Shown here piece by piece: positions 1-64,000 of a stretch of 64,000 nt of DNA. Within the stretch, counting starts at the first letter, position 1, and each line of letters opens with the position of its first letter. The notes beneath the pieces were generated by a model. It made no database searches. It had not been told where the DNA came from and saw only the letters and a program-made list of their open reading frames with translations. The stretch is from sequence record OQ561750; one strand, written 5' to 3'. Both the position numbers and the translations under genes were made by a program. This DNA is from Escherichia phage LHE83.

Positions 1-16
1 CCTTTAAGGAATCCGT

Positions 17-613
17 ATGAAAACGTATAAAGAATTTATCGCCGAAGCTTCTGTAGGAAAGGTCCAAGGCATTAATAAAGATGAGTGGACTTACAAAGGA
101 AACGGCGTTGACAACCCAGGAAACGGTTTTGACGCTAAAACAGCTCCTATTGAACGGTATTTAGCTACAAAGGCTTCTGATTTTAAAGCTTTCGCCTGGG
201 AAGGACTTCGCTGGCGTAACGACCTAAATATTGAAGCTGATGGACTTAAATTTGCCCATATCCAAGATGTTGTTGCTAGTAACTTGGACGCAGCTTTTGT
301 TAAAGCTGACGGTGACCTTCGTCGCTGGAATTTAAAACTGTTCTCTAAACAGAAAGGTCCTGTATTTGTACCTAAAGCAGGTAAATGGACTATTGATAAT
401 AAATTGGCTAAGGCGGTCAACTTCGCCGGTCTTGAATTTGCCAAGCACAAATCAGCATGGAAAGGTCTCGATGCAATGACTTTCCGTAAAGAATTTGCCG
501 ATGTTATGGCTAAAGGCGGCTTTAAGGCAGAAATAGATACCTCTAAAGGTACGTTTAAAGACGCTAATATTCAGTACGCTTACGCCGTTGCTAATGCTGC
601 CCGTGGTAATTAA
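17..613 (+). CDS. ipIII: internal head protein IPIII-like
   Basis: ORF track; N-terminal MKTYKEFIAEA capsid-targeting motif shared by T4 internal proteins; length and sequence resemble T4 IPIII (memory). Confidence 0.8.
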   Translation: MKTYKEFIAEASVGKVQGINKDEWTYKGNGVDNPGNGFDAKTAPIERYLATKASDFKAFAWEGLRWRNDLNIEADGLKFAHIQDVVASNLDAAFVKADGDLRRWNLKLFSKQKGPVFVPKAGKWTIDNKLAKAVNFAGLEFAKHKSAWKGLDAMTFRKEFADVMAKGGFKAEIDTSKGTFKDANIQYAYAVANAARGN

Positions 614-654
614 TAAAGCGAATACTCGGACCTATTTACATTTAAAGGAAACAT

Positions 655-957
655 ATGAAAACCTATCAAGAATTTATCACCGAAGCGCGAGTAAGTGCGG
701 GTAAATTAGAAGCCGCCGTAAATAAAAAGGCCCATTCATTTCATGATTTGCCCGATAAAGACCGTAAGAAACTTGTAAGCCTTTATATTGACAAAGAGCG
801 TATTCTCGCTCTCCCAGGCGCTAATGAAGGTAAACAGGCCAAGCCTTTGAATTCTGTCGAAAAGAAAATTGATAACTTTGCTTCTAAGTTCGGTATGTCT
901 ATGGATGACCTTCAGCAAGCGGCTACCGAAGCAGCTAAAGCAATTAAAGGTAAATAA
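655..957 (+). CDS. ipII: internal head protein IPII-like
   Basis: ORF track; MKTYQEFITEA capsid-targeting N-terminus; about 100 aa. Confidence 0.75.
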   Translation: MKTYQEFITEARVSAGKLEAAVNKKAHSFHDLPDKDRKKLVSLYIDKERILALPGANEGKQAKPLNSVEKKIDNFASKFGMSMDDLQQAATEAAKAIKGK

Positions 958-959
958 CG

Positions 960-990
960 GTTTATTTTTACGATAGTTGTGATATAGTGT
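960..990 (+). promoter_or_regulatory. early-type promoter upstream of denV
   Basis: GTTTAT then about 17 nt then TATAGT; inverted repeat AGTGTTCTC/GAGAACACT places the Shine-Dalgarno in the 3' arm. Confidence 0.4.
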
Positions 991-1017
991 TCTCATACAA
1001 ACATGGAGAACACTAAA

Positions 1018-1425
1018 ATGACTCGTATCAACCTTACCTTAGTATCTGAATTGGCTGACCAACACTTAATGGCTGAATATCGTGAATTACCACGTGTTTT
1101 CGGTGCAGTTCGTGAACGTATTGCCAAAGGGCAAGGCTTCTCTGATATCCCTAAAGACTTCCGCCTTGGTTCAGGGCACGTCAAGTTCTTTTATGACAAA
1201 ATTGGTTTTTTGTTCTTGCGACAAAATGCAATAATTGAGGAACTTCTGAAGCGTGGTTACCAGATTCAAAATACCCATGTAGACGTAGCGGATATTCCAT
1301 TACGGCTTATGAACGATTTCACTCCAACCGAAGCTGATATAGCTTTAAGCCAAGCTCGTCTGGACGAAAAAATTGCACAGCGTCCTACCTGGTACAAACA
1401 TTATGGCAAGGCTATTTACGCTTAA
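1018..1425 (+). CDS. denV: endonuclease V (pyrimidine-dimer DNA glycosylase)
   Basis: Start moved to internal ATG ([29 protein letters not shown]); near-identical to T4 DenV N- and C-termini from memory; track start is an upstream in-frame ATG. Confidence 0.85.
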
Positions 1426-1468
1426 TTAAATCCGTGATAGAATACTTCTATCAACTTAAGGAATAACA

Positions 1469-1768
1469 ATGAAAACTTATCAAGAATTTATCACAGAAGC
1501 CAAAGCTCCTAAAGCATTTCAAATTGGAGTTCAAGGCAATTTAGACCAAGAATATGTTGATGCTATTGTAGCAAGCCTCGGTAAACAGGGCGTACAAGTC
1601 GATTTTGTTGATTTTACCAAAGGTAATACTTTTAATATTGTTACATCTAAAGGTTCTTTAGCTAAAGTTAAAAAGGCCTTTGGCGTAGCACAAGCATATG
1701 AAATCGACCACTCCGAATTAGAAAATAAAGGTCGCCAGAACACAATTAGAGGTTCTGGTTCTTTCTAA
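1469..1768 (+). CDS. ipI: internal protein IPI-like (T4 IPI inhibits GmrSD-type restriction)
   Basis: MKTYQEFITEA capsid-targeting motif; 99 aa; CTATCAAC/AAGGA cassette upstream. Confidence 0.7.
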   Translation: MKTYQEFITEAKAPKAFQIGVQGNLDQEYVDAIVASLGKQGVQVDFVDFTKGNTFNIVTSKGSLAKVKKAFGVAQAYEIDHSELENKGRQNTIRGSGSF

Positions 1769-1929
1769 TAAAGGCAAGCCGGCCCTCTCCTCATGAACGT
1801 CGCGTCCTCTGAGTGATGGACCTTTCCCTACCTGTAATAAGGTCGAGCCCAAGTGCGGTAAAGGGTTTACATACGGATACATGGATGAATTATGTGCCAA
1901 GGAACGGCCCCACCAACTAAGAGACAATT

Positions 1930-2457
1930 ATGAAATTTTTAACTCCCATTTATCTAACCTTAATGCACGCCTTCGCTGAACGCGCCATTGAACGTTTAGA
2001 CTCAGACCAATACACCTGGTATGAACCCGCTTCAAGAATGCAAGAGTTTGGTACTCTGAGACTTGACGGTGGGCGACAAACAGGTAAAACAAGTGCCATT
2101 GCGCAGTTTGCTGCGGATTGGGTTTCCAAGGGTAATGATGTGATTGTTATGTCGAGTTCTTCGCATCGCTCGCGAGAAATTTGTAATGTAATAAAACAGG
2201 TTTCTAAGGCACACCCACATCTCCAAGTCGAAGGTCCTGGTTTTGTTGTCTATGATACTGTGCGCAGTTTCCTTGATGAAGACAATTTCCATAAGTATCG
2301 TGGACTATCTGTTACTCGATTATTGATTATTATCGAAGAGCCAATGCGCCTTCCAGCGATGGATAAGTTCTATGAAGCTTACCAGGTAATGATTAATAAA
2401 TTTATGTGCCAAGGCGACAAGCCTTTGCCTCTGTTCTTTGTGATAGGAATGCAATGA
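1930..2457 (+). CDS. hypothetical protein with P-loop-like motif (GGRQTGKTS)
   Basis: ORF track; Walker-A-like motif; follows a GC-rich noncoding island. Confidence 0.55.
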   Translation: MKFLTPIYLTLMHAFAERAIERLDSDQYTWYEPASRMQEFGTLRLDGGRQTGKTSAIAQFAADWVSKGNDVIVMSSSSHRSREICNVIKQVSKAHPHLQVEGPGFVVYDTVRSFLDEDNFHKYRGLSVTRLLIIIEEPMRLPAMDKFYEAYQVMINKFMCQGDKPLPLFFVIGMQ

Positions 2458-2750
2458 TGACTGATGAAGAACTTTTTGAGTTCTGTTATTTCTCACGTAA
2501 GGTTCGAAGAGAGGACCTTACTGCAAATTTCGAGTATGCTTATTTCTATCCATTAGAATATGTATTCATGACAGGGCCCTTTAAGGGCTCTCGTTTTAGA
2601 TGTCATGCCCCAAGCATCCGATTAATGAAACAGGTTCCTTACTTCACCCTCGAGTTCATCTCAGGGCCTTGTAAGGGTATTATAACTCGTAGTCTCTTGA
2701 CATATGACCAAGAGATTCATATGATTTCTGACTGGAAAAAATATGTCTAA
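2454..2750 (+). CDS. hypothetical protein
   Basis: ATGA overlap with upstream stop; track start 2406 lies inside the upstream gene. Confidence 0.45.
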   Translation: MMTDEELFEFCYFSRKVRREDLTANFEYAYFYPLEYVFMTGPFKGSRFRCHAPSIRLMKQVPYFTLEFISGPCKGIITRSLLTYDQEIHMISDWKKYV

Positions 2751-2961
2751 ATTGTCAATTGAAGGCTCTGATGAAGCTCTGAAGATGTTTGTTGATTGGT
2801 TCCACGAACAGGGCGAACAAGGCTTTTTGGAATGTTGGAATGGTGGACAATGGAACGGTAAAGAAACCGTTTATCCGAGCACATATATCTCTGTTCGTGG
2901 CGGACCCAACGGCCTTCGTTTAGTGGAATACGATATCGCAACTGGTGAGGAAGTAAAATGA
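2743..2961 (+). CDS. hypothetical protein
   Basis: ORF track; ATG overlapping the preceding stop. Confidence 0.5.
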   Translation: MSKLSIEGSDEALKMFVDWFHEQGEQGFLECWNGGQWNGKETVYPSTYISVRGGPNGLRLVEYDIATGEEVK

Positions 2962-3236
2962 TTGAAGATATCAAGGGTTACAAACCACATACCGACGATA
3001 AAATCGGTAAAGTGAATGCTATTAAAGATGCCGAAATTCGGTTAGGGCTGATGTTTAAAGCTCTAGAAGAAGAACATGTTACCTATTATATGAACTTAGA
3101 TACCGAAGAGGTTTCTGAACAAGAACTAGACCAGGCTCATGAACGCATTACCCAGATTCGTAATGCAATTGACCGTCTTAAAGAAGCTAGTATGTGGGCT
3201 TGTCGCTCTGTGTTCCAACCAGAAGAAAAGTACTAA
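2958..3236 (+). CDS. hypothetical small helical protein (vs-region)
   Basis: ORF track; ATGA overlap with upstream stop. Confidence 0.5.
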   Translation: MIEDIKGYKPHTDDKIGKVNAIKDAEIRLGLMFKALEEEHVTYYMNLDTEEVSEQELDQAHERITQIRNAIDRLKEASMWACRSVFQPEEKY

Positions 3237-3240
3237 AGCA

Positions 3241-3270
3241 GTTTACATCTCCTGTAGGTATGATACTATA
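3241..3270 (+). promoter_or_regulatory. early promoter cassette upstream of regB
   Basis: GTTTAC then 17 nt then TGATACTAT then CCTATCAAC; inverted repeat CTCCTGTAG/CTACAGGAG flanks the -10 and includes the Shine-Dalgarno. Confidence 0.55.
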
Positions 3271-3297
3271 AACCTATCAACTACAGGAGATTACAAA

Positions 3298-3756
3298 ATG
3301 TCAGAAATTAATTCAGAAGTATTCATCCGCCGCAATAAATTACGTCGTCAGTTCGAAACCGAATTCCGCGAACTGAATGCGTCCATCAAAAAAGCCGCCA
3401 TTAAGAGCGGAGTCCCAGCCTTCTTTATTAAGTACTCTAATCACTTGTTGGACCGTGCTATCCAACGTGAAATCGACGAAAAATACGTTTTTGCTTTATT
3501 CAAGCAACTCCATAACCATGTTAAAGAAATTCATGAATTTTTAATCCAGGAACCTCTGCCTGATGTAGAAGCCGAAATCATTCCTGGTAAAGTGTATCGC
3601 CCATTGCGTCTCGAAATTACCGATAAAACCTTATGGCTAGGTATGACTGTAGATCGTAAACATCCTGATAAAGGATACTCGTTAAAATGTCGTATGGCAT
3701 TTGTTAACTCTAAACGTTTAGAAGGTAAAACCAGCACGAAAGTAATCTATCTTTAA
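3298..3756 (+). CDS. regB: RegB site-specific endoribonuclease
   Basis: Internal ATG after the promoter cassette; MSEINSEVFIRRNKLRR...LLDRAIQREIDE resembles T4 RegB; track start 3139 runs through the promoter. Confidence 0.85.
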   Translation: MSEINSEVFIRRNKLRRQFETEFRELNASIKKAAIKSGVPAFFIKYSNHLLDRAIQREIDEKYVFALFKQLHNHVKEIHEFLIQEPLPDVEAEIIPGKVYRPLRLEITDKTLWLGMTVDRKHPDKGYSLKCRMAFVNSKRLEGKTSTKVIYL

Positions 3757-3768
3757 TAATGAGGTCTC

Positions 3769-4308
3769 ATGAAAAAAGTATTAGCCACTTTACTATTGAC
3801 AGTTAGTATGTCTGCCCATAGCGTAGAGCCTACTTTCAGTAATGAACAACTCGATAATTTACATTATGCGTATGCTTTCGGTGAACAATACCAAAAGTCG
3901 GGAAAGTTCAAAGAAACCCCTAATCAAAAAGGATTAGGATATATCATGGCCGGATTACTATGGCAGGAATCATCCGCCGGAATTAATCAAGGTTTAAATA
4001 AAGATAAGCACCATGCTTATGGCATGTTCCAAAATTACTTGCCTACGTTAAGAAGTCGTGTTCAACAGGTAGGTTGGAAGATGTCTGACAAAGAAATAAT
4101 TCGTATGGTCCAAAAACGACAGAACAGTGCCTCTTGGGCCTACATTGAACTGTCTTATTGGATTGATGTTCACAAAGGTGACCTGAGAAAAGCGATTGCT
4201 TCTTATAATGCGGGCTGGAACGCCAAAGCAGGCAGTAAATATGCTTCTGAAGTTCTAGAAAAGGCCAATTACCTAAAATCTAAAAAGATGTTTGAGGCGG
4301 TGTATTAA
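3769..4308 (+). CDS. secreted lytic transglycosylase-like protein
   Basis: N-terminal signal peptide; motifs LWQESSAG, AYGMFQ and SYNAGWN resemble the SLT-domain catalytic Glu-Ser and AYNAG motifs. Confidence 0.55.
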   Translation: MKKVLATLLLTVSMSAHSVEPTFSNEQLDNLHYAYAFGEQYQKSGKFKETPNQKGLGYIMAGLLWQESSAGINQGLNKDKHHAYGMFQNYLPTLRSRVQQVGWKMSDKEIIRMVQKRQNSASWAYIELSYWIDVHKGDLRKAIASYNAGWNAKAGSKYASEVLEKANYLKSKKMFEAVY

Positions 4309-4665
4309 ATGATTAAGCAGATGACTATAGCGCTTATGTTGATTGCTCCGGGAGTATTAGCGTCACAAGTTGATGATAGTAATAATTCAATTGTCGAGTA
4401 TGCTACCCGTACAGCAAAAGATTATTGTCATCCGAGTAATACTGAATGCATTATCGAATTCAGTTCAAAAATCACAGCTGCTTTTAAAGATGGCCAGAAC
4501 GACGTAGAGCATCGCCGAATGAAAGAGAAAACTCTTTCTAAAAGATACGAGCAACGTCTAAACGTTACTGAATGTATTCCATCTGATAAAAAGTACAAAG
4601 AAATGTGCGCGTCTATGGTAGACAGACTCGTTGATTCATACAACCGAGGATTAAACTCTAAATGA
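4309..4665 (+). CDS. secreted or periplasmic hypothetical protein
   Basis: ORF track; hydrophobic N-terminus; several Cys. Confidence 0.5.
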   Translation: MIKQMTIALMLIAPGVLASQVDDSNNSIVEYATRTAKDYCHPSNTECIIEFSSKITAAFKDGQNDVEHRRMKEKTLSKRYEQRLNVTECIPSDKKYKEMCASMVDRLVDSYNRGLNSK

Positions 4666-5129
4666 TTATTGATTATATTAAGGGCGATATCGTCGCCCTG
4701 TTTCTTCAAGGTAATAATGTTGCACACGGGTGCAACTGTTTCCACACAATGGGTTCAGGTGTAGCTGGGCAATTGGCTAAGGCTTATCCGCCTATTCTCG
4801 CTATCGATAAAACTACTTATTTAGGCAATTTGGCAAAACTTGGCACGTTTACTCAAGCTACAGGTAATAATGGCCAAATTTGCTATAATTTATATACCCA
4901 ATACGAACCAGGCCCTAATCTTGATTATGGTGCTTTAGTAAACTGTATGATAGAATTAAACCGTACCGCAAAAGGTCTTTTGTTTAAACCAAGAATTTAT
5001 ATTCCTCGCATTGGTTGTGGTATTGCTGGTGGTGATTGGGACAAGGTTTACCAATTGATTAATTTGTTTACTCCTGATATTAATTTAGTGGTGGTAGATT
5101 ATGAAAGCCCATTACCCGCATCCGTTTGA
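4662..5129 (+). CDS. macrodomain-like protein (putative ADP-ribose binding or hydrolase)
   Basis: GDIV...VAHGCNC...MGSGVAGQLAKA...IGCGIAGG pattern resembles macro-domain glycine-rich loops; ATGA overlap with upstream. Confidence 0.45.
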   Translation: MIIDYIKGDIVALFLQGNNVAHGCNCFHTMGSGVAGQLAKAYPPILAIDKTTYLGNLAKLGTFTQATGNNGQICYNLYTQYEPGPNLDYGALVNCMIELNRTAKGLLFKPRIYIPRIGCGIAGGDWDKVYQLINLFTPDINLVVVDYESPLPASV

Positions 5130-5313
5130 CCCTAAAAACAAAGCGGAAATTATTCGACGCTGGACCGAAACACGAGTAACTAAATGCCCTATAAAAAGTC
5201 AACACAACACCGATAAATGGTATATTGGTGAATATGTTGAATATACTTTTATAGATAAAAATAAACGTAAACAGCATGTAGAAGAATATTGCTTAAAGGT
5301 GCAATGGTTATGA
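5101..5313 (+). CDS. hypothetical protein
   Basis: ORF track; overlaps the 3' end of the previous gene. Confidence 0.4.
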   Translation: MKAHYPHPFDPKNKAEIIRRWTETRVTKCPIKSQHNTDKWYIGEYVEYTFIDKNKRKQHVEEYCLKVQWL

Positions 5314-5483
5314 GTCTGAGTAAAGAACAGAAAGATAAATTGTTTGAGCTTATCCATGAGCTTATGGAACTCAACATAGAATGTGAATTTGATAACTCTC
5401 TGGATTGGGATTGGAGAGGTGGTGAAGAGGATGAGTTTTCTAAAAAGGAAAATGAATTAATTGCTTATGTAAATAGTCTTTAA
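5310..5483 (+). CDS. hypothetical acidic protein
   Basis: ATGA overlap start chosen instead of track start 5289. Confidence 0.4.
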   Translation: MSLSKEQKDKLFELIHELMELNIECEFDNSLDWDWRGGEEDEFSKKENELIAYVNSL

Positions 5484-5492
5484 GAAGGTAAT

Positions 5493-6065
5493 ATGGCTCA
5501 ACTTTATTTTCATTATGCGGCGATGAATTCCGGGAAAACCGCTTCATTGCTAACGGCAGCTCATAACTACAAAGAACGTGGTATGGGCGTACTCCTTTTA
5601 AAGCCTGCGATAGACAATAGAGAATCAAGCCATAGCATTTCGTCTCGTATAGGGATTAGTCAAGAGGCTAATGCCGTGACTCCGGATATGGACCTATACG
5701 AGTTCTATCGTTGGGCTGAATCTCAAAAAGATATCCACTGCGTATTTGTGGATGAAGCACAGTTCTTAGAACCTGCACAGATAAAACAACTGGCAAAGAT
5801 AGTAGACAATTATAATGTTCCGGTTATGTGCTATGGGCTAAGAACTGATTTTCAGGGTAAACTGTTTCCTGGCTCTGCTGAATTACTCGCTACGGCAGAT
5901 AAACTCGTTGAGTACAAAGGTGTGTGCCATTGCGGCCGTAAAGCTACTATGACGGCTCGTATCCAAGATGGTATCGCAATTAAGGACGGAGCCCAAGTTT
6001 CTATAGGTGGCAACGATTCTTACGTGTCATTGTGCAGGAAGCACTGGATAGAAATAACGAGTTGA
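5493..6065 (+). CDS. tk: thymidine kinase
   Basis: AAMNSGKT P-loop, VFVDEAQF, Zn-ribbon CHCG...LCRKHW; near-identical to T4 Tk from memory. Confidence 0.9.
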   Translation: MAQLYFHYAAMNSGKTASLLTAAHNYKERGMGVLLLKPAIDNRESSHSISSRIGISQEANAVTPDMDLYEFYRWAESQKDIHCVFVDEAQFLEPAQIKQLAKIVDNYNVPVMCYGLRTDFQGKLFPGSAELLATADKLVEYKGVCHCGRKATMTARIQDGIAIKDGAQVSIGGNDSYVSLCRKHWIEITS

Positions 6066-6072
6066 GGGTACT

Positions 6073-6351
6073 ATGGACCTAAATTCAAAGATTTTAATTC
6101 TAGCGTTCGCTGTGGCTATTTCTTATATTGTTCTTTCGCCTATCATGGATGATGTGGCTTACAAAAGAGAGATAGAGGTTGTAGCAGCGACGTATAATGC
6201 TAATAATAAAGAGTGTCCTAATAAAAATGGGATGGATTTAATTAAAGCGCATTATATGCTTTCCATTACCTCGCCTATACAGAGGAATTGGGTTGAATAT
6301 AATTTTAACGACGTGTTCTATTCTTATTGTCGTAAGCTTAAAAAGCTATAA
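6073..6351 (+). CDS. hypothetical membrane protein
   Basis: ORF track; N-terminal transmembrane segment. Confidence 0.5.
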   Translation: MDLNSKILILAFAVAISYIVLSPIMDDVAYKREIEVVAATYNANNKECPNKNGMDLIKAHYMLSITSPIQRNWVEYNFNDVFYSYCRKLKKL

Positions 6352-6354
6352 ATA
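6347..6354 (+). promoter_or_regulatory. late-promoter-like TATAAATA
   Basis: Exact match to the T4 late -10 consensus, about 90 nt upstream of rI. Confidence 0.35.
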
Positions 6355-6443
6355 ATAATACTAACCGTAGAGCTTTAGCTTTTGGTAATCGCTATCGGTT
6401 AAGGCCGAAAGGCAAATAGTATAAAACAACAAAGGACTTTTGT

Positions 6444-6737
6444 ATGGATATTTTCCGTACAGCGGCTTGTATCCTTATGGCGGGATGTTTAAGCCCTACA
6501 GTTTCACTAGCAAATGACACCAACGATAAATTGATGGATGCATTTGCTAGTAGTGCGATGCCTGTTTATGCGCAAATGAGTAGACCTAGCATAAAGGCCT
6601 CCGAAGACTATTGGGCCTACCTTAATGCTTCTTGGAAGGTATCAAGTTGTCAGACTATAGAAGCGTGCTCAATTGAAGGTCGTGCCATCGGAGAGCGTTA
6701 TGCAAAACTAATGAAGGTGGAAGATGAAGTTCAATGA
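6444..6737 (+). CDS. rI: lysis inhibition regulator rI-like
   Basis: 97 aa; signal-anchor N-terminus; Cys pattern and size as T4 RI; sits between tk and the nrdC-region genes. Confidence 0.6.
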   Translation: MDIFRTAACILMAGCLSPTVSLANDTNDKLMDAFASSAMPVYAQMSRPSIKASEDYWAYLNASWKVSSCQTIEACSIEGRAIGERYAKLMKVEDEVQ

Positions 6738-7107
6738 TTTCGTACCCGGTCGAGGGTCTGAAGTGGATTCTTATATTGGTTGGCTACTGGTTTCTTTAGC
6801 CTATTTTAAGTCAGCCCATTTAGAAACCAAAAGCTATGCAAGACACAAAGCATATGACTTCTATTATGTAGAAGTTCAAGGACCACTGGACCAATTTAGT
6901 GAGCAATATCTTGGATTCAGTGGCAAAGAATATAAAGCATCATTACCGTCTGCTTCAGACTTGCCTAAGGACCCGGTAGATTTTCTTGACGAGCTTCTTA
7001 AAGCATCTGATAAAATCTATGATACACTTCCTAAGGCCATCCAGTCGACTTTGGACGATATCACTGGTGTCTTTTACCAGACTAAGTATTTGTTGACGTT
7101 AGAATAA
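6724..7107 (+). CDS. hypothetical protein
   Basis: ORF track. Confidence 0.5.
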   Translation: MKFNDFVPGRGSEVDSYIGWLLVSLAYFKSAHLETKSYARHKAYDFYYVEVQGPLDQFSEQYLGFSGKEYKASLPSASDLPKDPVDFLDELLKASDKIYDTLPKAIQSTLDDITGVFYQTKYLLTLE

Positions 7108-7110
7108 TCA

Positions 7111-7138
7111 AAGGTCTCACTTCGGTGGGACCTTTTTT
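7111..7138 (+). terminator. rho-independent terminator (UUCG-loop hairpin plus U-run)
   Basis: AAGGTCTCAC-TTCG-GTGGGACCTTTTTT. Confidence 0.6.
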
Positions 7139-7147
7139 CGTTTAGGT

Positions 7148-7180
7148 GTTTACATCCTCTAGGAACATGATACTATAGAC
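7148..7180 (+). promoter_or_regulatory. early promoter cassette
   Basis: GTTTAC...TGATACTATAGACCTATCAACT, then GAGGAG Shine-Dalgarno. Confidence 0.55.
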
Positions 7181-7204
7181 CTATCAACTAATGAGGAGAA
7201 CAGT

Positions 7205-7441
7205 ATGAAACTTACAAGTACTACGGTTTCATTAGAATATGAAATCAACGGTCGTATCCTTGAGATTAAGATATTCGACGACCGAAGTATCTTCGCTGAT
7301 TATCGAGGATACAGAATTCGTCTAGAAAAGGACGAGCTCAAGGAACCGTGGCTCCTTAAAGACACATTAAAGGGTTGTGGATGTAAACTGAAGACTACCC
7401 AAGCCCAAGAATTAATTTCTACTATCAACAAATACTGGTGA
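7205..7441 (+). CDS. hypothetical protein
   Basis: ORF track; canonical cassette and Shine-Dalgarno upstream. Confidence 0.55.
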   Translation: MKLTSTTVSLEYEINGRILEIKIFDDRSIFADYRGYRIRLEKDELKEPWLLKDTLKGCGCKLKTTQAQELISTINKYW

Positions 7442-7445
7442 TATT

Positions 7446-7628
7446 ATGTTAACTACTGAACAGATTGAACAAATCCTTAAACTAGCTACTGCTATTGAAC
7501 GTGATTCTTATGATAGTGCAGTAGAACATTGCGAAGGCTATTCATATTCCGGAATAGAGCAGTGTAAACGAGATTTGGCTAATTCTAAAGCGGCCTTGGT
7601 TGAGTATCTTAATGAGTTGAAAGCATAA
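7446..7628 (+). CDS. hypothetical protein
   Basis: ORF track. Confidence 0.45.
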   Translation: MLTTEQIEQILKLATAIERDSYDSAVEHCEGYSYSGIEQCKRDLANSKAALVEYLNELKA

Positions 7629-7749
7629 TGGCTGATGGCACAGGAGCCTGAAGATGATTTATTACTTAGAACCCTGGGCTTGGTCAACAATGATTATAGG
7701 CCCTATTTTAATCGGTTTATTCTTTTCATGGTTAGCGAGGAAATTGTAA

Positions 7750-7947
7750 ATGTTATACGATCCAAATGGTTGTTCTGAAGATGGTGTGATTGCCCTTTTA
7801 GCAGATGTTGAAGAATCTGACGATGACGTCTTTGTTAAAGATTGGGAAGAAAAAGGTGGAATTACGCTCCAACAAGAAAATGATATGATTTGTCTGAATG
7901 CAGACCAAGTCGAAGAGCTTTATAGTATTTTAAAACATAACCGTTGA
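7750..7947 (+). CDS. hypothetical acidic protein
   Basis: ORF track. Confidence 0.45.
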   Translation: MLYDPNGCSEDGVIALLADVEESDDDVFVKDWEEKGGITLQQENDMICLNADQVEELYSILKHNR

Positions 7948-7957
7948 GGAATAGAAA

Positions 7958-8518
7958 ATGATTATTGAAACAACTGAATTGTTTGGCGAACTGTCCGCTG
8001 AAGTAGTTAATAACGCAATTGAGCTTTCACAAGAAGACGATAAAATCGTACTGACTATCGCTGATATTAAACCGCTTTATGATTTAATGGTTTTAGATAG
8101 ACACGATTATCTTAACGGTCGACATAGCGCTCCTATCGATATCAATGATGGTGTGTTTGCCTATATCTATAAAAATGAAACTGGGTTTAATCTGGAAAAT
8201 GGTATTGAATGTCTGAGCATCAGCGATTCTGATAAATTCTTTGATTGTATTTTCAAACTGTTCCAGGAAGAATGCAAGCCAGAAGTTGAATGGAAAGTCC
8301 CAGGTCAAGATGCACTGATTCGTTCTAGTGAAACGTTTGAAGGCGATGAAGAGGAATTAGATTATAATACTGAACTGACTGTGCTTCAACATCAGGGTCG
8401 TGATTTGCTATCCTTGACCCAAAGACACGATGGTGAAAGTGAAGTGGTATTTACTAAGGATGAGCTCAAAGCTTTAGTCTCTTATCTGAACTCTGTTATC
8501 CCAACTATGAACTCTTAA
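7958..8518 (+). CDS. hypothetical acidic protein
   Basis: ORF track; GGAATAGAAAATG RBS. Confidence 0.55.
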   Translation: MIIETTELFGELSAEVVNNAIELSQEDDKIVLTIADIKPLYDLMVLDRHDYLNGRHSAPIDINDGVFAYIYKNETGFNLENGIECLSISDSDKFFDCIFKLFQEECKPEVEWKVPGQDALIRSSETFEGDEEELDYNTELTVLQHQGRDLLSLTQRHDGESEVVFTKDELKALVSYLNSVIPTMNS

Positions 8519-8528
8519 GGAAAATATT

Positions 8529-8981
8529 ATGATTATCAATGCAAACTCTTGGCACGTTAAATTACACGACCGTTTTTATGACCGTCATTCTCGACCACAC
8601 TCTTTGTGTGCTTACTTCTGGAAAATGGTTTGGGCTTGTTTTGCTTGTGCTGTTGTTGCAGGTAGTACGCTTTTTGGATTAACTGTTGCAGGTGTTGGTG
8701 TATTAGAGCATTTCTTTGTATTAAGTACCCCTGTTCTGTTGAGTCTAGGGTTTGTTTTAGGATTGGTTGCAATAGCTCTTATTATTGCGCTATCCATTGG
8801 TTTGGCATTCGGTGTGATGAATTTACACTCATGGTATGATTTACGTAAAGAAGAAAAGGAATGGCAACTAATTAAAGCTAAACGTGAAGGAAAGGAAATT
8901 AAAGAAAACATTGTTATCCAATATATCAAAGCTCGTAAATCTAAGGTCTGTCCGGTAATCCACTTCGAGGACAAAGAATGA
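8529..8981 (+). CDS. hypothetical membrane protein
   Basis: ORF track; multiple hydrophobic segments. Confidence 0.55.
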   Translation: MIINANSWHVKLHDRFYDRHSRPHSLCAYFWKMVWACFACAVVAGSTLFGLTVAGVGVLEHFFVLSTPVLLSLGFVLGLVAIALIIALSIGLAFGVMNLHSWYDLRKEEKEWQLIKAKREGKEIKENIVIQYIKARKSKVCPVIHFEDKE

Positions 8982-9988
8982 GAACAGTTATGAAAGGCTA
9001 CTTCGGTAGCCACCTTTATGGAACAAGTACTCCAGAATCTGATGTCGATTTTAAAGAAATCTTTGTTCCACATCCGCGTGATATTCTGTTAGGTACGGCT
9101 ATGAACCATACCAACCTGAACACGAATAACACTGCTTCCAAAAACACCAAAGATGATGTAGACCATGAGCTTTACAGTCTGAAATATTTCTTTAAACTAG
9201 CGGCTGAAGGTGAAACCGTTGCTCTGGATATGCTTCACACTCCACCTGAACTAGTGGTTAAATCTGATTTACCTGATGTATGGAAATTTATCCAAGACAA
9301 CCGTTCTCGGTTCTATACAACCAACATGAAAGCCTATTTAGGGTACGTCCGTAAGCAAGCTTCTAAATATGGTGTTAAAGGTTCTCGTCTGGCTGCTCTG
9401 CGTGGTGTACTGGCAATCGTTAACCAGATTCCTGAACAGTGGATTGATTACCAAGAAGATGGTTCTACTAAACAACGTCGCACTAAGGTAGAAGATATCA
9501 AACATCGACTCCCTGAAAATGAGTTCTGTGAATGGGCATTCCATAACCATGAGAAAACAGGTCCTCAAACGTTCTATACTGTTCTCGGACGTAAATACCA
9601 AACCACTCTGTCATTAATCGAGCTCAAGCAATCTCTGAATAAGCTTGATGCCGAATATGGTGAACGTGCTCGTAAGGCTGAAGCTAACGAAGGTATTGAC
9701 TGGAAAGCTCTGAGCCATGCTTATCGTGCTGGTTATCAGTTGAAGGAAATCTATCAAACTGGTGACCTTCAATATCCTTTACGTACAGCGCCGTTTATCC
9801 TTGAAATCAAACAAGGGCTTCATGCTTTTAAAGATGTACAGGCCGAACTTGAAGCTATCGTTGATGAAGTCGAAACTAATGCTATCTGGGCCGCTAAGAA
9901 CGGTATGCCTGAGAAGGTAGACATGAAGTTCTGGGACAAGTTCGTTGAGCAGGTTTACCTAGAAAACCATAACTCGTATTATAAATGA
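8978..9988 (+). CDS. nucleotidyltransferase-fold protein (Pol-beta superfamily)
   Basis: N-terminal GSHLYGTSTPESDVDFKEIFV matches the G-S...D-x-D nucleotidyltransferase motif; ATGA overlap start. Confidence 0.55.
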   Translation: MRTVMKGYFGSHLYGTSTPESDVDFKEIFVPHPRDILLGTAMNHTNLNTNNTASKNTKDDVDHELYSLKYFFKLAAEGETVALDMLHTPPELVVKSDLPDVWKFIQDNRSRFYTTNMKAYLGYVRKQASKYGVKGSRLAALRGVLAIVNQIPEQWIDYQEDGSTKQRRTKVEDIKHRLPENEFCEWAFHNHEKTGPQTFYTVLGRKYQTTLSLIELKQSLNKLDAEYGERARKAEANEGIDWKALSHAYRAGYQLKEIYQTGDLQYPLRTAPFILEIKQGLHAFKDVQAELEAIVDEVETNAIWAAKNGMPEKVDMKFWDKFVEQVYLENHNSYYK

Positions 9989-9990
9989 TA

Positions 9991-10010
9991 AAGGCCTTCG
10001 GGCCTTTTTT
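9991..10010 (+). terminator. rho-independent terminator
   Basis: AAGGCC-TTCG-GGCC followed by TTTTTT. Confidence 0.6.
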
Positions 10011-10029
10011 GGGTTTAGTGCAAAAAAGA

Positions 10030-10060
10030 GTTTACACTCTCGTAGAGCATGTTATTATGG
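10030..10060 (+). promoter_or_regulatory. early promoter cassette
   Basis: GTTTAC then 17 nt then TGTTATTAT, then CCTATCAAA. Confidence 0.5.
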
Positions 10061-10095
10061 ACCTATCAAATCTACTGAGTGAAATGGAGAATATA

Positions 10096-11076
10096 ATGTT
10101 AACTATCAAAATCAACAAAGGTATCTATCGCGGTAATGTAATCTCTGGTACGTTCATGAGTTCAGGTAAAACCTGGTTCCCTAATAAAATTCATGAATCA
10201 GAAGCTCACCTCGGTGACGGCAAGGTATTCGTACAGATTGATGGTGTTGAACGTGGTGTATGGGTGTTCAAATGTGACGTTGAAATGGAAGGTGCTGAAG
10301 CTCCTGCAGTTGTTACTGAATCCGCTGAAGAAATGAAACATCGCATTAACAAACGTTTTAAAGTAATGAACATGATGACCAACGGAATCATCGATGGTAA
10401 AATTCGTTCCCTTATCATCTCTGGTGCCGCAGGTATTGGTAAAACGTATTCTTTGGATAAAGCATTACAAAATGCCCACGAAAATGAAACTATCGAATAT
10501 AAATCAATCAACGGAAAGATTAGTGGAATCGGTCTTTACGAGCAGCTTTGGAATAACCGCGGCCCTAATAGTGTTCTTCTTATTGATGATGTTGATGTAT
10601 TCTCTGATATGGATATCCTGAACCTGTTAAAAGCAGCATTGGATACCGGTGAAAAACGTAAGGTGTGCTGGAGCACTTCAAGTTCTTACCTCGATGATAA
10701 AAACATCGATAAAGAATTCGAATACGAAGGCACCATCGTGTTCATCACCAACGTTGATATCGACCGTGAATTAGAGCGTGGAACTAAACTTGCTCCACAC
10801 CTCCAGGCTTTAGTATCTCGTTCAGTTTACTTAGACCTCGGAGTTCACTCTAACGAAGAGATTATGGTCCGTGTTGAAGACGTTATCCTGTCCACTGATA
10901 TGATGCAAAACCGTGGTCTGACTGATGCCGAGACTTATCAAGCACTGTCCTGGATGAAGGCTAATGTATCTCGTCTTCGTAACGTATCATTACGTACAGC
11001 TCTTTATCTGGCGGACTTCATTGCCACCGATAAAAATGACTGGAGCGAAATCGCTGAAGTTACACTTCTGAAATAA
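10096..11076 (+). CDS. P-loop NTPase (Walker A GAAGIGKT, Walker B LLIDDVD)
   Basis: Start moved to the ATG after the terminator/promoter; track start 9985 reads through the terminator. Confidence 0.55.
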   Translation: MLTIKINKGIYRGNVISGTFMSSGKTWFPNKIHESEAHLGDGKVFVQIDGVERGVWVFKCDVEMEGAEAPAVVTESAEEMKHRINKRFKVMNMMTNGIIDGKIRSLIISGAAGIGKTYSLDKALQNAHENETIEYKSINGKISGIGLYEQLWNNRGPNSVLLIDDVDVFSDMDILNLLKAALDTGEKRKVCWSTSSSYLDDKNIDKEFEYEGTIVFITNVDIDRELERGTKLAPHLQALVSRSVYLDLGVHSNEEIMVRVEDVILSTDMMQNRGLTDAETYQALSWMKANVSRLRNVSLRTALYLADFIATDKNDWSEIAEVTLLK

Positions 11077-11086
11077 AGGTGAAATT

Positions 11087-11428
11087 ATGTTCGAACAATT
11101 TATTTACAATCTTTATAACGCAGGTCAGACTTTTTCCAAAGCCATGAAACAGTCTGTTGAAGACTATATTAATGAATGTAGTACTAAGTTTTCTGAGAAA
11201 TTCTATAAAAATCCGTGTAGTGGAGGAGACTTCAGGAGACTGCGCTTGGCCGTTAACACCCGGGCCTTAATAAATCTAGACCGCAAGCAGGTAAAGTTGG
11301 CAGGCGACTTCCGAGATGAACTCTGCGCCATCAGGAATGAATATCGCATTCGTATTGAACACCAACGGAAAGAGAACACTCAATCCGCATGGTTTAGTGG
11401 TCAAGCCGGTGAAAAAAGTTTCTATTAG
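11087..11428 (+). CDS. hypothetical protein
   Basis: ORF track. Confidence 0.5.
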   Translation: MFEQFIYNLYNAGQTFSKAMKQSVEDYINECSTKFSEKFYKNPCSGGDFRRLRLAVNTRALINLDRKQVKLAGDFRDELCAIRNEYRIRIEHQRKENTQSAWFSGQAGEKSFY

Positions 11429-11430
11429 TT

Positions 11431-11460
11431 GTTTACATCTCCAGTAGAAATGATACTATA
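11431..11460 (+). promoter_or_regulatory. early promoter cassette
   Basis: GTTTAC...TGATACTATAGACCTATCAACT; inverted repeat CTCCAGTAG/CTACTGGAG. Confidence 0.55.
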
Positions 11461-11485
11461 GACCTATCAACTACTGGAGGTTATC

Positions 11486-12010
11486 ATGAACGCTAAAGAT
11501 ATTTTTTCACTGATTAATTTCAACAACGGTAATTTCAAATCTGAAAAACAAAGCAAGTTCTTTAATGATGTTGCTTGTGGTAATGAGATTACCGTATCTG
11601 GAGGAGAGATTTACAAAAGCCGTTGGAACTGGATTGTTATCATCGATTCAGTTGGTATTGTAGAGCTCTATAAAAACACTAACAAAAAACGTACTCTTCA
11701 CTGGAGTCGTGAAACCAATCAAGCTTATCAAGCTGAACGTAACAAACGTTTAATGCCTACCGAATCCGACCTGGCAAACGTTAAATCTGATATCGCTTAT
11801 TTCGATAATCTGATTGCAGAGGAACAAGCGGTTATTGATAAGTTTGACGAAATCAAAGCTTGTAAAGAGATTCCTGAATTTATGCGGGAATCAGTAAATG
11901 AACAGTACGCCCTCACTTCAGGTCGTATCGAGCAGTACAAATCGCAACGAGCTGAACGCCAAGCTCTGCTTCAGAAATTTGAAGAGCGTTTAAAGACGGT
12001 TCTCGCATAA
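11486..12010 (+). CDS. hypothetical protein with C-terminal coiled-coil tail
   Basis: ORF track. Confidence 0.5.
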   Translation: MNAKDIFSLINFNNGNFKSEKQSKFFNDVACGNEITVSGGEIYKSRWNWIVIIDSVGIVELYKNTNKKRTLHWSRETNQAYQAERNKRLMPTESDLANVKSDIAYFDNLIAEEQAVIDKFDEIKACKEIPEFMRESVNEQYALTSGRIEQYKSQRAERQALLQKFEERLKTVLA

Positions 12011-12073
12011 ACGCTTTATACCAAGGATGGTATAATGGTTTTAGGTTCTTAATTACTTACTGAGGAAATTATT

Positions 12074-12916
12074 ATGTCACAGGCAATTAATCAAATTCGT
12101 TCTGAAGTTAAAAAAGTTGTTAAATTTGGTCGTATTCCGAGTTCTAAAGAAGTGGTTGAAAAGGTTCTATATATGATGTGGGACAAGTTCAATGTTTGTA
12201 CTGTTAAAGATGACTTCACTAAAATCTTTGATAAGACCAGGTCGTTTACCTTAGAAGACCGGGTCATGAAAACTCTTCGTAAAACAGGTATGTTGTCTCG
12301 TGCTAATGCCAAAATTATTCTTAAAAATTATAACAAAGGCTACGACCTCTATGGTCGTTTAATCCCGGCGATGTCATTTGACGAAGTGGTTCAAGACCTT
12401 CATGCCAACCAACGACGTCTACTAGCACTAGGTGCTCGCCTTGCAAAAGGTCAAGATAAACAAATGACCTTTAAGACTAATGGTTCAGGTGATTGGATTA
12501 TCTTTAGTATTGTTAACCACCCCAGAAATGAAAATGAGTATACCATTTCAACTTTTAGTGGTTGTCAATATGACAACTGGAAGTTCCATCTCCGATTAGC
12601 CTTGTCCGAATTAGAACAGCACGGTGTTCTTGGTTTTGGTGATGCCGAAACTGGGGTGGGTCAGCGTATTAAACTTTATAAAATTAAAGACCTGGCTGAA
12701 GAGCATTCAGAACAAGCTCCTAAACCGGAACCTGTGCCAGTGCGCAGCAATGAGAAGCATCAAGCCCAGATTGAGTATTTTAGCAATTTGCTTACTTGCT
12801 TGAATGTTACAATTCAACAACAAGATGATGAGATTTTCCGACTCTCTGGTCTGAATGCTAAAGCCAAGGCTGAACGTCAAAAATATATCGATATCCTAAA
12901 TCTTCTTAAGGATTAA
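12074..12916 (+). CDS. hypothetical protein with C-terminal coiled-coil tail
   Basis: ORF track; start cassette duplicated at 19250-19283. Confidence 0.55.
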   Translation: MSQAINQIRSEVKKVVKFGRIPSSKEVVEKVLYMMWDKFNVCTVKDDFTKIFDKTRSFTLEDRVMKTLRKTGMLSRANAKIILKNYNKGYDLYGRLIPAMSFDEVVQDLHANQRRLLALGARLAKGQDKQMTFKTNGSGDWIIFSIVNHPRNENEYTISTFSGCQYDNWKFHLRLALSELEQHGVLGFGDAETGVGQRIKLYKIKDLAEEHSEQAPKPEPVPVRSNEKHQAQIEYFSNLLTCLNVTIQQQDDEIFRLSGLNAKAKAERQKYIDILNLLKD

Positions 12917-12918
12917 TT

Positions 12919-13134
12919 ATGGAAATTATTGGTTTTATTCTTGCTTATCTTGTGATAGGATTTATTACTGCTTTGATTGCGCATAAAACAGGCGCGTGGA
13001 ACCCGGTTAAAATTGAATCAAGCTATGATGCGGTATTCATTACATTTGTATGGCCAGTATTTTGCTTTGCCTGGTTATGTATGCTAATTCTGTGGCCTAT
13101 CGCTAAACTCTATGAAAAATTATTTGGACTCTGA
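12919..13134 (+). CDS. hypothetical small membrane protein
   Basis: ORF track; two hydrophobic segments. Confidence 0.5.
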   Translation: MEIIGFILAYLVIGFITALIAHKTGAWNPVKIESSYDAVFITFVWPVFCFAWLCMLILWPIAKLYEKLFGL

Positions 13135-13135
13135 T

Positions 13136-14005
13136 ATGAACATTAAAACACGTAAAGAATATTCCATCTATGACCATGACACGACTCGTCGTATCGCTAT
13201 CGATCGGCTGGCAGACTTTGGCCATATTTGTAATGGTAATTATACTTATGGTGTAGGTCGTAAAGGGACTTATATTAGTTCTTTGAACGATTATTGCCGT
13301 TGCCCTGCTCATTTATTTGGTGCAACACTGCGAGCTAATATCAAAGACCTCTTGGCTACCGCAGGACGTATTTCTACGGTTCCTGTCAATATCAAGAATA
13401 TTAATTTTACGGCTCGTAACCTAGTCATTAATATTCTGCCTGACGGTATTCAAGTTCGTTTCCGTCCCACCTCAAAAGGCAATAAGGCTCTTCGTGAAGC
13501 ATTCGAAACCTTATTCAGGGAAGCAATGACTCGTATTAAGGCAGTAGAATCATATAAAGTTACAACCGATGAATATGCTGATTGTTTTGAGCGGGCTGAT
13601 GCAGTTTATTTTAATATTAAACTAACTCGTGAATATCTTTTGTCTTATGCCCCTTATCAATCCCAACAAAAGGAACCACAAATGGAACGTCGTATCTCTG
13701 CAGTATCATGTGACAGCGTAGGCCAGTATGCAGCCTATGACAAATTCAAAACCACTGCTGTACCAAGCCCATTCAATTCCGAACCGTATCATTGGAAAAT
13801 TAAACCTGATAATTCTTTGGTTATTACTAACCCTACGATGAAACCTATCGAGAAGTATCATGAGGACCACCTCCAGGAATCAATCCACCGTTTAAACGGC
13901 CAGATCGAAGATGAGAAAAAGAGTATTCAAGACGTATTGATTCGCATCAAGAACATGGAACTCCAGCGTGACAAGCTCCGCGCGGCAGTATTAGCTCTAA
14001 AATAA
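13136..14005 (+). CDS. hypothetical protein with C-terminal coiled-coil tail
   Basis: ATG immediately after the upstream stop chosen over track start 13112. Confidence 0.55.
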   Translation: MNIKTRKEYSIYDHDTTRRIAIDRLADFGHICNGNYTYGVGRKGTYISSLNDYCRCPAHLFGATLRANIKDLLATAGRISTVPVNIKNINFTARNLVINILPDGIQVRFRPTSKGNKALREAFETLFREAMTRIKAVESYKVTTDEYADCFERADAVYFNIKLTREYLLSYAPYQSQQKEPQMERRISAVSCDSVGQYAAYDKFKTTAVPSPFNSEPYHWKIKPDNSLVITNPTMKPIEKYHEDHLQESIHRLNGQIEDEKKSIQDVLIRIKNMELQRDKLRAAVLALK

Positions 14006-14006
14006 T

Positions 14007-14040
14007 GTTTACATCCAAGGACGGATGGAGTATAATCTTT
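14007..14040 (+). promoter_or_regulatory. early promoter
   Basis: GTTTAC then TATAAT with about 19 nt spacing, then CTACTGAGGAG Shine-Dalgarno. Confidence 0.5.
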
Positions 14041-14063
14041 TTAAATCTACTGAGGAGAATATC

Positions 14064-15074
14064 ATGACTCGTACTGAATACATTAATGCCTTTACTACGT
14101 ATATCACTGCCAACACCCCTCCGTTAACCCCATACGAGGTAATAGTTTCTAATATCAATAAATGGGTCGACCAAATTGATGATGCATTATCGCGCTGTTT
14201 CAAAGCTGAAATCGAAAAGATTGCAGGCCGTTTGTGCATTCATGATATCATTAAAACATTTAAAGGTTCTCGACTGCTTTCGCGCCTGGTCAATAAGGAC
14301 ATCCTTTCTGAGTTCGGTAAAGAGAAATATCCAGGTTCCAACCGTGTTGTTAGCTACAAATGGTTTGGTGATACCATAAAAGGTTATATCAAAATTAAAG
14401 GTATGGACCCTAATAGTTTATTTCCGCAACGTTGGGTTAGCGAATTCAAGGCTAACTCTGCATTAATTCTCAAAGCGGCCTCTAAAACTATAGTTTCCGG
14501 TGATTGTCGTACTATTCACCCGATGGCTAATTGCATGATTAAAACAAATAGTTATAAAGGAAAAGCTATTATTTCTGTTATTTGGTCACCTAATAGGAAA
14601 CCTAAAGATGATGCGGAAGTTGTAAAGTATCAAGATATTGCTTACGATACCTTGAATACTATCGAACAAGCTTTAGCTCTGATGGATACCGTAGAGAAAT
14701 ATGAGACCCAAGAAGTTAAACACCACTTAGGCTGGAAAGGATATGAGGTCTTAGTAACAGTCCGTGAAATCAAATGTACCGTTCCAAAAACTGATGCTGA
14801 AATTTACAAAGAAAAATGTGAGGAAATTGTGAACACTGATAAAGAGCCTGCTACATTAGAAGATTTGATTAACGACTTGAACAGCCCTATCATGGCCCCT
14901 ACACCAATTACTAAATCCAAGTTACCGGAAGTCGTTGCCTTGGAAAAAGCGTATAAAGACGCCCTTGCTATCAACAAAAAACTGACTGGCCAATATACTG
15001 CTGCCAAGAAACTTTGGGAAGAGTCTACCAATCGTTTAGACCGTCTTGAACAGGCTCTGGAGCTGCTGAAATGA
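14064..15074 (+). CDS. hypothetical protein with C-terminal coiled-coil tail
   Basis: ATG after GAGGAG Shine-Dalgarno; track start 14025 lies inside the promoter. Confidence 0.55.
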   Translation: MTRTEYINAFTTYITANTPPLTPYEVIVSNINKWVDQIDDALSRCFKAEIEKIAGRLCIHDIIKTFKGSRLLSRLVNKDILSEFGKEKYPGSNRVVSYKWFGDTIKGYIKIKGMDPNSLFPQRWVSEFKANSALILKAASKTIVSGDCRTIHPMANCMIKTNSYKGKAIISVIWSPNRKPKDDAEVVKYQDIAYDTLNTIEQALALMDTVEKYETQEVKHHLGWKGYEVLVTVREIKCTVPKTDAEIYKEKCEEIVNTDKEPATLEDLINDLNSPIMAPTPITKSKLPEVVALEKAYKDALAINKKLTGQYTAAKKLWEESTNRLDRLEQALELLK

Positions 15075-15382
15075 AACAACGTTTAGCTGAAGATATTGCT
15101 TCAGCATCTAATACTGGTTTATTGAAATTTATTAAAGCCGCGGATGTTGAAGTTGAATTGGTTGGTAAAATTCATGGTTGTGATGATTATGATGATGCCG
15201 TTAATTGGGATGCTGTAATGGCTATGGTCGCACGACGAGAACAAGCTTCTAAGAATGTTCCTAACTGTCCTAAGTGCGGCACAGAACAGGTTCAATTGGT
15301 CCATTGGCAGACTAGTAATCTTCGTTACAAATGCCGCCATTGTAAACATAAATTTGAGCGAGAAGAAAATGGCAAAGCGTAA
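15071..15382 (+). CDS. hypothetical Zn-ribbon protein (CPKCG...CRHCKHKF)
   Basis: ORF track; ATGA overlap. Confidence 0.5.
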
Positions 15383-15605
15383 AGAATATGTAGAGGCTGC
15401 CGATAAGGCAGTCCGCGAACTTACTTTAGCTTATTATAAAGAGCATGGTAAATTTCCGGACAGTTATTCAGTATTGAAATCTGCTTTAACTCGCTCGTAT
15501 AATAATATACTATCTGATGTGTATAATTTAAAATATGAGCACATGGAAAAATATGGAACAGAACTTGACCGTTCTGAAGCATTCAAACAAATATTAGGAA
15601 TTTAA
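15369..15605 (+). CDS. hypothetical protein
   Basis: Internal ATG ([10 protein letters not shown]) of track ORF 15255..15605. Confidence 0.45.
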
Positions 15606-15606
15606 A

Positions 15607-15870
15607 ATGTTTAAAGTTTATGGTTATGATTCAAATATTCACCGTTGTGTTTTCTGTGATAATGCCAAACGTCTGCTTGATGTTAAGAAACAACCTTACG
15701 AATTCATTAACGTGATGCCGGAAAAAGGCGTATTTGATGATGAGAAGATTGCTCAACTCCTGGCTGCGCTTGGTCGCGAATCTCAAATCGGTTTGACCAT
15801 GCCGCAAGTATTTGCCCCTGATGGAAGTCATATCGGTGGCTTTGACCAACTGCGAGCGTATTTCAAATGA
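15607..15870 (+). CDS. nrdC: glutaredoxin/thioredoxin NrdC
   Basis: 87 aa; VFCDNAKRLL...QVFAPDGSHIGGFDQL near-identical to T4 NrdC from memory. Confidence 0.85.
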   Translation: MFKVYGYDSNIHRCVFCDNAKRLLDVKKQPYEFINVMPEKGVFDDEKIAQLLAALGRESQIGLTMPQVFAPDGSHIGGFDQLRAYFK

Positions 15871-16028
15871 TTGAATTAATGTTGGTTGTTTTGTATCTTA
15901 TCATCGGTATTGGTTATGCTAAGACCCTAGCTAAATTAGATGATTCAGGTGACTTTTGTTGGTGGTTGACGTCTATGATTTGTTGGCCTTTATTTCTGGT
16001 TGGTGCTTCATTCTGGAACTTCAAATGA
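15867..16028 (+). CDS. hypothetical small membrane protein (53 aa)
   Basis: Read by eye; ATGA overlap with the nrdC stop; hydrophobic; below the track length cutoff. Confidence 0.35.
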   Translation: MIELMLVVLYLIIGIGYAKTLAKLDDSGDFCWWLTSMICWPLFLVGASFWNFK

Positions 16029-16333
16029 TTGAATTAAACGAACAAACCATTTTTCTAGGTGATGGTACCGAAGATGACCTGGAATATAAACTATACGAAT
16101 ATATGGTTTGGTTGGCTAAAGCAGAAGGTATAGACTTTGCTGTAGCCCATCCATATGGCGAGAACACTGTTGTAATCGGCGGCACCGCTTACGAAGTCCA
16201 ATGGCAATACGTTGGCCTTGAATCTGAAGAATTTGAAGAAGATGAACACGGTGATTGGCATCCAGTCGGTCCTTGGTACTGGGAACACGGTGAACCTGAT
16301 TTTGAAGTAAGTAGTTGGTGGTGTGACCGTTAA
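16025..16333 (+). CDS. hypothetical acidic protein
   Basis: Internal ATG (MIELNEQ) of track ORF 15956..16333; ATGA overlap. Confidence 0.5.
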   Translation: MIELNEQTIFLGDGTEDDLEYKLYEYMVWLAKAEGIDFAVAHPYGENTVVIGGTAYEVQWQYVGLESEEFEEDEHGDWHPVGPWYWEHGEPDFEVSSWWCDR

Positions 16334-16390
16334 GCCATGGTATGTCGCTCGGTGGGATACGATAGAACCTACCGAGCCAGAGGAACCCGT

Positions 16391-16420
16391 TTACAACGAT
16401 TCCGAAATAGAGTATAATGA
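16391..16420 (+). promoter_or_regulatory. early promoter
   Basis: GTTTAC then 16 nt then TATAAT. Confidence 0.45.
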
Positions 16421-16452
16421 ACCTTCAAACAATGATTTAATTGATATGGAAT

Positions 16453-16650
16453 ATGGGTTTTACTATGAAAACTGAACTGATTTATACTGAAAAGTTAAAT
16501 GGCGGTAAAGTCTGGAAACTTCTTATTAAAGGAAGTCCTACTGATCAGTTTATGGCCACTTGTGTAGGGTTATACACCCGTCCTACTAAAAAGATGATTC
16601 GTCAATTTAAACGGTTGCATCGCTCGTTTTATAGTACATTTGAAAAATAA
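16453..16650 (+). CDS. hypothetical basic protein
   Basis: Track ORF starts with TTG at 16441; first in-frame ATG used; start uncertain (16465 is an alternative). Confidence 0.4.
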   Translation: MGFTMKTELIYTEKLNGGKVWKLLIKGSPTDQFMATCVGLYTRPTKKMIRQFKRLHRSFYSTFEK

Positions 16651-16655
16651 TAAAT

Positions 16656-16685
16656 ACCCTTATCTAATAATGGTAAGGGTTTATT
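16656..16685 (+). terminator. hairpin, possible terminator
   Basis: ACCCTTA...TAAGGGT inverted repeat followed by TTATT. Confidence 0.3.
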
Positions 16686-17159
16686 ATGTTGTTGACCGGC
16701 AAATTATACAAAGAAGAAAAACAAAAACTTTATGATGCACAATGTGGTAAGTGTTTGATTTGTAAACGTGAATTAAACCCTGATGTTCAAAGTAACCACC
16801 TTGACCACGACCATGAATTGAACGGGCCAAAAGCCGGTAAGGTTCGTGGTTTACTATGTAATCTGTGCAATGCTGCAGAAGGACAAATGAAGCATAAGTT
16901 CAACCGTTCTGGTCTTAAAGGTCAAAACGTTGACTACCTCGAATGGTTAGAGAATTTGCTGGTCTATCTGAAAGCTGATTATACTGAAAACAATATCCAT
17001 CCTAATTTCGTTCCTGATAAAACCAAAGAGTTCAGCAGGTTAGGTAAGGAAGAAATGATTGCTGAAATGCTTTCACATGGAATGACTTATAATGAATCTG
17101 ACACTAAGAAACAAATGGTCGATTCATTTAAAAAACAACTGAGGAAATCGCTTAAATGA
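16686..17159 (+). CDS. 49: endonuclease VII (Holliday-junction resolvase)
   Basis: 157 aa; MLLTGKLYKEEKQK...HLDHDHELNGPKAGKVRGLLCNLCNAAEG near-identical to T4 gp49 from memory. Confidence 0.9.
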   Translation: MLLTGKLYKEEKQKLYDAQCGKCLICKRELNPDVQSNHLDHDHELNGPKAGKVRGLLCNLCNAAEGQMKHKFNRSGLKGQNVDYLEWLENLLVYLKADYTENNIHPNFVPDKTKEFSRLGKEEMIAEMLSHGMTYNESDTKKQMVDSFKKQLRKSLK

Positions 17160-17265
17160 TTAATTTTTATGCCTTAACCGAATCCATGAATGATATTATC
17201 CGGCGCATGGGTGTTGAGTATCCTGCTCAATGGTTATTTGTTGTAACTAATACGTGGACTATCGT

Positions 17266-17481
17266 ATGAACAAATTTCGTAATGCTGTCTCTGATATCCT
17301 GGCCAATATTACATTTGTCTTGTTTATCGTGTGCCTTTTAATCCTGGTCGTCCCATTTGGATTGCTGTTTATGATTATTGGTGCCCTGAGTACTGAAAAA
17401 GGTCTTGAAGGGTCTGAGTTCGAAAAACGAATCCAGTCTGTCCATGGTGTTATTTCTAAAATGATGAAGGTGAAAGAATGA
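17266..17481 (+). CDS. hypothetical small membrane protein
   Basis: First ATG of track ORF 17254 (which starts at GTG); hydrophobic core. Confidence 0.45.
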   Translation: MNKFRNAVSDILANITFVLFIVCLLILVVPFGLLFMIIGALSTEKGLEGSEFEKRIQSVHGVISKMMKVKE

Positions 17482-17774
17482 AACGTTTTGAAGAATATGT
17501 AGCTACTAATTGGACCGCATGGGACAAATTCGGTGATGATTGGTACTTCCATGACTGTGACCTGAACCCGGAATTCTTTAAAGATAAGGAAGAAGACCTT
17601 AAAGACATCTATGTCCTGTCAGAGATTCATGGTATTAAACCGACTGTCTACTTCTCTTTTGATGACACCGGGTTCCTTATCCAGATTTACGTCCCGTATG
17701 GAACTAATGAGGACGAAGTTCTAAAAACCTGGGACTACCAAGGAGTTATTTCCTGTGGACCAAAAGTTAACTAA
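17478..17774 (+). CDS. hypothetical protein
   Basis: ORF track; ATGA overlap. Confidence 0.5.
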   Translation: MKRFEEYVATNWTAWDKFGDDWYFHDCDLNPEFFKDKEEDLKDIYVLSEIHGIKPTVYFSFDDTGFLIQIYVPYGTNEDEVLKTWDYQGVISCGPKVN

Positions 17775-18072
17775 AATTGAGATTTACGGTATCCCTGAGA
17801 CAGTCATGCGCTGTCCAGGGTGCATTGCTGTTCTATCGCTCCTAAATTCCCTTTCTATCCCACATACTTTCTATCCTGTGATTAATCAGACGCCGTCAGG
17901 CGCAGTATATGACAAGCCTCTTATAGTATCATTGGCCAAACGTGCAGGCTTCAAGAGCTTAGCGATACGCTATCCTGTCATATTTGTCGATAATAAGAAA
18001 ATAGAAAATATTCCTGCCTTCAAATCGCTTTTGATTGAACTTGGTTATGACCGAGATTTAATTGAAGATTAG
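17755..18072 (+). CDS. thioredoxin/glutaredoxin-fold protein (CPGC)
   Basis: GTG start with AAGGAG Shine-Dalgarno 9 nt upstream; CxxC after the first beta-strand. Confidence 0.45.
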   Translation: MDQKLTKIEIYGIPETVMRCPGCIAVLSLLNSLSIPHTFYPVINQTPSGAVYDKPLIVSLAKRAGFKSLAIRYPVIFVDNKKIENIPAFKSLLIELGYDRDLIED

Positions 18073-18131
18073 TATTTACTTCCTCTCCTCACGTGTTATA
18101 GTCTATCCTATCAACACATGAGGAGAACATT

Positions 18132-18314
18132 ATGACTATCCAAGATAAAGAAATTAAAGCCGACCAGTATTATTCAGTAAATGGCTACCCTGTTCAAATA
18201 ACAAAGGTAACAAATCTCGATGTATGGTATCAACCTTTGACTCACCCTGATGCTCCATTGATGGTGTGCGACCGTCCTTTATTTTGTTCAGTAGCTAAGG
18301 AAATTAAATCATGA
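18132..18314 (+). CDS. hypothetical protein
   Basis: ORF track; cassette with GAGGAG Shine-Dalgarno upstream. Confidence 0.5.
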   Translation: MTIQDKEIKADQYYSVNGYPVQITKVTNLDVWYQPLTHPDAPLMVCDRPLFCSVAKEIKS

Positions 18315-18565
18315 GCCTGAAATTACATTCAATGAAAAATGTCGTCACCCTTAATCTGGATGATGAGCGCCTGATTTTTCTCACCGTCACTGATAAGAAT
18401 ATTGAAATCGCCAACGGCCCGAAAACTTATTGCTGTCCTGTTAAGAATTGGAAACGTGTATCATTTCTTACTCTGACCGAACGCCTGAAAGATATTAAGT
18501 TAGATTTGGATGTCAAAGATGTCCAATACATTAAAAATCTTATTGGATACAAACTGCTGAGGTAA
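18311..18565 (+). CDS. hypothetical protein
   Basis: ORF track; ATGA overlap. Confidence 0.5.
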   Translation: MSLKLHSMKNVVTLNLDDERLIFLTVTDKNIEIANGPKTYCCPVKNWKRVSFLTLTERLKDIKLDLDVKDVQYIKNLIGYKLLR

Positions 18566-18567
18566 CT

Positions 18568-18861
18568 ATGGGTAAAACTATTCGTCGTAAAGAATTGTCT
18601 GTAAAAGATTTTTATTATTCCGGACGTCGTAAAGCACCGGACGGCGTAAGTCAGGAACTGGTTGAAGAAAATATCTTCCGTTCTGACAAGTGGAAACGTA
18701 TGCGCGGTGTTGATTCTGAAGTTAAGAACGAAATGAACCGCCAGCTTCGTAAAGAAGTGAGAAAGCTGAAAAAAGATGTTTACAATGACGATGAACCTGA
18801 TTACAATACTTCTCATCGAGTTGCAAAACGTAAATCAAACGAATGTTATCGTTATAGCTGA
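18568..18861 (+). CDS. hypothetical basic protein
   Basis: ORF track. Confidence 0.5.
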   Translation: MGKTIRRKELSVKDFYYSGRRKAPDGVSQELVEENIFRSDKWKRMRGVDSEVKNEMNRQLRKEVRKLKKDVYNDDEPDYNTSHRVAKRKSNECYRYS

Positions 18862-18868
18862 GGAAAAT

Positions 18869-19000
18869 ATGAATATCAAACGAATGCTTTTTAAGCAAGG
18901 ACTATACACTTTAAATGTTAGTCCAAAGGGCGATACAACCACGTGGTCAGTAAATGACTGGATTAAATTCATTGATAAACACGGAAACTGGAAAATTTAA
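18869..19000 (+). CDS. hypothetical small protein
   Basis: Internal ATG after GAGGAAAAT Shine-Dalgarno; track start 18776 lies inside the upstream gene. Confidence 0.4.
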   Translation: MNIKRMLFKQGLYTLNVSPKGDTTTWSVNDWIKFIDKHGNWKI

Positions 19001-19201
19001 ATGAATCCTGAATCTAAATTATCACAGCGAATTGCTGAAGCTCGTCGTCAGTTCTTTGAAAATATGATAGCCCAAGGTATTGATGACGAAGTTTTTCTGA
19101 ACTGGTTTTGGAACCACAAATATTCAAGTTGTTCAGGCGCTTTATTAATTTCAGCTGCATCTATGTACGAAGGCTGGAAAGGTGCAATGAGTCAAAAATA
19201 G
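19001..19201 (+). CDS. hypothetical protein
   Basis: ORF track. Confidence 0.5.
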   Translation: MNPESKLSQRIAEARRQFFENMIAQGIDDEVFLNWFWNHKYSSCSGALLISAASMYEGWKGAMSQK

Positions 19202-19232
19202 TTTACAAACTCTTGGGACCAGAGTATAATGG
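19201..19232 (+). promoter_or_regulatory. early promoter
   Basis: GTTTAC then 18 nt then TATAAT; GGACC/GGTCC inverted repeat flanks the -10. Confidence 0.5.
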
Positions 19233-19268
19233 TCCTACGGATTATAAATTTTAACTGAGGAAATTATT

Positions 19269-19598
19269 ATGTCACAAGCTATTAAAAACGTACTGAACTC
19301 TTTCGCTTTCGATAAAGTAAACGAACTGATGAAAACTGGTTTTGTAACTCCTCAGGTTCTTGACCAATGGGTTGCTGAACTGTTACCTATCATGCACTCT
19401 AAAGACCAGAAAATTGGTAAGAATGGTATTCGTGAAATCCTGGTTCAATATATCCTTGATGAATTCGATGTCGCTGCCTTTGGTGTCGAATCCAAAGCTT
19501 GGCACCCAGGTGAAATCACGGATAAAACTATCCGTCGTATGAAAAACCAACGTAAGAAAAAATTCGTTGACCTGAAAATTGTTAAGGCAGCGAAATGA
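19269..19598 (+). CDS. hypothetical protein
   Basis: ORF track; start cassette about 30 nt near-identical to that of 12074. Confidence 0.55.
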   Translation: MSQAIKNVLNSFAFDKVNELMKTGFVTPQVLDQWVAELLPIMHSKDQKIGKNGIREILVQYILDEFDVAAFGVESKAWHPGEITDKTIRRMKNQRKKKFVDLKIVKAAK

Positions 19599-19861
19599 TT
19601 AAAATAAAACTCTCTAATTACGATAAAAACTTGGAAATGATTGCTATGAAAGAAGAACTCTTGAATGATGTCCGCTTTACAGGTTATGCAGTTCAATTTA
19701 ATGGTGATGGGACTCTCCAGATTGAGGGTGACCACTTTATCATCGAATACGAATTTAAACAGTATTGGCTGTATGCAAAAGATGAGGTTGGCGGTGTTGA
19801 TTACGTCGACGAGTTCGATAACCTAGATGACGCATTGGAAGGAGCTCGATTCCTACAATGA
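19595..19861 (+). CDS. hypothetical acidic protein
   Basis: ORF track; ATGA overlap. Confidence 0.5.
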   Translation: MIKIKLSNYDKNLEMIAMKEELLNDVRFTGYAVQFNGDGTLQIEGDHFIIEYEFKQYWLYAKDEVGGVDYVDEFDNLDDALEGARFLQ

Positions 19862-20121
19862 AACCCATATCCACCACCCTCGCCTACGAAGGTCTCGGAT
19901 TTTTCTTAATAGATAACCGTATGGATGTTGAGTTTGTTTGTGGTGAGACTTCTTTAGTATGGAAGTCTCATATTTCCAAATACAACCATCGCGAATATCC
20001 AGGTCTTTTTAAAGAATTTTGTGGATATATGTCTGAACATGGATGTACTGATACAATTTCTTATTCCGAGTTCACACAAATCCTTGAAACCGTATTTCAG
20101 GCTTATTGCTTACTCCGTTGA
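19858..20121 (+). CDS. hypothetical protein
   Basis: ORF track; ATGA overlap. Confidence 0.5.
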   Translation: MKPISTTLAYEGLGFFLIDNRMDVEFVCGETSLVWKSHISKYNHREYPGLFKEFCGYMSEHGCTDTISYSEFTQILETVFQAYCLLR

Positions 20122-20178
20122 TGCTTTAAGCCAATTGGTATATAATAGATTCATTATTTAAATTAAAGATTAATCATT

Positions 20179-20874
20179 ATGCACTATTGTTATATGACCA
20201 CTATAAAATCCGAAAATGATACTTATTACTATTTCGGTAAACACACCGGATTTATAGATGACGGGTATGTCGGTAGTGGCAAATTCGTAGAAGATGCTAA
20301 GGCCTCAGGGAAATGCTCTTTTAATATAGAGGCCTTATGTTATTTTGAGACAAGTGAGCTTGCTTTTGAATTTGAAGAGCTTTTGGTAGAAAATGCCATG
20401 TCCGAAATAACTAACTGCGTCAATATGAAACCTGGTGGTATAGGTGGTTATGCTCCTCCGACACCGGAAAGACTTGAAGAACAGTCTAAAGAAGTTACCG
20501 AACGCTGGCAGGACCCTGAATATAAAGAGCGGGTTTCCAACTCTATTAAAAAGTCTTGGGAAAATGAAGAGCATCGAGAAATGATGCGTCGAATCCATAA
20601 AGAGTATAATGCTAATCCTGAAGTTAGAGAGGCCAAAAGTAAAAAGAACAAAGAATATTACTCTATAGAGAATTATTCCAAGTTTGCTAAAAATCCAACA
20701 TATGTATTATATGATGAGTTCCATGAACTTTGGATTAAGGAAGGACGCCCTAGTTATTCTAAATTCTGGCGCAAATGCTGTGAACTATGTTATCCATATA
20801 CGATAAATAATTTTAGACCACTAGTTGATAGGTTTAAGAGGGCTTATGAATCAGGTGAAGTTAACAAAAAATAA
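20179..20874 (+). CDS. GIY-YIG homing-endonuclease-like protein (Seg/Mob-like)
   Basis: YYYFGKHTG...YVGSGK GIY-(10 to 11 aa)-YIG spacing; basic C-terminal half; 3' end overlaps the gene 55 start. Confidence 0.55.
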
Positions 20875-21403
20875 TTATGTAAATAACAAGGAGCTTCTTA
20901 AAGCTATTACAAGTTGGAAGCAGGAATTATATGCTAACACCGACCCTAATAAAATCATTAGACAAAATGATACTATAGGATTGGCTATTATGCTTATAGC
21001 AGAAGGCCTCAGCAAGCGTTTCAACTTCTCAGGATATACCCAATCTTGGCGGCAGGAAATGATAGCTGATGGAATCGAAGCTTCGATTAAAGGTCTTCAC
21101 AATTTCGACGAAACAAAATACGACAACCCACATGCATATATCACTATGGCTTGTTTTAATGCCTTCGTTCAGCGTATCAAAAAAGAACGTAAAGAAATGG
21201 CAAAGAAATATAGCTACTTCGTCCATAATGTCTATGACAGTAATGATGACGACATGGTAGGTATTGCAGATGAAACCTTTATCCAAGATATCTACGACAA
21301 AATGACTCAGTATGAAACCTCTTTAACTAAAGCACCAGGGTCTGATAAGAGTGCCGAACCTAAAGTTGGTGAACTGGATTTTTTATATGGAACATCAGAT
21401 TAA
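20846..21403 (+). CDS. 55: late-transcription sigma factor gp55
   Basis: Internal ATG gives 185 aa; NYVNNKELL...[28 protein letters not shown] near-identical to T4 gp55 from memory. Confidence 0.9.
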
Positions 21404-21617
21404 TATCACTCCACTTTTAGATGGAATGGAAGACTTCGAAGCACTCCCTTATTTTATTAAATTGATATTACGGGATGTTAAAGGTCTTCCTATTGATATT
21501 GACCCACTTAACGTCAGGAATATTGAATTCACTTCTCCTGACAATAACGTAGATTATCGTTATCATGTTGAGAACGCTAATTTCTACTTCACTATTGAAT
21601 TGACTCCAAAGGATTAA
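21387..21617 (+). CDS. hypothetical protein
   Basis: Internal ATG of track ORF 21351; overlaps the gp55 3' end. Confidence 0.4.
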
Positions 21618-21618
21618 T

Positions 21619-21930
21619 ATGCAAAGCCATGACATTTCTCAATTGACTGATGAGCAAATTGAAGAAGCCCAGCAACGTTTAGAAGAGCACAATATTAAAG
21701 AAGCTAATTCTCAAGCGGCTAAGATTCTTAAGAAAAATGCTCGTGAAATCCGTCGTTTAAATCTCCATGCCCAAGGCGCTGTACTTGAAAACAACTTTGA
21801 AGCATATAAGTACGCTTTAATTAAATTACGTGGTATTTACCGTCAACCTGTTACTGATGAACTTGTTCAATTGATGTGGAAATCTACCCGCAAACAAATT
21901 TGGGAAATCGTCAATGGCCCTAGTAAATAA
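21619..21930 (+). CDS. hypothetical protein
   Basis: ORF track. Confidence 0.5.
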   Translation: MQSHDISQLTDEQIEEAQQRLEEHNIKEANSQAAKILKKNAREIRRLNLHAQGAVLENNFEAYKYALIKLRGIYRQPVTDELVQLMWKSTRKQIWEIVNGPSK

Positions 21931-22114
21931 ACCCTTTAAACGGCTTCTTATTGGAGCCGCCTTTAGACTTCGCTCATACGGTAATATCTGTATTAAGCAG
22001 TCCGAAACCGAATATAAAATGGTCGGCCAGTATTCCGATGGAATTTTTCGGATTGAGCCCGTAGCCAAGGTTTGGGTAGATTCTCATCAACTTAAGAAAT
22101 GGTGGCAACGATGA
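21914..22114 (+). CDS. hypothetical protein
   Basis: ORF track; weak RBS. Confidence 0.35.
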   Translation: MALVNKPFKRLLIGAAFRLRSYGNICIKQSETEYKMVGQYSDGIFRIEPVAKVWVDSHQLKKWWQR

Positions 22115-22172
22115 TAACGTGGACAGGCGGCTAATGAAAGACGAATACGAAAAAGTTTAAGAGGTTGTATGA

Positions 22173-22346
22173 ATGACGAATTCGATGGATTTTGATAAGA
22201 TTAAATCTGACAAAAATGAGATGATACTTCAATTTGAAGCCGCTCGTATTAAAGCAGAAAATGAAGGTACTATTACCTATAAGCCTATCAAGTTCAGGTC
22301 TTCTCACGAACCTCTGTACGGTGTATTGGTTGGTAAAGGAGCTTAG
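22173..22346 (+). CDS. hypothetical small protein (57 aa)
   Basis: Read by eye; AGAGG Shine-Dalgarno; stop codon sits in the terminator hairpin loop. Confidence 0.3.
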   Translation: MTNSMDFDKIKSDKNEMILQFEAARIKAENEGTITYKPIKFRSSHEPLYGVLVGKGA

Positions 22347-22358
22347 GCTCCTTTTTTG
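22336..22358 (+). terminator. rho-independent terminator
   Basis: AGGAGC-TTAG-GCTCCT followed by TTTTTT. Confidence 0.6.
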
Positions 22359-22400
22359 CTTTATATTTGGATGATAAAATGAACCAACTGAGGAGAACAT

Positions 22401-22544
22401 ATGGAACTACTTTTAGGATATGTCGTGTTATTCATGGCATTCTACACATTCACACGAGCTTGTTGGATAGGATTCTTTTCCACTCCTGACGGGTTCATTT
22501 CAATAATTTTATTTTGCATTGCAATAACGGCGCTTGGCTTATGA
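22401..22544 (+). CDS. hypothetical small membrane protein (47 aa)
   Basis: Read by eye; CTGAGGAGAACATATG Shine-Dalgarno; hydrophobic; ATGA overlap with the gene 47 start. Confidence 0.4.
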   Translation: MELLLGYVVLFMAFYTFTRACWIGFFSTPDGFISIILFCIAITALGL

Positions 22545-23563
22545 AAATATTAAACACAGGTGACTGGCACCTTGGAGTGAAGGCCGATGATGTGTGGGTA
22601 CAAAATATCCAACGTCAAGGTATCCAAGACGCTATTAATTATTCTAAAGCAAATGGCATTACTGTATGGATTCAATACGGTGATATCTTTGACGTTCGTA
22701 AAGCAATTACCCATAAGTGTATGGAATTCGCTCGCGAAATCTCCGATTTGCTTAAAGCCAACGGCATTACCATGTATACGGTCGTTGGTAACCATGATAT
22801 GCACTACAAAAACACATTGACTCCGAACGCTGCTTCTGAAGTTCTGGGTAAATACGACCATATCAAGGTTATTGAGAAACCTACTACGGTTAATTTTGAT
22901 GGTACAGAAATTGATTTGATTCCATGGATGTGTGAAGAAAACACGACCGATATCATGGACCATATCAAAAATACTACTGCCGATTTCTGTATTGGCCACT
23001 GGGAATTAAATGGTTTCTATTTCTATAAAGGAATGAAATCACATGGTTTAGAACCTGATTTCCTTAAGAAGTATAAGCAAGTATGGTCTGGTCACTTCCA
23101 CACCATTTCTGATGCAGCAAACGTCAAGTATATTGGTACGCCATGGACCCTGACTGCAGGTGATGAGAACGACCCTCGCGGCTTCTGGATTTTCGATACA
23201 GAAACCCATAAGATGGATTTCATCATCAATGAAACCTGTTGGCACCGTAAGATTCATTATCCAAATGCGACTATCGATTACAAAGATTTTACAAATATCG
23301 CAGTTCGTGTTATAGTCGATAAAATTGATGACGGCCTTACTAAGTTTGAATCAGAGCTTGAAAAGGTCGTCCATTCTTTACGTATTGTGTCTAAGGTAGA
23401 TAACAGTGTTGATATCGATGATTCTGAAGAGGAAGATGAAGTCAAGTCCCTCTTGGATATGATGTATGATTATATCGATGCTCTTCCTGATGGCCACACT
23501 GAAGACGATGTTAAAGCCCTTAAGACTATGGCTGCACAACTTTATAATGAGGTTACACGATGA
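22541..23563 (+). CDS. 47: recombination endonuclease subunit gp47 (Mre11-like)
   Basis: MKILNTGDWHLG phosphoesterase motif; internal ATG chosen; track start 22514 is TTG. Confidence 0.9.
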   Translation: MKILNTGDWHLGVKADDVWVQNIQRQGIQDAINYSKANGITVWIQYGDIFDVRKAITHKCMEFAREISDLLKANGITMYTVVGNHDMHYKNTLTPNAASEVLGKYDHIKVIEKPTTVNFDGTEIDLIPWMCEENTTDIMDHIKNTTADFCIGHWELNGFYFYKGMKSHGLEPDFLKKYKQVWSGHFHTISDAANVKYIGTPWTLTAGDENDPRGFWIFDTETHKMDFIINETCWHRKIHYPNATIDYKDFTNIAVRVIVDKIDDGLTKFESELEKVVHSLRIVSKVDNSVDIDDSEEEDEVKSLLDMMYDYIDALPDGHTEDDVKALKTMAAQLYNEVTR

Positions 23564-23823
23564 CTTTAGATGAATTCAAAAAATCAGGACTTGAACTGGA
23601 GCATGACTGCACAGTTATTGATGACGATAACCAAACGAATATCATTAAGTTCTGGTTTGAAGCCGTGAGCACTCGCGATACCAACGAGCTTATTAAAGTT
23701 TATGTTGCTACTGATTGGGCTGTGGAATTTAGCTTTAATGTAATGGTAGATGATACTCCAGAAACATTAATTCATATGGCTGAATCATGCATCAAGGATG
23801 CTTATAACGATGAAGACTTTTAA
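23560..23823 (+). CDS. hypothetical acidic protein
   Basis: ORF track; ATGA overlap. Confidence 0.5.
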   Translation: MTLDEFKKSGLELEHDCTVIDDDNQTNIIKFWFEAVSTRDTNELIKVYVATDWAVEFSFNVMVDDTPETLIHMAESCIKDAYNDEDF

Positions 23824-25492
23824 GTTAAAGAAAGTAACGTATAAAAATATTATGTCGGTAGGCCAGCAACCTATTACAATCCAACTTGACAAGGTCCAAA
23901 AGACCTTAGTCACCGGTAAAAATGGTGCTGGGAAATCTACGTTCCTTGAAGCCGTTACATTTGCTCTGTTCGGTAAGCCTTTTCGTGATGTTAAGAAAGG
24001 GCAGTTGATTAACTCAAGTAATAAGAAAGACCTTTTGGTCGAACTGTGGATGGAATATGATGGCAAAGAATACTATATCAAGCGCGGGCAAAAACCCAAT
24101 ATTTTTGAAATCTCTTGTGGCGGTGAACGTCTTGATGAATCTGCCAGCAGTAAAGACTTCCAAGCAGAATTTGAACAGCTTATCGGAATGTCATATACCA
24201 GTTTCAAACAGATTGTCGTACTTGGTACAGCAGGGTATACCCCTTTCATGGGTTTGTCGACCCCTGCGCGCCGAAAGCTTGTGGAAGACCTCTTAGAGGT
24301 TTCTGTATTAGCGGATATGGACAAGTTGAACAAATCTTTGATTCGTGAGACTAATAGCCAAATCCAAGTAATCGACGTTAAACAGGATTCTATTATCCAG
24401 CAAATTAAAATTTATAATGACAACGAAGAACGTCAGCGTAAATTATCAGGTGAGAACGCAGCACGTCTACAAACAATGTACGATGAGCTCGTTAAAGAAG
24501 CCAGGACTGCGAAGGGCAATATAGAAAAACTGACTGATGAATTACTCAATGTCATCGTCGATGATGACCCTAGCAACTCTATGAGTGACCTGAGCAATAA
24601 AGGATTTGCAATCAAGAATGATATGGCAACCTTTACTAAGGTCGTGAAATTATACGAAACAGGCGGCAGCTGTCCTACGTGTATGCAAGGATTGGAAGAG
24701 CATGGAAACATCCTTACTAAAATTAAGGATAAGAACTTTGAGCTTCAAAAATCTTTGGATAAGATTAATGAGCAGTACCAAGAACTCAAGCTCATTAAGG
24801 ACCAAGTAACCGAACAACGTAATAAAGCGCTGGCTATTAAATCTCAGATAGCTACTCATAAGCAACAGGCCATTACTGCTGTAGAGAAAGCTAAAAAAGT
24901 TAAAGTATTAATTGACCAAGCAGCTGCTGAGTTCGTAAGTAATGCCGAAGAGATTGCCGCGCTTCAAGCAGAGCTTGATAAAATCGTCTCTACCAAATCG
25001 TCCTTGGTAATGGAAAAATACCATCGTGGAATTCTGACAGAAATGTTGAAGGATACAGGTATTAAAGGTTCCATTATTAAGAAATACATTCCTATCTTTA
25101 ATAAGCAGATAAATTCTTATTTGAAGATTATGGAAGCCGACTACGTCTTTACCCTAGACGAAGAATTCAATGAGACGATTAAATCACGTGGACGTGAAGA
25201 CTTTAGTTATGCTTCATTTTCACAGGGTGAGAAAGCACGTATTGATATCGCACTACTTTTTACATGGCGCGATATTGCTTCTAAGGTATCAGGTGTTAAT
25301 ATCAGCACGTTAATTCTTGATGAGGTATTTGACAGTGCTACTGACGCTGAAGGCGTTAAGACCATTGCAACCATCTTGAATAGCCTTGAGGATACGAACG
25401 TGTTCATTATCTCTCACCGAGACCATGACCCACAAGCTTATGGCCAACATCTTCAAATGAAGAAAGTTGGACGATTCACGGTGATGGAATGA
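23810..25492 (+). CDS. 46: recombination endonuclease subunit gp46 (Rad50/SbcC-like ATPase)
   Basis: Walker A GKNGAGKST, coiled-coil middle, CPTC zinc hook, signature SFSQGEKAR, Walker B LILDEVFD; start at MKTFKLKKV by T4 alignment. Confidence 0.9.
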   Translation: MKTFKLKKVTYKNIMSVGQQPITIQLDKVQKTLVTGKNGAGKSTFLEAVTFALFGKPFRDVKKGQLINSSNKKDLLVELWMEYDGKEYYIKRGQKPNIFEISCGGERLDESASSKDFQAEFEQLIGMSYTSFKQIVVLGTAGYTPFMGLSTPARRKLVEDLLEVSVLADMDKLNKSLIRETNSQIQVIDVKQDSIIQQIKIYNDNEERQRKLSGENAARLQTMYDELVKEARTAKGNIEKLTDELLNVIVDDDPSNSMSDLSNKGFAIKNDMATFTKVVKLYETGGSCPTCMQGLEEHGNILTKIKDKNFELQKSLDKINEQYQELKLIKDQVTEQRNKALAIKSQIATHKQQAITAVEKAKKVKVLIDQAAAEFVSNAEEIAALQAELDKIVSTKSSLVMEKYHRGILTEMLKDTGIKGSIIKKYIPIFNKQINSYLKIMEADYVFTLDEEFNETIKSRGREDFSYASFSQGEKARIDIALLFTWRDIASKVSGVNISTLILDEVFDSATDAEGVKTIATILNSLEDTNVFIISHRDHDPQAYGQHLQMKKVGRFTVME

Positions 25493-25680
25493 GTGATTTT
25501 ATAACAGGCCAGCATTTGTTGGCCGTTCCTGAACTAAAGCGGTATGTTTTAGTTAATAACTTCTCTGGAGACGAACATCTTGTTACTGAAGATTATCTCC
25601 GAAATGCTTTTAAGTCGGAGTATGATAGAATCATGTCGAACAGGAATCCTGCCTGGTTCGTTTATGAATACTTTGATTAA
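25489..25680 (+). CDS. hypothetical protein
   Basis: ORF track; ATGA overlap. Confidence 0.5.
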   Translation: MSDFITGQHLLAVPELKRYVLVNNFSGDEHLVTEDYLRNAFKSEYDRIMSNRNPAWFVYEYFD

Positions 25681-25740
25681 ATTAAGTGCTTTAAAATATT
25701 GATTTATAATACATCTACCAACCAAATGAGAGAAAATATT

Positions 25741-26154
25741 ATGTTTGCTAACGCTATTACTGTTAAAGATATCCAAGTTAAAACCATTCGTACTGATTCC
25801 AACCCACATAATCAAAACCGTATCCGTAAATCATGGGTACTGAATATTGATACCGACTCTGCACGTCGTCTGCAGTCTCTTCCACAAGAAACTAAGTTCA
25901 TGCTCTACGGTATCATTGATAACGACGTATCCGATAAGTGGGTAGAAATTATGCGTCGCCACTATAATGATTCACTGGCCGCAGGTGCTAAACTGGTTAT
26001 CGACCGTGATGGTTCTGAACGTCTCGAAGATGATTATTGTGTAGATTTTGACGAACAACTGCTTGAAGCTGGTGCTATTGTTGCTTCCCAGATTCCAGAG
26101 TATATTGAATCTCTGCCTGAATCCATTCGTAAACAAATGATCGTTATTGCTTAA
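25741..26154 (+). CDS. rpbA: RpbA-like protein (by position between 46 and 45)
   Basis: Internal ATG after GAGAGAAAAT Shine-Dalgarno; syntenic with T4 rpbA; sequence not independently recognised. Confidence 0.45.
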   Translation: MFANAITVKDIQVKTIRTDSNPHNQNRIRKSWVLNIDTDSARRLQSLPQETKFMLYGIIDNDVSDKWVEIMRRHYNDSLAAGAKLVIDRDGSERLEDDYCVDFDEQLLEAGAIVASQIPEYIESLPESIRKQMIVIA

Positions 26155-26182
26155 TTAATTTTTGACTTGATAAGGAAACATT

Positions 26183-26881
26183 ATGAAATTCTCTAAAGAA
26201 ACTCTGAACATTCTGAAAAACTTCTCCAGTATTAACCCAGGTATCATGCTTAAGCCTGGTAACACTATTCTAACTCGTTCAGTAACGGGTGCAAGTTATG
26301 GTGAAGCTACTGTAAATGACACCTTTGATATCGAAGCCGCAATCTACGACCTGAACGGCTTCTTAAGTATTCTGTCATTGGTATCTGAAAGTGCTGAAGT
26401 TTCGGTAAGTGAAGACCAAACCACTCTAATTATTAAAGACCAACGTTCAACTATTAAGTGGCCTATTGCCGACCCAAGCACAATTGCATTCCCAAGCAAA
26501 GCTATTCCATTCCCGGTGGCTGAAGTTATTTTTGACCTTAAAGCCGAAGATTACCAGCAGTTGATGCGTGTGTCCTCTGGACTGAGTATTGATACATTTG
26601 CTATTACTGTAGACAATGGTAAAATTGTAATCAATGGCTACAAACAAGTTGATGATAAGGACCTGGCCCGTCCATTGTATTCCTTAGTGGTTGCAGACCA
26701 TGATGGCCCTGAATTCAAATTCATTATCAACAAAACTAATATGAAAATGATGCCTGCCGATTACCATGTATTGTTATGGGCCCGTGGTGAAGGCCAGGAC
26801 GCTCGTTTCGCAGCCAAGTTTGAAGGTTCACAAGCTTCTTATGTATTGGCTATGGAAGCAGGCTCAAGCCACTCGTTCTAA
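26183..26881 (+). CDS. 45: sliding clamp gp45
   Basis: About 230 aa; ILKNFSSINPGIMLKPG...PFPVA resembles T4 gp45 throughout. Confidence 0.9.
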   Translation: MKFSKETLNILKNFSSINPGIMLKPGNTILTRSVTGASYGEATVNDTFDIEAAIYDLNGFLSILSLVSESAEVSVSEDQTTLIIKDQRSTIKWPIADPSTIAFPSKAIPFPVAEVIFDLKAEDYQQLMRVSSGLSIDTFAITVDNGKIVINGYKQVDDKDLARPLYSLVVADHDGPEFKFIINKTNMKMMPADYHVLLWARGEGQDARFAAKFEGSQASYVLAMEAGSSHSF

Positions 26882-26887
26882 AGCATA

Positions 26888-26916
26888 GGGAGGAAATTCC
26901 TCCCTTGGAGTATAAT
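26888..26916 (+). promoter_or_regulatory. promoter region with perfect palindrome
   Basis: GGGAGGAAATTCCTCCC palindrome then TATAAT, upstream of gene 44. Confidence 0.4.
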
Positions 26917-26942
26917 GTAAAAACAAACCTGAGGAAATTAAT

Positions 26943-27902
26943 ATGCTTACAGTAAACAATAATGAATTCATGTGGGAACAGAAATATCGTCCAGGTACTT
27001 TATCTGAGTGTATTCTGCCTGCGCATGATAAAGAAACCCTCCAAGCCATTGTTAATAAGGGCCTAATCCCTAACATTATCCTAGTCTCTGCTTCACCAGG
27101 CACAGGTAAAACTACCGTAGCTAAAGCATTGTGTGCTGATACAAATTCAGACATGTTGTTTGTTAACGGTTCTGACTGCCGTATTGATTTCGTTCGTAAT
27201 GAACTTACTCGTTTTGCATCTTCCAAATCTATCGAAGGTAAGCGTAAGGTAATTGTTATCGACGAATTCGACCGCGCCGGTGTTGCTGAAGCTCAACGTC
27301 ACCTTCGTTCGTTCTTAGAAGCCTATTCCTCAAACTGTTCTGTAATTATTACAGCAAACAATATTGATGGTATTATCGGCCCACTTCAATCCCGTTGTCG
27401 TGTTATTAAATTTGGTGAAGCCACTCCAGCTGACCAAACATCCATGATGAAAGAAATGATTCATCGTGCTGTAGCGATCTGTAAAAACGAAAATATCGAA
27501 GTCGAAGACCTTAAAGTTATTGCTGCTTTAGTTAAACAAAACTTTCCTGACTTCCGTAAAACAGTTAACCAACTGGACCGTTACTCATCCAGTGGTAAAA
27601 TCGATACAGGCATTTTGAGTATTGTAATGAATACCAATTCGCCTATCGATGAAGTAGTGGCTGCACTTAAAGATAAAAACTTTAAAGAACTCCGTGCATT
27701 AGCTCCACGTCATGTCAACGATTATTCCAACTTTATTATGTCGCTGGCTAACGAACTCTATGGTAAATTGCCTGGGCCAAGCATTGTTAGAATGTACGAA
27801 ATTGTCGGTGAAAATAACCAATACCACGGTATTGCGGCTAACCCAGAAATTCACATGACTTATCTGTTCATCCAACTTGCTCTGGAGCTCCAATGGCTAT
27901 AA
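26943..27902 (+). CDS. 44: clamp-loader ATPase gp44
   Basis: 319 aa; SPGTGKTT Walker A, VIDEFDR, SRC motif; near-identical to T4 gp44 from memory. Confidence 0.9.
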   Translation: MLTVNNNEFMWEQKYRPGTLSECILPAHDKETLQAIVNKGLIPNIILVSASPGTGKTTVAKALCADTNSDMLFVNGSDCRIDFVRNELTRFASSKSIEGKRKVIVIDEFDRAGVAEAQRHLRSFLEAYSSNCSVIITANNIDGIIGPLQSRCRVIKFGEATPADQTSMMKEMIHRAVAICKNENIEVEDLKVIAALVKQNFPDFRKTVNQLDRYSSSGKIDTGILSIVMNTNSPIDEVVAALKDKNFKELRALAPRHVNDYSNFIMSLANELYGKLPGPSIVRMYEIVGENNQYHGIAANPEIHMTYLFIQLALELQWL

Positions 27903-28465
27903 GTCTTTTTGATGATGACGTTGAACTGAACGAACATGAAGTTGCTTGGAAATCACGTAACGACGCTGCAATTCAAGCCTTGGCCGATTCATTTAAAGAA
28001 AAGGCTGAAAACGAACTGTTCGCCATTATGAACGATATCACATATGGTAAGAACCAACGTAACTTGGCTCAGTCGGAAAACTACAATCAATTTTGGCTCG
28101 ATAATAGTTTGAGCCAACATGTGGATTGTATTATGCAGGCTGCAATGGTTAACTGTCTGAAACTTGATGACCAAAGTCATTTCAACTATCTTTTACACGC
28201 TGTTCCTAAGGGTAAGAGGTTTGGTAAATGGGCTAAGGCCCATGATGATGAAGTTAGTGTAGTTTTTATTACTCGTTTATTGATGAAATACCATTCAATT
28301 AATAATGATGACGCTTATCGTTATCTCGAGACTTATAAAATTAAAGGCCATCTTCCGGCAGTGCTTAAGAAGATGAAAGGGTTGGTTACGGACGAATTCC
28401 TGAAATCCGTAACTAAAAATGTTAAAGAACAAAAAGACTTGAAAAAGAAAGCATTGGAATGGTAA
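27893..28465 (+). CDS. 62: clamp-loader subunit gp62
   Basis: About 190 aa; overlaps the gp44 stop; C-terminal KNVKEQKDLKKKALEW as in T4 gp62. Confidence 0.85.
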   Translation: MAISLFDDDVELNEHEVAWKSRNDAAIQALADSFKEKAENELFAIMNDITYGKNQRNLAQSENYNQFWLDNSLSQHVDCIMQAAMVNCLKLDDQSHFNYLLHAVPKGKRFGKWAKAHDDEVSVVFITRLLMKYHSINNDDAYRYLETYKIKGHLPAVLKKMKGLVTDEFLKSVTKNVKEQKDLKKKALEW

Positions 28466-28471
28466 ATTAAA

Positions 28472-28834
28472 ATGATTGAAATTACTCTGAAACAACCTGA
28501 AGACTTCTTGAAAGTTAAAGAGACCCTAACTCGTATGGGTATCGCTAATAATAAAGAAAAGAAACTATATCAATCCTGTCACATTCTGCAAAAGCAAGGG
28601 CTATACTATATCGTCCACTTTAAAGAGATGTTGCGTATGGATGGCCGCCAAGTTGATATCGATGGTGAAGACTATCAACGTCGAGATTCAATTGCCCAGC
28701 TTCTTAAGGAGTGGGGACTGATTGATATCGTAGACGACTCTGAGCTGTTCGAAATCACTAATAATTTCCGTGTCATTTCCTTTAAGCAGAAAAATGACTG
28801 GGAACTACTGTCTAAGTATACCATCGGTAATTAA
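28472..28834 (+). CDS. regA: translational repressor RegA
   Basis: MIEITLKQPEDFLKVKETLTRMGIANNKEKKLYQSCHILQK near-identical to T4 RegA. Confidence 0.85.
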   Translation: MIEITLKQPEDFLKVKETLTRMGIANNKEKKLYQSCHILQKQGLYYIVHFKEMLRMDGRQVDIDGEDYQRRDSIAQLLKEWGLIDIVDDSELFEITNNFRVISFKQKNDWELLSKYTIGN

Positions 28835-28835
28835 T

Positions 28836-29051
28836 ATGATTCTTGAAATTGAAATGTGTGAACGTCTTAAAGAGGTATACGGACTTTCCCCAACTCAAAC
28901 TGTTTTTGACCTTTCCGAAGAGCTCCAAATAGAATTTCAAAAAGAACTCCATAAGTTGCTACATCCGGGTCAGAAAGTCTTCCAGGCTATGATTAAAACT
29001 AAAGACGAAGATGGTAATTCAACCATTAAACGTCAAACAATAGAAATTTAA
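28836..29051 (+). CDS. hypothetical protein
   Basis: ATG one nt after the regA stop; track start 28770 lies inside regA. Confidence 0.45.
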   Translation: MILEIEMCERLKEVYGLSPTQTVFDLSEELQIEFQKELHKLLHPGQKVFQAMIKTKDEDGNSTIKRQTIEI

Positions 29052-29054
29052 GCA

Positions 29055-29075
29055 AAGGGACTTCGGTCCCTTTTT
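29055..29075 (+). terminator. rho-independent terminator
   Basis: GGGAC-TTCG-GTCCC followed by TTTTT. Confidence 0.6.
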
Positions 29076-29133
29076 GGAGTATAATGATTCATCAACAAAC
29101 AAAAGACAATCACTCGTCTATAAAGGAAATGAA

Positions 29134-31845
29134 ATGCAAGAATTCTATTTGACAGTCGAACAAATCGGTGATAATATTCTCGAACGTTACATCGATAAAA
29201 ATGGTAACGAACGTAGTCGTGAAGTTCCATACAAGCCTACAATGTTTATGCATGCTAATCCAGAGCAAGCCGTAAAATACATTGATATCTATGGTAAGGG
29301 TTGTGTTAAGAAAGAATTCGATTCTATGCGTGATGCATCCCAATGGATGAAACGTATGGATGATATGGGTCTCGAAGCCCTGGGTATGGACGACTATAAA
29401 TTAGCCTATTTGTCTGATACCTATCGTAAAGAAATCAAATATGATTCTTCTAAGATTCGTATTGCTAACTTCGACATCGAGGTAACATCTCCTGATGGAT
29501 TCCCTGAACCAGCTCAGGCTAAACATCCTATCGATGCCATTACCCACTACGACTCGATTGACGATAAATTCTATGTATTCGACCTTTTAGTTTCGCCTTA
29601 TGGTACTGTCGAAGAGTGGTCGATTAAAATCGCTGAGAAACTCCAAGACGAAGGCGGTGACGAAGTTCCACAAGAAATCATTGACAAAATCGTTTATCTT
29701 CCGTTTAATTCTGAAGAAGAAATGATGCTTGAGTACTTGAATTTCTGGCAACAGAAAACTCCTGTGATTTTGACTGGATGGAACGTTGAGTCGTTTGACG
29801 TACCATACGTTTATAACCGTCTGAAAAATCTGTTCGGTGAGAACACTGCTAAGCGATTAAGCCCACATCGTAAAACTCGTGTTAAAGTTATCGAGAACAT
29901 GTACGGTGCTCGTGAAATCATTACATTGTTCGGTATCTCTGTTCTGGATTATATCGACCTGTATAAAAAATTCAGCTTTACCAACCAGCCTTCTTATTCT
30001 CTGGATTATGTTTCTGAATATGAATTGAAAGTAGGTAAGTTGAAATATGATGGCCCAATCTCCAAGTTACGTGAGACGAACCACCAACGATATATTTCCT
30101 ATAACATTATCGACGTATATCGTGTAGTGCAGATTGATATGAAGCGTCAGTTCATTCTTCTGAGTTTGGACATGGGTTATTATGCCAAGATGCAGATTCA
30201 GTCGGTGTTCAGCCCAATTAAGACTTGGGACGCTATTATCTTTAATAGCCTTAAAGAACAAGGCAAGGTAATTCCACAAGCTCGCTCACACGTGGTCCAA
30301 CCTTATCCTGGTGCTTTCGTTAAGGAACCGATTCCTAACGCTTACAAATATGTAATGAGTTTCGACCTTACATCTCTGTACCCGAGTATCATTCGACAAG
30401 TGAATATAAGCCCAGAGACCATCGCAGGGACATTCGCTAACGCACCGATACATGAATATATTGCCGGAACTGCTCAGCGTCCTAGCGACACCTACAGTTG
30501 CTCTCCTAACGGCATGATGTACTATAAAGACCGTGAAGGTGTGATTCCGACAGAAATCACCAAGGTATTCTTGCAGCGTAAAGAACATAAAGGTTACATG
30601 CTTGCAGCTCAACGTAATGGTGAGTTAATTAAAGAAGCATTGGAAAATCCTAATCTCTCAGTTGATAGTCCACTGGATATCGATTATCGTTTTGACTTCT
30701 CTGACGAAATCAAAGCCCAGATTAAAGCACTGTCAGCGCCTTCTTTAAGAGAAATGTTGAAGAAAGCCGAGCTCACTGAAGTTGCAGGTAACACTGCTCA
30801 GATTAACCGTAAGTTGCTTATCAACTCCCTTTATGGTGCACTTGGTAACGTATGGTTCCGTTACTATGACCTCAGGAACGCAACTGCAATCACATTGTTT
30901 GGTCAAATGGCCCTCCAATGGATTGAACGTAAGGTTAACGAATATCTGAATAGCGTGTGTAAGACTGAAAACCAGAAGTTCGTGCTCTACGGTGATACTG
31001 ACTCCATTTATGTTAAGGCAGATGCAATCATCAATAAAGTAGGCGAAGATAAATTCCGTGATACTAACCACTGGGTCGACTTCTTAGATAAATTTGCACG
31101 TGAACGTATGGAACCAGCTATTGATGCAGGCTTCCGTGAGATGTGCGAATACATGAACAACAAACAACACTTGATGTTCATGGACCGAGAAGCTATCGCA
31201 GGTCCTCCACTTGGTTCTAAAGGCCTTGGTGGATTCTGGACAGGCAAGAAACGTTATGCACTTAACGTTTGGGACATGGAAGGTACTCGTTATGCTGAAC
31301 CACACTTGAAAATCATGGGTCTCGAAACTCAGAAATCAAGTACACCTAAAGCAGTTCAGAAAGCTCTGAAGGAATGTATCCGTCGTATGCTTCAGGAAGG
31401 CGAGGCATCTTTGCAAGAATATTTCAAACAGTTTAATAAGGAATTTAACGAACTCGATTATGTAAGCATTGCAGCAGTATCCAGTGCTAACAACATCGAG
31501 AAATATAATGAAGGTGGATTCCCGGGTTCTAAATGTCCATACCACATCAAAGGTTGCTTAGCTTACATGCGTGCTTCTGCAGGTGATTTGACTATGCCTC
31601 GTATCGTTGATGGTGAAAAGGTATATGTACTGCCACTTAAAGAAGGCAACCCGTTTGGTGAAGCTTGTATGGCATGGCCGTCAGGTATTGAACTTCCGGT
31701 TCAGATTCGTGACCAAGTCCTCCGTTGGATGGACTACAACGTACTGTTCCAAAAGACCTTTATCAAACCTCTGACCGGTTTTACTGAGTCTGCTAAAATC
31801 GACTACGAGAAAAAAGCAACATTATTTGATATGTTCGACTTTTAA
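29134..31845 (+). CDS. 43: DNA polymerase gp43 (family B)
   Basis: Start at internal ATG (MQEFYLTVEQIGDN) after AAAGGAAATGAA RBS, giving 903 aa; exo motifs FDIEV and YNIIDV; pol motifs SLYPSI, KILINSLYGALG, YGDTDS; track start 29074 is TTG. Confidence 0.95.
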   Translation: MQEFYLTVEQIGDNILERYIDKNGNERSREVPYKPTMFMHANPEQAVKYIDIYGKGCVKKEFDSMRDASQWMKRMDDMGLEALGMDDYKLAYLSDTYRKEIKYDSSKIRIANFDIEVTSPDGFPEPAQAKHPIDAITHYDSIDDKFYVFDLLVSPYGTVEEWSIKIAEKLQDEGGDEVPQEIIDKIVYLPFNSEEEMMLEYLNFWQQKTPVILTGWNVESFDVPYVYNRLKNLFGENTAKRLSPHRKTRVKVIENMYGAREIITLFGISVLDYIDLYKKFSFTNQPSYSLDYVSEYELKVGKLKYDGPISKLRETNHQRYISYNIIDVYRVVQIDMKRQFILLSLDMGYYAKMQIQSVFSPIKTWDAIIFNSLKEQGKVIPQARSHVVQPYPGAFVKEPIPNAYKYVMSFDLTSLYPSIIRQVNISPETIAGTFANAPIHEYIAGTAQRPSDTYSCSPNGMMYYKDREGVIPTEITKVFLQRKEHKGYMLAAQRNGELIKEALENPNLSVDSPLDIDYRFDFSDEIKAQIKALSAPSLREMLKKAELTEVAGNTAQINRKLLINSLYGALGNVWFRYYDLRNATAITLFGQMALQWIERKVNEYLNSVCKTENQKFVLYGDTDSIYVKADAIINKVGEDKFRDTNHWVDFLDKFARERMEPAIDAGFREMCEYMNNKQHLMFMDREAIAGPPLGSKGLGGFWTGKKRYALNVWDMEGTRYAEPHLKIMGLETQKSSTPKAVQKALKECIRRMLQEGEASLQEYFKQFNKEFNELDYVSIAAVSSANNIEKYNEGGFPGSKCPYHIKGCLAYMRASAGDLTMPRIVDGEKVYVLPLKEGNPFGEACMAWPSGIELPVQIRDQVLRWMDYNVLFQKTFIKPLTGFTESAKIDYEKKATLFDMFDF

Positions 31846-31847
31846 GT

Positions 31848-31880
31848 GTTTACATACCACAAGGAACGTGGTAGTATCCT
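31848..31880 (+). promoter_or_regulatory. early promoter cassette
   Basis: GTTTAC...GTAGTATCC...CCTATCAAC; TACCAC/GTGGTA inverted repeat. Confidence 0.5.
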
Positions 31881-31907
31881 TCCTATCAACTACATGAGGA
31901 AATTACA

Positions 31908-32144
31908 ATGGAAGCTTTAATCGTTAGTGCTGGTGTTTTAGGATTCGGTTCTCTGGTTATTATGTTCATCGGTTACTTTTTACCATGGATTCTGGCTCTT
32001 CTGCGAGGCACTCGTAGTAATGTCGGAATTTTCTTCCTTAATCTCCTGTTAGGCTGGACGATGATTGGTTGGGTAGTGGCTTTAATCTGGGCTATCGTCG
32101 CTGAACGTAAATCAAACGCACAAATCATTATTGTTAAGCAATGA
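31908..32144 (+). CDS. imm: superinfection immunity protein Imm-like
   Basis: 78 aa, two transmembrane segments; FFLNLLLGWTMIGWVVALIWA resembles the Imm family signature; syntenic with T4 imm downstream of 43. Confidence 0.65.
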   Translation: MEALIVSAGVLGFGSLVIMFIGYFLPWILALLRGTRSNVGIFFLNLLLGWTMIGWVVALIWAIVAERKSNAQIIIVKQ

Positions 32145-32285
32145 AAATAATTATTTTATTTCTTATAATGACTGCCTTTACCATTTATTGGGCAGTGGCA
32201 ATTCCGCCAATGATTCCGACACTCATCATTGGATGGATTATTCTTATAGCACAAATTAAGTATAACTGTTTTAATTGAGGATATT

Positions 32286-32786
32286 ATGAAAAAGTTAATT
32301 ATCGCAATGAGTATGCTCCTATCAGGTTGCGCGGTCCAATATGGTGATACAGTTTCGGCTGATGAAGTTGGTAAAGCTCGTATCGCAGCTGAACAGAAAC
32401 AATTCGATGGCGAAATGAAATTCCGTGCAGGTTCTGGACTTGTGTACACCCGAGCTAATAATCAATGCGGTAATAACTGTGCAAAATATGCTCAACAAGA
32501 AATCGAATTCCAACGTGAACAAGAGTCCAAGCGTGAAGCGGTACTAGCCAAACACCAGGCAGAAATGAAGCGTCAAGATGATTTGTACAAAAAGCAGAAA
32601 CTGTATGCGATGTGCGTAAACCATATCAATCTACAGATTTCCATCCACGAGGCTCGTTATTACGAAATGCTCGAAACCGAGAGCTTCGGTAAAGCTCGTG
32701 ATTATAAGAAACAAATCGATAAGCTCAAGACCAAAGCACCGGCGGCAATAGAACAGTGTATTGAAATCGGTAAAGATAAGATTTAA
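32286..32786 (+). CDS. hypothetical lipoprotein
   Basis: Signal peptide with LSGC lipobox; charged helical remainder. Confidence 0.55.
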   Translation: MKKLIIAMSMLLSGCAVQYGDTVSADEVGKARIAAEQKQFDGEMKFRAGSGLVYTRANNQCGNNCAKYAQQEIEFQREQESKREAVLAKHQAEMKRQDDLYKKQKLYAMCVNHINLQISIHEARYYEMLETESFGKARDYKKQIDKLKTKAPAAIEQCIEIGKDKI

Positions 32787-32846
32787 GCAATACCAATTTA
32801 TTAAAAATAGTGTATAATGTACCTACATTCACTTGAGGAACAGATA

Positions 32847-34520
32847 ATGAAAAAGGTTGTTATTTTAGGCGCGGGTCTTGGCTCACGGTTGTATCCAATT
32901 ACCAACGAAATCCCGAAGGTACTGGTTAACTACAAACAACATACTGTATTAAAACATTTGTATGATTTGTATAGTAATCAATCAGATGAAATTATTCTGG
33001 TTATTCACAGCAAATTTAACGACCTCGTTAAAGGCTATATTAAATCCATTAACATGATTAATAGTGATAAGCCTAAATTCACTATTCGTAACGTTGATGT
33101 TGCCAATGGTTCGGCTCATGCTATCGATTGCATTGCCGAAGATATCATTGGGCACAATGTCTTGTTTAACTGGTGTGATATTATTCCTGAAGGTCATAAA
33201 GTTGAGTGGGATAACGACTACTGTTATACCTATGGGACCGACTGTCGTTTTACATTTGAAGAACCGTACTTGCGTGAAATTGGTACCGGTGGTGGCGTAG
33301 TTGGCTTGTATCAGGTGGCTAATTGGACAGGTTTCGACCGTTCTAATTATGGTGAAGACCTTGCTGACAACCTGGATTCAATGGTCCATTTGACTGAACG
33401 TAAGTTAGACTTTGTAGTTGATGTTGGTGACAAACTGAAACTGGCTAAGGCCCATGAAGATTCTGAAATTAACCGTGAATTTAATAAATTAGAGTTCACT
33501 GAGAATCTAGCTATTAAAGTACCTACAAACGAATTAGGTAAAGAAATCCAATCTAAAGAAATCAATTGGTACAATTCTATTGATTCTGAATTCGTTCCTA
33601 GCATTGTAGACTTTGCTCCAGGTGAATTCATTAAAATGGAACGTATCTTTGGTCGAACCATGGCAGATGCCTACCGGTTTATGTCTAAAGAAACTAAAGT
33701 CCTAATGGTTTATAAGGTTATTAGTGCATTACGTTCGTTCGGTGGAACTATCGATAATCCGTCCGATGAGCAATGGTATTCTGATGTTAAGAAAGAAGTA
33801 TTGGACAAGGTCCTTATTCGTAATGCTTCTATTGCCGGATTGATTGAAGGCTTTGCTCCACAGGGTATTACCCATGTTAACGACTTCAAGGTAGGCGACC
33901 CAGAAAAACTTCTTCGTCACGCCTTAGAAATTCTGTCTGAACATAAAGAACCGTACCAACTTATTCATGGCGACCCGCACTACAGTAATATTATGTTGTC
34001 GGACGAAGGTAATATTAAAATCATCGACCCACGTGGTTATTTTGGTAATAGTTCTAAAGGCCCTGCGATTTATGATGAAGCTAAGGTGCTTTATTCTATC
34101 GATGGTTATGACAAATTTAACTCTGACCCTCTATGGGGTGGCTTAACTCGTAACGGAACTCGTGTATTCGTTGATATTGAAAAGGTTATGCCTTTAGATG
34201 ATATTCCGATGTGTACATTTAAGCACAAGCTCTGGATTGCCGTTATTTGGATGGCATTGGCAGGTTACTTTAAAAATAACCCTCTGAAAGCTCTGGGCGC
34301 TTATTACAATGGGCTATATCAACTGAGTGTGCTGCTGAAGCGGCATCCTCGTAAGCGTAAGCTTATCACAGGTGAATTCGTTGATGAAGTTCGCGACCCT
34401 ATCACGGCTCAAATTATCACTCGTTGTCCTGATAAGTGGGTTTTGCTTGACCAGGAAACTGGTGTAAAATATAAACCTACAGGTTCTACCGAACTCCACA
34501 AACAATGGAAGAAAATTTAA
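32847..34520 (+). CDS. bifunctional nucleotidyltransferase / kinase (LicC- or MurU-like N-terminus, APH/choline-kinase-like C-terminus)
   Basis: ATG after GAGGA Shine-Dalgarno; N-terminal KVVILGAGLGSRLYPIT sugar-phosphate nucleotidyltransferase motif; C-terminal IHGDPHYSNIML...IIDPRGY kinase catalytic-loop pattern. Confidence 0.7.
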   Translation: MKKVVILGAGLGSRLYPITNEIPKVLVNYKQHTVLKHLYDLYSNQSDEIILVIHSKFNDLVKGYIKSINMINSDKPKFTIRNVDVANGSAHAIDCIAEDIIGHNVLFNWCDIIPEGHKVEWDNDYCYTYGTDCRFTFEEPYLREIGTGGGVVGLYQVANWTGFDRSNYGEDLADNLDSMVHLTERKLDFVVDVGDKLKLAKAHEDSEINREFNKLEFTENLAIKVPTNELGKEIQSKEINWYNSIDSEFVPSIVDFAPGEFIKMERIFGRTMADAYRFMSKETKVLMVYKVISALRSFGGTIDNPSDEQWYSDVKKEVLDKVLIRNASIAGLIEGFAPQGITHVNDFKVGDPEKLLRHALEILSEHKEPYQLIHGDPHYSNIMLSDEGNIKIIDPRGYFGNSSKGPAIYDEAKVLYSIDGYDKFNSDPLWGGLTRNGTRVFVDIEKVMPLDDIPMCTFKHKLWIAVIWMALAGYFKNNPLKALGAYYNGLYQLSVLLKRHPRKRKLITGEFVDEVRDPITAQIITRCPDKWVLLDQETGVKYKPTGSTELHKQWKKI

Positions 34521-34879
34521 TGCATCTGTGTTTTGATATCGATAATACCATTACTCACTGGCAAGATGACCGTGATTACGAAAACTTTAAACCGGACACC
34601 GAAATGGTGTCCATGATTAATAAGCTTTATGATGAAGGGTACGAGATTACCTTGTTCACTGCCCGTGGTATGACTTCATGCGGCCCGGGTCGAATCTTGG
34701 TTGAAGTAGTTCCTGCATTAGTTAAGAACCTTGAAAAGATTGGATTGAAATATCACAATCTGCTTACACATAAGCCGAGTTATACTTTTATCATCGATGA
34801 CCGAGCAATCCGTCCTGACCACTTTAAAGAAATGGTTCGTGAAGGAACTCTTGAAACCTATAAGGCATATCATCCGTGA
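34520..34879 (+). CDS. HAD-superfamily phosphatase
   Basis: TAATG coupling to the upstream gene; motif I FDIDNTIT (DxDxT) near the N-terminus; LFTARG motif II-like. Confidence 0.6.
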   Translation: MHLCFDIDNTITHWQDDRDYENFKPDTEMVSMINKLYDEGYEITLFTARGMTSCGPGRILVEVVPALVKNLEKIGLKYHNLLTHKPSYTFIIDDRAIRPDHFKEMVREGTLETYKAYHP

Positions 34880-35412
34880 AACCAAAAATCATTGTTATCG
34901 ACGGCCCGGATAATTCCGGGAAGTCTACTTTAATTGAATCACTTTTATCTGATAAGAAATATCGTCTTATTGATTTCCCTAAAAAGATTAATGGCAAATG
35001 CATTTCATTAGGGACCGATAATGACAAGGCTTTAGTCGAGACGTTGTATAAGTTTTTAGACCCTAATTTCGTTTACATCCTTGACCGTGGTTATCCAAGT
35101 AATATTGTTTACTCGGGATTCCTTCGCGGTGAAATGGACCCTTATGTAGAACTGGAAGATTGGAAAAGGTTTAAATCTGAATTCAATATTATTGAGGTTA
35201 TTTTAACCCGTAATCCACTGGATAAAGACTTTGAAGATGACCTTATTAAATTAACCAAAGATGAGTTCAACCTAACTATCCGGCAATATGAAACATGTTT
35301 TGAAAACGTGTTTAAAATCTTAAATCACGACGGCCATAATAACTTGCTTAACGTCGATATGGTAGAATTAAAACGTCTGAATGAATATATTGAAAATAAG
35401 GTGAATAAATGA
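34876..35412 (+). CDS. P-loop kinase (nucleoside/nucleotide-kinase-like)
   Basis: GTG start overlapping the upstream stop; KIIVIDGPDNSGKSTL Walker A resembles dNMP or small-molecule P-loop kinases. Confidence 0.55.
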   Translation: MKPKIIVIDGPDNSGKSTLIESLLSDKKYRLIDFPKKINGKCISLGTDNDKALVETLYKFLDPNFVYILDRGYPSNIVYSGFLRGEMDPYVELEDWKRFKSEFNIIEVILTRNPLDKDFEDDLIKLTKDEFNLTIRQYETCFENVFKILNHDGHNNLLNVDMVELKRLNEYIENKVNK

Positions 35413-36107
35413 AACACATTACCGCTGTTAGTTTTGAAAACGCGTTTAAGCAAATGAACGAAGAAATCCTGGAAGCTCCACAGTTTGCAGTTGATTCTCG
35501 TATCGGCCGTTGTTATGAAATTGGTTCTGCTTCGGTAGAAGTACTGGATGCAAGCACCTATAAATTCACCGACCCTCGTATTAATCGTATCAACTATGAT
35601 TATGCCGAATCTTTCTGGAAGTTTATGATTTCTGGTGGTACTGACGCCGCCGAAGCATTTAAGGAATACCCTAATGTTGCTAAGTTCATTGATAAGCCGA
35701 AAAGTGACGTATTGCCTGCAAACTTCAACACTTTCTATGGACCTAGAATTGTGGCCCAACTCCCAGCCTTACTTAAAGAGCTTAAAGAGAAGCCTAACTC
35801 AAGACGAGTTGTGTTCCAAATTCTCCAAGAACAAGACCAAGCCCTCCTTGATTCTGACGAATCCTTAGAATATCCATGTACTGATTCAGTGACATATTAT
35901 ATTCGTGATGGACGTCTTTATGCACATACCCATATGCGTTCACAGAACTGTGCTATTGTTATGCAGCTGGATTTCTATCTGCAGGGTAAACTGATGGCCT
36001 TTATTGCTGAACAGTGTGGTGTTGGTCTGGGTACGTATTCCCATACTATGGTTAGTGCACACGTATTTGAACGTGATTTTGACTACGTTCGAGGATTCCT
36101 GAAATGA
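35409..36107 (+). CDS. 42: dCMP hydroxymethylase (thymidylate-synthase fold)
   Basis: KPNSRRVVF, YPCTDSVTYYIRDG...HMRSQN and VSAHVFER align with T4 gp42 active-site segments from memory; syntenic position. Confidence 0.75.
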   Translation: MKHITAVSFENAFKQMNEEILEAPQFAVDSRIGRCYEIGSASVEVLDASTYKFTDPRINRINYDYAESFWKFMISGGTDAAEAFKEYPNVAKFIDKPKSDVLPANFNTFYGPRIVAQLPALLKELKEKPNSRRVVFQILQEQDQALLDSDESLEYPCTDSVTYYIRDGRLYAHTHMRSQNCAIVMQLDFYLQGKLMAFIAEQCGVGLGTYSHTMVSAHVFERDFDYVRGFLK

Positions 36108-36997
36108 GTTTGTTTATCGTTCCTATTTTCAGTATGCGTAGTTACGAAACAGGTGAATATGCCGTCCTTAAGGACGGTAATTTTCAACTCCATTTAAACC
36201 GTGCTTGCCCAGGTGATTATCTGGCTTATCCTAGAAATTCGAGCGATATCAAAGAATGCATTGAATTATTTCCTGAACTGAATTTTGTACCTCTTTGGTA
36301 TAAAGAAAATGCTTATGAAACTCGTAAACATTTTTGGTCTGAAAATGAGTTCGTTGTTGATTCGTTAATCGAATACTATGACTGCTCAGGATTGGTAACC
36401 GATATCACAGGTTATGATGGTGCTCATACCGTACAATTCAACTTTAACATTACAATGGACCCTGAAGTTCCTCGTTATTACATCGATGAGTTTATTGATA
36501 CCGACGTGGGTTCAGTTGAACGTTCGATTTATACCACAGTCCTGAATCAATGCCAGAAAGACGTCCTGGTGTCACGAGGTGCGTCCTCTGATAAGATTTT
36601 TGTAGACCAAAAGGTAATTAATCCGGCAGTAATTGAGCGTTACTCTGAAGGCCTAGCGCCTATTAAAATTGATGGTATTTTCCATCCATTCCGTATCTCT
36701 GATAAATGTTATCAATTCGAAAGAGTTGTAGACCAAGCTGCGGCTGAAGGTTCTCGCCTTTATATCACCGATCCGAATGATTCATTTAAGCGTGAAGACT
36801 ATCGTCCTGATGTAGAGATTATTAAATTCAAACCGAGTAAGGTTGAATATTATCAGATTCTGAAATCAAGACCTCATATCATTTATCATGAGAATCCCAG
36901 TTTAGTATTTCATCCTGGTCTAGCTGAATTCATTTATTTCGGTGCCCATATCCATTCTGAGCACGAAATGCCAAGTTATGAGGACGTGGTCCTTTAA
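36104..36997 (+). CDS. hypothetical protein in the beta-glucosyltransferase slot (putative DNA glycosyltransferase)
   Basis: ATGA-coupled to gene 42 and directly upstream of uvsX, where T4 carries beta-gt; no recognisable similarity to T4 beta-gt. Confidence 0.45.
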   Translation: MSLFIVPIFSMRSYETGEYAVLKDGNFQLHLNRACPGDYLAYPRNSSDIKECIELFPELNFVPLWYKENAYETRKHFWSENEFVVDSLIEYYDCSGLVTDITGYDGAHTVQFNFNITMDPEVPRYYIDEFIDTDVGSVERSIYTTVLNQCQKDVLVSRGASSDKIFVDQKVINPAVIERYSEGLAPIKIDGIFHPFRISDKCYQFERVVDQAAAEGSRLYITDPNDSFKREDYRPDVEIIKFKPSKVEYYQILKSRPHIIYHENPSLVFHPGLAEFIYFGAHIHSEHEMPSYEDVVL

Positions 36998-37074
36998 CGC
37001 TGTAAATGTGAAGTGATATAATTACCCTATCTTAAAACGTGAGTAAAATATAATGATGCCTATGGAAAAATATA

Positions 37075-38247
37075 ATGTCTGATTTAAAATCCCGTTTGAT
37101 TAAAGCTTCTACTTCTAAAATGACTGCCGACCTGACCAAATCTAAATTGTTTAATGGTCGTGACGAAGTTCCTACTCGTATCCCTATGCTGAATATTGCA
37201 TTAGGCGGTGCGTTGAATGCAGGCTTACAATCAGGTTTGACAATCTTTGCTGCTCCATCTAAACACTTTAAAACGTTGTTTGGACTTACCATGGTTGCGG
37301 CATATATGAAGAAATATCCAGACGCAATTTGTTTGTTCTACGACTCTGAGTTTGGTGCTTCAGAATCTTATTTCCGTTCGATGGGTGTTGATTTAGAACG
37401 TGTGGTTCATACACCAATCCAGTCAGTCGAACAGCTTAAAGTTGATATGACCAACCAATTAGAAGAAATTACTCGTGGCGAAAAGGTTATTATCTTTATC
37501 GACTCCATCGGTAACACTGCTTCTAAGAAAGAAACCGAAGATGCTTTGAACGAGAAAGTTGTAGGTGATATGACTCGTGCTAAATCACTGAAATCTCTGT
37601 TCCGTATCGTAACACCTTATCTGACCATCAAGGATATCCCTTGTGTAGCAATTAACCACACGGCTATGGAAATTGGTGGAATGTACCCTAAAGAGATTAT
37701 GGGTGGTGGTACTGGTATTCTGTACTCTGCTTCTACCGTGTTCTTTATCTCTAAACGTCAGGTTAAAGATGGTACTGAGCTCACTGGTTATGACTTCACA
37801 CTGAAGGCCGAGAAATCTCGTACGGTTAAAGAGAAATCAACGTTCCCGATTACAGTGAACTTCGAAGGTGGTATCGACCCATTCAGTGGATTGCTTGAAA
37901 TGGCTACTGATATTGGCTTTGTCGTGAAACCTAAAGCTGGCTGGTATAATCGTGCATTCCTTGACGAAACCACAGGCGAAATGGTTCAAGAAGAAAAAGC
38001 ATGGCGTGCTAAAGCTACTGATTGTGTTGAGTTCTGGGGACCACTGTTTAAACATGCTCCGTTCCGTGAAGCAATCGAGAATAAGTATAAGCTTGGTGCA
38101 ATTAATTCTATTAAAGAAGTTGACGATGCGGTTAATGACCTTATTAACTCTCGTGTCTCTAAGAACGTTGCTGTTAAATTAGGTGGTAATGCCCAAAGCG
38201 CCGCTGATATCGAAAACGATTTGGAAGAGATGGATTTAGATGACTGA
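37075..38247 (+). CDS. uvsX: RecA-like recombinase UvsX
   Basis: 390 aa; MSDLKSRLIKASTS...; Walker A APSKHFKT region; near-identical to T4 UvsX from memory. Confidence 0.9.
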   Translation: MSDLKSRLIKASTSKMTADLTKSKLFNGRDEVPTRIPMLNIALGGALNAGLQSGLTIFAAPSKHFKTLFGLTMVAAYMKKYPDAICLFYDSEFGASESYFRSMGVDLERVVHTPIQSVEQLKVDMTNQLEEITRGEKVIIFIDSIGNTASKKETEDALNEKVVGDMTRAKSLKSLFRIVTPYLTIKDIPCVAINHTAMEIGGMYPKEIMGGGTGILYSASTVFFISKRQVKDGTELTGYDFTLKAEKSRTVKEKSTFPITVNFEGGIDPFSGLLEMATDIGFVVKPKAGWYNRAFLDETTGEMVQEEKAWRAKATDCVEFWGPLFKHAPFREAIENKYKLGAINSIKEVDDAVNDLINSRVSKNVAVKLGGNAQSAADIENDLEEMDLDD

Positions 38248-38569
38248 TTTATCTGATTTAGATAATTTCGTTAAAGATACCGAAGAGGGTCCTAGTGACC
38301 CTCGTTATTATGAGAAATCGTTAGATATAATCCGTAAGTCAATGGGGTCTGTTAAGCAGGAAATTATGCTTACTTTACCCGATGGCACTGCTCACATCGT
38401 TTATGTGATGAATATTGTTATTGAGAAAGATGGAAAAGTGTCGGTTGATTTCGGAACACCTTCCGAAGACCGAAAAGAAGAGCTAGCGCTTCATGTAGAA
38501 AAATGTGTTACAATGCAAATACAAGAAGAACTGGATAAAATTAAATCTAAGAGGTGGTGGAAGTGGTAG
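38240..38569 (+). CDS. 40: gp40-like head vertex assembly chaperone (by position)
   Basis: ORF track; syntenic between uvsX and 41; size as T4 gp40. Confidence 0.55.
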   Translation: MTDLSDLDNFVKDTEEGPSDPRYYEKSLDIIRKSMGSVKQEIMLTLPDGTAHIVYVMNIVIEKDGKVSVDFGTPSEDRKEELALHVEKCVTMQIQEELDKIKSKRWWKW

Positions 38570-39993
38570 AAACTATTTTGGCTCAACTGCTAGGCAATAG
38601 TGATTATTTCACTAAGGTCTGGCCTTATATGAATGATTCTTATTTTGACCAGGGTCCTGCAAAGACCCTTTTCAAAGAAATTAAAAAACACGTCAATGAA
38701 TATAATGCAGTGCCTTCTAAGAACGCGCTGAGCATTGCATTAGATAACAGCACGCTTTCAGAAGTTGAACACCAAGGCGCTAAAGAGCTTTTAAGTTCAC
38801 TGAATGCCGGACCTGAAGACCAAGAATGGTTGGTTAAAGAGACGGAGAAATACGTTCAGAAAGCAGCGATGTATAATGCAACTTCAAAAATCATTGAAAT
38901 CCAAACTAATGCAGACCTTCCGGTTGAGCAACAAAATAGAAAACTTCCAGGTATTGGTGCTATTCCAGATATCATGCGTGATGCATTATCGATTTGTTTC
39001 GATTCTGAATTAGGTCATGACTGGATGGATGACTATGAAGAACGTTTCAAAAGTTATTCTGATAAAGCACGTAAGGTTCCGTTCCGTCTTAATATTCTGA
39101 ATAAGATTACCAAAGGTGGTGCCGAGTTTGGTACTGAAAACGTATTGTTGGCAGGAACAAACGTAGGTAAGTCTCTTGGTCTTTGTTCATTGGCTGCTGA
39201 TTATCTTCAATCTGGTTACGATGTTCTTTATATCTCCATGGAGATGGCAGAGGAAGTATGTGCTAAGCGTATCGATGCCAACCTTCTGGATGTGTCACTG
39301 GATGATATCGATGACGGCCATGTCTCTTGGCCTGAATATAAAGCTAAGATGGATAAATGGCGTTCAACTGCTACTTTAGGTCGTTTAAAGATTAAACAGT
39401 ACCCTACCGGTGGCGCTAATGCCGATACATTCCGTGCATTATTAAACGAATACAAACTCAAACAAAACTTTGTTCCACAGGTCGTTATCGTCGACTACTT
39501 GGCCATCTGTGCATCATCTCGTACGAAAGTTTTCTCTGAAAACAGTTACGGATTGATTAAGATGGTAGCCGAAGAACTACGTGGACTTGCAGTAGAAAAG
39601 AAATTATTGTTGTGGACTGCAGCCCAGACTACTCGTGGTGCGAACGTTGCAGCCGAAATCGATATGGCTGATATTGCTGAATCCTTTGGTATTGCACATA
39701 CTGCAGACTTCATGTTAGGTGTGGTCGAGACAGAAGAGTTTGCTCAGATGGGTATGCAGATGGTTAAGCAGCTTAAATCTCGTTATGGTGATAAGAGCTA
39801 CTACAACAAATTTAAGATTGGTGTTAAGAAAGGAAATCAACGTTGGTACGAAGTTGAAGACGATTCCAACCCAGGCCAGGTGAACACCGTTCGTGAGGCT
39901 ACAGGTGAGATGAATCGTCAAGCCGAGGTCAATCGACAGACGCTTGTTAATAGAAGTGATTTGGACGATTTAGCAGCATCTATCAAATTTTAA
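38563..39993 (+). CDS. 41: replicative DNA helicase gp41 (DnaB-like)
   Basis: GTG start chosen by alignment to the T4 gp41 N-terminus (MVE.IL); AAGAGGTGG Shine-Dalgarno; Walker A GTNVGKS; C-terminus as T4. Confidence 0.9.
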   Translation: MVETILAQLLGNSDYFTKVWPYMNDSYFDQGPAKTLFKEIKKHVNEYNAVPSKNALSIALDNSTLSEVEHQGAKELLSSLNAGPEDQEWLVKETEKYVQKAAMYNATSKIIEIQTNADLPVEQQNRKLPGIGAIPDIMRDALSICFDSELGHDWMDDYEERFKSYSDKARKVPFRLNILNKITKGGAEFGTENVLLAGTNVGKSLGLCSLAADYLQSGYDVLYISMEMAEEVCAKRIDANLLDVSLDDIDDGHVSWPEYKAKMDKWRSTATLGRLKIKQYPTGGANADTFRALLNEYKLKQNFVPQVVIVDYLAICASSRTKVFSENSYGLIKMVAEELRGLAVEKKLLLWTAAQTTRGANVAAEIDMADIAESFGIAHTADFMLGVVETEEFAQMGMQMVKQLKSRYGDKSYYNKFKIGVKKGNQRWYEVEDDSNPGQVNTVREATGEMNRQAEVNRQTLVNRSDLDDLAASIKF

Positions 39994-40013
39994 GGAGCTT
40001 CGGCTCCTTTTTT
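39992..40013 (+). terminator. rho-independent terminator
   Basis: AGGAGC-TTCG-GCTCCT followed by TTTTTT. Confidence 0.6.
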
Positions 40014-40022
40014 GTTTTAAGG

Positions 40023-40052
40023 GTTTACATCTCCTGTAGGCGTGATACTATA
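40023..40052 (+). promoter_or_regulatory. early promoter cassette
   Basis: GTTTAC...GTGATACTATAGACCTATCAACT. Confidence 0.55.
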
Positions 40053-40075
40053 GACCTATCAACTTGGAGAACAAA

Positions 40076-40393
40076 ATGAAAACCATCGACTGTAAAGCAG
40101 AATATAAAGTGTATTATCATGGAAGTTGTAGTGTCGCTAATATCGGTAATATGCTTTGTCCTCCTGAGGAAACAGGAGTTTTGTCTGAAACCGGTCGTAA
40201 GAAAAACCTAAATCGTGTGTTCTTTACTGAAGATATCGGTTTGGCTAAGATTTATGCTGGACGTGCAGCCCGTTCAGTGGGAGGAGAACCTCGTCTTTAT
40301 CGTGTAATTGCTCCGGTGGATGTGGTTTGTTTAAATGATACTAAAGGCGCTACGGTTTATCATGCTGAATGGGCCTTCTGTGAGGAAATCTAA
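40076..40393 (+). CDS. hypothetical protein
   Basis: First ATG of track ORF 40064 (TTG). Confidence 0.5.
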   Translation: MKTIDCKAEYKVYYHGSCSVANIGNMLCPPEETGVLSETGRKKNLNRVFFTEDIGLAKIYAGRAARSVGGEPRLYRVIAPVDVVCLNDTKGATVYHAEWAFCEEI

Positions 40394-40597
40394 ATGCCTA
40401 AATTAGAGAAAGTAGTGTTTATTGGTTGGTTTGAAAATGGTAATATGTTTACCAAAGAAACCGTTCTGGATGTTAGTGACCAAAATATGATTGAATGGGT
40501 TACAGTGCAGTATGCAGAAGTGAATAATGCGCTGGTGAAAGCCTTTGTTGATGACAATAAAGTTTTTGAGTGTGATTACCGTTCTAACGAAAAATAA
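40394..40597 (+). CDS. dmd: Dmd (antitoxin against RnlA/LsoA-type RNases)
   Basis: KVVFIGWFENGNMFTKE...QYAEVNNALVKAFVDDNKVFECD resembles T4 Dmd from memory. Confidence 0.75.
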   Translation: MPKLEKVVFIGWFENGNMFTKETVLDVSDQNMIEWVTVQYAEVNNALVKAFVDDNKVFECDYRSNEK

Positions 40598-40599
40598 CA

Positions 40600-40635
40600 G
40601 TTTACATCAAAGGGATAATGCAGTATATTATCCCT
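40600..40635 (+). promoter_or_regulatory. early promoter cassette
   Basis: GTTTAC...GCAGTATATTATCCCTATCAACT; GGGATAAT/ATTATCCC inverted repeat. Confidence 0.5.
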
Positions 40636-40657
40636 ATCAACTACCGAGGAGAACATT

Positions 40658-40951
40658 ATGAAAAAGTTATTAATCGCAGCAATTCTTGCCGTAGCATCAT
40701 GTGGTACAGCTCCAGTTACTGCTGGACTTGATAAAGACCTTTGTGAATGGTCTATGACTGCAGACCAAGAATCGGTCGAACATCAGATTTATGCTGATAT
40801 CATGAACATCACTAAACGTGACCGCCCTGATATGGTTAAAGAAGTGTCAGACCAATTGGCTTCAAGCGGCGTTATGCAGTATAACTATGTTCTGTATTGT
40901 GACGCTAATTTCGATAACAAAAACATCGTTAAAGAGGTGACAGGTGAATAA
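40658..40951 (+). CDS. sp: Spackle (periplasmic superinfection-exclusion protein)
   Basis: 97 aa; signal peptide; DKDLCEWSMTADQ...GVMQYNYVLYCD near-identical to T4 Sp from memory. Confidence 0.75.
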   Translation: MKKLLIAAILAVASCGTAPVTAGLDKDLCEWSMTADQESVEHQIYADIMNITKRDRPDMVKEVSDQLASSGVMQYNYVLYCDANFDNKNIVKEVTGE

Positions 40952-41384
40952 GATTAACAGAAATTTGGTTATCAAAAAACTTCGTTGTAAAAATCCAAAT
41001 GCACAAGCATACAGGATGTTTTGGAGCGACGACCACCAATACCTAGGTTATTTTCTTGTTGATAGCGATGATCGAATTACAATGGCTCATAAACTTCTTA
41101 ACAGAGAATTAAACCATTGGCAAGAACTTATTGCGGTGAGGTCTAAATTATTTTCATGCAATACAATGCACCAATTGGTTTATTTTTTCGCCGATGGTAT
41201 TCCTGACAAGGTTGAGTTTGATGGGTTTGAATTTAAAGATATCCACCCGGACAACGAATTGAACGACCGCGTTAATATAGATATCCCTAGCAAGTATATC
41301 AAAAACAGTCTGTTGAAAATTCTGGAAGCTCCGGTTTATTCAATTGACGACCAGATTTTTAATGCCTTTATGAATCGAGGTTAA
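40944..41384 (+). CDS. hypothetical protein
   Basis: ORF track (GTG start); start uncertain. Confidence 0.45.
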   Translation: MNKINRNLVIKKLRCKNPNAQAYRMFWSDDHQYLGYFLVDSDDRITMAHKLLNRELNHWQELIAVRSKLFSCNTMHQLVYFFADGIPDKVEFDGFEFKDIHPDNELNDRVNIDIPSKYIKNSLLKILEAPVYSIDDQIFNAFMNRG

Positions 41385-41385
41385 T

Positions 41386-41607
41386 ATGTTTGTTTTAACT
41401 CAATTCTCTAAAGCGGTATATGGTTACTCCTGCCAGTGGGAAGTCTTTATCGATTCTCCTTCACCTAAGTACGGTGTTTTTGGACGAGTAACTACTCAAG
41501 CTTATGTTGCACGGCCTACTAAGCGCCAGCTTCGTAAACTTAAAAAGGCCCATCGCCAACTGATTGAAAGAAGGGAACAATATGAGTGCAATGTGTACGG
41601 GCTCTAA
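41386..41607 (+). CDS. hypothetical basic protein
   Basis: ORF track. Confidence 0.5.
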   Translation: MFVLTQFSKAVYGYSCQWEVFIDSPSPKYGVFGRVTTQAYVARPTKRQLRKLKKAHRQLIERREQYECNVYGL

Positions 41608-41773
41608 GATTTCTGTATTCGAGTTATTCGAAGAATATGAAATCATATCAAAAGACCAAGAAGCTATCCATATTATTGCTGATGATGGTGTGACTTGGAT
41701 TATTCCACTTTACCACGAAGATACCTATGAAGTCACTGATGCAAATGGTGATAAAGCTATTTTCGTAATATAA
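41582..41773 (+). CDS. hypothetical protein
   Basis: Internal ATG after AGGGAA Shine-Dalgarno of track ORF 41564. Confidence 0.4.
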   Translation: MSAMCTGSKISVFELFEEYEIISKDQEAIHIIADDGVTWIIPLYHEDTYEVTDANGDKAIFVI

Positions 41774-41776
41774 ATA
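41769..41776 (+). promoter_or_regulatory. late promoter TATAAATA
   Basis: Exact T4 late consensus, 14 nt upstream of AGGAG and a small ORF. Confidence 0.4.
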
Positions 41777-41789
41777 AGGCCAGGAGCCT

Positions 41790-41951
41790 ATGAAATCTTT
41801 TAAAGAAGTTATGAACGAAGATATGGTCGCAGGCGATGCAGGTGGTAATCCTACTGCTATTGCCTCCGGAACTACCTCAGGCGCAGTCGTCAATAAAGGG
41901 CCTGAACAAATCCCATCTAAAAAGCGTAAAGAAAAATCCGAAAACGAATGA
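41790..41951 (+). CDS. hypothetical small Gly/Ala-rich protein (53 aa)
   Basis: Read by eye; AGGAG Shine-Dalgarno; below the track length cutoff. Confidence 0.4.
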   Translation: MKSFKEVMNEDMVAGDAGGNPTAIASGTTSGAVVNKGPEQIPSKKRKEKSENE

Positions 41952-41989
41952 TATAATGGCTCTATTAATTTAGAGCCTAAGGAAAAATA

Positions 41990-43018
41990 ATGTCATATGT
42001 CGATAGAGAATTTGCTGTACGTGCCTTGAATTACCAACCTAAATTCAGACAAGTAACTGGTAGTGATTTTAAATTAAACTGTCGTTGTCGTGTATGTGGC
42101 GACTCCCAAAAAGATGAGAACAAAGCTCGTTTTTGGGCCTATCCGGCTAATGACGGCTCCGTAATGCTGCACTGTTTTAACTGTGACTATTCAGCAGGAA
42201 TTAAGAAGTATCTATACGAATATGAGCCTGATTTATATCGCGAATATATTCTTGAGAAACATAAAGAGCAATCGTTCGGGAGACAAGCGGCACCTAAGGT
42301 GGAGATATCAGAAAAGATTAAAGCCAAGATGCCTGTCATCGAAAAGCTTAATTTCTGTGAACGTCTGGATAGAATGCCAAACGACCATCCTATTATCAAA
42401 TATGTAACACTACGTTGCATTCCTGAAAACAAATGGAATCGGCTGTGGTTTACTAAAGAATGGCCTGCATTAGTTAACTCTGTCAATCCAGGGACCTATT
42501 CTAAAGAAATGCCTGAGCCTCGTTTGGTTATTCCTATTTTCAATAAGGATAAACAAATAGAAAGTTTTCAAGGTCGAGCCTTGCGTAAAGATGCTCCACA
42601 AAAATATATTACAATAAAGGCTCATGACCAAGCTACAAAAATATATGGAATGGATACAGTTGACGAACGTCAGTTGGTGTGGGTAATGGAAGGTCCTATT
42701 GATTCATTATTCGTACCGAATGCAATAGCAATTACTGGCGGGTCGTTGGACTTGGCTATGGTTCCATGTAAAGAAACTCGTGCCTGGGTAATGGACAATG
42801 AACCCCGCCATCCCGACACAATTAAGCGTATGCAACGATTAGTTGATGCTGGCGAAAGGGTTCTATTCTGGGACAAGGCTCCATGGCCTTCTAAAGATAT
42901 AAATGATATGATTATGAAAGATAAAGCTGATATAAATGATGTACTGGCATATATGAAAGCTAATATAGCCCAAGGTCTAATGGCTAAAATGAGACTTTCA
43001 AAATATTCTAAAATTTAG
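41990..43018 (+). CDS. 61: DNA primase gp61
   Basis: 342 aa; Zn-ribbon CRCRVCGDS...CFNCDY; TOPRIM; C-terminal QGLMAKMRLSKYSKI as T4 gp61. Confidence 0.9.
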   Translation: MSYVDREFAVRALNYQPKFRQVTGSDFKLNCRCRVCGDSQKDENKARFWAYPANDGSVMLHCFNCDYSAGIKKYLYEYEPDLYREYILEKHKEQSFGRQAAPKVEISEKIKAKMPVIEKLNFCERLDRMPNDHPIIKYVTLRCIPENKWNRLWFTKEWPALVNSVNPGTYSKEMPEPRLVIPIFNKDKQIESFQGRALRKDAPQKYITIKAHDQATKIYGMDTVDERQLVWVMEGPIDSLFVPNAIAITGGSLDLAMVPCKETRAWVMDNEPRHPDTIKRMQRLVDAGERVLFWDKAPWPSKDINDMIMKDKADINDVLAYMKANIAQGLMAKMRLSKYSKI

Positions 43019-43215
43019 GCAGGAACTCCGCTAAAGAATCCAATTATGCTTAATACGTGTTCCATTGTAACCGCTGGTAAAATTATCCCTTGGCTAGCGG
43101 CTACAGGGACTACTAGAAGATTCCAAAGGAATACGTCTAGCGCAAGAAAACCTAACATCATTTTCTTGTCTTTCTTTTCGGCCAATTTCCAGATTTGGTA
43201 AAAAATACTGCCCAT
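43015..43215 (-). CDS. hypothetical small membrane protein (antisense to the early-gene direction)
   Basis: ATG preceded by AGGAGG with a 5-nt spacer on the minus strand; lies in a 288-bp + strand coding gap between 61 and 56; hydrophobic. Confidence 0.4.
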   Translation of the reverse strand: MGSIFYQIWKLAEKKDKKMMLGFLALDVFLWNLLVVPVAASQGIILPAVTMEHVLSIIGFFSGVPA

Positions 43216-43306
43216 GTTATCCTCCTGTTAAATTAATATTTATTCGCTTTAATCTAACAGTTTATAATTATCTAACTTACTAATGAATTGAAAAGGAAAA
43301 AATATA

Positions 43307-43828
43307 ATGGCACACTTTAACGAATGCTCACAACTTATTGCTGGTGTTGATAAAGCTGAGGAAGCTTATTTTAATGCTCTGATTCACGAAGATAAAGACC
43401 CTCTGCAGGTTATGCTTGATATGCAGAAATCATTACAGGTCCGTTTGGCTAAAGATAAACCTGAATATAACCGTCATCCTGATGACTTGGCTACTGCAGG
43501 TGAAGTTGTTGATTGGTTGCGCAATCAGAAAGATTATATTGATGATGAATTCCGCGAACTTCTGACTTCTCTTGGTGGCATGAGCAATGGCGAAAAAGAT
43601 GCGAGCGCTGTATGGAAGCCTTGGAAAGCTCAACATGCTGAACGTCGTGAAACCCTGATTAACGATTTGTCTCCTGAAGACCAGCTCGAAATTAAATTCG
43701 AAATGATTGATATTCTGCACTTTGTTCTGAATATGTTCCAAGGTCTTGGACTGACTGCTGAAGAAATCTTTAAACTGTATTACCTGAAAAATGCCGAGAA
43801 CTTTGCTCGCCAGGACCGAGGTTATTAA
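43307..43828 (+). CDS. 56: dCTPase/dUTPase gp56
   Basis: MAHFNECSQLIAGVDKAEE...DPLQVMLDMQ...EIFKLYYLKNAENFARQDRGY near-identical to T4 gp56 from memory. Confidence 0.9.
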   Translation: MAHFNECSQLIAGVDKAEEAYFNALIHEDKDPLQVMLDMQKSLQVRLAKDKPEYNRHPDDLATAGEVVDWLRNQKDYIDDEFRELLTSLGGMSNGEKDASAVWKPWKAQHAERRETLINDLSPEDQLEIKFEMIDILHFVLNMFQGLGLTAEEIFKLYYLKNAENFARQDRGY

Positions 43829-43830
43829 GT

Positions 43831-43838
43831 TATAAATA
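43831..43838 (+). promoter_or_regulatory. late promoter TATAAATA upstream of soc
   Basis: Exact late consensus about 30 nt upstream of the soc ATG. Confidence 0.55.
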
Positions 43839-43869
43839 CACCTGTAATTAAACAACAAAGGAGTTAATT

Positions 43870-44103
43870 ATGGGTGGTTTCGTTAATATTAAAACCTTTA
43901 CGCATCCGGCTGGTGAAGGTAAAGAAGTTAAAGGTGTTGAAGTATCTGTCCCGTTTGAAATCTATTCAAACGAGCATCGTATTGCGAATGCACACTATCA
44001 GACATTTCCTTCTGAAAAGGCGGCATACACTACTGTAGTAACTGATGCAGCCGATTGGCGAACTAAGAACGCGGCGATGTTTACGCCTACCCCAGTAGTT
44101 TAA
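43870..44103 (+). CDS. soc: small outer capsid protein Soc
   Basis: 77 aa; VNIKTF...AHYQTFPSEKAAY as T4 Soc; late promoter upstream. Confidence 0.85.
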   Translation: MGGFVNIKTFTHPAGEGKEVKGVEVSVPFEIYSNEHRIANAHYQTFPSEKAAYTTVVTDAADWRTKNAAMFTPTPVV

Positions 44104-44107
44104 TTAT

Positions 44108-44131
44108 AAGGAACCTTCGGGTTCCTTTTTT
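44108..44131 (+). terminator. rho-independent terminator
   Basis: AAGGAACC-TTCG-GGTTCCTT followed by TTTT. Confidence 0.6.
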
Positions 44132-44141
44132 GGTTTTAAGG

Positions 44142-44175
44142 GTTTACTTTCTAAGAAGGTTATGTTAAGATGGTC
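44142..44175 (+). promoter_or_regulatory. early promoter
   Basis: GTTTAC then downstream -10-like TATGTTAAGAT. Confidence 0.4.
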
Positions 44176-44197
44176 TTATCTTATAGAGGAGAATGCT

Positions 44198-44407
44198 ATG
44201 TTAAATCGTTGGATTAAACCAAATAAAACTTTAGATGAAATTATCGCTAACCACGTATTGAAAAAGTACTTTTATACGCCTTGGTATACCGAAGTTATTG
44301 TCCATTCATTTATGATGCATGAAGACGGTTCTATCGAATTTAATGCCGAAATCCGTCACGAGACTGATGATATTGATAAAGTTGAATTTAAACGAGGTTT
44401 CCTATGA
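44198..44407 (+). CDS. hypothetical protein
   Basis: Internal ATG after GAGGAGAATGCT Shine-Dalgarno of track ORF 44162. Confidence 0.45.
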   Translation: MLNRWIKPNKTLDEIIANHVLKKYFYTPWYTEVIVHSFMMHEDGSIEFNAEIRHETDDIDKVEFKRGFL

Positions 44408-44727
44408 TTCGTTGGCTTAAGAATTTTTTCAAGACCAAACCTGGTGAAGGGGTGGTTCCTATCTCAGGTCTGAAGGAATATGTTTATGTGGGCGATGGTA
44501 TGATGGAAGAAGTTATCCGTCAACCTGAAAAAGCCGGTAATGTAGGCCCGGGTGCCCTTCCTTTGAATTCTAAAAAGTTTAAAGAGCATCTAGAAGCTCG
44601 TCGCACAAGCCATATTGATACTACTCCTATTATGGTTGCGGCTGCTGTCAGTTCTTGGACTGGTGATTCTTCTTATTCGTCTTATGACTCAGGAAGCTGT
44701 GACTCATCGTCCGGCTCGTGTGATTAA
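44404..44727 (+). CDS. hypothetical protein with Ser/Cys-rich C-terminal tail
   Basis: ORF track; ATGA overlap. Confidence 0.5.
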   Translation: MIRWLKNFFKTKPGEGVVPISGLKEYVYVGDGMMEEVIRQPEKAGNVGPGALPLNSKKFKEHLEARRTSHIDTTPIMVAAAVSSWTGDSSYSSYDSGSCDSSSGSCD

Positions 44728-44927
44728 TGAAACCTTTATCATGGCTTAAAGATTGGCTGGACCGTCCTGGTGATTATCTTGATGACGGGTGGTTGGACCA
44801 AGCTAATGCAGAAATGAAACGCGAGTCCGAAGAATGGATTCTTAAAGGTATCCGTGAAGAACGCGAAAAGAAATTAGAACGCGAAGCTCTTAGAATTATG
44901 CGTGACATCTATGGGGATAAATCATGA
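44727..44927 (+). CDS. hypothetical protein
   Basis: ORF track; TAATG coupling. Confidence 0.5.
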
Positions 44928-45091
44928 CTACTGAAGAGGCCGAAAAACAAGCTAAAGAGGCACTGGATTTGCTTCTTAAAATTGGTAGTAAAATGATGAA
45001 AGAAAACGAGAAATACATCCAAGAAAATAAAATTCCGGATGGTCCTTTAGTAGGTAAACTAAGAAGAGGAAATCATAATGAAAGTTTATGA
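44924..45091 (+). CDS. hypothetical small protein (55 aa)
   Basis: Read by eye; ATGA overlap with the upstream stop. Confidence 0.35.
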
Positions 45092-45566
45092 ACTAGAATT
45101 CCATGTACGTGATTCATCTGGACAGACACGTCCTTATGATGCTACAGTGTGTCTTATCTTTGTCGACAATGGTACGAATTCTATAACCCAGTTAGAAACA
45201 CGATTAAAAGATATTAAGCTTCCAGAAAATATTATGATGAAGGCTTACCATAACAAAAATGTTGATGTTGCTGAAGATTGTCCTTTTAGCCTGGCTGAAG
45301 CATTACATATCAAGGGTTATCGCCATCCGGACCCGTATGGCGAAGGAACAATGGACATTTTCTATAAAGATACCGATAGAATGTCCAACGAACGTCTTAA
45401 AGGTCGTACTTATCTTATTTCCGCTACCGAAGACCTTATTGAAGTTGAACGTCAGATTTGGAAGCACTTTGATATTGGATTGCGCTTTACCATGACTGAA
45501 GACGCTATTCGTGATGCTAAGGTACGAGCTCGTATGTACGAGTACGGTCCTATCGGTGGTTACTAA
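45078..45566 (+). CDS. hypothetical protein (Mrh-like by position)
   Basis: ORF track; 162 aa, between soc and the ADP-ribosyltransferase pair as T4 mrh; sequence not independently recognised. Confidence 0.5.
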
Positions 45567-45754
45567 TGGACTTATTTGATATGTTTGTCATTCCGGACCC
45601 TGAGCCTGAAACAACTCAGGAGCCGCCTGTTGACCTTGTCAACGAACTTGATATGATTATACAGAAGCATGGTTTTAAGTTGCCTAAAGATGTTCTTAGT
45701 GACCTAGCTTCTTATTACTTAGACCCTCCACCCTGGGCTCCTTGGGTAAAATAA
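45566..45754 (+). CDS. hypothetical Pro-rich acidic protein
   Basis: ORF track. Confidence 0.5.
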   Translation: MDLFDMFVIPDPEPETTQEPPVDLVNELDMIIQKHGFKLPKDVLSDLASYYLDPPPWAPWVK

Positions 45755-45809
45755 AGTTTTACACCTCCTCCCTTCATGTTATAATGACCTCTAAATCACT
45801 GGAGGTCAT

Positions 45810-46379
45810 ATGAACATCGAACAAAAATGTCTTTATCAAGACCGAATCAATTCCAAATTCTCAAAACACGAACAGAATCTTTTAGAAAAATGTCTAGATG
45901 CTAAAAAGGACCCTAACTTCCATTACGACCTTGATAAGCTAGTTCGTAAGCATGTTACTTCAGCGGTTCCGGTAGAGCTTTATCGTGGGATTACCGCTAT
46001 GGAACTTGAGCAACTTGAAGTTCTTTCTGTTGGGTGCCAGTGGTCTCCTGGCCGGGTTACTTCTTTTAGTACACAATACTCACAGGCTCGTCAGTTCGCA
46101 GGGGCATGGGAATATGGAACCAGAACCATTTTAAGTCTCAGGAATGCACCGTTCATTTTCGACTACTATAACCATGCTATCGACCTTGTTCTTGCAGGGA
46201 ATGTAGATGAGCTTGAAATAGATGAAACCCGTATAGACCTCTACGATATGGTCGAAACTGAATGTGAGTTCATGGTCTCCAGCCAATCACGATTTGAGAT
46301 TGTGGAAATCGAAACTATCAAAAGGGACCCGTACGAAATCGAGTACAAAACAATTCATTTAAAAATGTTGGATTTTTAG
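45810..46379 (+). CDS. ModA/ModB-family ADP-ribosyltransferase
   Basis: R-S-E signature: YRG, SFS(T), acidic catalytic segment; syntenic with T4 modA/modB. Confidence 0.6.
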   Translation: MNIEQKCLYQDRINSKFSKHEQNLLEKCLDAKKDPNFHYDLDKLVRKHVTSAVPVELYRGITAMELEQLEVLSVGCQWSPGRVTSFSTQYSQARQFAGAWEYGTRTILSLRNAPFIFDYYNHAIDLVLAGNVDELEIDETRIDLYDMVETECEFMVSSQSRFEIVEIETIKRDPYEIEYKTIHLKMLDF

Positions 46380-46410
46380 TTTACAGGCAAGGAAGCTTGT
46401 GGTACTATCT
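46379..46410 (+). promoter_or_regulatory. early promoter cassette
   Basis: GTTTAC...GTGGTACTATCTTTCTATCAACT. Confidence 0.5.
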
Positions 46411-46433
46411 TTCTATCAACTGAGGAGAATAAT

Positions 46434-47048
46434 ATGTTATATCCAAGCCATAAATTAGCAGAATTTATCAACAACGCCAAATGCGATGATTTCCGTGAGA
46501 ATACTCAGATAGAAATTGATGAGGTGTATTCTGATTTAGAACAGAGCACGCTCTGGCAGTGTATGGAAAATAAACCAGATACTATCCAGGAAACTCTGAA
46601 CAAAATTATTCGTAAGAACCTGACTTCTGCAGTGCCTGATAAGTTGTATCGCGGAATTTCTAAGAAGACTATGGCATATCTTGAATCTACGATGTGCGTA
46701 GGTGCTGTAATTGAATTCGACCGTGTGATGAGCTTCTCAAAAGATTTCAATGTAGCTCGTAACTTCGCATCTTATAACTTCTACGGCACATTTAATATCT
46801 TTTGTATTAATGATGCACCATTTGTGTACAATTATCAGGAAGAAATCTTTAAAATGTTATGTGCCGCGCCCCCTGAAGAGTTCCCAGGTGCATTTCCTGA
46901 ATCTACCCGTGTAGCAAACTTACAATTAATCAATGATGAAGATGAGATGATGTTCCCTGCGGGAACTACGCTGAGCGTAGACTCTATTGAGAGAAATCCT
47001 AAATGGAATAATTACACCATTTGGAATCTTTCCGTTCTTTCTTACTGA
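46434..47048 (+). CDS. ModA/ModB-family ADP-ribosyltransferase (paralog)
   Basis: YRG, SFSK and EDEMMF (E-x-E-like) motifs; paralog of 45810. Confidence 0.6.
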   Translation: MLYPSHKLAEFINNAKCDDFRENTQIEIDEVYSDLEQSTLWQCMENKPDTIQETLNKIIRKNLTSAVPDKLYRGISKKTMAYLESTMCVGAVIEFDRVMSFSKDFNVARNFASYNFYGTFNIFCINDAPFVYNYQEEIFKMLCAAPPEEFPGAFPESTRVANLQLINDEDEMMFPAGTTLSVDSIERNPKWNNYTIWNLSVLSY

Positions 47049-47116
47049 ACCACCCGGTTTAATTGAAAGGCAAAGTCCTTGATTCATTATACCGTCGAAA
47101 ATTTAAAGCAAAAAAG

Positions 47117-47148
47117 TGTTTACTTTACCGAGCAACATGATACTATAG
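47117..47148 (+). promoter_or_regulatory. early promoter cassette
   Basis: GTTTAC...CATGATACTATAGACCTATCAGCT. Confidence 0.55.
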
Positions 47149-47186
47149 ACCTATCAGCTAATCGTCCGTAAGATGAGAAAAATATT

Positions 47187-47936
47187 ATGCCTACTATTAA
47201 AACTAACGATGAATTTGAGTTAAAGGTTTACAAACGTCGCGAACACACTAAAGCCTCTGCCAAAAAACGTGGTAAGGACTTTAACCTGTCTAGTAAGTAC
47301 GTTCGTAGACTTCTTGAACAAAAAGTGTGTGCATATTCAGGCGAGCGCTTTGATGAGAATTCAGATAAAGATAAGATTTCGTTTGAACGCTTTAACAACG
47401 ATATAGGTTATATCGAAGGTAATGTAATCCCGGTTAAAGTTAAGTACAACGGGTTGCGAGCTGATTTGTCTTTAGATGAATTGAAACGTGCACAGACTCG
47501 TTTAGCGTCCCGTATTTCAGGTGGTTCTAAAATGCCTAATAGTTTTAAAGTTACCCCAGATAATTATTATAAAATTCGTAAAATAGTTAAAAATATTAAA
47601 GATACCCAAAGAGGTCTTAAAAAGCGTGAAAAACGTCTTAAGGACCTTATTAAATCAGGAGCCACTGATAATACCCCTTCTGTCATCGCGGTTAAGGCCC
47701 GTATCCATGGTTCTAACGCTTCAATAGGTACTATGGAAAAGGGTCTTAAATCTTTAATTGGTGGGCCTGATTGGCGTGTCAAGTTTAAATTGTCTGAAGC
47801 AGAAACGCGTTACGATATGTATGATAAAATTATTCAAGGTCTGGAGCGTTTAGAACACCTTTCTTTTATTGACAAAATGAAGTTGAAAAAAGGTCTTCCG
47901 CTGAATGCTTCAATTTTTTCACTGATTAGAGGTTAA
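47187..47936 (+). CDS. srd: Srd-like protein (by position and size)
   Basis: 249 aa, basic; sits between the ADP-ribosyltransferases and dda as T4 srd. Confidence 0.5.
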   Translation: MPTIKTNDEFELKVYKRREHTKASAKKRGKDFNLSSKYVRRLLEQKVCAYSGERFDENSDKDKISFERFNNDIGYIEGNVIPVKVKYNGLRADLSLDELKRAQTRLASRISGGSKMPNSFKVTPDNYYKIRKIVKNIKDTQRGLKKREKRLKDLIKSGATDNTPSVIAVKARIHGSNASIGTMEKGLKSLIGGPDWRVKFKLSEAETRYDMYDKIIQGLERLEHLSFIDKMKLKKGLPLNASIFSLIRG

Positions 47937-47940
47937 CGTG

Positions 47941-48237
47941 ATGTACTATGCATACGTATTAGTTCACAAGGACAAAGACGGGTACGAAATTCCATTAGAA
48001 GAGGCCGGTGAAGTGACTTTGTATTCGACAAAGATTGGAGCCGATACCGCTCTATCCGTTTATGAAATGTCAACAAAAAGATATCTTCGGCTTGGACGCC
48101 TTGAAACGGTGTGCACACCTAGAAAATGGTGGTTTGATAAGTGGGAAACTAAAACAGTATATCCTACCGAAGAACGAGCCCGAGAACTTAAATTAGTTTT
48201 AGACACTTTATATGTTAAGCGAGTAAAATTGGCATGA
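47941..48237 (+). CDS. hypothetical protein
   Basis: ATG after AGAGG Shine-Dalgarno (track start 47938 is GTG). Confidence 0.5.
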   Translation: MYYAYVLVHKDKDGYEIPLEEAGEVTLYSTKIGADTALSVYEMSTKRYLRLGRLETVCTPRKWWFDKWETKTVYPTEERARELKLVLDTLYVKRVKLA

Positions 48238-49565
48238 TTACATTTGAAGACTTGAACAACGGCCAGAGGACGGCCTTTAAAGAAATCATTGAAGCTATTA
48301 AACGACGTAAGGGTGAATGGATTACATTGAACGGTCCTGCTGGTACAGGTAAAACAACCCTTACCAAATTTATTCTTGACCATCTAGTCAAGAATGGTGA
48401 ACTCGGAGTTATTTTGACTGCGCCTACTCATGCGGCCAAAAAGGTATTGTCGAAACTCGCAGGTCAAGAAGCATCAACAATTCATAGAATTCTAAAAATT
48501 AACCCTACTACGTACGAAGACCAGGACATCTTTGAACAACGCGAAGCTCCTGACTTGAGCAAATGTAATGTTCTAGTTGTTGACGAAGGCTCGATGATTG
48601 ACGGTAAGCTGTTTAAGATTATTGAATCCTCCGTGCCACCATGGTGTACTGTATTAGGGATTGGCGACAGAGCTCAGCTACAGCCAGTGGAACCTGGAAG
48701 TGATGGTAGCCCTCAGTTGTCTCCATTCTTTACACATCCAAAAATCAAACAATTACATTTGACTGAAGTGATGCGTAGTAATGCTCCTATCATTGAGGTG
48801 GCTACTGAAATCCGTAATGGTGGGTGGTTTAGAGATTGTGTATTCGAAGGACATGGTGTCCATGGTTTTAAATCCCAAACAGCATTAAAAGATTTTATGA
48901 TGAATTATTTTTCCATTGTAAAAGATGCTGATGCCCTGTTTGAGAATAGGATGTTTGCTTATACCAATAAATCGGTTGAAAAGCTGAATAGCATTATTCG
49001 TAAAAAGCTTTATGAAACCGATGCACCTTATATCAAGGGCGAAATCCTAGTGATGCAAGAGCCTTTTATGAAGGAACTTGAATACGATGGTAAGAAATTC
49101 TCTGAAACCATTTTTAATAACGGACAAATGGTTCGTATTCTGGATGTGAACCATACCTCGTTGTTTTTGTCTGCTAAGGATGTAGGCACTCGTCAAATGA
49201 TTAATTACTGGGACCTGCAAGTAGAATCTGTTGATGAAGACGACGAGTACTATGTAGAGCATTTAAAGGTTATCGATGAGGCTTCAGTTGAGAAGTTCCA
49301 TTATTTCTTGGCTAAGGTTGCTACAGAGTACAAAGCCATGCGTGGTAGTGGTAAGAAACCTAAGTGGGCTGATTTCTGGAAAGCCAAGCGAATGTTCAGT
49401 AAGGTTCGAGCTCTTCCTGTGAGCACTGTTCATAAATCCCAAGGACTTACAGTCCAAAACAGTTTCATCTATACTCCATGCATGCATATGGCTGATGCGA
49501 ATTTAGCTTCACAGCTGGCTTATGTTAGTATTACTCGTGCTCGTACTGACGCCTACTACGTTTGA
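48234..49565 (+). CDS. dda: Dda DNA helicase (SF1B)
   Basis: 443 aa; Walker A GPAGTGKTT, VDEGSM; C-terminal VSITRAR; syntenic. Confidence 0.9.
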   Translation: MITFEDLNNGQRTAFKEIIEAIKRRKGEWITLNGPAGTGKTTLTKFILDHLVKNGELGVILTAPTHAAKKVLSKLAGQEASTIHRILKINPTTYEDQDIFEQREAPDLSKCNVLVVDEGSMIDGKLFKIIESSVPPWCTVLGIGDRAQLQPVEPGSDGSPQLSPFFTHPKIKQLHLTEVMRSNAPIIEVATEIRNGGWFRDCVFEGHGVHGFKSQTALKDFMMNYFSIVKDADALFENRMFAYTNKSVEKLNSIIRKKLYETDAPYIKGEILVMQEPFMKELEYDGKKFSETIFNNGQMVRILDVNHTSLFLSAKDVGTRQMINYWDLQVESVDEDDEYYVEHLKVIDEASVEKFHYFLAKVATEYKAMRGSGKKPKWADFWKAKRMFSKVRALPVSTVHKSQGLTVQNSFIYTPCMHMADANLASQLAYVSITRARTDAYYV

Positions 49566-49572
49566 GGAAAAT

Positions 49573-49812
49573 ATGATTAAAGTAACTAAAGACCAATTTT
49601 ATAAGTTGAAATTCGAAACCGAACATATTATTAAAGTCAACCAAAATAATATCAGCATTAGGCAAAAGGCCCATACTGTCCTGAACTCTCTTAAAGAGAT
49701 TGAAAGTGATTTTATTGCAGTACAAAATCTGATGGACGACAATATCTCTTCGGTTTATATTGAAGACTACACCGTTGGCCAAATCCGAGACCTTATGAGG
49801 TACGTTAAATGA
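49573..49812 (+). CDS. hypothetical protein
   Basis: Internal ATG after GAGGAAAAT Shine-Dalgarno of track ORF 49522. Confidence 0.45.
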   Translation: MIKVTKDQFYKLKFETEHIIKVNQNNISIRQKAHTVLNSLKEIESDFIAVQNLMDDNISSVYIEDYTVGQIRDLMRYVK

Positions 49813-50483
49813 AAGATATAATTATTGACTTTGAAACCTTTGCCACTACTCAAAATGCAGCGGTTATCGACCTAGCCGTAATTGCTTACGACCCTAATCC
49901 AGAGGTTGTAGAAACGTTTGAAGAGCTTACTAAACGAGGCCTTCGTATTAAATTTGACCTCGCTTCTCAACGTGATAAACGACTGTTTTCTAAAAGCACG
50001 TTGCAGTGGTGGAAAGAGCAAGGGCCTGAAGCGCGTAAAAACCTGGCTCCATCTGAAATTGATGTGTCCACTTCTATTGGTCTCGGTAATTTCCTGGAAT
50101 ACTGTCGTAAAAACGAAGTAGACCAATGGAAATCCCAGATGTGGTGTCGTGGAATGTCCTTTGACTTTCCTATCTTAGTCGACCTTATTCGTGATGCTTA
50201 TCGTTCTGAAGGGGTTCCTGAGAATGAAATCGATACCAGTAAATTAGAACCGGTTAAATTCTGGAACCAACGTGACATCCGTACAGCTATTGAAGCATAT
50301 TCACTAACTCGTGGATTGAGCATGTGTCCTCTGCCTAACGGAACATTGAACGGCTTTGTTGCTCATGACTCCATCCATGACTGTGCTAAGGATATCTTGA
50401 TGCTGAAATATGCCCAACGTTATGCCTTAGGCCTGGAAGATGTCCCTGAGAATCCGGACCCATTAAGTATAAAAAATCGATAA
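49809..50483 (+). CDS. dexA: exonuclease A (DexA)
   Basis: 224 aa; N-terminal IIDFETF DEDD-type exonuclease motif; syntenic. Confidence 0.8.
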   Translation: MKDIIIDFETFATTQNAAVIDLAVIAYDPNPEVVETFEELTKRGLRIKFDLASQRDKRLFSKSTLQWWKEQGPEARKNLAPSEIDVSTSIGLGNFLEYCRKNEVDQWKSQMWCRGMSFDFPILVDLIRDAYRSEGVPENEIDTSKLEPVKFWNQRDIRTAIEAYSLTRGLSMCPLPNGTLNGFVAHDSIHDCAKDILMLKYAQRYALGLEDVPENPDPLSIKNR

Positions 50484-50487
50484 AAGT

Positions 50488-50520
50488 GTTTACTTCTCCT
50501 CATGACATGTTATTATCTAC
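50488..50520 (+). promoter_or_regulatory. early promoter cassette
   Basis: GTTTAC...TGTTATTATCTACCCTATCAAC; CTCCTCATG/CATGAGGAG inverted repeat includes the Shine-Dalgarno. Confidence 0.55.
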
Positions 50521-50543
50521 CCTATCAACATGAGGAGAACAAA

Positions 50544-51053
50544 ATGAAAATTTATCGAGTCGAGTCATCGTTCAGTATCTTAGATAACAGCGATGTTATA
50601 GCAATCACTCACCAACAGTGCCGCCAATTAACACCGTATAGAGGCTCGTTTGATGAATGGAGCGAAGGTTGGTTATTAGAAGTAGGTTTCGACAGACCCA
50701 ATTTTAGGCACCACCATACCAATAATAAAAATATTCCGCTACCAGGTCAAGACAAGTTGTTGGTGGAAAATTCTAATAAAAGCATTAGAACTAAGTGGAA
50801 CCAGCCTGATTATGAAGGCTGTGATGATTATATTCCAGGTTGGTTTGTTAATCTCTACCATTTTGCTTTTGCCAGTGAGTATGATATGATGCGCTGGTTC
50901 ACTCGTGAAGAGCGTGAAGAATTATCTTCTAAAGGATTCTATCTTGCCGTTTACGAAATCCCTGAAGATGAGGTTGTCATTGGTGGCCGCCAAGTAATGT
51001 TCCGCAAATCCCATGCTGAACTCGTAGATTTTATTGAATTGAGAACAATATGA
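50544..51053 (+). CDS. hypothetical protein
   Basis: ATG after GAGGAGAAC Shine-Dalgarno; track start 50502 lies inside the promoter. Confidence 0.5.
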   Translation: MKIYRVESSFSILDNSDVIAITHQQCRQLTPYRGSFDEWSEGWLLEVGFDRPNFRHHHTNNKNIPLPGQDKLLVENSNKSIRTKWNQPDYEGCDDYIPGWFVNLYHFAFASEYDMMRWFTREEREELSSKGFYLAVYEIPEDEVVIGGRQVMFRKSHAELVDFIELRTI

Positions 51054-51598
51054 AATTTAATTACAACCCTAAATACACCCCGAATCCGGCAGCTAAACTG
51101 ATTGATTTTGATGTTTTAAGCACTTATGTATGCCCTGTTAAACCACTGGAAATTAAGGAACCTGCTATGAATACTCAGACTATCGAAATCGGCAAAACCT
51201 ACAAACTGGTTGAACCTGAAATTAAAACTAAGGCCTTGATTTCCGGCCATAAAACCCTGACTGATGTTTTTGGTGAAGGCGAATTTATTGTTGAAGAATT
51301 TGCCAAAAGTGAGTGGTTCTCTAAAGCCTATATTCTCCACGGCCGTCGTTTAGACAATAACAAAATTGAGCAAACCCTGGTTTATGAAGATGAGTTCATC
51401 CTGTTCCAAGAAGTTGAAGAACAAGACCCTACCGACCTTCTAACTCGTGCTGTGTCTATCCGTCGTCCTTTTGATAATCCTATCTGTGGATGGGTAACAG
51501 ACCAGTGGGTTGAAGACGGTGTTGAGCTGCTGAACGTTGTACATGCTGGTGATTTTAGCGTAGTACCTCGTAGTGCAGTGGTTAATGTATTGAATTAG
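51050..51598 (+). CDS. hypothetical protein (tandem paralog A)
   Basis: ORF track; C-terminal TDQWVEDGVELLNVV shared with the next gene. Confidence 0.55.
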   Translation: MKFNYNPKYTPNPAAKLIDFDVLSTYVCPVKPLEIKEPAMNTQTIEIGKTYKLVEPEIKTKALISGHKTLTDVFGEGEFIVEEFAKSEWFSKAYILHGRRLDNNKIEQTLVYEDEFILFQEVEEQDPTDLLTRAVSIRRPFDNPICGWVTDQWVEDGVELLNVVHAGDFSVVPRSAVVNVLN

Positions 51599-51600
51599 TA

Positions 51601-51630
51601 GTTTACTTTATCGAGAGCCATGTTATAATG
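51601..51630 (+). promoter_or_regulatory. early promoter
   Basis: GTTTAC then 17 nt then TATAAT; GAGAGCCAT/ATGGCTCTC inverted repeat. Confidence 0.55.
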
Positions 51631-51671
51631 GCTCTCATGGAGAATAAACTTATTAACCAAGAGAGAAAATT

Positions 51672-52223
51672 ATGATTACTATCGGTGAAATTGTTCGTGT
51701 ATCCAAAGAATCTCGCTCAAAAGCCGCAGGTCGTTTTGTTGAAGTTGCAGGTATTCGTACTAATTTAGTAGGCGGAATTAAAGAAGTTAAAGTGCGTATT
51801 ATTCCTAAAAATGGCCATACCGAAACCGAATTTGCCTATGTGCATCCTAAATTCTTGGAATCGACTGAATTTACTGGACACATCGCTCCTGTAGTTGAAG
51901 AAGTTGAATCCCATGATGGGTATGTATGTGAAAGCAATGATATCCGTGGCGTAGTAGCTCAAGACGTTGAAACTATTGACCAATCTCATGTTGGTGTTGA
52001 TTTCAAATGGAAATTAGGTAAAGGTGTCTTTTTCGTTTCACCTAAACCGTTTGAATACAATTGCAAGTATGGCCCGACTTATGAAACCACTAGTATGTCC
52101 GGTTACATCACAGACCAATGGGTTGAAGAAGGTGTTAAGCTGTATAACATCGTGTTCCTTGGCACCTTTAAAGTAGTTCCTGAAAGTTTTATTGTTGAGT
52201 ACGCTGATATTCATTTTGCATAA
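51672..52223 (+). CDS. hypothetical protein (tandem paralog B)
   Basis: ORF track; C-terminal TDQWVEEGVKLYNIV. Confidence 0.55.
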   Translation: MITIGEIVRVSKESRSKAAGRFVEVAGIRTNLVGGIKEVKVRIIPKNGHTETEFAYVHPKFLESTEFTGHIAPVVEEVESHDGYVCESNDIRGVVAQDVETIDQSHVGVDFKWKLGKGVFFVSPKPFEYNCKYGPTYETTSMSGYITDQWVEEGVKLYNIVFLGTFKVVPESFIVEYADIHFA

Positions 52224-52295
52224 AGTTTAAAAACAGTATACACTATGGTAGGGTAGTGATACTATTACCCTATCAACAAATGAGAGGAAAATAAA

Positions 52296-52514
52296 ATGGC
52301 TAAAGTTACTGTGAACTCGACTCGTGAAGAATTTGAAGATGTTCTGTTCAACCCTGATTTAATCGTGGTTCAAAAGGAACATTCTGATACGTTTTCTCAT
52401 TTATCGTCGGTTTATGTATACGAAAACCAAGGTGACAAAAATCCTATCTATGCAGTGTTCCGTGAAATCACTGCTGAAGGCATTGACTACTGGAAGGAGA
52501 CTTATAATGTCTAA
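52296..52514 (+). CDS. hypothetical protein
   Basis: ORF track. Confidence 0.5.
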   Translation: MAKVTVNSTREEFEDVLFNPDLIVVQKEHSDTFSHLSSVYVYENQGDKNPIYAVFREITAEGIDYWKETYNV

Positions 52515-52911
52515 TGAAGCTAAATTTGAAGCCGGTAAATGGTACTATTTTAAAGATGAGGCGGCCGAAGCTGAATTCCGTCGTAGAGATATCAATAATA
52601 TTGTAGCCGATGTTATTATTGAAGGTGAAGGTTTTTCCCCGGTTAAAATTTCAAATGGATGTGTAATCAACTTCGACCTGGTTTACGGCGATAATAAAGA
52701 TATGGTTATATACGCTAGTGAGAGGAAATTTTTTACCGAAATGGTTGAAGTTGAGTGCGACGAAGAATTGGATGAAGACCGTGATTATGGCTACGATGAT
52801 AGTGATGATCTGTCCGAACTAAGTGATTTCCCTTTGACTAAAATCACTATCTCTAATAATTCTGAAGCCTGGTCAGTTTACCAGATGTTGAAAGCTCACT
52901 TTAAGGAATAA
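52507..52911 (+). CDS. hypothetical acidic protein
   Basis: Internal ATG after AGGAGA Shine-Dalgarno of track ORF 52414. Confidence 0.5.
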   Translation: MSNEAKFEAGKWYYFKDEAAEAEFRRRDINNIVADVIIEGEGFSPVKISNGCVINFDLVYGDNKDMVIYASERKFFTEMVEVECDEELDEDRDYGYDDSDDLSELSDFPLTKITISNNSEAWSVYQMLKAHFKE

Positions 52912-52912
52912 T

Positions 52913-53089
52913 ATGCCACTTTATGATTACAAATGCCAATCTGAAGACTGTGCAAAAGAATACGAAAAAATCAAGAAAATCTCTGAAAGAGATAATGATG
53001 TTTGTCCTGATTGCCATCGGCTGGCTGTTCGGTTAGTCTCGGCTCCTAAACATGTTAATGGCGGTTTTTACGACCTGCTGACTAAGTGA
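52913..53089 (+). CDS. FmdB-type zinc-ribbon protein (58 aa)
   Basis: Read by eye; MPLYDYKCQSEDC...CPDCH pattern; AAGGAA Shine-Dalgarno. Confidence 0.5.
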   Translation: MPLYDYKCQSEDCAKEYEKIKKISERDNDVCPDCHRLAVRLVSAPKHVNGGFYDLLTK

Positions 53090-53095
53090 GAAATT

Positions 53096-53356
53096 ATGAA
53101 ATATATTAATCGTTCTATTGCAGCTCTCGTATTAGCAGTTTCTTTGGTTGGATGTACTGATGCCGATAATGCTACCCGTGTATTGGATGCAAATGGCTAC
53201 GAACAAATCCAAATCACAGGATACAACCTATTTGGCTGCTCTGAAGATGATTTCCAACGTACAGGCTTTATTGCTGTGGGTCCGACAGGTAAAAGGGTTG
53301 AAGGAACTGTTTGTTCTGGATTATTCTTTAAAAAGTCGACCATTCGATTTGATTAA
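53096..53356 (+). CDS. hypothetical lipoprotein
   Basis: Signal peptide plus LVGC lipobox. Confidence 0.55.
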   Translation: MKYINRSIAALVLAVSLVGCTDADNATRVLDANGYEQIQITGYNLFGCSEDDFQRTGFIAVGPTGKRVEGTVCSGLFFKKSTIRFD

Positions 53357-53373
53357 GGGCTTCGGCCCTTTTA
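53355..53373 (+). terminator. rho-independent terminator
   Basis: GGGC-TTCG-GCCC followed by TTTTAT. Confidence 0.5.
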
Positions 53374-53422
53374 TGCTTTAAGTGAAATGGGATAATATTC
53401 TCCTACTACATGAGGAAATAAC

Positions 53423-55240
53423 ATGATTAAGAATGAAATTAAAGTACTGTCCGACATTGAACATATCAAAAAACGTAGTGGGATGTATATTGGCTCAAGT
53501 GCTAATGAAGCTCACGGTCGATTCCTGTTTGGTAATTTTACACAGGTAAACTATGTTCCTGGACTGGTTAAATTAATTGATGAAATCATTGATAACTCTG
53601 TCGATGAAGCTATTCGTACCAATTTTAAATTCGCAAATAAAATTGATGTTCAAATTAAGAATAACCAGGTTTCAGTTTCTGATAATGGTCGTGGTATTCC
53701 ACAAGCAATGGTCACCGACCAAAATGGTGAACAGATTCCAGGTCCTGTAGCTGCATGGACTATTCCAAAGGCAGGTGGTAACTTTGGAGATGACGCTGAG
53801 CGTAAGACAGGCGGCATGAATGGTGTCGGTAGTAGTTTAACTAATATCTTCTCTGTTTTGTTCACCGGCATCACCTCTGATGGTGAGAATGAGATTACTG
53901 TTAACTGTTCAAACGGAATGGAAAACAAAGGTTGGTCTACTAAGAAATCTAAAGGTAAGGGTACTTCGGTTATATTCACCCCAGACTTTAATCATTTCGA
54001 AGAAAATAGCCTGTCACAAATTTATCTGGATATTACATTAGACCGATTGCAAACTCTGGCCGTAGTTTATCCTGATATTCAATTTACTTTTAATGGTAAA
54101 AAAGTAGATGGCAACTTTAAAAAGTATGCTAAGCAATTTGGTGAAGACTTTGTAATCCAAGAAACCGATAATGTTTCGATGGCATTTACTCCTTCTCCGG
54201 ATGGATTCCGTCAACTGACTTATGTAAACAATATCCACACCAAGAATGGTGGCCACCACGTTGAATGTGTATTCGATGATATTTGTGAACACCTTCTGCC
54301 AGGCATTAAAAAGAAATACCGTGGAATTGAAGTAACTAAAGCTCGTGTTAAAGAATGCCTTACGATGGTGATGTTCATTCGTGATATGAGCAACATGCGT
54401 TTTGATTCACAGACTAAAGAACGTTTGACCTCTCCTTTTGGTGAGATTCGCAATCATATCCAAATTGATGCTAAGAAAATTGCTCAAGCCATTCTTAAAG
54501 TTGATGGGTTGATTATGCCTATCGTTGAAGCTGCTTTAGCACGTAAATTAGCAGCTGAAAAGGCTGCCGAAACTAAAGCCGCTAAGAAAGCTTCTAAAGC
54601 CAAGGTCCATAAGCATATTAAAGCTAACCTATACGGCAAAGATGCTGATACAACCCTGTTCCTAACCGAAGGTGATTCCGCTATGGGTCCTTTCATTGAA
54701 GTTCGTAATAAAGACCTTCAAGGTGGTTACCCATTGCGTGGTAAGGTTATGAATACCTGGGGAATGACAGCAACAGATATCATGAAGAACAAGGAACTAT
54801 TTGATATCTGTGCAATCACTGGATTGGTTATTGGTGAACCCGCAGATAAAACCAACTATCGTAATATTGCTATTATGACCGATGCCGATGTGGATGGTAC
54901 TGGTTCGATTTATCCATCATTGCTAGCCTTCTTTAGTCAATGGCCCGAATTGTTCGAACAAGGCCGAGTACGGTTCTGTAAAACTCCGGTGATTATTGCT
55001 CAGGTTGGTAAAGAACAGGAATGGTTCTATGATGTGCCTAGTTATACCAAAGCTAAGGACTCTCTACCAAAACACTCCATTCGTTATATCAAAGGACTGG
55101 GTTCTCTTGAGAAGGCTGAATACCGTCGAATGATTCAAGACCCTAAATTTGATGTGGTTCAATTACCTGAAGATTGGAAAGAACAGTTCGAAATGCTCCT
55201 TGGTAATGACCCACAACTCCGTAAGGCCTGGATGTCGTAA
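53423..55240 (+). CDS. 39: DNA topoisomerase II large subunit gp39, full length (GyrB-like; unsplit 39+60)
   Basis: 605 aa continuous ORF; GHKL ATPase motifs (IDNSVDEA, GMNGVGSS) and TOPRIM (EGDSA); C-terminal part corresponds to T4 gp60. Confidence 0.9.
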   Translation: MIKNEIKVLSDIEHIKKRSGMYIGSSANEAHGRFLFGNFTQVNYVPGLVKLIDEIIDNSVDEAIRTNFKFANKIDVQIKNNQVSVSDNGRGIPQAMVTDQNGEQIPGPVAAWTIPKAGGNFGDDAERKTGGMNGVGSSLTNIFSVLFTGITSDGENEITVNCSNGMENKGWSTKKSKGKGTSVIFTPDFNHFEENSLSQIYLDITLDRLQTLAVVYPDIQFTFNGKKVDGNFKKYAKQFGEDFVIQETDNVSMAFTPSPDGFRQLTYVNNIHTKNGGHHVECVFDDICEHLLPGIKKKYRGIEVTKARVKECLTMVMFIRDMSNMRFDSQTKERLTSPFGEIRNHIQIDAKKIAQAILKVDGLIMPIVEAALARKLAAEKAAETKAAKKASKAKVHKHIKANLYGKDADTTLFLTEGDSAMGPFIEVRNKDLQGGYPLRGKVMNTWGMTATDIMKNKELFDICAITGLVIGEPADKTNYRNIAIMTDADVDGTGSIYPSLLAFFSQWPELFEQGRVRFCKTPVIIAQVGKEQEWFYDVPSYTKAKDSLPKHSIRYIKGLGSLEKAEYRRMIQDPKFDVVQLPEDWKEQFEMLLGNDPQLRKAWMS

Positions 55241-55284
55241 TAAATATGTATGGTACTAATTGGTGCCATACAAAAGGAGACTTT

Positions 55285-55446
55285 ATGAGAAAGTACTGGG
55301 TTACGCTCGTCACCGGTGAATACGGTTATATCTGGACTGATACTAGACCTCAGTTTGCAGAATACGTGACTATTACAGTCGAGACATGGGACGGCGAAGT
55401 TTACCAAACCCGCGGACAAGTCTATAAGGTCGATTCAAGTAACTAA
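55285..55446 (+). CDS. hypothetical small protein
   Basis: Internal ATG after AAGGAG Shine-Dalgarno of track ORF 55246. Confidence 0.45.
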   Translation: MRKYWVTLVTGEYGYIWTDTRPQFAEYVTITVETWDGEVYQTRGQVYKVDSSN

Positions 55447-55447
55447 T

Positions 55448-55467
55448 AAGGGCCTTCGGGCCCTTTT
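55448..55467 (+). terminator. rho-independent terminator
   Basis: AAGGGCC-TTCG-GGCCCTT followed by TT. Confidence 0.55.
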
Positions 55468-55471
55468 CGGG

Positions 55472-55500
55472 GTTTACAACTGATTAAAAGTATGATACGA
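55472..55500 (+). promoter_or_regulatory. early promoter
   Basis: GTTTAC then downstream TATGATACGAT. Confidence 0.45.
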
Positions 55501-55519
55501 TTCTCTAAGAGGTGAGAAT

Positions 55520-55843
55520 ATGATTATGCAAGATAACAGTATAGTGAACACTGACAACCTGGCTCTATCCTTTATGGAAGCAGCCATTCGTAACTGTAAG
55601 GACGAAGGAGTAGTGACTACAAGCGGTAAGGGACTTGAATACCTTAAGGCTGTAAAATCTATTGCCTTAAAGATTAAAGATAACCAGGCGCTCTCTCCTG
55701 TTGTCCAGGAAAAGGTTTTAGAGATAATGTATCGCCACAGAGAGCACAAAAGTACAATAGGTTCTATGAGAAGAATTCTGGCTGAACTAGGTTCTACCAG
55801 AGAATATGTTCAACATGAGGTAGTTAAAAATGACAAACTTTAA
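55520..55843 (+). CDS. hypothetical protein
   Basis: ORF track. Confidence 0.5.
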   Translation: MIMQDNSIVNTDNLALSFMEAAIRNCKDEGVVTTSGKGLEYLKAVKSIALKIKDNQALSPVVQEKVLEIMYRHREHKSTIGSMRRILAELGSTREYVQHEVVKNDKL

Positions 55844-56033
55844 AGTGAATATTGATTTGTTTGATAAAGCTGTTCATAAAGAATTCCGGTTAATCCAGCG
55901 ATTTTTTGATATCAATGCAGCTGAGGATTTTAAAGAACGCTTTAAAGAAATCAGATATAAAATACTCAACGACATCGCTACTAAGGACGAGCTCCTTGAA
56001 GTGGCAAATATTTTCAAACGTAACCTGAATTGA
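55830..56033 (+). CDS. hypothetical protein
   Basis: ORF track; overlaps the upstream 3' end. Confidence 0.5.
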   Translation: MTNFKVNIDLFDKAVHKEFRLIQRFFDINAAEDFKERFKEIRYKILNDIATKDELLEVANIFKRNLN

Positions 56034-56040
56034 GAAAAAT

Positions 56041-58251
56041 ATGATTATTGAAACCGAAAAAGAACAAATCATTGGTAATGGTGCTAAGTCCACAGGCTTT
56101 ACTATCCAGGCATCGCCTAAGGTCTTTAAAATTTTGTCATCAGACCTTTATAGTAATAAAGTACGTGCTGTAGTACGTGAACTAATTACCAACATGATTG
56201 ATGCCCATATTCTGAATGGTAATAAAGAACGTTGGAAAGTACAGGTCCCTGGTAAACTGGACCCTCGTTTCGTGTGTCGTGATTTCGGTCCGGGTATGAG
56301 TGATTTCCAAATTCGTGGTGATGAAAACGAAACAGGTTTGTACAACTCTTATTTCGCATCATCCAAAACGGCTTCTAATGATTTCATCGGCGGCTTTGGC
56401 CTTGGTTCAAAATCTCCGTTCAGTTATACCGAAACGTTTAATATCACCTCATGGCACAATGGCGAAGTTCGCGGTTATGTAGCATATATGGATGGTGATG
56501 GCCCGCAGATTAAACCTACTTTCGTAGAACCTATGCAGCCAGGTGATAAAACAGGTATCGAAATCACGGTTCCTGTTGATGAAGAAGATTTCCGTAAGTT
56601 TGAAACTGAAGTTCGTTATATCATGCGGCCTTTCATTGGTCTTGGTGATGTAGACGGTGTTGAAGTTGATTATTTCCCTGAATTTGACGATTACCATCCT
56701 GTAACCACTACAAATTATGGCAGCTTCGAACGTTCAGGACTTTATGCAGTTTATGGTGGTATTGTTTATCCATTGGATTCCGCCTATAATAAAGGCACGT
56801 GGATGCGTACTCGCCATGATGTAGTTTATATTAAGTTCCCTATGGGTTCACTGGATATTGCTCCTTCTCGTGAAGTGTTGTCTCTTGATAAACGTACGAT
56901 GGAAAATATTGCAACCCGTATCGAAGCACTGGACGCAGTGGTCTTTAAAAACGATACACAGGAATGGGTTGAATCTGATAATCCACGCCATGTTTATCGT
57001 GACCTTTCTAACCTTGGTTACAGTGCTCGTGACTATCTTACCAAAAAAGGTGGAACTAGCCTGTTTACTACAGAAAAATTGACATATGAGAAATTATACC
57101 AGCGTTATACCCTTCAAAACGACCTTATTAATTTAGGTGTGGTTTACGAAGTCGTTTCAGACCCACGTTTGAAACGAATTAAGTCAAGTGGTAATACTTC
57201 TTCGGTAGCAGGACTTAGTAATTTATTAGGCATTAATAAGAAAGAAATCCATGTTGTTTATGATGATGAAAAAGGTCGTGTGCCATTAGTTCGAGGTCTT
57301 TGGGCTCTGGCAATGGACAACAGTGCTTCGGCTAAGAAAATTGTTAAAGAGAACAATATTCCTAAATACGGAACTGACCTTATTTTTGTCGACCCAAATT
57401 CAATGTTGCAAATGCAACAACTTGAAAAGGTTAAAGAACTTTTTAAAGGTGACACAATTCATTTTTATAAAGTCTCTGAACTGAATAAAATTGTTAAGCC
57501 ATGGATTCCGGTTACTGTCCGTTCATCAGAACCGCGTCCTAAAACACCGAGTGCTTATCGTTGGTTCATTAAAGACGGGCGCTGGCAACAAGAGACCATG
57601 TATTTGACTGCTGCCGAAGCAGAAGAAATTACAGGTTATGTTCTGTTTGGCAGTCGTTCTGATATTATGGGAATGGATGAAGCTTATGGTATCTTTGACA
57701 TCAATACCATTACCATGTGTCGTATGGCTAATTTGATTGGTGCTACCGAATTCCATATCATTCGCCCTCAGATTGCCAAAAAGATTAAAAAGTTAGGCCA
57801 ATGCGAATGCTTGATGGAAGCTACATTAGAAGCTTATGCTGAAGCCTTAGACGCGGTAGATGTTGATGACTACCTTGGTAGCAATACTCGAGCTCGGTAT
57901 TACCTTGAAATCATTGCTAAGTTCCCTCAGCTTAATTTCATGACCAAGTATTTCAGTGATAAGCCGGTAACTGAAGCATATACTCGTCTGAGTAATTTCT
58001 ATGATATATTCCGTTATATGAATTTCCATGGTTATATCACTGATGATAAGCTTTCCGTTATCAAGAAAATTTGTAACAATACTTTTTTTAAGTTGACTGA
58101 TAATGCTTCAAGCAACAATGATAAAATGACTGTACAGTTTGAATCTGATTACCATTTAGTTTCGGACTACATGTATCGTCGTGGAACATCCATTACCGAG
58201 GCTTCTGTAGCTCAAATTGTTAAATTCATGAAAGCCGTGGAAGCGGCTTAA
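56041..58251 (+). CDS. rIIA: rIIA protein (GHKL-ATPase-like membrane-associated protein)
   Basis: 736 aa; MIIETEKE...VRELITNMIDAH, FVCRDFGPGMSDF, GGFGLGSKSPFSY as T4 rIIA. Confidence 0.9.
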   Translation: MIIETEKEQIIGNGAKSTGFTIQASPKVFKILSSDLYSNKVRAVVRELITNMIDAHILNGNKERWKVQVPGKLDPRFVCRDFGPGMSDFQIRGDENETGLYNSYFASSKTASNDFIGGFGLGSKSPFSYTETFNITSWHNGEVRGYVAYMDGDGPQIKPTFVEPMQPGDKTGIEITVPVDEEDFRKFETEVRYIMRPFIGLGDVDGVEVDYFPEFDDYHPVTTTNYGSFERSGLYAVYGGIVYPLDSAYNKGTWMRTRHDVVYIKFPMGSLDIAPSREVLSLDKRTMENIATRIEALDAVVFKNDTQEWVESDNPRHVYRDLSNLGYSARDYLTKKGGTSLFTTEKLTYEKLYQRYTLQNDLINLGVVYEVVSDPRLKRIKSSGNTSSVAGLSNLLGINKKEIHVVYDDEKGRVPLVRGLWALAMDNSASAKKIVKENNIPKYGTDLIFVDPNSMLQMQQLEKVKELFKGDTIHFYKVSELNKIVKPWIPVTVRSSEPRPKTPSAYRWFIKDGRWQQETMYLTAAEAEEITGYVLFGSRSDIMGMDEAYGIFDINTITMCRMANLIGATEFHIIRPQIAKKIKKLGQCECLMEATLEAYAEALDAVDVDDYLGSNTRARYYLEIIAKFPQLNFMTKYFSDKPVTEAYTRLSNFYDIFRYMNFHGYITDDKLSVIKKICNNTFFKLTDNASSNNDKMTVQFESDYHLVSDYMYRRGTSITEASVAQIVKFMKAVEAA

Positions 58252-58265
58252 TCTAAGGAAATATT

Positions 58266-59231
58266 ATGTACAATATTAAGTGTTTGACCTCCGCTGAGCA
58301 AGTTGAAATCGTTAAGTTATATATTTCTGGTAATTATACTCAGAATGAGTTGGCTGACTGGTACAGTGTATCAGTTGATACAATCCGTAAAGTCCTGAAA
58401 AATGCTAAAGGAGCTGGACAGGCCCAGGTAGTTATTACCGGAAATATCAAAGTAACAGTTCCTAACGAGCCTCGTGAAGTTCCCGTTGAAGTTACTATTG
58501 GCGGCTCTCGCCCTGAAATTATCTGGAACGCGAGTTCTAAATTCGTATCCATCACTGAAGGTCGTACAGTATGGAACACCACTAATAAGAACAAACATTT
58601 TGATGCCATCGTACAGGCCCTTAAAGAATCCCGTTTTGACGACGCGATTAAACTGATTTCCATTAAAGAAGCTGTTAAGGCCTTCGTCAAAGGTAACGTT
58701 CGTATTGAAGGTGGTCGTCTGGTTTACCAAGGCATCGAATTGCGTTCAGGGTTGATTGACCGTATTATTACTTCAATGGAAAATGGTGAAGACTTCGAAT
58801 TCTACCTGCCTTTCCTTGAAAACCTGTTAGAAAACCCAAGCGAAAAAGCTGTACAACGTTTGTTCGACTTCCTGGTTGCAAACGACATCAAAATTACTGA
58901 AGATGGCCACTTTATTACGTGGAAGGTAGTTAACTCCGATTACACCGACTGCCGTACTGGTACGTTTGATAACTCACCAGGCAAACCGGTTAAAATGCCT
59001 CGTTCACGTGTAAACGATGACGATACAGTAACTTGTTCAAGAGGTCTGCACGTTTGCTCTCGTAGCTATATCGGTGCATTCGGTAATTCAAACAACCGTG
59101 TAGTTTCATGTAAAGTTAACCCACGTGATGTTGTTAGTATTCCTGTTGATTATGGTGATGCTAAAATGCGCGTATGTTATTATGAAGTTCTGGAAGACGT
59201 TACCGATCAGTTTAAATCAGATTTACGTTAA
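58266..59231 (+). CDS. rIIB: rIIB protein
   Basis: 321 aa directly downstream of rIIA; syntenic; MYNIKCLTSAEQVEIVKLY N-terminus. Confidence 0.85.
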   Translation: MYNIKCLTSAEQVEIVKLYISGNYTQNELADWYSVSVDTIRKVLKNAKGAGQAQVVITGNIKVTVPNEPREVPVEVTIGGSRPEIIWNASSKFVSITEGRTVWNTTNKNKHFDAIVQALKESRFDDAIKLISIKEAVKAFVKGNVRIEGGRLVYQGIELRSGLIDRIITSMENGEDFEFYLPFLENLLENPSEKAVQRLFDFLVANDIKITEDGHFITWKVVNSDYTDCRTGTFDNSPGKPVKMPRSRVNDDDTVTCSRGLHVCSRSYIGAFGNSNNRVVSCKVNPRDVVSIPVDYGDAKMRVCYYEVLEDVTDQFKSDLR

Positions 59232-59267
59232 AATTAAACGGAGGCTTCGGCCTCCTAAGAGGAAATT

Positions 59268-59465
59268 ATGTTAGATTACCAAGCACGTGTAGTTGAAGAA
59301 TACGACCAGTTGGTTCTTAAAATTAATGCTCTCGAAGAGTTTATTAAAGGCGGTGTTTTTGAAACTCTTGATATCCGTCAACAAGGGTTACTGATTTCAC
59401 AACTGGATGCGATGGGTGCTTATGCTCATTGTTTAGAGGTTCGTATTTCTTATTTCGGTGAGTAA
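59268..59465 (+). CDS. hypothetical protein
   Basis: ORF track; GAGGAAATTATG RBS. Confidence 0.5.
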   Translation: MLDYQARVVEEYDQLVLKINALEEFIKGGVFETLDIRQQGLLISQLDAMGAYAHCLEVRISYFGE

Positions 59466-59466
59466 A

Positions 59467-59766
59467 ATGATTAATTACCTGAATGTCGGTGAACGTGATA
59501 TCAAGATTTCCAATTTGCGTGGGTTCCATCGTGCAGGTACTGTTTATTGTGCTAAGCTCGTTAAACACCCTGGTGATGTTCATTACGCTTTTCTAGAATG
59601 CGATGAGGTGGTTGAAGGCGAGTTTCCTTTAGTAGATTCTGATACTTTAGAACCCGACGACCGAATTTATTACGGTGAACTTCATATTCGAGGCATTTAT
59701 GGTGAAGACGAACCCGGGACTACTCCGATTGGCAGCGATGCCGACATTTACCCTGAAGACATCTGA
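59467..59766 (+). CDS. hypothetical acidic protein
   Basis: First ATG of track ORF 59458 (GTG). Confidence 0.5.
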   Translation: MINYLNVGERDIKISNLRGFHRAGTVYCAKLVKHPGDVHYAFLECDEVVEGEFPLVDSDTLEPDDRIYYGELHIRGIYGEDEPGTTPIGSDADIYPEDI

Positions 59767-59779
59767 TTTAACAGGCGAA

Positions 59780-60256
59780 ATGAAGGTCAAGATTAAGGAT
59801 ACCGTATTGTATTCCTTAAGTCAAGACCCGTCCCAAGATAAGAAAGAAGTATTGACTCGGTGTGTCATTGCAACGTACGCCGAGTACATGGTTGCAGATT
59901 GGTTGAAAGGATATGTTAACAGTGGTCTGGAAGACCATGACGACCCTTATACCTATGCATGGGATGTTTTAGCTCATCCTATGTACTGTGGACTACGCGT
60001 AGAGGTCAAGACCCATCAGTCGGATTCTAAGTGGATTTCCTGCACTACAGGATACTCCGGTGACTTCCCTTATGGAACAGGGATTAACCTGGGCCCGCTC
60101 TTGAATCATAAAGTTGCAGACTGTATAATTATATTCGACACTTCAGTAAATGAGGCAGGCGACGTCCTGTTCACTCCTAAGTTCTCTGGCGACAGAGAAG
60201 CCATCAAAAAACTAGTCCGTAAGAGTAATTTCAACGGCTGGTATCTCGCCTTATAA
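59780..60256 (+). CDS. hypothetical protein
   Basis: Internal ATG after the upstream stop; track start 59675 lies inside the upstream gene. Confidence 0.5.
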   Translation: MKVKIKDTVLYSLSQDPSQDKKEVLTRCVIATYAEYMVADWLKGYVNSGLEDHDDPYTYAWDVLAHPMYCGLRVEVKTHQSDSKWISCTTGYSGDFPYGTGINLGPLLNHKVADCIIIFDTSVNEAGDVLFTPKFSGDREAIKKLVRKSNFNGWYLAL

Positions 60257-60271
60257 ATTTTTTAAATAAGT

Positions 60272-60305
60272 GTTTACATACACCAAGGATGGTGTTACTA
60301 TCTTC
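60272..60305 (+). promoter_or_regulatory. early promoter cassette
   Basis: GTTTAC...GTGTTACTATCTTCCTATCAACT; CACCA/TGGTG inverted repeat. Confidence 0.5.
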
Positions 60306-60329
60306 CTATCAACTTGAGAGGAAAACAAA

Positions 60330-60587
60330 ATGAAATTCTATTACGCCAAACATAAAATTACCCGTGAGTTTGTATCGTTTTCAACCTTTTCAGATGAAGA
60401 AGACTTTTGCATCACTGGTCTGGATTTATCTAAATATGAAACCGACCAGCCTTATTTGACCACTCATGACGAGATTCAACGTTTGGTGAACGGTGAGCTA
60501 AATAATTCTTACTGCACTCAAATTTACCCTGCTTTGAAAAAAGCTATCAATGCTAATCAGATTGAAATCATTGAGGTGGAATTGTGA
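60330..60587 (+). CDS. hypothetical protein (tandem paralog)
   Basis: ORF track; KFYYAKHK N-terminus shared with the next gene. Confidence 0.5.
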   Translation: MKFYYAKHKITREFVSFSTFSDEEDFCITGLDLSKYETDQPYLTTHDEIQRLVNGELNNSYCTQIYPALKKAINANQIEIIEVEL

Positions 60588-60850
60588 ATATCAAATTATA
60601 TTACGCTAAACACAAAGTTACGGGTACGGTTGTTGCCGCCATGTATGACGCGTCAGGTGATGGTGACGATATTACTACAGAGTTATCTCTTTCTGAATGT
60701 AAATTTCTCCGTCCTTTAATCGCATCAAAGGAAGATTTACAAAAACTTATCGATGGAAAACTGGATAATGTTGATGGCATAGATATTCTTTATGACCTTC
60801 GCACTGCATTGTACAGAGGATTGATTGAAATTAAAGAGGTAGTATTTTGA
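60584..60850 (+). CDS. hypothetical protein (tandem paralog)
   Basis: GTG start with GAGGTGG Shine-Dalgarno; KLYYAKHK N-terminus. Confidence 0.5.
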   Translation: MNIKLYYAKHKVTGTVVAAMYDASGDGDDITTELSLSECKFLRPLIASKEDLQKLIDGKLDNVDGIDILYDLRTALYRGLIEIKEVVF

Positions 60851-60995
60851 GTAGCAAAATGTGGTGCCTTATTTGGTTGACCTGTATCCCAGTGATTTGC
60901 GTATGTTTTAGTTTATTGTTGTGAAAATTGGCATAAAACAGTGTACATCTCCATTAATCATGATATTATAGACCTATCAACTAATGGAGATGATT

Positions 60996-61106
60996 ATGAA
61001 AAACTTACTTAAAGCAATTTGGAACATGTTTGTGTTGTTAATGGTATTGAGCATTTTCCCAATCGTTTTTATGATTGACCATGTACGTGTATTCTTTAAT
61101 TTCTGA
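60996..61106 (+). CDS. hypothetical small membrane peptide (36 aa)
   Basis: Read by eye; follows the promoter cassette at 60941-60990. Confidence 0.35.
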   Translation: MKNLLKAIWNMFVLLMVLSIFPIVFMIDHVRVFFNF

Positions 61107-61116
61107 GGAAAATATT

Positions 61117-61329
61117 ATGAAACTTTTTAAAGATGTCGCAGTTGGTGAGAGCTTTGTATTACATAACGGCCAACAACTGATTCGCATTTCTCCTTTGCAA
61201 GTTGGTACTGAATTACAACCTGTTAATGCCACAGACCTTTATGATTCAACTAAGCGTTTTTGTGTAGGCCCTAGTGTGCAATGCCTTACTGTTGATGAAC
61301 TGATGGCTATTTCTGTTGACGCTGAATAA
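61117..61329 (+). CDS. hypothetical protein
   Basis: Internal ATG after GAGGAAAAT Shine-Dalgarno of track ORF 61075. Confidence 0.5.
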   Translation: MKLFKDVAVGESFVLHNGQQLIRISPLQVGTELQPVNATDLYDSTKRFCVGPSVQCLTVDELMAISVDAE

Positions 61330-61339
61330 GGAAAATATT

Positions 61340-61684
61340 ATGTCTAAATTATTTTTTGGTAATCGCAACATTATGTTCTTTAAACAACTCAGCCTCCAAG
61401 ATGCATCGGTGGCATTCAATCAAAGTATGATTCCCGGTGTAGATTCAAAAATTATGACGAGTGCTGATTTCGTTTTCGTTCAAGACCCAGAAACAGGCTT
61501 TTATCGGTTCATTAAATTTCGTATGAGTATGGACCCAGGTTATCATAGTGCTTACTACGTGAGTTATGAAAACGTTATCAAAGAATTACGTGATACCTAT
61601 GGACGCGCTTTGAACCCGCTGAACAAGGTTTATAATGCTTCTTTTTATACGAGCGGATTTATTTTAGAACAGCTACAAAAATAG
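61340..61684 (+). CDS. hypothetical protein
   Basis: Internal ATG after AAGGAAAAT Shine-Dalgarno of track ORF 61316. Confidence 0.5.
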   Translation: MSKLFFGNRNIMFFKQLSLQDASVAFNQSMIPGVDSKIMTSADFVFVQDPETGFYRFIKFRMSMDPGYHSAYYVSYENVIKELRDTYGRALNPLNKVYNASFYTSGFILEQLQK

Positions 61685-61712
61685 TTTACAACCTCGAGAA
61701 TCGTGTTATAAT
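61684..61712 (+). promoter_or_regulatory. early promoter
   Basis: GTTTAC then 17 nt then GTTATAAT; inverted repeat around the -10. Confidence 0.5.
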
Positions 61713-61761
61713 GGTTCTCGTTGACTGGATAACAAAACATTAATCTACTGAGGAAATTGAT

Positions 61762-62211
61762 ATGAATACTTATATGACTCGCCGTAACGTTCTGTCTGCT
61801 GGTGCTACTACTGTTGCTTATGTTAAGAACGGTGAATACCAAAATGGTAAACCTTCTAAAGAAATCTCTGCTCAGCCAGGCTTCTACTTCTTTGTTAAAG
61901 GTGGTGCTGATTCTCGTGTCGTAGCGGCTCGTTTTTATGTCGGTAATCAACGTTCGGCCCAAGGGCTCGACGGTATCGTGGCTAACATTCGTAAGAAACG
62001 TTCTCAATCAGCTCGCACTATGGCAGTGAACGGTGTTGTGTATGAAGTTCTTTATGTACCGGCTTCTAAGATGAAACCCCTGACTACAGGTTTTGGTAAG
62101 GGTCAAATTGCAATGGCTTTCACTCGTAATCATAGTTCCGACCTCCAGACACTGGAAGAAATGAACCGTATGTTGGCTGATAACTTTAAATTCATCCTGC
62201 AGGCTTACTAA
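61762..62211 (+). CDS. ndd: Ndd-like nucleoid disruption protein (tentative)
   Basis: 149 aa; position upstream of stp; FYVGNQRS...[12 protein letters not shown]...MLADNFKF recalled as Ndd-like; unverified. Confidence 0.5.
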
Positions 62212-62288
62212 TGAGTAATTTCCATAACGAGCATGTGATGCAGTTCTATCGTAACAATCTTAAAACTAAAGGCGTCTTCGGACGCTAA
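62211..62288 (+). CDS. stp: Stp peptide (activator of host PrrC anticodon nuclease)
   Basis: 25-aa [28 protein letters not shown] matches the T4 Stp sequence as recalled; TAATG coupled. Confidence 0.7.
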
Positions 62289-62298
62289 TGAGGAAAAT

Positions 62299-62460
62299 AT
62301 GGTTATCCTAGTTTTTATTGAACTTATTATGGCTATAGTCTGTTCAGTTTGCTTCTTTTTAGGTGTGTGGGCCCCTCGTCCGATATTCTTAAGTTTTCTG
62401 CTTATTGGTTGGGTTCTTTCTACTTTTGTCGGTTTACTTAAGACGATTAAAAATGATTAA
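62299..62460 (+). CDS. hypothetical small membrane protein (Ac-like by position and size)
   Basis: Read by eye; 53 aa, hydrophobic; GAGGAAAAT Shine-Dalgarno. Confidence 0.4.
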   Translation: MVILVFIELIMAIVCSVCFFLGVWAPRPIFLSFLLIGWVLSTFVGLLKTIKND

Positions 62461-62593
62461 TAAAATCCTGGGCTACTCGTTAGCCCTTGCTGCTTTATTA
62501 GTAGCGCTGTATTACGGAGTAATGTTCGGACTTATCCAAGTTGTGCTTTTTATTTCCGATGTTATTATGGCTATTCATTCACTAGTATGGTAA
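62453..62593 (+). CDS. hypothetical small membrane protein
   Basis: Internal ATG of track ORF 62405; ATGA overlap. Confidence 0.4.
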   Translation: MINKILGYSLALAALLVALYYGVMFGLIQVVLFISDVIMAIHSLVW

Positions 62594-62597
62594 AATT

Positions 62598-63977
62598 ATG
62601 GCTGATGTAATTGATACCCTTTTTAAACAGGCTTTAGATGTTTACGATGATTCTTTCACTCGTCGTGACTTAAAAAGTATTATCGACAACGAAGCATTGG
62701 CTTATGCAATGTATACTGTCGAAAACCGAGCCATTCCAAATATGATTGATGGCTTTAAACCTGTACAACGTTTTGTAGTGGCTCGTTGTCTTGATATGGC
62801 TCGTGGTAATAAAGAAAAATTCCACAAACTGGCTTCTATCGCTGGTGGTGTAGCCGACCTCGGATATCACCACGGTGAAGGTTCTGCTCAGGAAGCAGGG
62901 GCTTTGATGGCTAACACATGGAACAACAACTATCCATTGTTAGACGGTCAAGGTAACTTCGGTTCTCGATTGGTTCAAAAGGCTGCAGCCTCTCGTTATA
63001 TTTTTGCTCGTATCGGAAGTAACTTTGCAAAAGTTTATAAGGACACAGAATATGCTCCGGTTCATGCGGATGTCGAACATAAGCCACCGGCTTTTTATCT
63101 GCCTATTATTCCTACTGTTCTTCTTAATGGCGTTTCCGGTATTGCAACTGGTTATGCAACTAATATTCTTCCTCATAGTTTTGATTCTGTTAAGAAAGCT
63201 GTACTGCAAGTTCTTCAGGAAAAACGAGTAACCAAACCCAAAGTGGCTTATCCTGAATTCCGTGGTGAAGTTGTTGAGATTGAACCTGGTAGTTATGAGA
63301 TTCGTGGAACGTATAAGTTCACATCCCGAACCCAAATGCATATCACGGAAATCCCATACAAATACGACCGTGAAACATATGTGGCTAAGGTATTAGACCC
63401 TCTGGAAGACAAAGGGTATATCACATATGATGATGACTGTGACGAGAACGGTTTTGGCTTCAAGGTTAAGATTCGTAAAGAATACGAATTGCCTACCGAA
63501 GAAAACAAGAAGCATGAAAAAATCATGAAGGACTTCGGGTTAATCGAACGTCGTTCACAAAACCTGACCGTCATTAATGAAAAAGGTAAACTTAAGGTTT
63601 ACGAAGATGCAGTTGAACTGATTCGTGATTTCGTTGAGGTCCGTAAGACCTTTGTACAAAAACGTATTGATGGTAAAATCATCGAAACCGAAGAAGCTTT
63701 TAAACTAGCATTGGCTAAAGCCACATTCATCAAAGATGTTATTGACGGGACTGTAGTTATCCAAGGTAAGACTCGTAAGGTTTTAACTGAGGAATTGGCT
63801 GGTAATAAAGTCTACGGCGAATACGCTGATAAACTGGTTGCAATGAACATTTTCCATATCACATCCGATGAAGCCAAGAAACTGGCCCTCGAAGCCAAGG
63901 CTAAGAAAGAAGAGCATCAATACTGGAAATCTACTGATGTGGTAACTGAGTATGTTAAAGATTTGGAGGCTCTATGA
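62598..63977 (+). CDS. 52: DNA topoisomerase II medium subunit gp52 (GyrA-like)
   Basis: 459 aa; N-terminus YAMYTVENRAIPNMIDGFKPVQRF (GyrA signature); active-site region SRYIFARI. Confidence 0.9.
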   Translation: MADVIDTLFKQALDVYDDSFTRRDLKSIIDNEALAYAMYTVENRAIPNMIDGFKPVQRFVVARCLDMARGNKEKFHKLASIAGGVADLGYHHGEGSAQEAGALMANTWNNNYPLLDGQGNFGSRLVQKAAASRYIFARIGSNFAKVYKDTEYAPVHADVEHKPPAFYLPIIPTVLLNGVSGIATGYATNILPHSFDSVKKAVLQVLQEKRVTKPKVAYPEFRGEVVEIEPGSYEIRGTYKFTSRTQMHITEIPYKYDRETYVAKVLDPLEDKGYITYDDDCDENGFGFKVKIRKEYELPTEENKKHEKIMKDFGLIERRSQNLTVINEKGKLKVYEDAVELIRDFVEVRKTFVQKRIDGKIIETEEAFKLALAKATFIKDVIDGTVVIQGKTRKVLTEELAGNKVYGEYADKLVAMNIFHITSDEAKKLALEAKAKKEEHQYWKSTDVVTEYVKDLEAL

Positions 63978-64000
63978 GCCTTGGAGTCGAGTTCTTGTTA

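Follow-up and report, generated by a model that had tools for sequence, protein, structure and literature searches.

The window analyzed here, a 64,000-nt stretch of DNA from Escherichia phage LHE83 (OQ561750), shares ~99% identity with phages QL01 and WG01, and the phage is a Dhakavirus, a T4-like coliphage. Between the genes for DNA polymerase gp43 and uvsX lie five overlapping genes, the first of which encodes a nucleotidyltransferase fused to a kinase and is followed by genes for a HAD phosphatase, a dTMP-kinase-like protein, a thymidylate-synthase homologue and a glycosyltransferase:

32835..32839, + strand: Shine-Dalgarno sequence GAGGA, 7 nt 5′ of the ATG at 32847, read from the sequence
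32847..34520, + strand: 557-aa bifunctional enzyme of the AfhE type, predicted to combine D-arabinose-5-phosphate 1-kinase with UDP-D-arabinofuranose pyrophosphorylase activity
32847..33461, + strand: its N-terminal nucleotidyltransferase domain, ~aa 1-205, signature G10-x-G-x-R14 ... P23-K24
33462..34340, + strand: its C-terminal APH/choline-kinase-fold kinase domain, ~aa 206-498, with K224, E238, H374-G-D376, N381 and D394
34341..34517, + strand: its C-terminal tail, ~59 aa, basic, with short beta-strands, delimited by structure model and homologue coverage
34520..34879, + strand: HAD-superfamily phosphatase, 119 aa, AfhF type, 62% identity to RB69 gp51
34876..35412, + strand: dTMP-kinase-like P-loop nucleotide kinase, 178 aa, 37% identity to RB69 gp45, PHROG 761
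35409..36107, + strand: thymidylate-synthase homologue, 232 aa, predicted 5-hydroxy-dCMP synthase, 78-79% identity to RB69 gp48
36104..36997, + strand: putative first DNA arabinosyltransferase, 297 aa, 70% and 64% identity to RB69 gp47 and gp46

The reading frame of the fusion gene is unbroken over 557 codons plus the stop (32847-34520, + strand). A mechanical ORF list also holds a longer form of the same gene that begins at 32817. The ATG at 32847 is preferred as the start codon, given the GAGGA upstream of it and the GenBank start of the QL01 protein, which is 100% identical to the window protein and is annotated from the equivalent of 32847. The fusion is far beyond chance, since the homology search found the full-length protein in 368 phage records and the match to PHROG 4098 runs end to end (positions 1-557 of 559, E 5e-269).

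The initial annotation, made from the sequence alone, had described a transferase of the LicC/MurU/RmlA fold and an APH/choline-kinase-fold kinase in one 557-aa protein, and this description is borne out by Pfam, by the catalytic residues and by PHROG 4098. Both Pfam matches exceed the gathering score: residues 3-100 match NTP_transferase (E 2.4e-8) and residues 346-417 match APH (E 8.8e-6). The translation contains the two motifs that had been quoted; residues 3-27 read KVVILGAGLGSRLYPITNEIPKVLV and residues 372-400 read LIHGDPHYSNIML...IKIIDPRGYFG. The structural comparison, which had been suggested as a check, placed LicA/LicC and AmgK/MurU near the top of the matches at 11-16% identity. 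In an alignment of 92 homologues, the window protein included, G10, R14, P23 and K24 of the transferase and K224, E238, H374, G375, D376, N381 and D394 of the kinase are invariant, and both active sites are judged intact from this alignment. The tail is modeled with a pLDDT of 86-93 and strands at 503-556. It is found in close homologues (at least 39% identity, full-length coverage of the window protein) and is missing from distant ones, which cover 87-89% of the query; the four-domain fusion P0093 stops at the position aligned with aa 498. A sequence search of the PDB with the window protein returned no solved AfhE structure; HddC (E 2.8e-4) and LicC (E 1e-3) matched its N-terminal transferase domain weakly.

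Sequence comparison identifies the gene as the Dhakavirus orthologue of AfhE (RB69 gp52:53, DLP3 gp82) and the five operon genes as orthologues of RB69 gp53:52, gp51, gp45, gp48 and gp47:46. By tblastn, RB69 gp53 and gp52 are colinear over the window protein (44% identity and E 2e-46 for gp53, 41% and 2e-72 for gp52), and Mosigvirus and Acinetobacter-phage orthologues match it with 100% coverage (E ~1e-124). Globally aligned, the protein is 45% identical to its RB69 and 48% to its DLP3 counterpart, identity to the DLP1/DLP3 group is ~44%, and the homologues of Serratia phage 92A1 and Shewanella phage Thanatos-1 are 47% and 44% identical. According to Lee et al. (2026; PMC13326640), 92A1 DNA carries arabinosylated 5-hydroxycytosine, Thanatos is mono-arabinosylated, and the syntenic cluster is present in Dhakaviruses, among other lineages. 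The window protein shares with AfhE, RB69 gp52:53 and DLP3 gp82 its two domains, their order and its approximate length (553-563 aa), with full-length alignment and the catalytic residues kept, but at ~45-48% identity and on a long branch. The cluster likewise has the gp43-uvsX location of the RB69/DLP3 type, the adjoining AfhF-type HAD gene, the synthase and the arabinosyltransferase, whereas the gene order differs, with the kinase-like gene placed between HAD and synthase in Dhakavirus. In the metagenomic proteins P0068, P0074 and P0093, HAD, SIS (isomerase), nucleotidyltransferase and kinase form one polypeptide of ~930 aa, and distant jumbo-phage homologues adjoin a gene for an SIS/arabinose-5-phosphate isomerase. 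The combination had been thought unusual in phages; its domain order recurs throughout the 368 phage records, and the split RB69 pair ORF53_52 was proposed as a candidate for UDP-arabinose synthesis as early as 2018 (Thomas et al., 2018; PMC6024577).

The genes of the operon are tightly packed. The HAD start overlaps the fusion-gene stop in a TAATG junction, and the dTMP-kinase-like gene overlaps both of its flanking genes by 4 nt. A promoter and terminator scan across the operon gave a number of sites no higher than in shuffled sequence. The HAD phosphatase matches the solved structure 9iqw (E 1.6e-51, ~62% identity) and the capsule-biosynthesis phosphatase model TIGR01689 (E 1.9e-14). A second HAD-like match at 43400-43621 (E 0.007) was rejected as spurious and maps to the gp56 dCTPase region. 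The dTMP-kinase-like protein has weak Pfam and NCBIfam kinase matches; its proposed substrate is the modified nucleotide. In an alignment of the synthase homologue with E. coli ThyA, RB69 gp48 and the td protein of the phage itself, the catalytic Cys (PCTDS), D169N (MRSQN) and N177D were all found; the QL01 td row gives the same register as ThyA. The synthase's best solved structures are 9iqu, 9iqc and 9ir2 (E 1.5e-125, ~79% identity), in which the synthase sequence is nearly identical to RB69 gp48 and not to the window protein. If these entries and 9iqw represent the proteins of HY126 studied by He et al., as we assume, then HY126 would be RB69-like and not a Dhakavirus. The 297-aa glycosyltransferase is 67% identical overall to RB69 gp47:46 and matches PHROG 3891 (E 8e-159), with no match in Pfam. 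In the literature, RB69 gp48 makes 5hodCMP by experiment, the first arabinosyltransferase is GT-B-like, and RB69 gp47 and gp46 are one gene split by a sequencing error (PMC13326640).

Taken with the published biochemistry, the window gene very probably encodes an AfhE-type enzyme that makes the sugar donor for hypermodification of the phage DNA. On the side of the window, the domain architecture, the intact catalytic residues, the orthology, the synteny and, in the synthase, the D169N signature are established directly. The pathway to arabinosylated 5-hydroxycytosine DNA has been published (Thomas et al., 2018, PMC6024577; Lee et al., 2026, citing Mahler et al., 2025 and He et al., 2026, PMC13326640), and the mechanism of AfhE is taken here from the summary of He et al. 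(2026) and Mahler et al. (2025) given by Lee et al. [quoted passage not shown] By analogy, the C-terminal kinase of the window protein would transfer a phosphate from ATP to the anomeric hydroxyl of D-arabinose-5-phosphate, giving arabinofuranose-1,5-bisphosphate, and the HAD phosphatase encoded directly downstream would take off the 5-phosphate. The N-terminal nucleotidyltransferase would then convert arabinofuranose-1-phosphate and UTP to UDP-arabinofuranose, from which the 297-aa glycosyltransferase would put arabinose on 5-hydroxycytosine, the latter deriving from 5-hydroxy-dCMP made by the thymidylate-synthase homologue of the operon. For the substrates, the order of the steps and the use of UTP, we infer from orthologues that are ~45% identical. 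Read in this way, UDP-arabinofuranose would be the donor for 5-hydroxycytosine glycosylation, and the context would be DNA hypermodification rather than salvage. The initial annotation had expected phosphorylation of a small alcohol or of the anomeric hydroxyl of a sugar, followed by nucleotide activation in a salvage-type route. Anomeric phosphorylation and nucleotide activation agree with the orthologue literature as summarized, while the free sugar or alcohol, and with it salvage, gives way to D-arabinose-5-phosphate. Nor would kinase and transferase act in direct succession, since an AfhF-type HAD has to act between the two steps.

The same pair of folds, an APH-like kinase and a minimal RmlA-like nucleotidyltransferase, is seen in LicA/LicC and AmgK/MurU. 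The former are a choline kinase and a CTP:phosphocholine cytidylyltransferase, the latter a MurNAc anomeric kinase and a uridylyltransferase, and both pairs act consecutively on an unphosphorylated substrate, usually as separate proteins. Their roles are phosphocholine decoration and cell-wall recycling, whereas the context of the window gene is DNA modification, and the similarity is at the level of fold alone, with the NCBIfam MurU model scoring 24 bits against a cut-off of 370 and the curated cut-offs far from reached. Activation of choline or another small alcohol to a CDP-alcohol for decoration of the host or phage surface, in the manner of LicA/LicC, was rejected on genomic context and has in our estimate a vanishingly small probability: the identity to LicA/LicC is 11-16%, the gene is translationally coupled with DNA-modification genes, a sugar-phosphate isomerase and a phosphatase accompany its homologues or form part of the same polypeptide, and there is no choline-transfer gene in the neighborhood. 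The heptose pathways of Gram-negative bacteria are more distant in design. In HldE/GmhB/GmhA the HldE kinase is ribokinase-like, the transferase is cytidylyltransferase-like and the kinase comes first, and in the HddA/GmhB/HddC variant HddA is a GHMP kinase, whereas the window kinase has the APH/choline-kinase fold and is placed after the transferase, and its enzyme would use a pentose whose product goes onto DNA and not into LPS or capsule. FKP of Bacteroides, an L-fucokinase/GDP-fucose pyrophosphorylase, has its pyrophosphorylase N-terminal and its kinase C-terminal, so the domain order of the window protein has a precedent; the kinase of FKP is nevertheless of the GHMP type, its kinase half is non-homologous, and it carries out true free-sugar salvage in consecutive steps. 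A true salvage in the window operon, in line with the initial annotation, with HAD first making free arabinose from arabinose-5-phosphate, the kinase phosphorylating it at C1 and the transferase forming an NDP-arabinose, so that the two domains act consecutively, is consistent with the unphosphorylated alcohols or sugars taken by the structural relatives of the kinase (LicA, APHs, maltokinase). It also matches Table 1 of Lee et al. (PMC13326640), in which HAD turns Araf5p into Ara and the kinase domain turns Ara into Araf1p. We nevertheless regard it as very unlikely.

Measured against the RB69 form of the AfhE-type pathway, several genes are absent. The arabinose-5-phosphate isomerase (RB69 gp55, DLP3 gp83) had no tblastn match in the window or the whole QL01 genome (best E 1.7), and none of the RB69 proteins gp50 (U32-like), gp49 and gp3 (the second arabinosyltransferase; best E 1.3) has a homologue in the window or the complete QL01 genome. 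The transferases for di- and tri-arabinosylation in the other phages are RB69 gp3 and DLP3 gp76/77. Eight larger hypothetical proteins of QL01 had no glycosyltransferase match in Pfam, which is a weak test as the first transferase is Pfam-negative too. Because only one arabinosyltransferase is recognizable, Dhakavirus DNA is predicted to be mono-arabinosylated. E. coli makes arabinose-5-phosphate via KdsD/GutQ in the Kdo pathway, which makes a phage isomerase dispensable, and in a lineage that lacks one we infer that this host pathway supplies the sugar phosphate. The isomerase occurs in 276 phage records and the fusion in 368, with Klebsiella (Marfavirus), Proteus and Vibrio phages missing from the organism tally of the isomerase, which does not define the AfhE enzyme family.

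The fusion proteins of RB69 and DLP3 are 59% identical to each other and the window protein is ~45% identical to that of RB69, while the other cluster proteins, unlike the fusion protein, obey the expected phylogeny; on this comparison the fusion proteins of Dhakavirus, Marfavirus and Proteus phages form a clade on a long branch. The clade is ~45% identical to every other close homologue, and those are 54-78% identical among themselves. That its enzyme is a functionally shifted sub-family, possibly with another host sugar phosphate or nucleotide and an undescribed DNA glycan, seems unlikely to us, and as an account of the window gene we consider it highly improbable that a Dhakavirus/Marfavirus clade uses a different host pentose phosphate (e.g., ribose-5-phosphate) or NTP to build a glycan other than that of RB69. 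Besides the long branch, the missing isomerase and the catalytic-loop substitutions N378H and F379Y, by which the clade differs from other close homologues, would fit such a shift, and the searchable literature yielded no enzymology or DNA chemistry for any Dhakavirus. However, 143 of the 155 columns highly conserved in close homologues are unaltered in the Dhakavirus clade; the remaining 12 are mostly changed conservatively, several to residues carried by distant homologues, and a specificity switch behind the long branch is thus unsupported. The donor-recognizing glycosyltransferase, the HAD and the synthase are 67%, 62% and 78% identical to RB69, the host enzymes KdsD/GutQ would provide for the absent isomerase, and Lee et al. 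count Dhakaviruses among the conserved-cluster lineages (PMC13326640). If the shift were real, it would mean at minimum a DNA modification directly dependent on the host pool of Kdo precursors (KdsD/GutQ). In this reading, the appearance of the long-branch clade coincides with the loss of the phage arabinose-5-phosphate isomerase.

To our knowledge, enterobacteria do not normally make UDP-arabinofuranose, and the phage therefore brings its own route, of which the AfhE-type enzyme would be the core. DNA with arabinosyl-5-hydroxycytosine resists many restriction enzymes and CRISPR nucleases, while type IV systems recognize it, and Dhakaviruses are used in phage-therapy collections. The enzyme family and its mechanism are already known from the 2018 prediction and the chemistry and biochemistry of 2025-2026, and the window adds nothing fundamental to them. 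The minor new points are the Dhakavirus cluster without phage isomerase and second arabinosyltransferase and the long branch of its fusion protein. Lacking these two genes and the U32-like protein, Dhakavirus defines a minimal five-gene cluster, from which we would predict that Dhakaviruses carry mono-arabinosylated 5-hydroxycytosine made from host-supplied arabinose-5-phosphate. The GenBank labels at this locus are outdated, with the fusion gene listed as 'hypothetical protein' or 'GlmU' and its neighbor as 'phosphoheptose isomerase'.

The fusion of a nucleotidyltransferase and an APH/choline-kinase-fold kinase at 32847-34520 (+) is fully confirmed. The reading frame runs without interruption for 557 codons plus stop, and Pfam places NTP_transferase at aa 3-100 (E 2.4e-8) and APH at aa 346-417 (E 8.8e-6) of the protein, both above the gathering score. 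An AlphaFold2 model built from a 92-sequence alignment (92 homologues, 30-81% identical) has a mean pLDDT of 94.6 and a pTM of 0.91. Across that alignment the transferase signature (G10, R14, P23, K24) and the kinase set (K224, E238, H374-G375-D376, N381, D394) are invariant. The initial annotation was right about both folds and about the two motifs it had noticed, which fall at aa 3-27 and aa 372-400. It had also singled out the order, transferase then kinase, as notable; this order is the family norm, and Bacteroides FKP is a precedent for it. A search of PDB by sequence returned no solved structure for the fusion. The last 59 aa or so (34341-34517; aa 499-557) form a basic C-terminal tail, modelled confidently as short beta-strands. 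Close homologues (at least 39% identity to the window protein) have this tail, and distant homologues and four-domain fusions lack it; it might serve in docking or oligomerisation.

In the mechanical ORF list the frame begins further upstream, at an alternative in-frame ATG (32817). A more convincing start is the ATG at 32847, because GAGGA precedes it at 32835-32839 and because GenBank uses the matching ATG for the identical protein of QL01, a Dhakavirus with a complete genome. In the sequence TAATG the stop of the fusion gene and the start codon of its downstream neighbour overlap, and the following three junctions are 4-nt overlaps, thus the fusion gene opens a translationally coupled five-gene operon (32847 to 36997), flanked by the DNA polymerase gene gp43 (then imm and a small lipoprotein gene) on one side and by uvsX on the other. 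A TATAAT hexamer within 32805-32820 (+), some 30 nt before the start codon and overlapped by the ATG at 32817 (TATAATG), is a possible -10 element of an operon promoter; it is not among the hits of a generic promoter scan, which gave no enrichment relative to shuffled sequence. A 166-aa ORF (32286-32786, +) with a lipoprotein-type signal (MKKLIIAMSMLLSGC...) separates imm from the fusion gene; it is a member of PHROG 1754 (unknown function), and the RB69 cluster has nothing corresponding to it. Immediately ahead of this ORF, 32168-32275 is 58% identical to the tiny RB69 ORF054. Across 32000-37100 the DNA shares 99.0-99.6% identity with Salmonella phage vB_SalD_ABTNLS3 and Escherichia phages E33, QL01 and WG01, and 97% with Bp7, all of the genus Dhakavirus (Tevenvirinae, T4-like).

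Over its whole length the fusion protein aligns with RB69 gp53 (44%) and then gp52 (41%), two ORFs that Lee et al. (2026; PMC13326640) take to be a single gene broken up by a sequencing error. The remaining operon genes are likewise orthologous to the RB69 cluster:

Remaining operon genes and their RB69 orthologues
34520-34879, + strand: HAD phosphatase; RB69 gp51, 62% identity
Third operon gene: dTMP-kinase-like protein; RB69 gp45, 37% identity
Fourth operon gene: thymidylate-synthase homologue; RB69 gp48, 78% identity
Fifth operon gene: 297-aa glycosyltransferase; RB69 gp47:46, 67% identity

Experiments have established RB69 gp48 as a flavin-dependent 5-hydroxy-dCMP synthase, of which D169N (E. 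coli ThyA numbering) is the diagnostic substitution (PMC13326640). D169N, the catalytic cysteine and N177D are all present in the window homologue, whose PDB relatives are 9iqu, 9iqc and 9ir2 (about 79% identity). Since the protein encoded at 34520-34879 is by sequence a HAD-family phosphatase (TIGR01689; solved relatives 9iqw, about 62% identical, and 1xpj), the label 'phosphoheptose isomerase' that it carries in RefSeq phage records and in PHROG 1238 is a misnomer propagated through annotations. The full-length fusion (PHROG 4098) occurs in 368 phage records, and its homologues include those of Serratia phage 92A1, which carries arabinosylated 5-hydroxycytosine, and Shewanella phage Thanatos-1, Thanatos being mono-arabinosylated (Lee et al.; PMC13326640). 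Dhakaviruses are named among the lineages with the syntenic cluster (PMC13326640).

In 2018 Thomas et al. put forward RB69 ORF53_52, together with the neighbouring isomerase ORF055, as candidates for UDP-arabinose synthesis (PMC6024577). Drawing on Mahler et al. and He et al. (2026), Lee et al. (2026) describe AfhE of phage HY126 as a D-arabinose-5-phosphate kinase combined with a UDP-D-arabinose pyrophosphorylase, and AfhF as a Mg-dependent HAD phosphatase acting between AfhE's two steps; DLP3 transferases used UDP-Araf in vitro (PMC13326640). In the route published for these orthologues, which we infer for the window protein, a SIS isomerase would convert ribulose-5-P to arabinose-5-P, the kinase domain would form arabinofuranose-1,5-bisphosphate, the HAD would yield arabinofuranose-1-P, the transferase domain would produce UDP-arabinofuranose, and the glycosyltransferase(s) would move arabinose from it onto 5-hydroxycytosine. 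The early proposal of anomeric phosphorylation followed by nucleotide activation agrees with this scheme. Its description as 'salvage-type' does not, since the sugar reported as substrate is phosphorylated to begin with, the domains' steps are non-consecutive with the neighbouring phosphatase between them, and the pathway serves DNA hypermodification. The same logic, with a different kinase fold, underlies the bacterial heptose-nucleotide pathway (GmhA, then HldE or HddA, then GmhB, then HldE or HddC); HddC is among the structural matches.

The route has independent support from three metagenomic proteins of 922-946 aa (P0068, P0074, P0093) in which HAD, SIS, nucleotidyltransferase and kinase form a single chain, a Rosetta-stone link among all four activities. 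The whole sugar-activation route thus falls within one polypeptide in P0093 (14-2854 of its contig, L008), P0068 and P0074; the P0093 contig has 23% GC, and a sulfotransferase gene adjoins. Distant homologues (28-33% identical) keep the fusion/isomerase association: Sphingomonas jumbo phage PAU gp215 has an arabinose-5-phosphate isomerase, gp212, three genes upstream (L010 5026-9187, gp212-gp216), and in a 316-kb phage-like contig a SIS gene lies immediately upstream (L009 7297-9665). Both are jumbo phages outside the T4-like family (Straboviridae). In these two intervals tblastn turned up no homologue of the HAD, the synthase or the glycosyltransferase of the window, and the acceptor of the sugar nucleotide may be a different one there.

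The family to which the enzyme belongs, with its architecture, genomic context and mechanism, is already published; the literature searched contained no Dhakavirus-specific experiment, and what interest is left attaches to the minimal cluster and to the enzyme on its long branch. RB69 gp55 (isomerase), gp50 (U32-like), gp49 and gp3 (second arabinosyltransferase) have no homologue in the complete QL01 genome (best E 0.4-7.5). Across the phage collection the isomerase is found in 276 records versus 368 for the fusion, with Klebsiella phages missing from its organism tally. Klebsiella Marfavirus PhiKpNIH-6 has a fusion 82% identical to the window's and a U32-like gene, and no isomerase gene in its cluster between gp43 and uvsX. 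The window fusion protein is 45% identical to that of RB69 and 48% to that of DLP3, versus 59% between those two and 54-78% among the remaining close homologues, every one of them from a T4-like phage or a related contig. By these identities the protein of the Dhakavirus/Marfavirus/Proteus-phage clade sits on a long branch and is discordantly divergent; gp43 (83%), UvsX (90%), the synthase, HAD and transferase, unlike it, follow the expected phylogeny. RB69 and DLP3 have the phage arabinose-5-phosphate isomerase gene directly beside the fusion gene; in the clade, the divergence of the fusion protein goes together with lack of this gene. The clade departs from only 12 of 155 highly conserved columns, in most cases conservatively; N378H and F379Y in the catalytic loop are the exception. 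A shift in the specificity of the clade's enzyme is the less likely reading. We read the clade enzyme as having the same function, with arabinose-5-phosphate coming from host KdsD/GutQ and mono-arabinosylation as the predicted outcome.

Follow-up and report, generated by a model that had tools for sequence, protein, structure and literature searches.

Between the DNA polymerase gene gp43 and uvsX, phage T4 carries gene 42 and beta-gt. The 64,000-nucleotide stretch of Escherichia phage LHE83 analyzed here (sequence record OQ561750; hereafter the window) holds in this slot a gene at positions 35,409–36,107 of the plus strand, raising the question of which modified nucleotide its product makes. 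These positions are the exact bounds of an open reading frame encoding a 232-aa protein. The window is a Dhakavirus sequence; 24 kb around the gene are 97–99% identical to phage QL01, and the reading frame itself matches those of QL01 and WG01 at every nucleotide (100% identity). Overlapping minus-strand reading frames (e.g., 35,325–35,759) were rejected, being unsupported and contained within a plus-strand gene that is conserved. The product matches the Pfam family Thymidylat_synt (PF00303; E 4.8e-14) and thereby belongs to the thymidylate synthase superfamily.

We propose that the gene very probably encodes an AfhB-type dCMP 5-hydroxylase (5-hydroxy-dCMP, or 5hodCMP, synthase), which would use flavin and O2 in place of methylene-tetrahydrofolate. 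This assignment draws on the PF00303 match, the crystal structures 9iqu and 9iqc, an AF2 model and 71–79% identity to the enzymes of phages RB69, HY126 and DLP3. For Dhakavirus it is made by homology and signature residues.

A first-pass annotation had described the gene as more diverged from T4 than the replication genes around it. Comparison of T4 proteins with the window by tblastn bears this out, and the gap is large: T4 gp42 aligns at 25% identity over 159 aa (E 2e-9), against 52–88% for neighboring replication genes, including gp62 (52%), gp45 (58%), gp43 (61%), gp41 (65%), gp44 and UvsX (67% each), gp46 (70%), gp47 (71%) and gp55 (79%). The identity of gp42 is therefore nowhere near that of the core genes. 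The motifs quoted at that stage are all present in the window protein (NSRR at residues 130–133, PCTD at 156–159, HMRSQN at 175–180 and AHVFER at 217–222), as is the segment RSQNCAIVMQLDFY; the T4 equivalent quoted with it, RSNDVVFGFRNDYA, is correct for T4 gp42.

Active-site residues were mapped in an alignment of the window protein with E. coli ThyA, the gp42 proteins of T4 and PG7, and six phage homologs. The phosphate-binding arginines of ThyA have counterparts in Arg31 (ThyA Arg21), Arg132 and Arg133 (Arg126 and Arg127) and Arg177 (Arg166); Ser178 (Ser167), Tyr110 (Tyr94) and His218 (His207) are also conserved, and Tyr209 is changed to Phe220. The predicted catalytic nucleophile is Cys157 (ThyA Cys146, T4 Cys148), located in the motif LEYPCTD and encoded at 35,877–35,879 of the plus strand. 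Glu154, at the position of ThyA Leu143, is acidic as in T4 gp42. Asp188 (plus-strand codon 35,970–35,972), the cytosine-specificity determinant, lies opposite ThyA Asn177 and T4 Asp179, so the substrate is predicted to be dCMP and not dUMP. The first-pass annotation had already found this Asp consistent with the same substrate, and further support comes from the HY126 enzyme, 79% identical to the window protein and crystallized with dCMP (PDB 9iqu).

Assignment of the window protein as a thymidylate synthase was rejected. It shares fold, catalytic Cys and phosphate-binding arginines with ThyA and phage td, but is only 14–18% identical to them in the alignment behind the neighbor-joining tree and has Asp188 in place of Asn177. 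NCBIfam thymidylate synthase models score it at 18–63 bits against cutoffs of 108–427 (63 against 175 for the equivalog model), and QL01 possesses a separate td gene.

T4-type hydroxymethylases and hydroxylases alike possess the nucleophilic Cys and the Asp that selects cytosine (T4 Cys148 and Asp179), so these residues do not discriminate between them. Three other features do distinguish the window protein from the T4-type enzymes: Asn180 (plus-strand codon 35,946–35,948, in RSQN) occupies the position of ThyA Asp169, which is retained in T4 and PG7 gp42; Ala, within NVAKF, replaces Trp80, which T4 gp42 retains; and the C-terminal extension, or lid, is missing. In thymidylate synthases, Asp169 contacts the pterin of folate and Trp80 stacks on the folate. 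We infer that the loss of both residues points away from a folate-dependent reaction.

Asn at position 169 (D169N) is the published diagnostic mark of 5hodCMP synthases, and nine of nine further D169N homologs, in addition to those characterized initially, yielded 5hodC (Lee et al., NAR 2026, PMC13326640). According to the same study, the DNA of RB69 and of Acinetobacter phage DLP3 carries arabinose chains joined to cytosine C5 via an ether oxygen, and the thymidylate synthase homologs RB69 gp48 and DLP3 gp80 convert dCMP to 5-hydroxy-dCMP; after labeling with 18O2, the 18O ends up in the product. Both enzymes, once purified, have a yellow color and give off a flavin whose retention time is that of FMN, and a Shewanella Thanatos-2 homolog is among the proteins for which 5hodC formation was demonstrated (PMC13326640). 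The study credits He et al. (Nat Chem Biol 2026, as presented in PMC13326640) with a crystal structure of the HY126 enzyme in its flavin-bound form and with the sugar-activation steps of AfhE and AfhF. According to a second paper, an earlier assignment of the RB69 modification as "arabinosyl-hydroxymethyl-cytosine" is erroneous (PMC13390438).

The window protein is 79% identical to both RB69 gp48 and HY126 AfhB, 81% identical to a homolog from Serratia phage 92A1, and 71% identical to DLP3 gp80 and to the Thanatos-2 homolog. HY126 AfhB (PDB 9iqc, 9iqu and 9ir2), RB69 gp48 and DLP3 gp80, which are identical in function, share with it the length class (232–238 aa), the fold and the residues Cys146, Glu143, Asn169 and Asp177 (ThyA numbering). 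In a neighbor-joining tree, it falls within a clade holding all the Asn169 enzymes (98% bootstrap), which includes homologs from Tenacibaculum, Rhizobium and Agrobacterium phages; the gp42 proteins of T4, PG7 and PS49 form a clade of their own (100%), and both this clade and ThyA/td stand apart.

This placement weighs against the hydroxymethylase reading of the first-pass annotation, by which the gene would be a fast-evolving true ortholog of T4 gene 42 whose folate-dependent product makes 5-hydroxymethyl-dCMP. We regard such orthology as very improbable, although many public records are annotated in this way and the resemblance to T4 gp42 (PDB 1b5e) is considerable: both have the thymidylate synthase fold, covalent catalysis by Cys, an Asp selecting cytosine at the Asn177 position, an acidic residue at Leu143 and dCMP supplied by gp56, and both are encoded between gp43 and uvsX beside a DNA glycosyltransferase gene. 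However, identity to T4 gp42 is 24–25%, and the T4 enzyme, with Asp169 and Trp80, uses methylene-tetrahydrofolate to add CH2OH, whereas the window protein, with Asn169 and Ala80 and no lid, is predicted to introduce OH derived from O2 via flavin. Its homologs at 71–79% identity produce 5hodC and bind flavin, and no glucosyltransferases accompany the gene.

Structural comparison likewise favors a dCMP hydroxylase. The best PDB sequence matches are 9iqu, 9iqc and 9ir2 (E 1.5e-125); the first is entitled "phage HY126 dCMP hydroxylase-AfhB with substrate dCMP" and the second "Monooxygenase dependent on riboflavin with dCMP and FAD". A single-sequence AlphaFold model was unusable (pLDDT 45), and an alignment-based AF2 model (pLDDT 88) was used instead; its top structure match is 9iqc, with a TM score of 0.95 at 79% identity. 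The next solved structure after AfhB is the CMP hydroxymethylase MilA (PDB 5b6d, 5jnh; TM about 0.85, 24% identity, sequence E 1e-14), followed by thymidylate synthases. MilA also targets cytosine, and products of the thymidylate synthase superfamily have surprised before, so one may ask whether the window protein performs some other C5 chemistry, such as methylation of dCMP or addition of a different substituent, or acts on a ribonucleotide. We consider this highly unlikely: MilA is a 318-aa protein performing folate-dependent hydroxymethylation of a ribonucleotide and is 24% identical, against 79% for a characterized dCMP hydroxylase, every signature position fits the hydroxylase group, and the gene lies in a DNA-modification cassette within a phage replication region.

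Conservation among relatives is strict. Glu143, Cys146, Asn169 and Asp177 (ThyA numbering) occur with identical spacing in all 120 of the 120 nearest cluster representatives (50–100% identity), and 46 columns are invariant across homologs of 50–87% identity. Motifs invariant in the family are GGTDA, YPNVAKF and PANFNTFYGPR. Relatives with 97.7–98.3% nucleotide identity to the hydroxylase gene encode a 100% identical protein, all differences being synonymous; judged by these substitutions, the gene is under purifying selection. That the low identity to T4 gp42 reflects a decaying or non-catalytic remnant under relaxed selection is scarcely credible and effectively refuted by these conservation data, given intact catalytic and phosphate-binding residues, the invariant columns, the exclusively synonymous differences between close relatives and a confident AF2 model.

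The genes surrounding the putative hydroxylase are those expected for this chemistry in its published carriers. Downstream of gp43 (29,134–31,845, plus strand; assigned by homology), the window encodes imm (31,908–32,144), a 166-aa ORF (32,286–32,786), an AfhE-like protein, an AfhF-like protein, a kinase, the hydroxylase and a 297-aa transferase, followed by uvsX (37,075–38,247, plus strand; by homology). The AfhE-like gene (32,847–34,520, plus strand) encodes a predicted bifunctional sugar kinase/nucleotidyltransferase with an N-terminal NTP_transferase domain and a C-terminal APH-type kinase domain (Pfam 2.5e-8 and 9e-6), 43% identical to HY126 AfhE and 45% to DLP3 gp82; the mechanical ORF starts at 32,817, and homology and the QL01 annotation place the start at 32,847. 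The AfhF-like gene (34,505–34,879, plus strand, by homology; start at 34,520 in the QL01 annotation) encodes a HAD-type sugar phosphatase, 62% identical to RB69 gp51 and HY126 AfhF, with an NCBIfam capsule-biosynthesis phosphatase match (1.6e-14) under the cutoff. Next comes a thymidylate-kinase-like nucleotide kinase (34,876–35,412, plus strand; phrog_761, 9e-40), homologous to RB69 gp45 and DLP3 gp78 and 37–40% identical to these and to the HY126 homolog.

The gene following the hydroxylase (36,104–36,997, plus strand; phrog_3891) encodes a putative DNA arabinosyltransferase 1, homologous to RB69 gp46:47 (64–70% identity to gp46/gp47), a 299-aa HY126 protein (67%) and DLP3 gp79 (50%); searches of this protein returned no Pfam match and no significant PDB sequence match. 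Its start overlaps the hydroxylase stop (ATGA). The last four cassette junctions overlap by 4–16 nt, two of them as ATGA, which suggests co-translation. A promoter and terminator scan of 31,800–37,200 gave no signal, with 18 promoter-like sites against 18.4 expected.

A five-gene cassette thus replaces the T4 42/beta-gt module between gp43 and uvsX. A tblastn search of the window and of the remainder of QL01 brought up neither T4 alpha-gt nor beta-gt, and a T4-type gp42 is also absent from QL01, which does have genuine td, frd, cd, gp1, denA, denB and alc. The suggestion that the gene was exchanged as one module with the downstream transferase was therefore sound; the original interpretation holds for the substrate and the swap and is not supported for the hydroxymethyl product.

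Compared with the cassettes of HY126, RB69 and DLP3, that of the window has the same neighbors between gp43 and uvsX, namely AfhE, AfhF, the kinase and arabinosyltransferase 1. Unlike in HY126 and RB69, however, its kinase gene lies upstream of the hydroxylase gene, and it has no isomerase, RB69 gp50 homolog or second transferase. Neither the window nor the rest of QL01 yielded an arabinose-5-phosphate isomerase, homologs of RB69 gp3, RB69 gp50 or DLP3 gp76/77, or a second or third transferase. The 166-aa ORF, which sits in the position of the isomerase, contains no SIS domain and gave no informative match otherwise. The gene order of the window recurs in Marfavirus PhiKpNIH-6, whose kinase gene likewise precedes that of the hydroxylase and which also lacks an isomerase.

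For most window genes, identities to T4 and to RB69 are equal to within about 10 percentage points; the exceptions are the cassette and its flanks. Four cassette proteins have no T4 counterpart: the AfhE-like protein is 41% identical to that of RB69 and 80% to that of Marfavirus PhiKpNIH-6, with corresponding values of 62% and 84% for the AfhF-like protein, 37% and 76% for the kinase, and 70% and 68% for the transferase. Identities to T4, RB69 and PhiKpNIH-6, in this order, are 25%, 79% and 86% for the hydroxylase, 67%, 90% and 88% for UvsX, and 61%, 83% and 68% for gp43, against 65%, 67% and 66% for gp41, 70%, 68% and 68% for gp46, and 60%, 59% and 59% for Dda. As read from these values, the identity pattern is that of a mosaic, with the cassette exchanged via its conserved flanks.

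Co-adaptation to 5-hydroxycytosine was considered as a reason for the RB69-like character of several replication proteins. For the dCTPase gp56, encoded outside the cassette (43,307–43,828, plus strand; 69% identical to T4 gp56 and 92% to RB69 gp28), it was rejected: the allele with 87–90% identity is also listed for HP3, slur04 and Sf22, which we take to be hmC-type relatives of T4, and T4 and T2 stand at 69–73%. It was likewise rejected for gp43, which is only 68% identical to its homolog from Marfavirus, the phage with the closest cassette. UvsX identity is at least 83% in the sampled hydroxylase-bearing genera versus at most 72% elsewhere. Linkage to the cassette is a simpler explanation for this gap than adaptation to the base, because uvsX abuts the cassette; a less likely reading is that uvsX travels with the cassette owing to an adaptation of the recombinase to 5hoC-type DNA and not through linkage alone.

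Taken together, the genes permit the following pathway to be proposed. The gp56 dCTPase would convert dCTP and dCDP to dCMP, both supplying dCMP and removing dCTP, a role that is established T4 biology. Cys157 of the hydroxylase would then attack C6 of dCMP, the cytosine base being picked by Asp188, and a flavin-derived oxygen species would hydroxylate the activated C5 to give 5-hydroxy-dCMP, as shown for the RB69, DLP3 and HY126 homologs. A gp1-type dNMP kinase, present in QL01, together with host NDP kinase would produce 5hodCTP; the phage dNMP kinase step from 5hodCMP to 5hodCDP has been shown for RB69, and the NDP kinase step is presumed. The polymerase gp43 would presumably insert 5hodCTP into DNA instead of dCTP. 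In parallel, the AfhE-like and AfhF-like enzymes would turn arabinose-5-phosphate into UDP-arabinofuranose, as shown for HY126 according to the account of that work in PMC13326640, and the 297-aa glycosyltransferase would link arabinose to the cytosine 5-OH in DNA. The host probably supplies arabinose-5-phosphate, as no phage isomerase was found, and the single transferase leads us to predict mono-arabinosylated 5-hydroxycytosine. DNA modified in this way would resist many restriction enzymes.

For the window protein, the hydroxylation step is well supported; less certainty attaches to the sugar and to the final product, because the cassette differs from those of RB69 and HY126 in its missing isomerase, gp50 homolog and second transferase and in an AfhE of 43% identity. 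Given the absence of an isomerase and of an RB69 gp50-like protein and the single transferase, we speculate, as a possibility on the unlikely side, that the Dhakavirus cassette is a stripped-down arabinosyl-5-hydroxycytosine pathway dependent on host KdsD/GutQ, with a product undescribed for the genus, either mono-arabinosyl-5hoC only or a base carrying a different sugar. Dhakavirus and Marfavirus would share this reduced form.

The enzyme family itself is already known biology, having been described and structurally solved in 2025–2026, and Dhakaviruses are already listed, from synteny, among the genera carrying the cluster (PMC13326640). The general point has thus been made in that literature, and the present result is that this Dhakavirus fits the pattern. 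Its practical value lies in correcting annotation: in public records, hundreds of such genes still bear the labels "thymidylate synthase" or "dCMP hydroxymethylase", and reasoning from T4 gives hydroxymethylcytosine instead of glycosylated 5-hydroxycytosine. Whether a given restriction, CRISPR or type IV system can attack a phage depends on the chemistry of the base, as does the range of enzymes able to cut or sequence its DNA; this is relevant to therapy candidates of the JS98/QL01 group.

The DNA modification cassette of phage LHE83 and its Dhakavirus relatives (AfhE-like gene, AfhF-like HAD phosphatase, kinase, AfhB-type dCMP 5-hydroxylase and arabinosyltransferase 1 homologue; 32817–36997) lacks several components known from related phages. 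Searches of the cassette, of QL01 loci L017–L019 and of the rest of the genome of the close relative QL01 turned up no arabinose-5-phosphate isomerase, no protein similar to the 386-aa RB69 gp50, and no second or third arabinosyltransferase. In the inspected region of Marfavirus PhiKpNIH-6, which carries the closest cassette, no isomerase gene was seen between gp43 and AfhE. A 386-aa protein occupies the slot of RB69 gp50 there, the likeness being one of position and length.

Phages RB69, HY126 and DLP3 carry the isomerase gene at roughly the position held in LHE83 by a 166-aa ORF (phrog_1754; 32286–32786, plus strand), located between imm and the AfhE-like gene. Searches of this ORF against Pfam and NCBIfam returned no match, and a homologue is absent from T4, RB69 and the Marfavirus region. 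The gene imm itself (31908–32144) lies between gp43 and the cassette, a placement shared with T4 (order 42-imm-43), whereas in RB69 and HY126 it is relocated to the sp/61.4 region.

The hydroxylase contains three family-invariant motifs, GGTDA, YPNVAKF and PANFNTFYGPR, within residues 76–113 (DNA about 35634–35747). Thymidylate synthase binds folate through the equivalent segment. In the structural model of the hydroxylase this stretch has the lowest confidence (pLDDT 60–79); it may be a mobile lid or a cofactor site that has been remodelled. Public records matching 34505–36997 disagree in their labels for the cassette genes, and most of these labels are wrong. The hydroxylase appears as "thymidylate synthase", "dCMP hydroxymethylase" or "hypothetical", and the HAD phosphatase as "phosphoheptose isomerase". 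Several records also carry the label "RNA polymerase binding protein" on a feature that the match covers; in Thanatos-2 this note is placed on the ORF directly downstream of the hydroxylase.

Poorly conserved ORFs also occur elsewhere in the window, all on the plus strand. A 231-aa ORF upstream of gp55 (20179–20874) shares only 25% identity with a T4 sequence and gave no match in a Pfam search. A DUF7235 protein (13112–14005) and a 349-aa ORF (14025–15074) show weak conservation relative to T4, and both are missing from the RB69 regions inspected.

Most remaining genes of the window are equidistant from T4 and RB69, while several are nearer to RB69 by 20–49 percentage points: gp43 (29134–31845; 61% identity to T4 versus 83% to RB69), uvsX (37075–38247; 67% versus 90%), gp56 and soc (43307–44103; 69% versus 92% and 47% versus 96%, respectively), modB and modA (45810–47048), and rpbA (25699–26154). 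These genes are Mosigvirus-like mosaic patches. The dCTPase gp56 (43307–43828) falls into two allele classes among T4-like phages; the LHE83 protein is 87–90% identical to the allele of HP3, slur04 and Sf22, which we take to be Tequatroviruses, versus 69–73% to those of T4 and T2.

Among the sampled matches, UvsX identities appear bimodal: Mosigvirus, Marfavirus, Edwardsiella phage PEi20 and Serratia phage WSPA reach 83% or more, and values do not exceed 72% for Gaprivervirus, the other Klebsiella phages and T2/T4. Within the high-identity set, the check for the hydroxylase covered Mosigvirus and Marfavirus, and both carry it. The two modes could have arisen as the recombinase adapted to modified DNA; the likely cause, however, is linkage of uvsX to the modification cassette.

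Follow-up and report, generated by a model that had tools for sequence, protein, structure and literature searches.

A gene 61.1 ortholog of Escherichia phage LHE83 has an internal-protein-like leader, a gp23-like core, and a putative late promoter, and may encode a processed head peptide

Phage T4 is the best-studied tailed phage, and its lysozyme gene e carries late promoters. The late promoters of T4 consist of an 8-bp box, TATAAATA, located at -13 to -6 and without a -35 element (PMC1524935; PMC2988020). The least conserved consensus position of this box is -13 (PMC2988020; PMC1524935), the segment directly 3' of it is A/T-rich (PMC2988020), and CTAAATA has been reported as the late consensus of Aeromonas phage Aeh1 (PMC1524935). 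Residues 1 to 10 of the T4 internal protein IPIII are a capsid targeting sequence, in which residues 4 and 7 act in targeting and residues 8 and 10 in processing by gp21 (PMC9026906). Some 25 residues at the N terminus of gp23* make up the N-fist, which is a disordered segment within the prohead, is moved to the outer surface on expansion, touches four subunits, and helps to form the Soc site (PMC9958956). Gene 61.1 is among the handful of open reading frames (ORFs) that are conserved in T4-like phages without an assigned function (Nolan et al., PMC1524935). We found no paper that assigns 61.1 a function or connects it with the capsid targeting sequence or a late promoter, and the T4 head reviews consulted make no mention of an unassigned N-fist-like head component.

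The DNA analyzed here, referred to as the window, is a stretch of 64,000 nucleotides from Escherichia phage LHE83 (OQ561750), and the features under discussion are collected in Table 1. An initial annotation of the window had described a late-promoter-driven, Gly/Ala-rich protein of 53 residues embedded among early genes. The octamer, the AGGAG, the ATG, the 53-codon ORF, and the quoted translation (MKSFKEVMNEDMVAGDAGGNPTAIASGTTSGAVVNKGPEQIPSKKRKEKSENE) are all present as claimed there, and with 11 of 53 residues being Gly or Ala, the compositional label is fair. The ORF is neither new nor unannotated. From sequence and synteny, we regard it as virtually certain that this is a real ortholog of T4 gene 61.1, already annotated but uncharacterized; annotations exist in MX01 ("gp61.1 hypothetical protein"), JS98, and T4. 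The protein matched phrog_1823 over residues 1 to 53 with an E value of 2.5e-31, its C-terminal part also matching phrog_2086, and it shared 76 to 79% identity with T4 gp61.1 over residues 1 to 42 (78.6% by tblastn). T4 gp61.1 is a protein of 54 amino acids (MKTFKEFIKEDMVAGDSGGNPENISIGTTSGAVVNKGPEQIPKKKKEESKEKEE; UniProt P39228) whose gene adjoins gene 61 on the upstream side. The 3.1 kb around the ORF showed 98% DNA identity to Escherichia phages vB_EcoM-E33 and MX01 and approximately 94% to JS98, all three being members of the genus Dhakavirus in the T4-like group.

The position among early genes was described correctly. The ORF lies between helicase gene 41 and primase gene 61, near dmd, spackle, and a 61.2-like ORF, and the full gene order is 41, an unnamed ORF, dmd, spackle, the 61.2-like ORF, two small ORFs (one of them DUF7279), and 61.1, followed by primase gene 61, a minus-strand small ORF, 56, and soc. 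Conservation in relatives, which had been put forward as a check, was borne out. With tblastn, 61.1 was found in 1,413 of 50,697 phage records, with hosts including Escherichia, Klebsiella, Shigella, Aeromonas, Acinetobacter, Vibrio, and others, and the dN/dS values against close relatives were 0 to 0.2, with differences that were mostly synonymous, indicating purifying selection. A HMMER search against 1.84 billion cluster representatives gave just 25 at an E value of ≤1e-3, and the short form had no Pfam or NCBIfam match. By the HMMER search, the 61.1 family is small and phage-restricted.

Table 1. Features of the 61.1 locus and related genes in the window (window coordinates)
Feature	Position	Strand	Basis or remark
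Internal-protein gene (MKTYKEFIAE)	17-613		
Internal-protein gene (MKTYQEFITE)	655-957		
Internal-protein gene (MKTYQEFITE)	1469-1768		
Helicase gene 41	38554-39993		Early block upstream of 61.1
Upstream small ORF	41582-41773 (ATG, 63 aa) or 41564-41773 (TTG, 69 aa)	+	Absent from T4
Putative late promoter octamer TATAAATA	41769-41776	+	Exact T4-type; sequence
Predicted late transcription start	41782	+	6 nt past octamer; from -13 to -6 box position
Shine-Dalgarno AGGAG	41782-41786	+	3 nt ahead of ATG
Gene 61.1 ortholog, 53 codons plus TGA (41949-41951)	41790-41951	+	phrog_1823, synteny, dN/dS
Leader MKSFKEVMNE	41790-41819	+	Capsid-targeting-like; ends in hydrophobic-x-Glu
Predicted gp21 cleavage site, after Glu10	Codon 41817-41819	+	Family alignment; register with gp23
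Core DMVAGDAGGNPTAIASGTTSGAVVNKGP	41820-41903	+	Homologous to mature gp23 N-fist (T4 gp23 residues 66-93)
Tail EQIPSKKRKEKSENE with Lys/Arg cluster	41904-41948	+	Sequence
Primase gene 61	41990-43018	+	Conserved neighbor directly 3' of 61.1

Residues 1 to 10 of the protein resemble the T4 internal-protein capsid targeting sequence. In T4, IPII and IPIII start with MKTYQEFIAE↓A (the arrow marks the cleavage position, a predicted one in 61.1, here and below), IPI with MKTFKEF...ITE↓A, and gp61.1 with MKTFKEFIKE↓D, and the first 22 nucleotides of T4 61.1 are those of ipI (22/22). When the leader pattern was applied to 363 first-ATG ORFs of at least 40 amino acids, drawn from the window and from T4 loci, it matched internal proteins and 61.1 only. 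Compared with an internal-protein propeptide of 10 to 19 residues that resembles MKTYQEFIAE and has aromatic or hydrophobic residues at positions 4 and 7, the 61.1 family fits as a whole. Of the positions that act in targeting and processing, T4 gp61.1 retains F4, F7, I8, and E10, against F4, V7, M8, and E10 in the window copy. Among the leaders examined, that of the window has diverged furthest, having V7 and M8 and four or five identities in ten to the internal-protein leaders.

The residue that closes this leader, Glu10, is invariant in the short-form family alignment. The predicted cleavage site was scorable in 201 of the 202 unique family sequences. Of these 201, 196 had Glu immediately ahead of the MVAGD core, 192 of the 196 carried L, I, M, or V at P3, and the five exceptions had L-x-E one to three residues upstream. 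The textbook gp21 site is L/I-x-E↓A/S, from which the predicted site of the window departs with a Met in the P3 position and an Asp in the P1' position. A BLASTP comparison with T4 gp23 placed residues 2 to 38 on gp23 residues 57 to 93 in an ungapped alignment with 17/37 identities and an E value of 7e-9. Glu10 of 61.1 aligns there with gp23 Glu65, the residue of the maturation site Glu65↓Ala66, and the same was seen with MX01 gp23, so the 61.1 site is in register with gp23 LTE↓AEIGGD. With hhalign, gp23 was matched by the short-form and long-form family alignments alike, with a probability of 96.9% and an E value of 2e-10, residues 2 to 43 of 61.1 being homologous to gp23 residues ~56 to 98. 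The homology is limited to gp23 residues ~56 to 100, and the label "major capsid (domain-containing) protein" that some orthologs carry because of this local homology is an over-transfer. In a PDB sequence search, gp23 chains were the only matches, over the same local segment. The Gly, Pro, Asp, and Ile positions that 61.1 and gp23 have in common are those that do not vary within either family. On its own, the gp23-like module is predicted to be disordered.

Among paired genomes, the gp23 N-fist is nearly invariant. A check for co-variation found that TG1 has an indel in its 61.1 module that is absent from the gp23 of the same genome, and on this, the one clear indel, tightly co-evolving mimicry of gp23 was rejected; the module is therefore described as an old partial gp23 paralog. 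The tail that follows it is marked by Lys and Arg, 172 of 183 family members having at least four of these in the 14 residues after GP, and in the long forms described below, the Lys/Arg cluster aligns with gp23 MVRRAI. The basic tail proposed in the initial annotation is there as the cluster KKRKEK, but the predicted mature peptide is approximately net neutral.

Most relatives encode, at the same locus ahead of the primase gene, a long form of 120 to 180 amino acids (phrog_2086). It has a conserved N-domain (...DAVYAYKFIRLMQKPFTEWKAYEAKIIDEKG.VLKRP...) and then ...EQKEIFEALPLFE↓DMVAGDSGG..., and the short forms retain only its C-terminal third. From these alignments, the T4 and Dhakavirus 61.1 proteins look like shortened versions of the long form. 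The short-form leader may descend from the long form's internal ...KEIFEALPLFE and would then not be a true capsid targeting sequence. Structure prediction for the long form gave a helical N-domain with moderate confidence (pLDDT 63.5). Foldseek of the long form against the PDB returned nothing at an E value of ≤0.001; in BFVD, the N-domain matched larger uncharacterized phage proteins of 387 to 913 amino acids (A0A411BBR2, A0A1B1IT15, A0A7S5R3P1, and A0A6J7WVK5). A Pfam scan of four long forms gave nothing credible, and in an indexed protein search, members of 150 to 180 amino acids were alone among the matches listed. The N-domain occurred in 617 phage records, as far afield as Pelagibacter phage HTVC008M and Sinorhizobium phage phiN3, both of which have C-terminal tails too divergent for comparison with gp23. 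The N-domain did not match the gp23 propeptide. Distant marine gp23 proteins have a different, hypervariable N terminus, and pattern scans of marine contigs found no 61.1-type module. One candidate from an exhaustive search, P0142 (554 amino acids, seven matched stretches), was rejected as an unrelated repeat protein.

Upstream of the gene, TATAAATA starts at -21 relative to the ATG. A spacing of 14 nt between the octamer and AGGAG had been quoted; the actual gap is 5 nt (aggcc), and the distance from start to start is 13 nt. Because the late box occupies -13 to -6 (PMC1524935), late transcription is predicted to begin at the first A of AGGAG. The predicted late leader RNA, AGGAGCCU, would be merely 8 nt in length, and folding predicts that the 5' region of the late transcript is unstructured. 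Any late transcript from 41782 would also carry primase gene 61.

We gathered 64 loci encoding 61.1 relatives, which gave 42 distinct 45-nt upstream contexts. The exact octamer was found 21 to 35 nt before the 61.1-family start in 13 of these contexts, with offsets of -21, -24, -26, -29, -32, and -35. The 13 contexts reduce to approximately seven independent flank arrangements (loci L026-31, L032-34, L038-40, L046/50, L048, L054, and L083/84), and in some of them, the upstream gene differs. The same-strand background in the flanks was 8 per 213.8 kb, or approximately 0.0014 per 45-nt window, and in this comparison of upstream contexts the octamer is conserved by position above the background rate. 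Other lineages have AATAAATA or [C/G]ATAAATA, accepted variants at position -13, in place of the exact octamer, and CTAAATA occurred in three upstream contexts. T4-type genomes are without the motif, the T4 41-61 interval containing zero WATAAATA, and in these genomes, the 61.2 stop abuts the 61.1 ribosome binding site (RBS). Since T4 has no late motif in the whole interval, late expression is not needed family-wide, and the candidate promoter is lineage-specific. The late promoter proposed in the initial annotation is thus backed by the octamer in approximately seven independent flanks of relatives, but not as a feature of the whole family. A putative gp55/gp33/gp45-dependent late promoter before 61.1 is well supported, and we think it distinctly probable from the comparative data that this promoter functions in LHE83.

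The initial annotation had also likened the ORF to soc, as a late-expressed gene nested in the early region. The likeness extends to TATAAATA on the early strand before a small ORF, but not to a hairpin over the RBS. Folding of the 61.1 read-through RNA gave no significant RBS-masking hairpin, with a 4-bp stem and z values of -0.7 and +0.8; in the control, the soc leader of the window paired its AUG (z of -1.6). At a z value of -0.7, a soc/e-type model of RBS sequestration found no support for 61.1. Given that no such hairpin was found, 61.1 is probably translated early as well as late in this phage, and the promoter probably adds late synthesis to early read-through and does not impose late-only expression. 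An Rfam scan of 41300 to 42200 found no RNA family. In T4, the 61.1 transcript was classed as early, and the protein was undetected in the whole-cell proteome (PMC9697503 Table S2). However, ipII and ipIII of T4, which encode true head proteins, were "early" by transcript and "late" by protein in the same table (PMC9697503 Table S2), so an early transcript class leaves room for a head role. The T4 head mass-spectrometry supplements searched had no 61.1 entry. The T4 expression data are uninformative on the LHE83 promoter, because T4 is without the motif.

Late promoters that recur, a leader like that of the internal proteins, and gp23 homology in register with the maturation site led us to propose that 61.1 enters the prohead and is cut after Glu10; the internal-protein-type leader and the gp23 homology strengthen a late, virion-related reading. 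Our best explanation as a whole is that the small modular 61.1 is a late-made, prohead-targeted, gp21-processed head peptide, and we consider the case for it evenly balanced. Points against it are the brevity of the predicted leader RNA, the G+C-rich bases after the octamer, the diverged leader of the window, the early class of the T4 transcript and the undetected T4 protein, the silence of the head reviews on an N-fist-like component, the TG1 indel, and the counter-defense neighbors. That 61.1 is head-targeted and gp21-processed we hold tentatively, at slightly short of an even chance. We infer promoter activity, prohead targeting, cleavage, and virion presence from the sequence comparisons. 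The proposed architecture would be a 10-residue leader that targets the prohead core, a 28-residue copy of the N-fist, and the Lys/Arg cluster. In LHE83 and several T4-like lineages, the gene's own late promoter would provide synthesis during prohead assembly, on top of early and middle read-through. The leader would carry 61.1 into the assembling prohead core, where gp21 would cut after Glu10 and leave a predicted new N terminus of DMVAGDAGGNPTAIASGTTSGAVVNK, the T4 equivalent being DMVAGDSGGNPENISIGTTSGAVVNK. The 43-residue product would then be retained in the head or on it, whether as an internal peptide associated with DNA or docked at places that bind the gp23 N-terminal segment. What is new here is the modular anatomy of leader, protease-type site, N-fist copy, and Lys/Arg cluster, together with a function that can be tested.

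A broader version of this proposal, which we consider rather unlikely, would make the 61.1 family a free-standing, processed copy of the N-fist and an unrecognized, near-universal part of T4-like head maturation. It would be delivered to the prohead by the capsid-targeting leader in the short forms or by a helical prodomain of approximately 105 residues in the long forms. For example, 61.1 might fill N-fist docking sites that are closed to gp23 near the gp24 vertices or the portal; an alternative fate would be that of a DNA-associated internal peptide injected with the genome.

The main rival explanation is a counter-defense decoy, which we judge unlikely. Here, 61.1 would be a soluble mimic of the gp23 N-terminal region, made alongside gp23 and not a head component, and it would titrate or block something in the host that recognizes new capsid protein, be it an abortive-infection sensor or an interaction with a protease or chaperone. 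Capsid proteins do trigger bacterial immunity, as with Gol/Lit on gp23, and late co-expression with gp23 would fit. The block that holds 61.1 is rich in counter-defense genes (Dmd, Spackle, and the 61.2/AdfA-like ORF), but in a mosaic region such proximity is a weak argument, and no support came from PADLOC or anti-defense families. In the long forms, the similarity to gp23 reaches the first residues of the conserved VRRAIPNL block; however, that of the window's short form ends at the border of the most conserved block of gp23, the one equated with Gol, and the short form is for this reason without the sole known sensed peptide. A Lit/Gol version of the decoy was rejected on this ground. The decoy also leaves unexplained both the internal-protein-type leader and the near-universal protease-type site, neither of which it would need.

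A second alternative concerns the promoter. The octamer might be incidental, the product of a stop codon and an A/T-rich junction left by the insertion of two ORFs, with 61.1 being an early gene, or it might serve primase gene 61; we think this fairly improbable. T4 is without the motif, and its 61.1 is classed as early. The TAA stop (41771-41773) of the upstream small ORF sits inside the octamer, which is borne by the last codons and stop of that ORF; the ORF had no Pfam match, and its C terminus is homologous (...TDANGDKAIFV) at loci L010-14. The 5 nt after the box, AGGCC, are G+C-rich where T4 late promoters are A/T-rich, and at this place other 61.1 lineages differ, having, for example, aaaca or ctaat. 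The window holds three exact copies of TATAAATA against 6.4 expected, so the raw count shows no enrichment and gives no case against chance; the comparative data do. As gene 61 always comes after 61.1, comparison cannot separate service to the one from service to the other. Against an incidental octamer, the exact 8-mer is kept in relatives whose flanking sequences, and in some cases whose upstream genes, are not alike. Elsewhere in the region, the motif has been purged: the relaxed WATAAATA occurred six times in the window against 15.7 ± 4.0 expected, all 100 shuffles giving at least six, a depletion consistent with stray late promoters having been cleared from early DNA. Each of the three exact copies lies on the coding strand; one of them, an intact plus-strand copy at 43831, stands ahead of soc, which was identified by PF16855 with an E value of 9e-20.

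According to a third alternative, which we regard as improbable, 61.1 would modulate maturation, acting as a competing substrate or regulator of gp21 or of gp23 folding and assembly by presenting the P9-P'30 sequence of the gp23 cleavage junction, and would not be a lasting virion component. The in-register alignment that crosses the gp23 cleavage site and the conserved protease-type site are both what such a modulator would show, and gp21 activation is still an unresolved question (PMC9026906). However, the modulator would be vastly outnumbered by its competitor, the very abundantly produced gp23, and most of its predictions are also those of the processed head peptide that we favor. It is highly improbable that the short ORF is a decaying, functionless remnant of an ancestral 61.1 of 120 to 180 amino acids, as might be thought from the predominance of the long form in the wider family and from the short forms being its C-terminal third, since short forms exist in several genera with dN/dS well below 1, keep their start, Shine-Dalgarno sequence, and tail, and have a distinct leader in common with the internal proteins.

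If the reading of 61.1 as a processed head peptide is true, the T4-type head components and prohead-protease substrates would gain a widely conserved member, and the N-fist paralog could be used to probe capsid expansion, formation of the Soc site, and contacts at the vertex or portal. The capsid targeting sequence would then be seen to serve outside the variable internal-protein loci as well, a point of relevance to the engineering of T4 heads for protein delivery. Should the decoy be correct instead, a capsid mimic of this kind would also be of current interest.

The T4 internal proteins are among the closest known systems. IPI, IPII, IPIII, and Alt of T4, whose capsid targeting sequence goes back to Mullaney and Black (1996), as relayed in PMC9026906, resemble 61.1 in a leader of approximately 10 residues, MK(T/S)(Y/F)x(E)(F/V)(I/M)xE, that ends in a gp21-type site, a predicted one in 61.1, and the internal-protein genes, like 61.1, lie within an early-strand block. 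The window leader, however, diverges from the internal-protein leaders at positions 3, 7, 8, and 9, and 61.1 is much smaller than IPI-III and Alt, its predicted mature part being a gp23-like segment and not an independent folded cargo. In comparison with the major capsid protein gp23 itself, 61.1, at 53 amino acids, is without the HK97-fold body and without a Pfam Gp23 match. In promoter layout, the likeness is to soc and e of T4, which, as with 61.1 here, have TATAAATA on the early-gene strand shortly before a small ORF; in the T4 lysozyme gene e, the proximal TATAAATA also starts at -21, with a 13-nt spacer containing the Shine-Dalgarno sequence. The RBS sequestration in the early transcript that characterizes soc, e, and 49 was not found for 61.1. 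The T4 61.1 locus differs from that of the window in having neither TATAAATA nor the two extra small ORFs between 61.2 and 61.1, but T4 gp61.1 and the window copy both have the three-part layout of leader, gp23-like core, and tail.

Parts of 61.1, the ortholog of the T4 gene directly upstream of primase gene 61, are also found in other arrangements. In the Pelagibacter phage HTVC008M, gp141 carries the 61.1 N-domain without the MVAGD module. The protein encoded two genes downstream, gp143, begins with MKTFTDF...EDIANVAGDGAVSMPP...KKKK, and this start reads as a leader resembling the capsid targeting sequence (CTS) of T4 internal proteins, joined to a compressed VAGD/basic module. A search of the structure database BFVD with the model of the long form of 61.1 aligned 130 to 154 columns, at 22 to 37% identity, to four far larger uncharacterized phage proteins: A0A411BBR2 (672 amino acids), A0A1B1IT15 (913 amino acids), A0A7S5R3P1 (387 amino acids), and A0A6J7WVK5 (396 amino acids). 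Other phages may carry fusions of the 61.1 prodomain and module with cargo. The window itself opens with three genes for internal proteins, each with a canonical capsid-targeting leader.

The 61.1 homolog of loci L063 to L067, which are IMG/VR gut-metagenome contigs (match at approximately 2498 to 2680), contains in-frame TAG codons, and at one of these positions the sister contig L067 has a codon for Gln. This pattern suggests amber-to-Gln recoding in a T4-like gut phage.

The interval upstream of 61.1 is a mosaic hot spot. Its 61.2-like ORF (146 amino acids, plus strand) has only the C terminus in common with T4 61.2, and the last 15 residues gave a weak, below-threshold match to the AdfA (anti-DarT factor) family. 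Two small ORFs without T4 counterparts follow. On the other side of 61.1, an inverted repeat precedes the Shine-Dalgarno sequence of gene 61; because no T-run follows the repeat, it is not terminator-like, and it might affect gene 61 translation or RNA stability.

Features of the window and of HTVC008M (locus L171), with coordinates in the respective sequence
Feature	Coordinates	Strand	Details
IPIII-like internal-protein gene	17..613	+	leader MKTYKEFIAE|A (bar, predicted gp21 cleavage)
IPII-like internal-protein gene	655..957	+	leader MKTYQEFITE|A
Third internal-protein gene	1469..1768	+	99 aa; leader MKTYQEFITE|A
Third exact TATAAATA	6347..6354	+	overlaps stop of ORF 6073..6351
Mosaic interval	40944..41773	+	
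Small ORF	41386..41607	+	DUF7279
Second small ORF	41582..41773	+	
Inverted repeat	41958..41977	+	GGCTCTA-ttaatt-TAGAGCC; after 61.1 stop
Hydrophobic ORF	43015..43215	-	66 aa; ORF29 in MX01 annotation
AATAAATA	43244..43237	-	common -13A late-promoter variant
TATAAATA before soc	43831-43838	+	exact octamer
soc ortholog	43870..44103	+	PF16855
HTVC008M gp141	2492..3097		201 aa
HTVC008M gp143	3468..4547		359 aa

Late-promoter motifs also lie elsewhere in the window. Between genes 61 and 56, the variant AATAAATA ends 21 nt before the ATG of the hydrophobic minus-strand ORF, which could be a late, antisense-oriented gene for a small membrane protein. Downstream of the third exact copy of the late promoter octamer TATAAATA, the next ORF (6444..6737) begins after approximately 90 nt. 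Another exact copy precedes soc, and folding of the read-through RNA pairs the soc AUG region with the stretch just 3' of this box (z -1.6); the structure is lost when transcription starts at approximately 43844. The classical T4 soc arrangement has this same layout.
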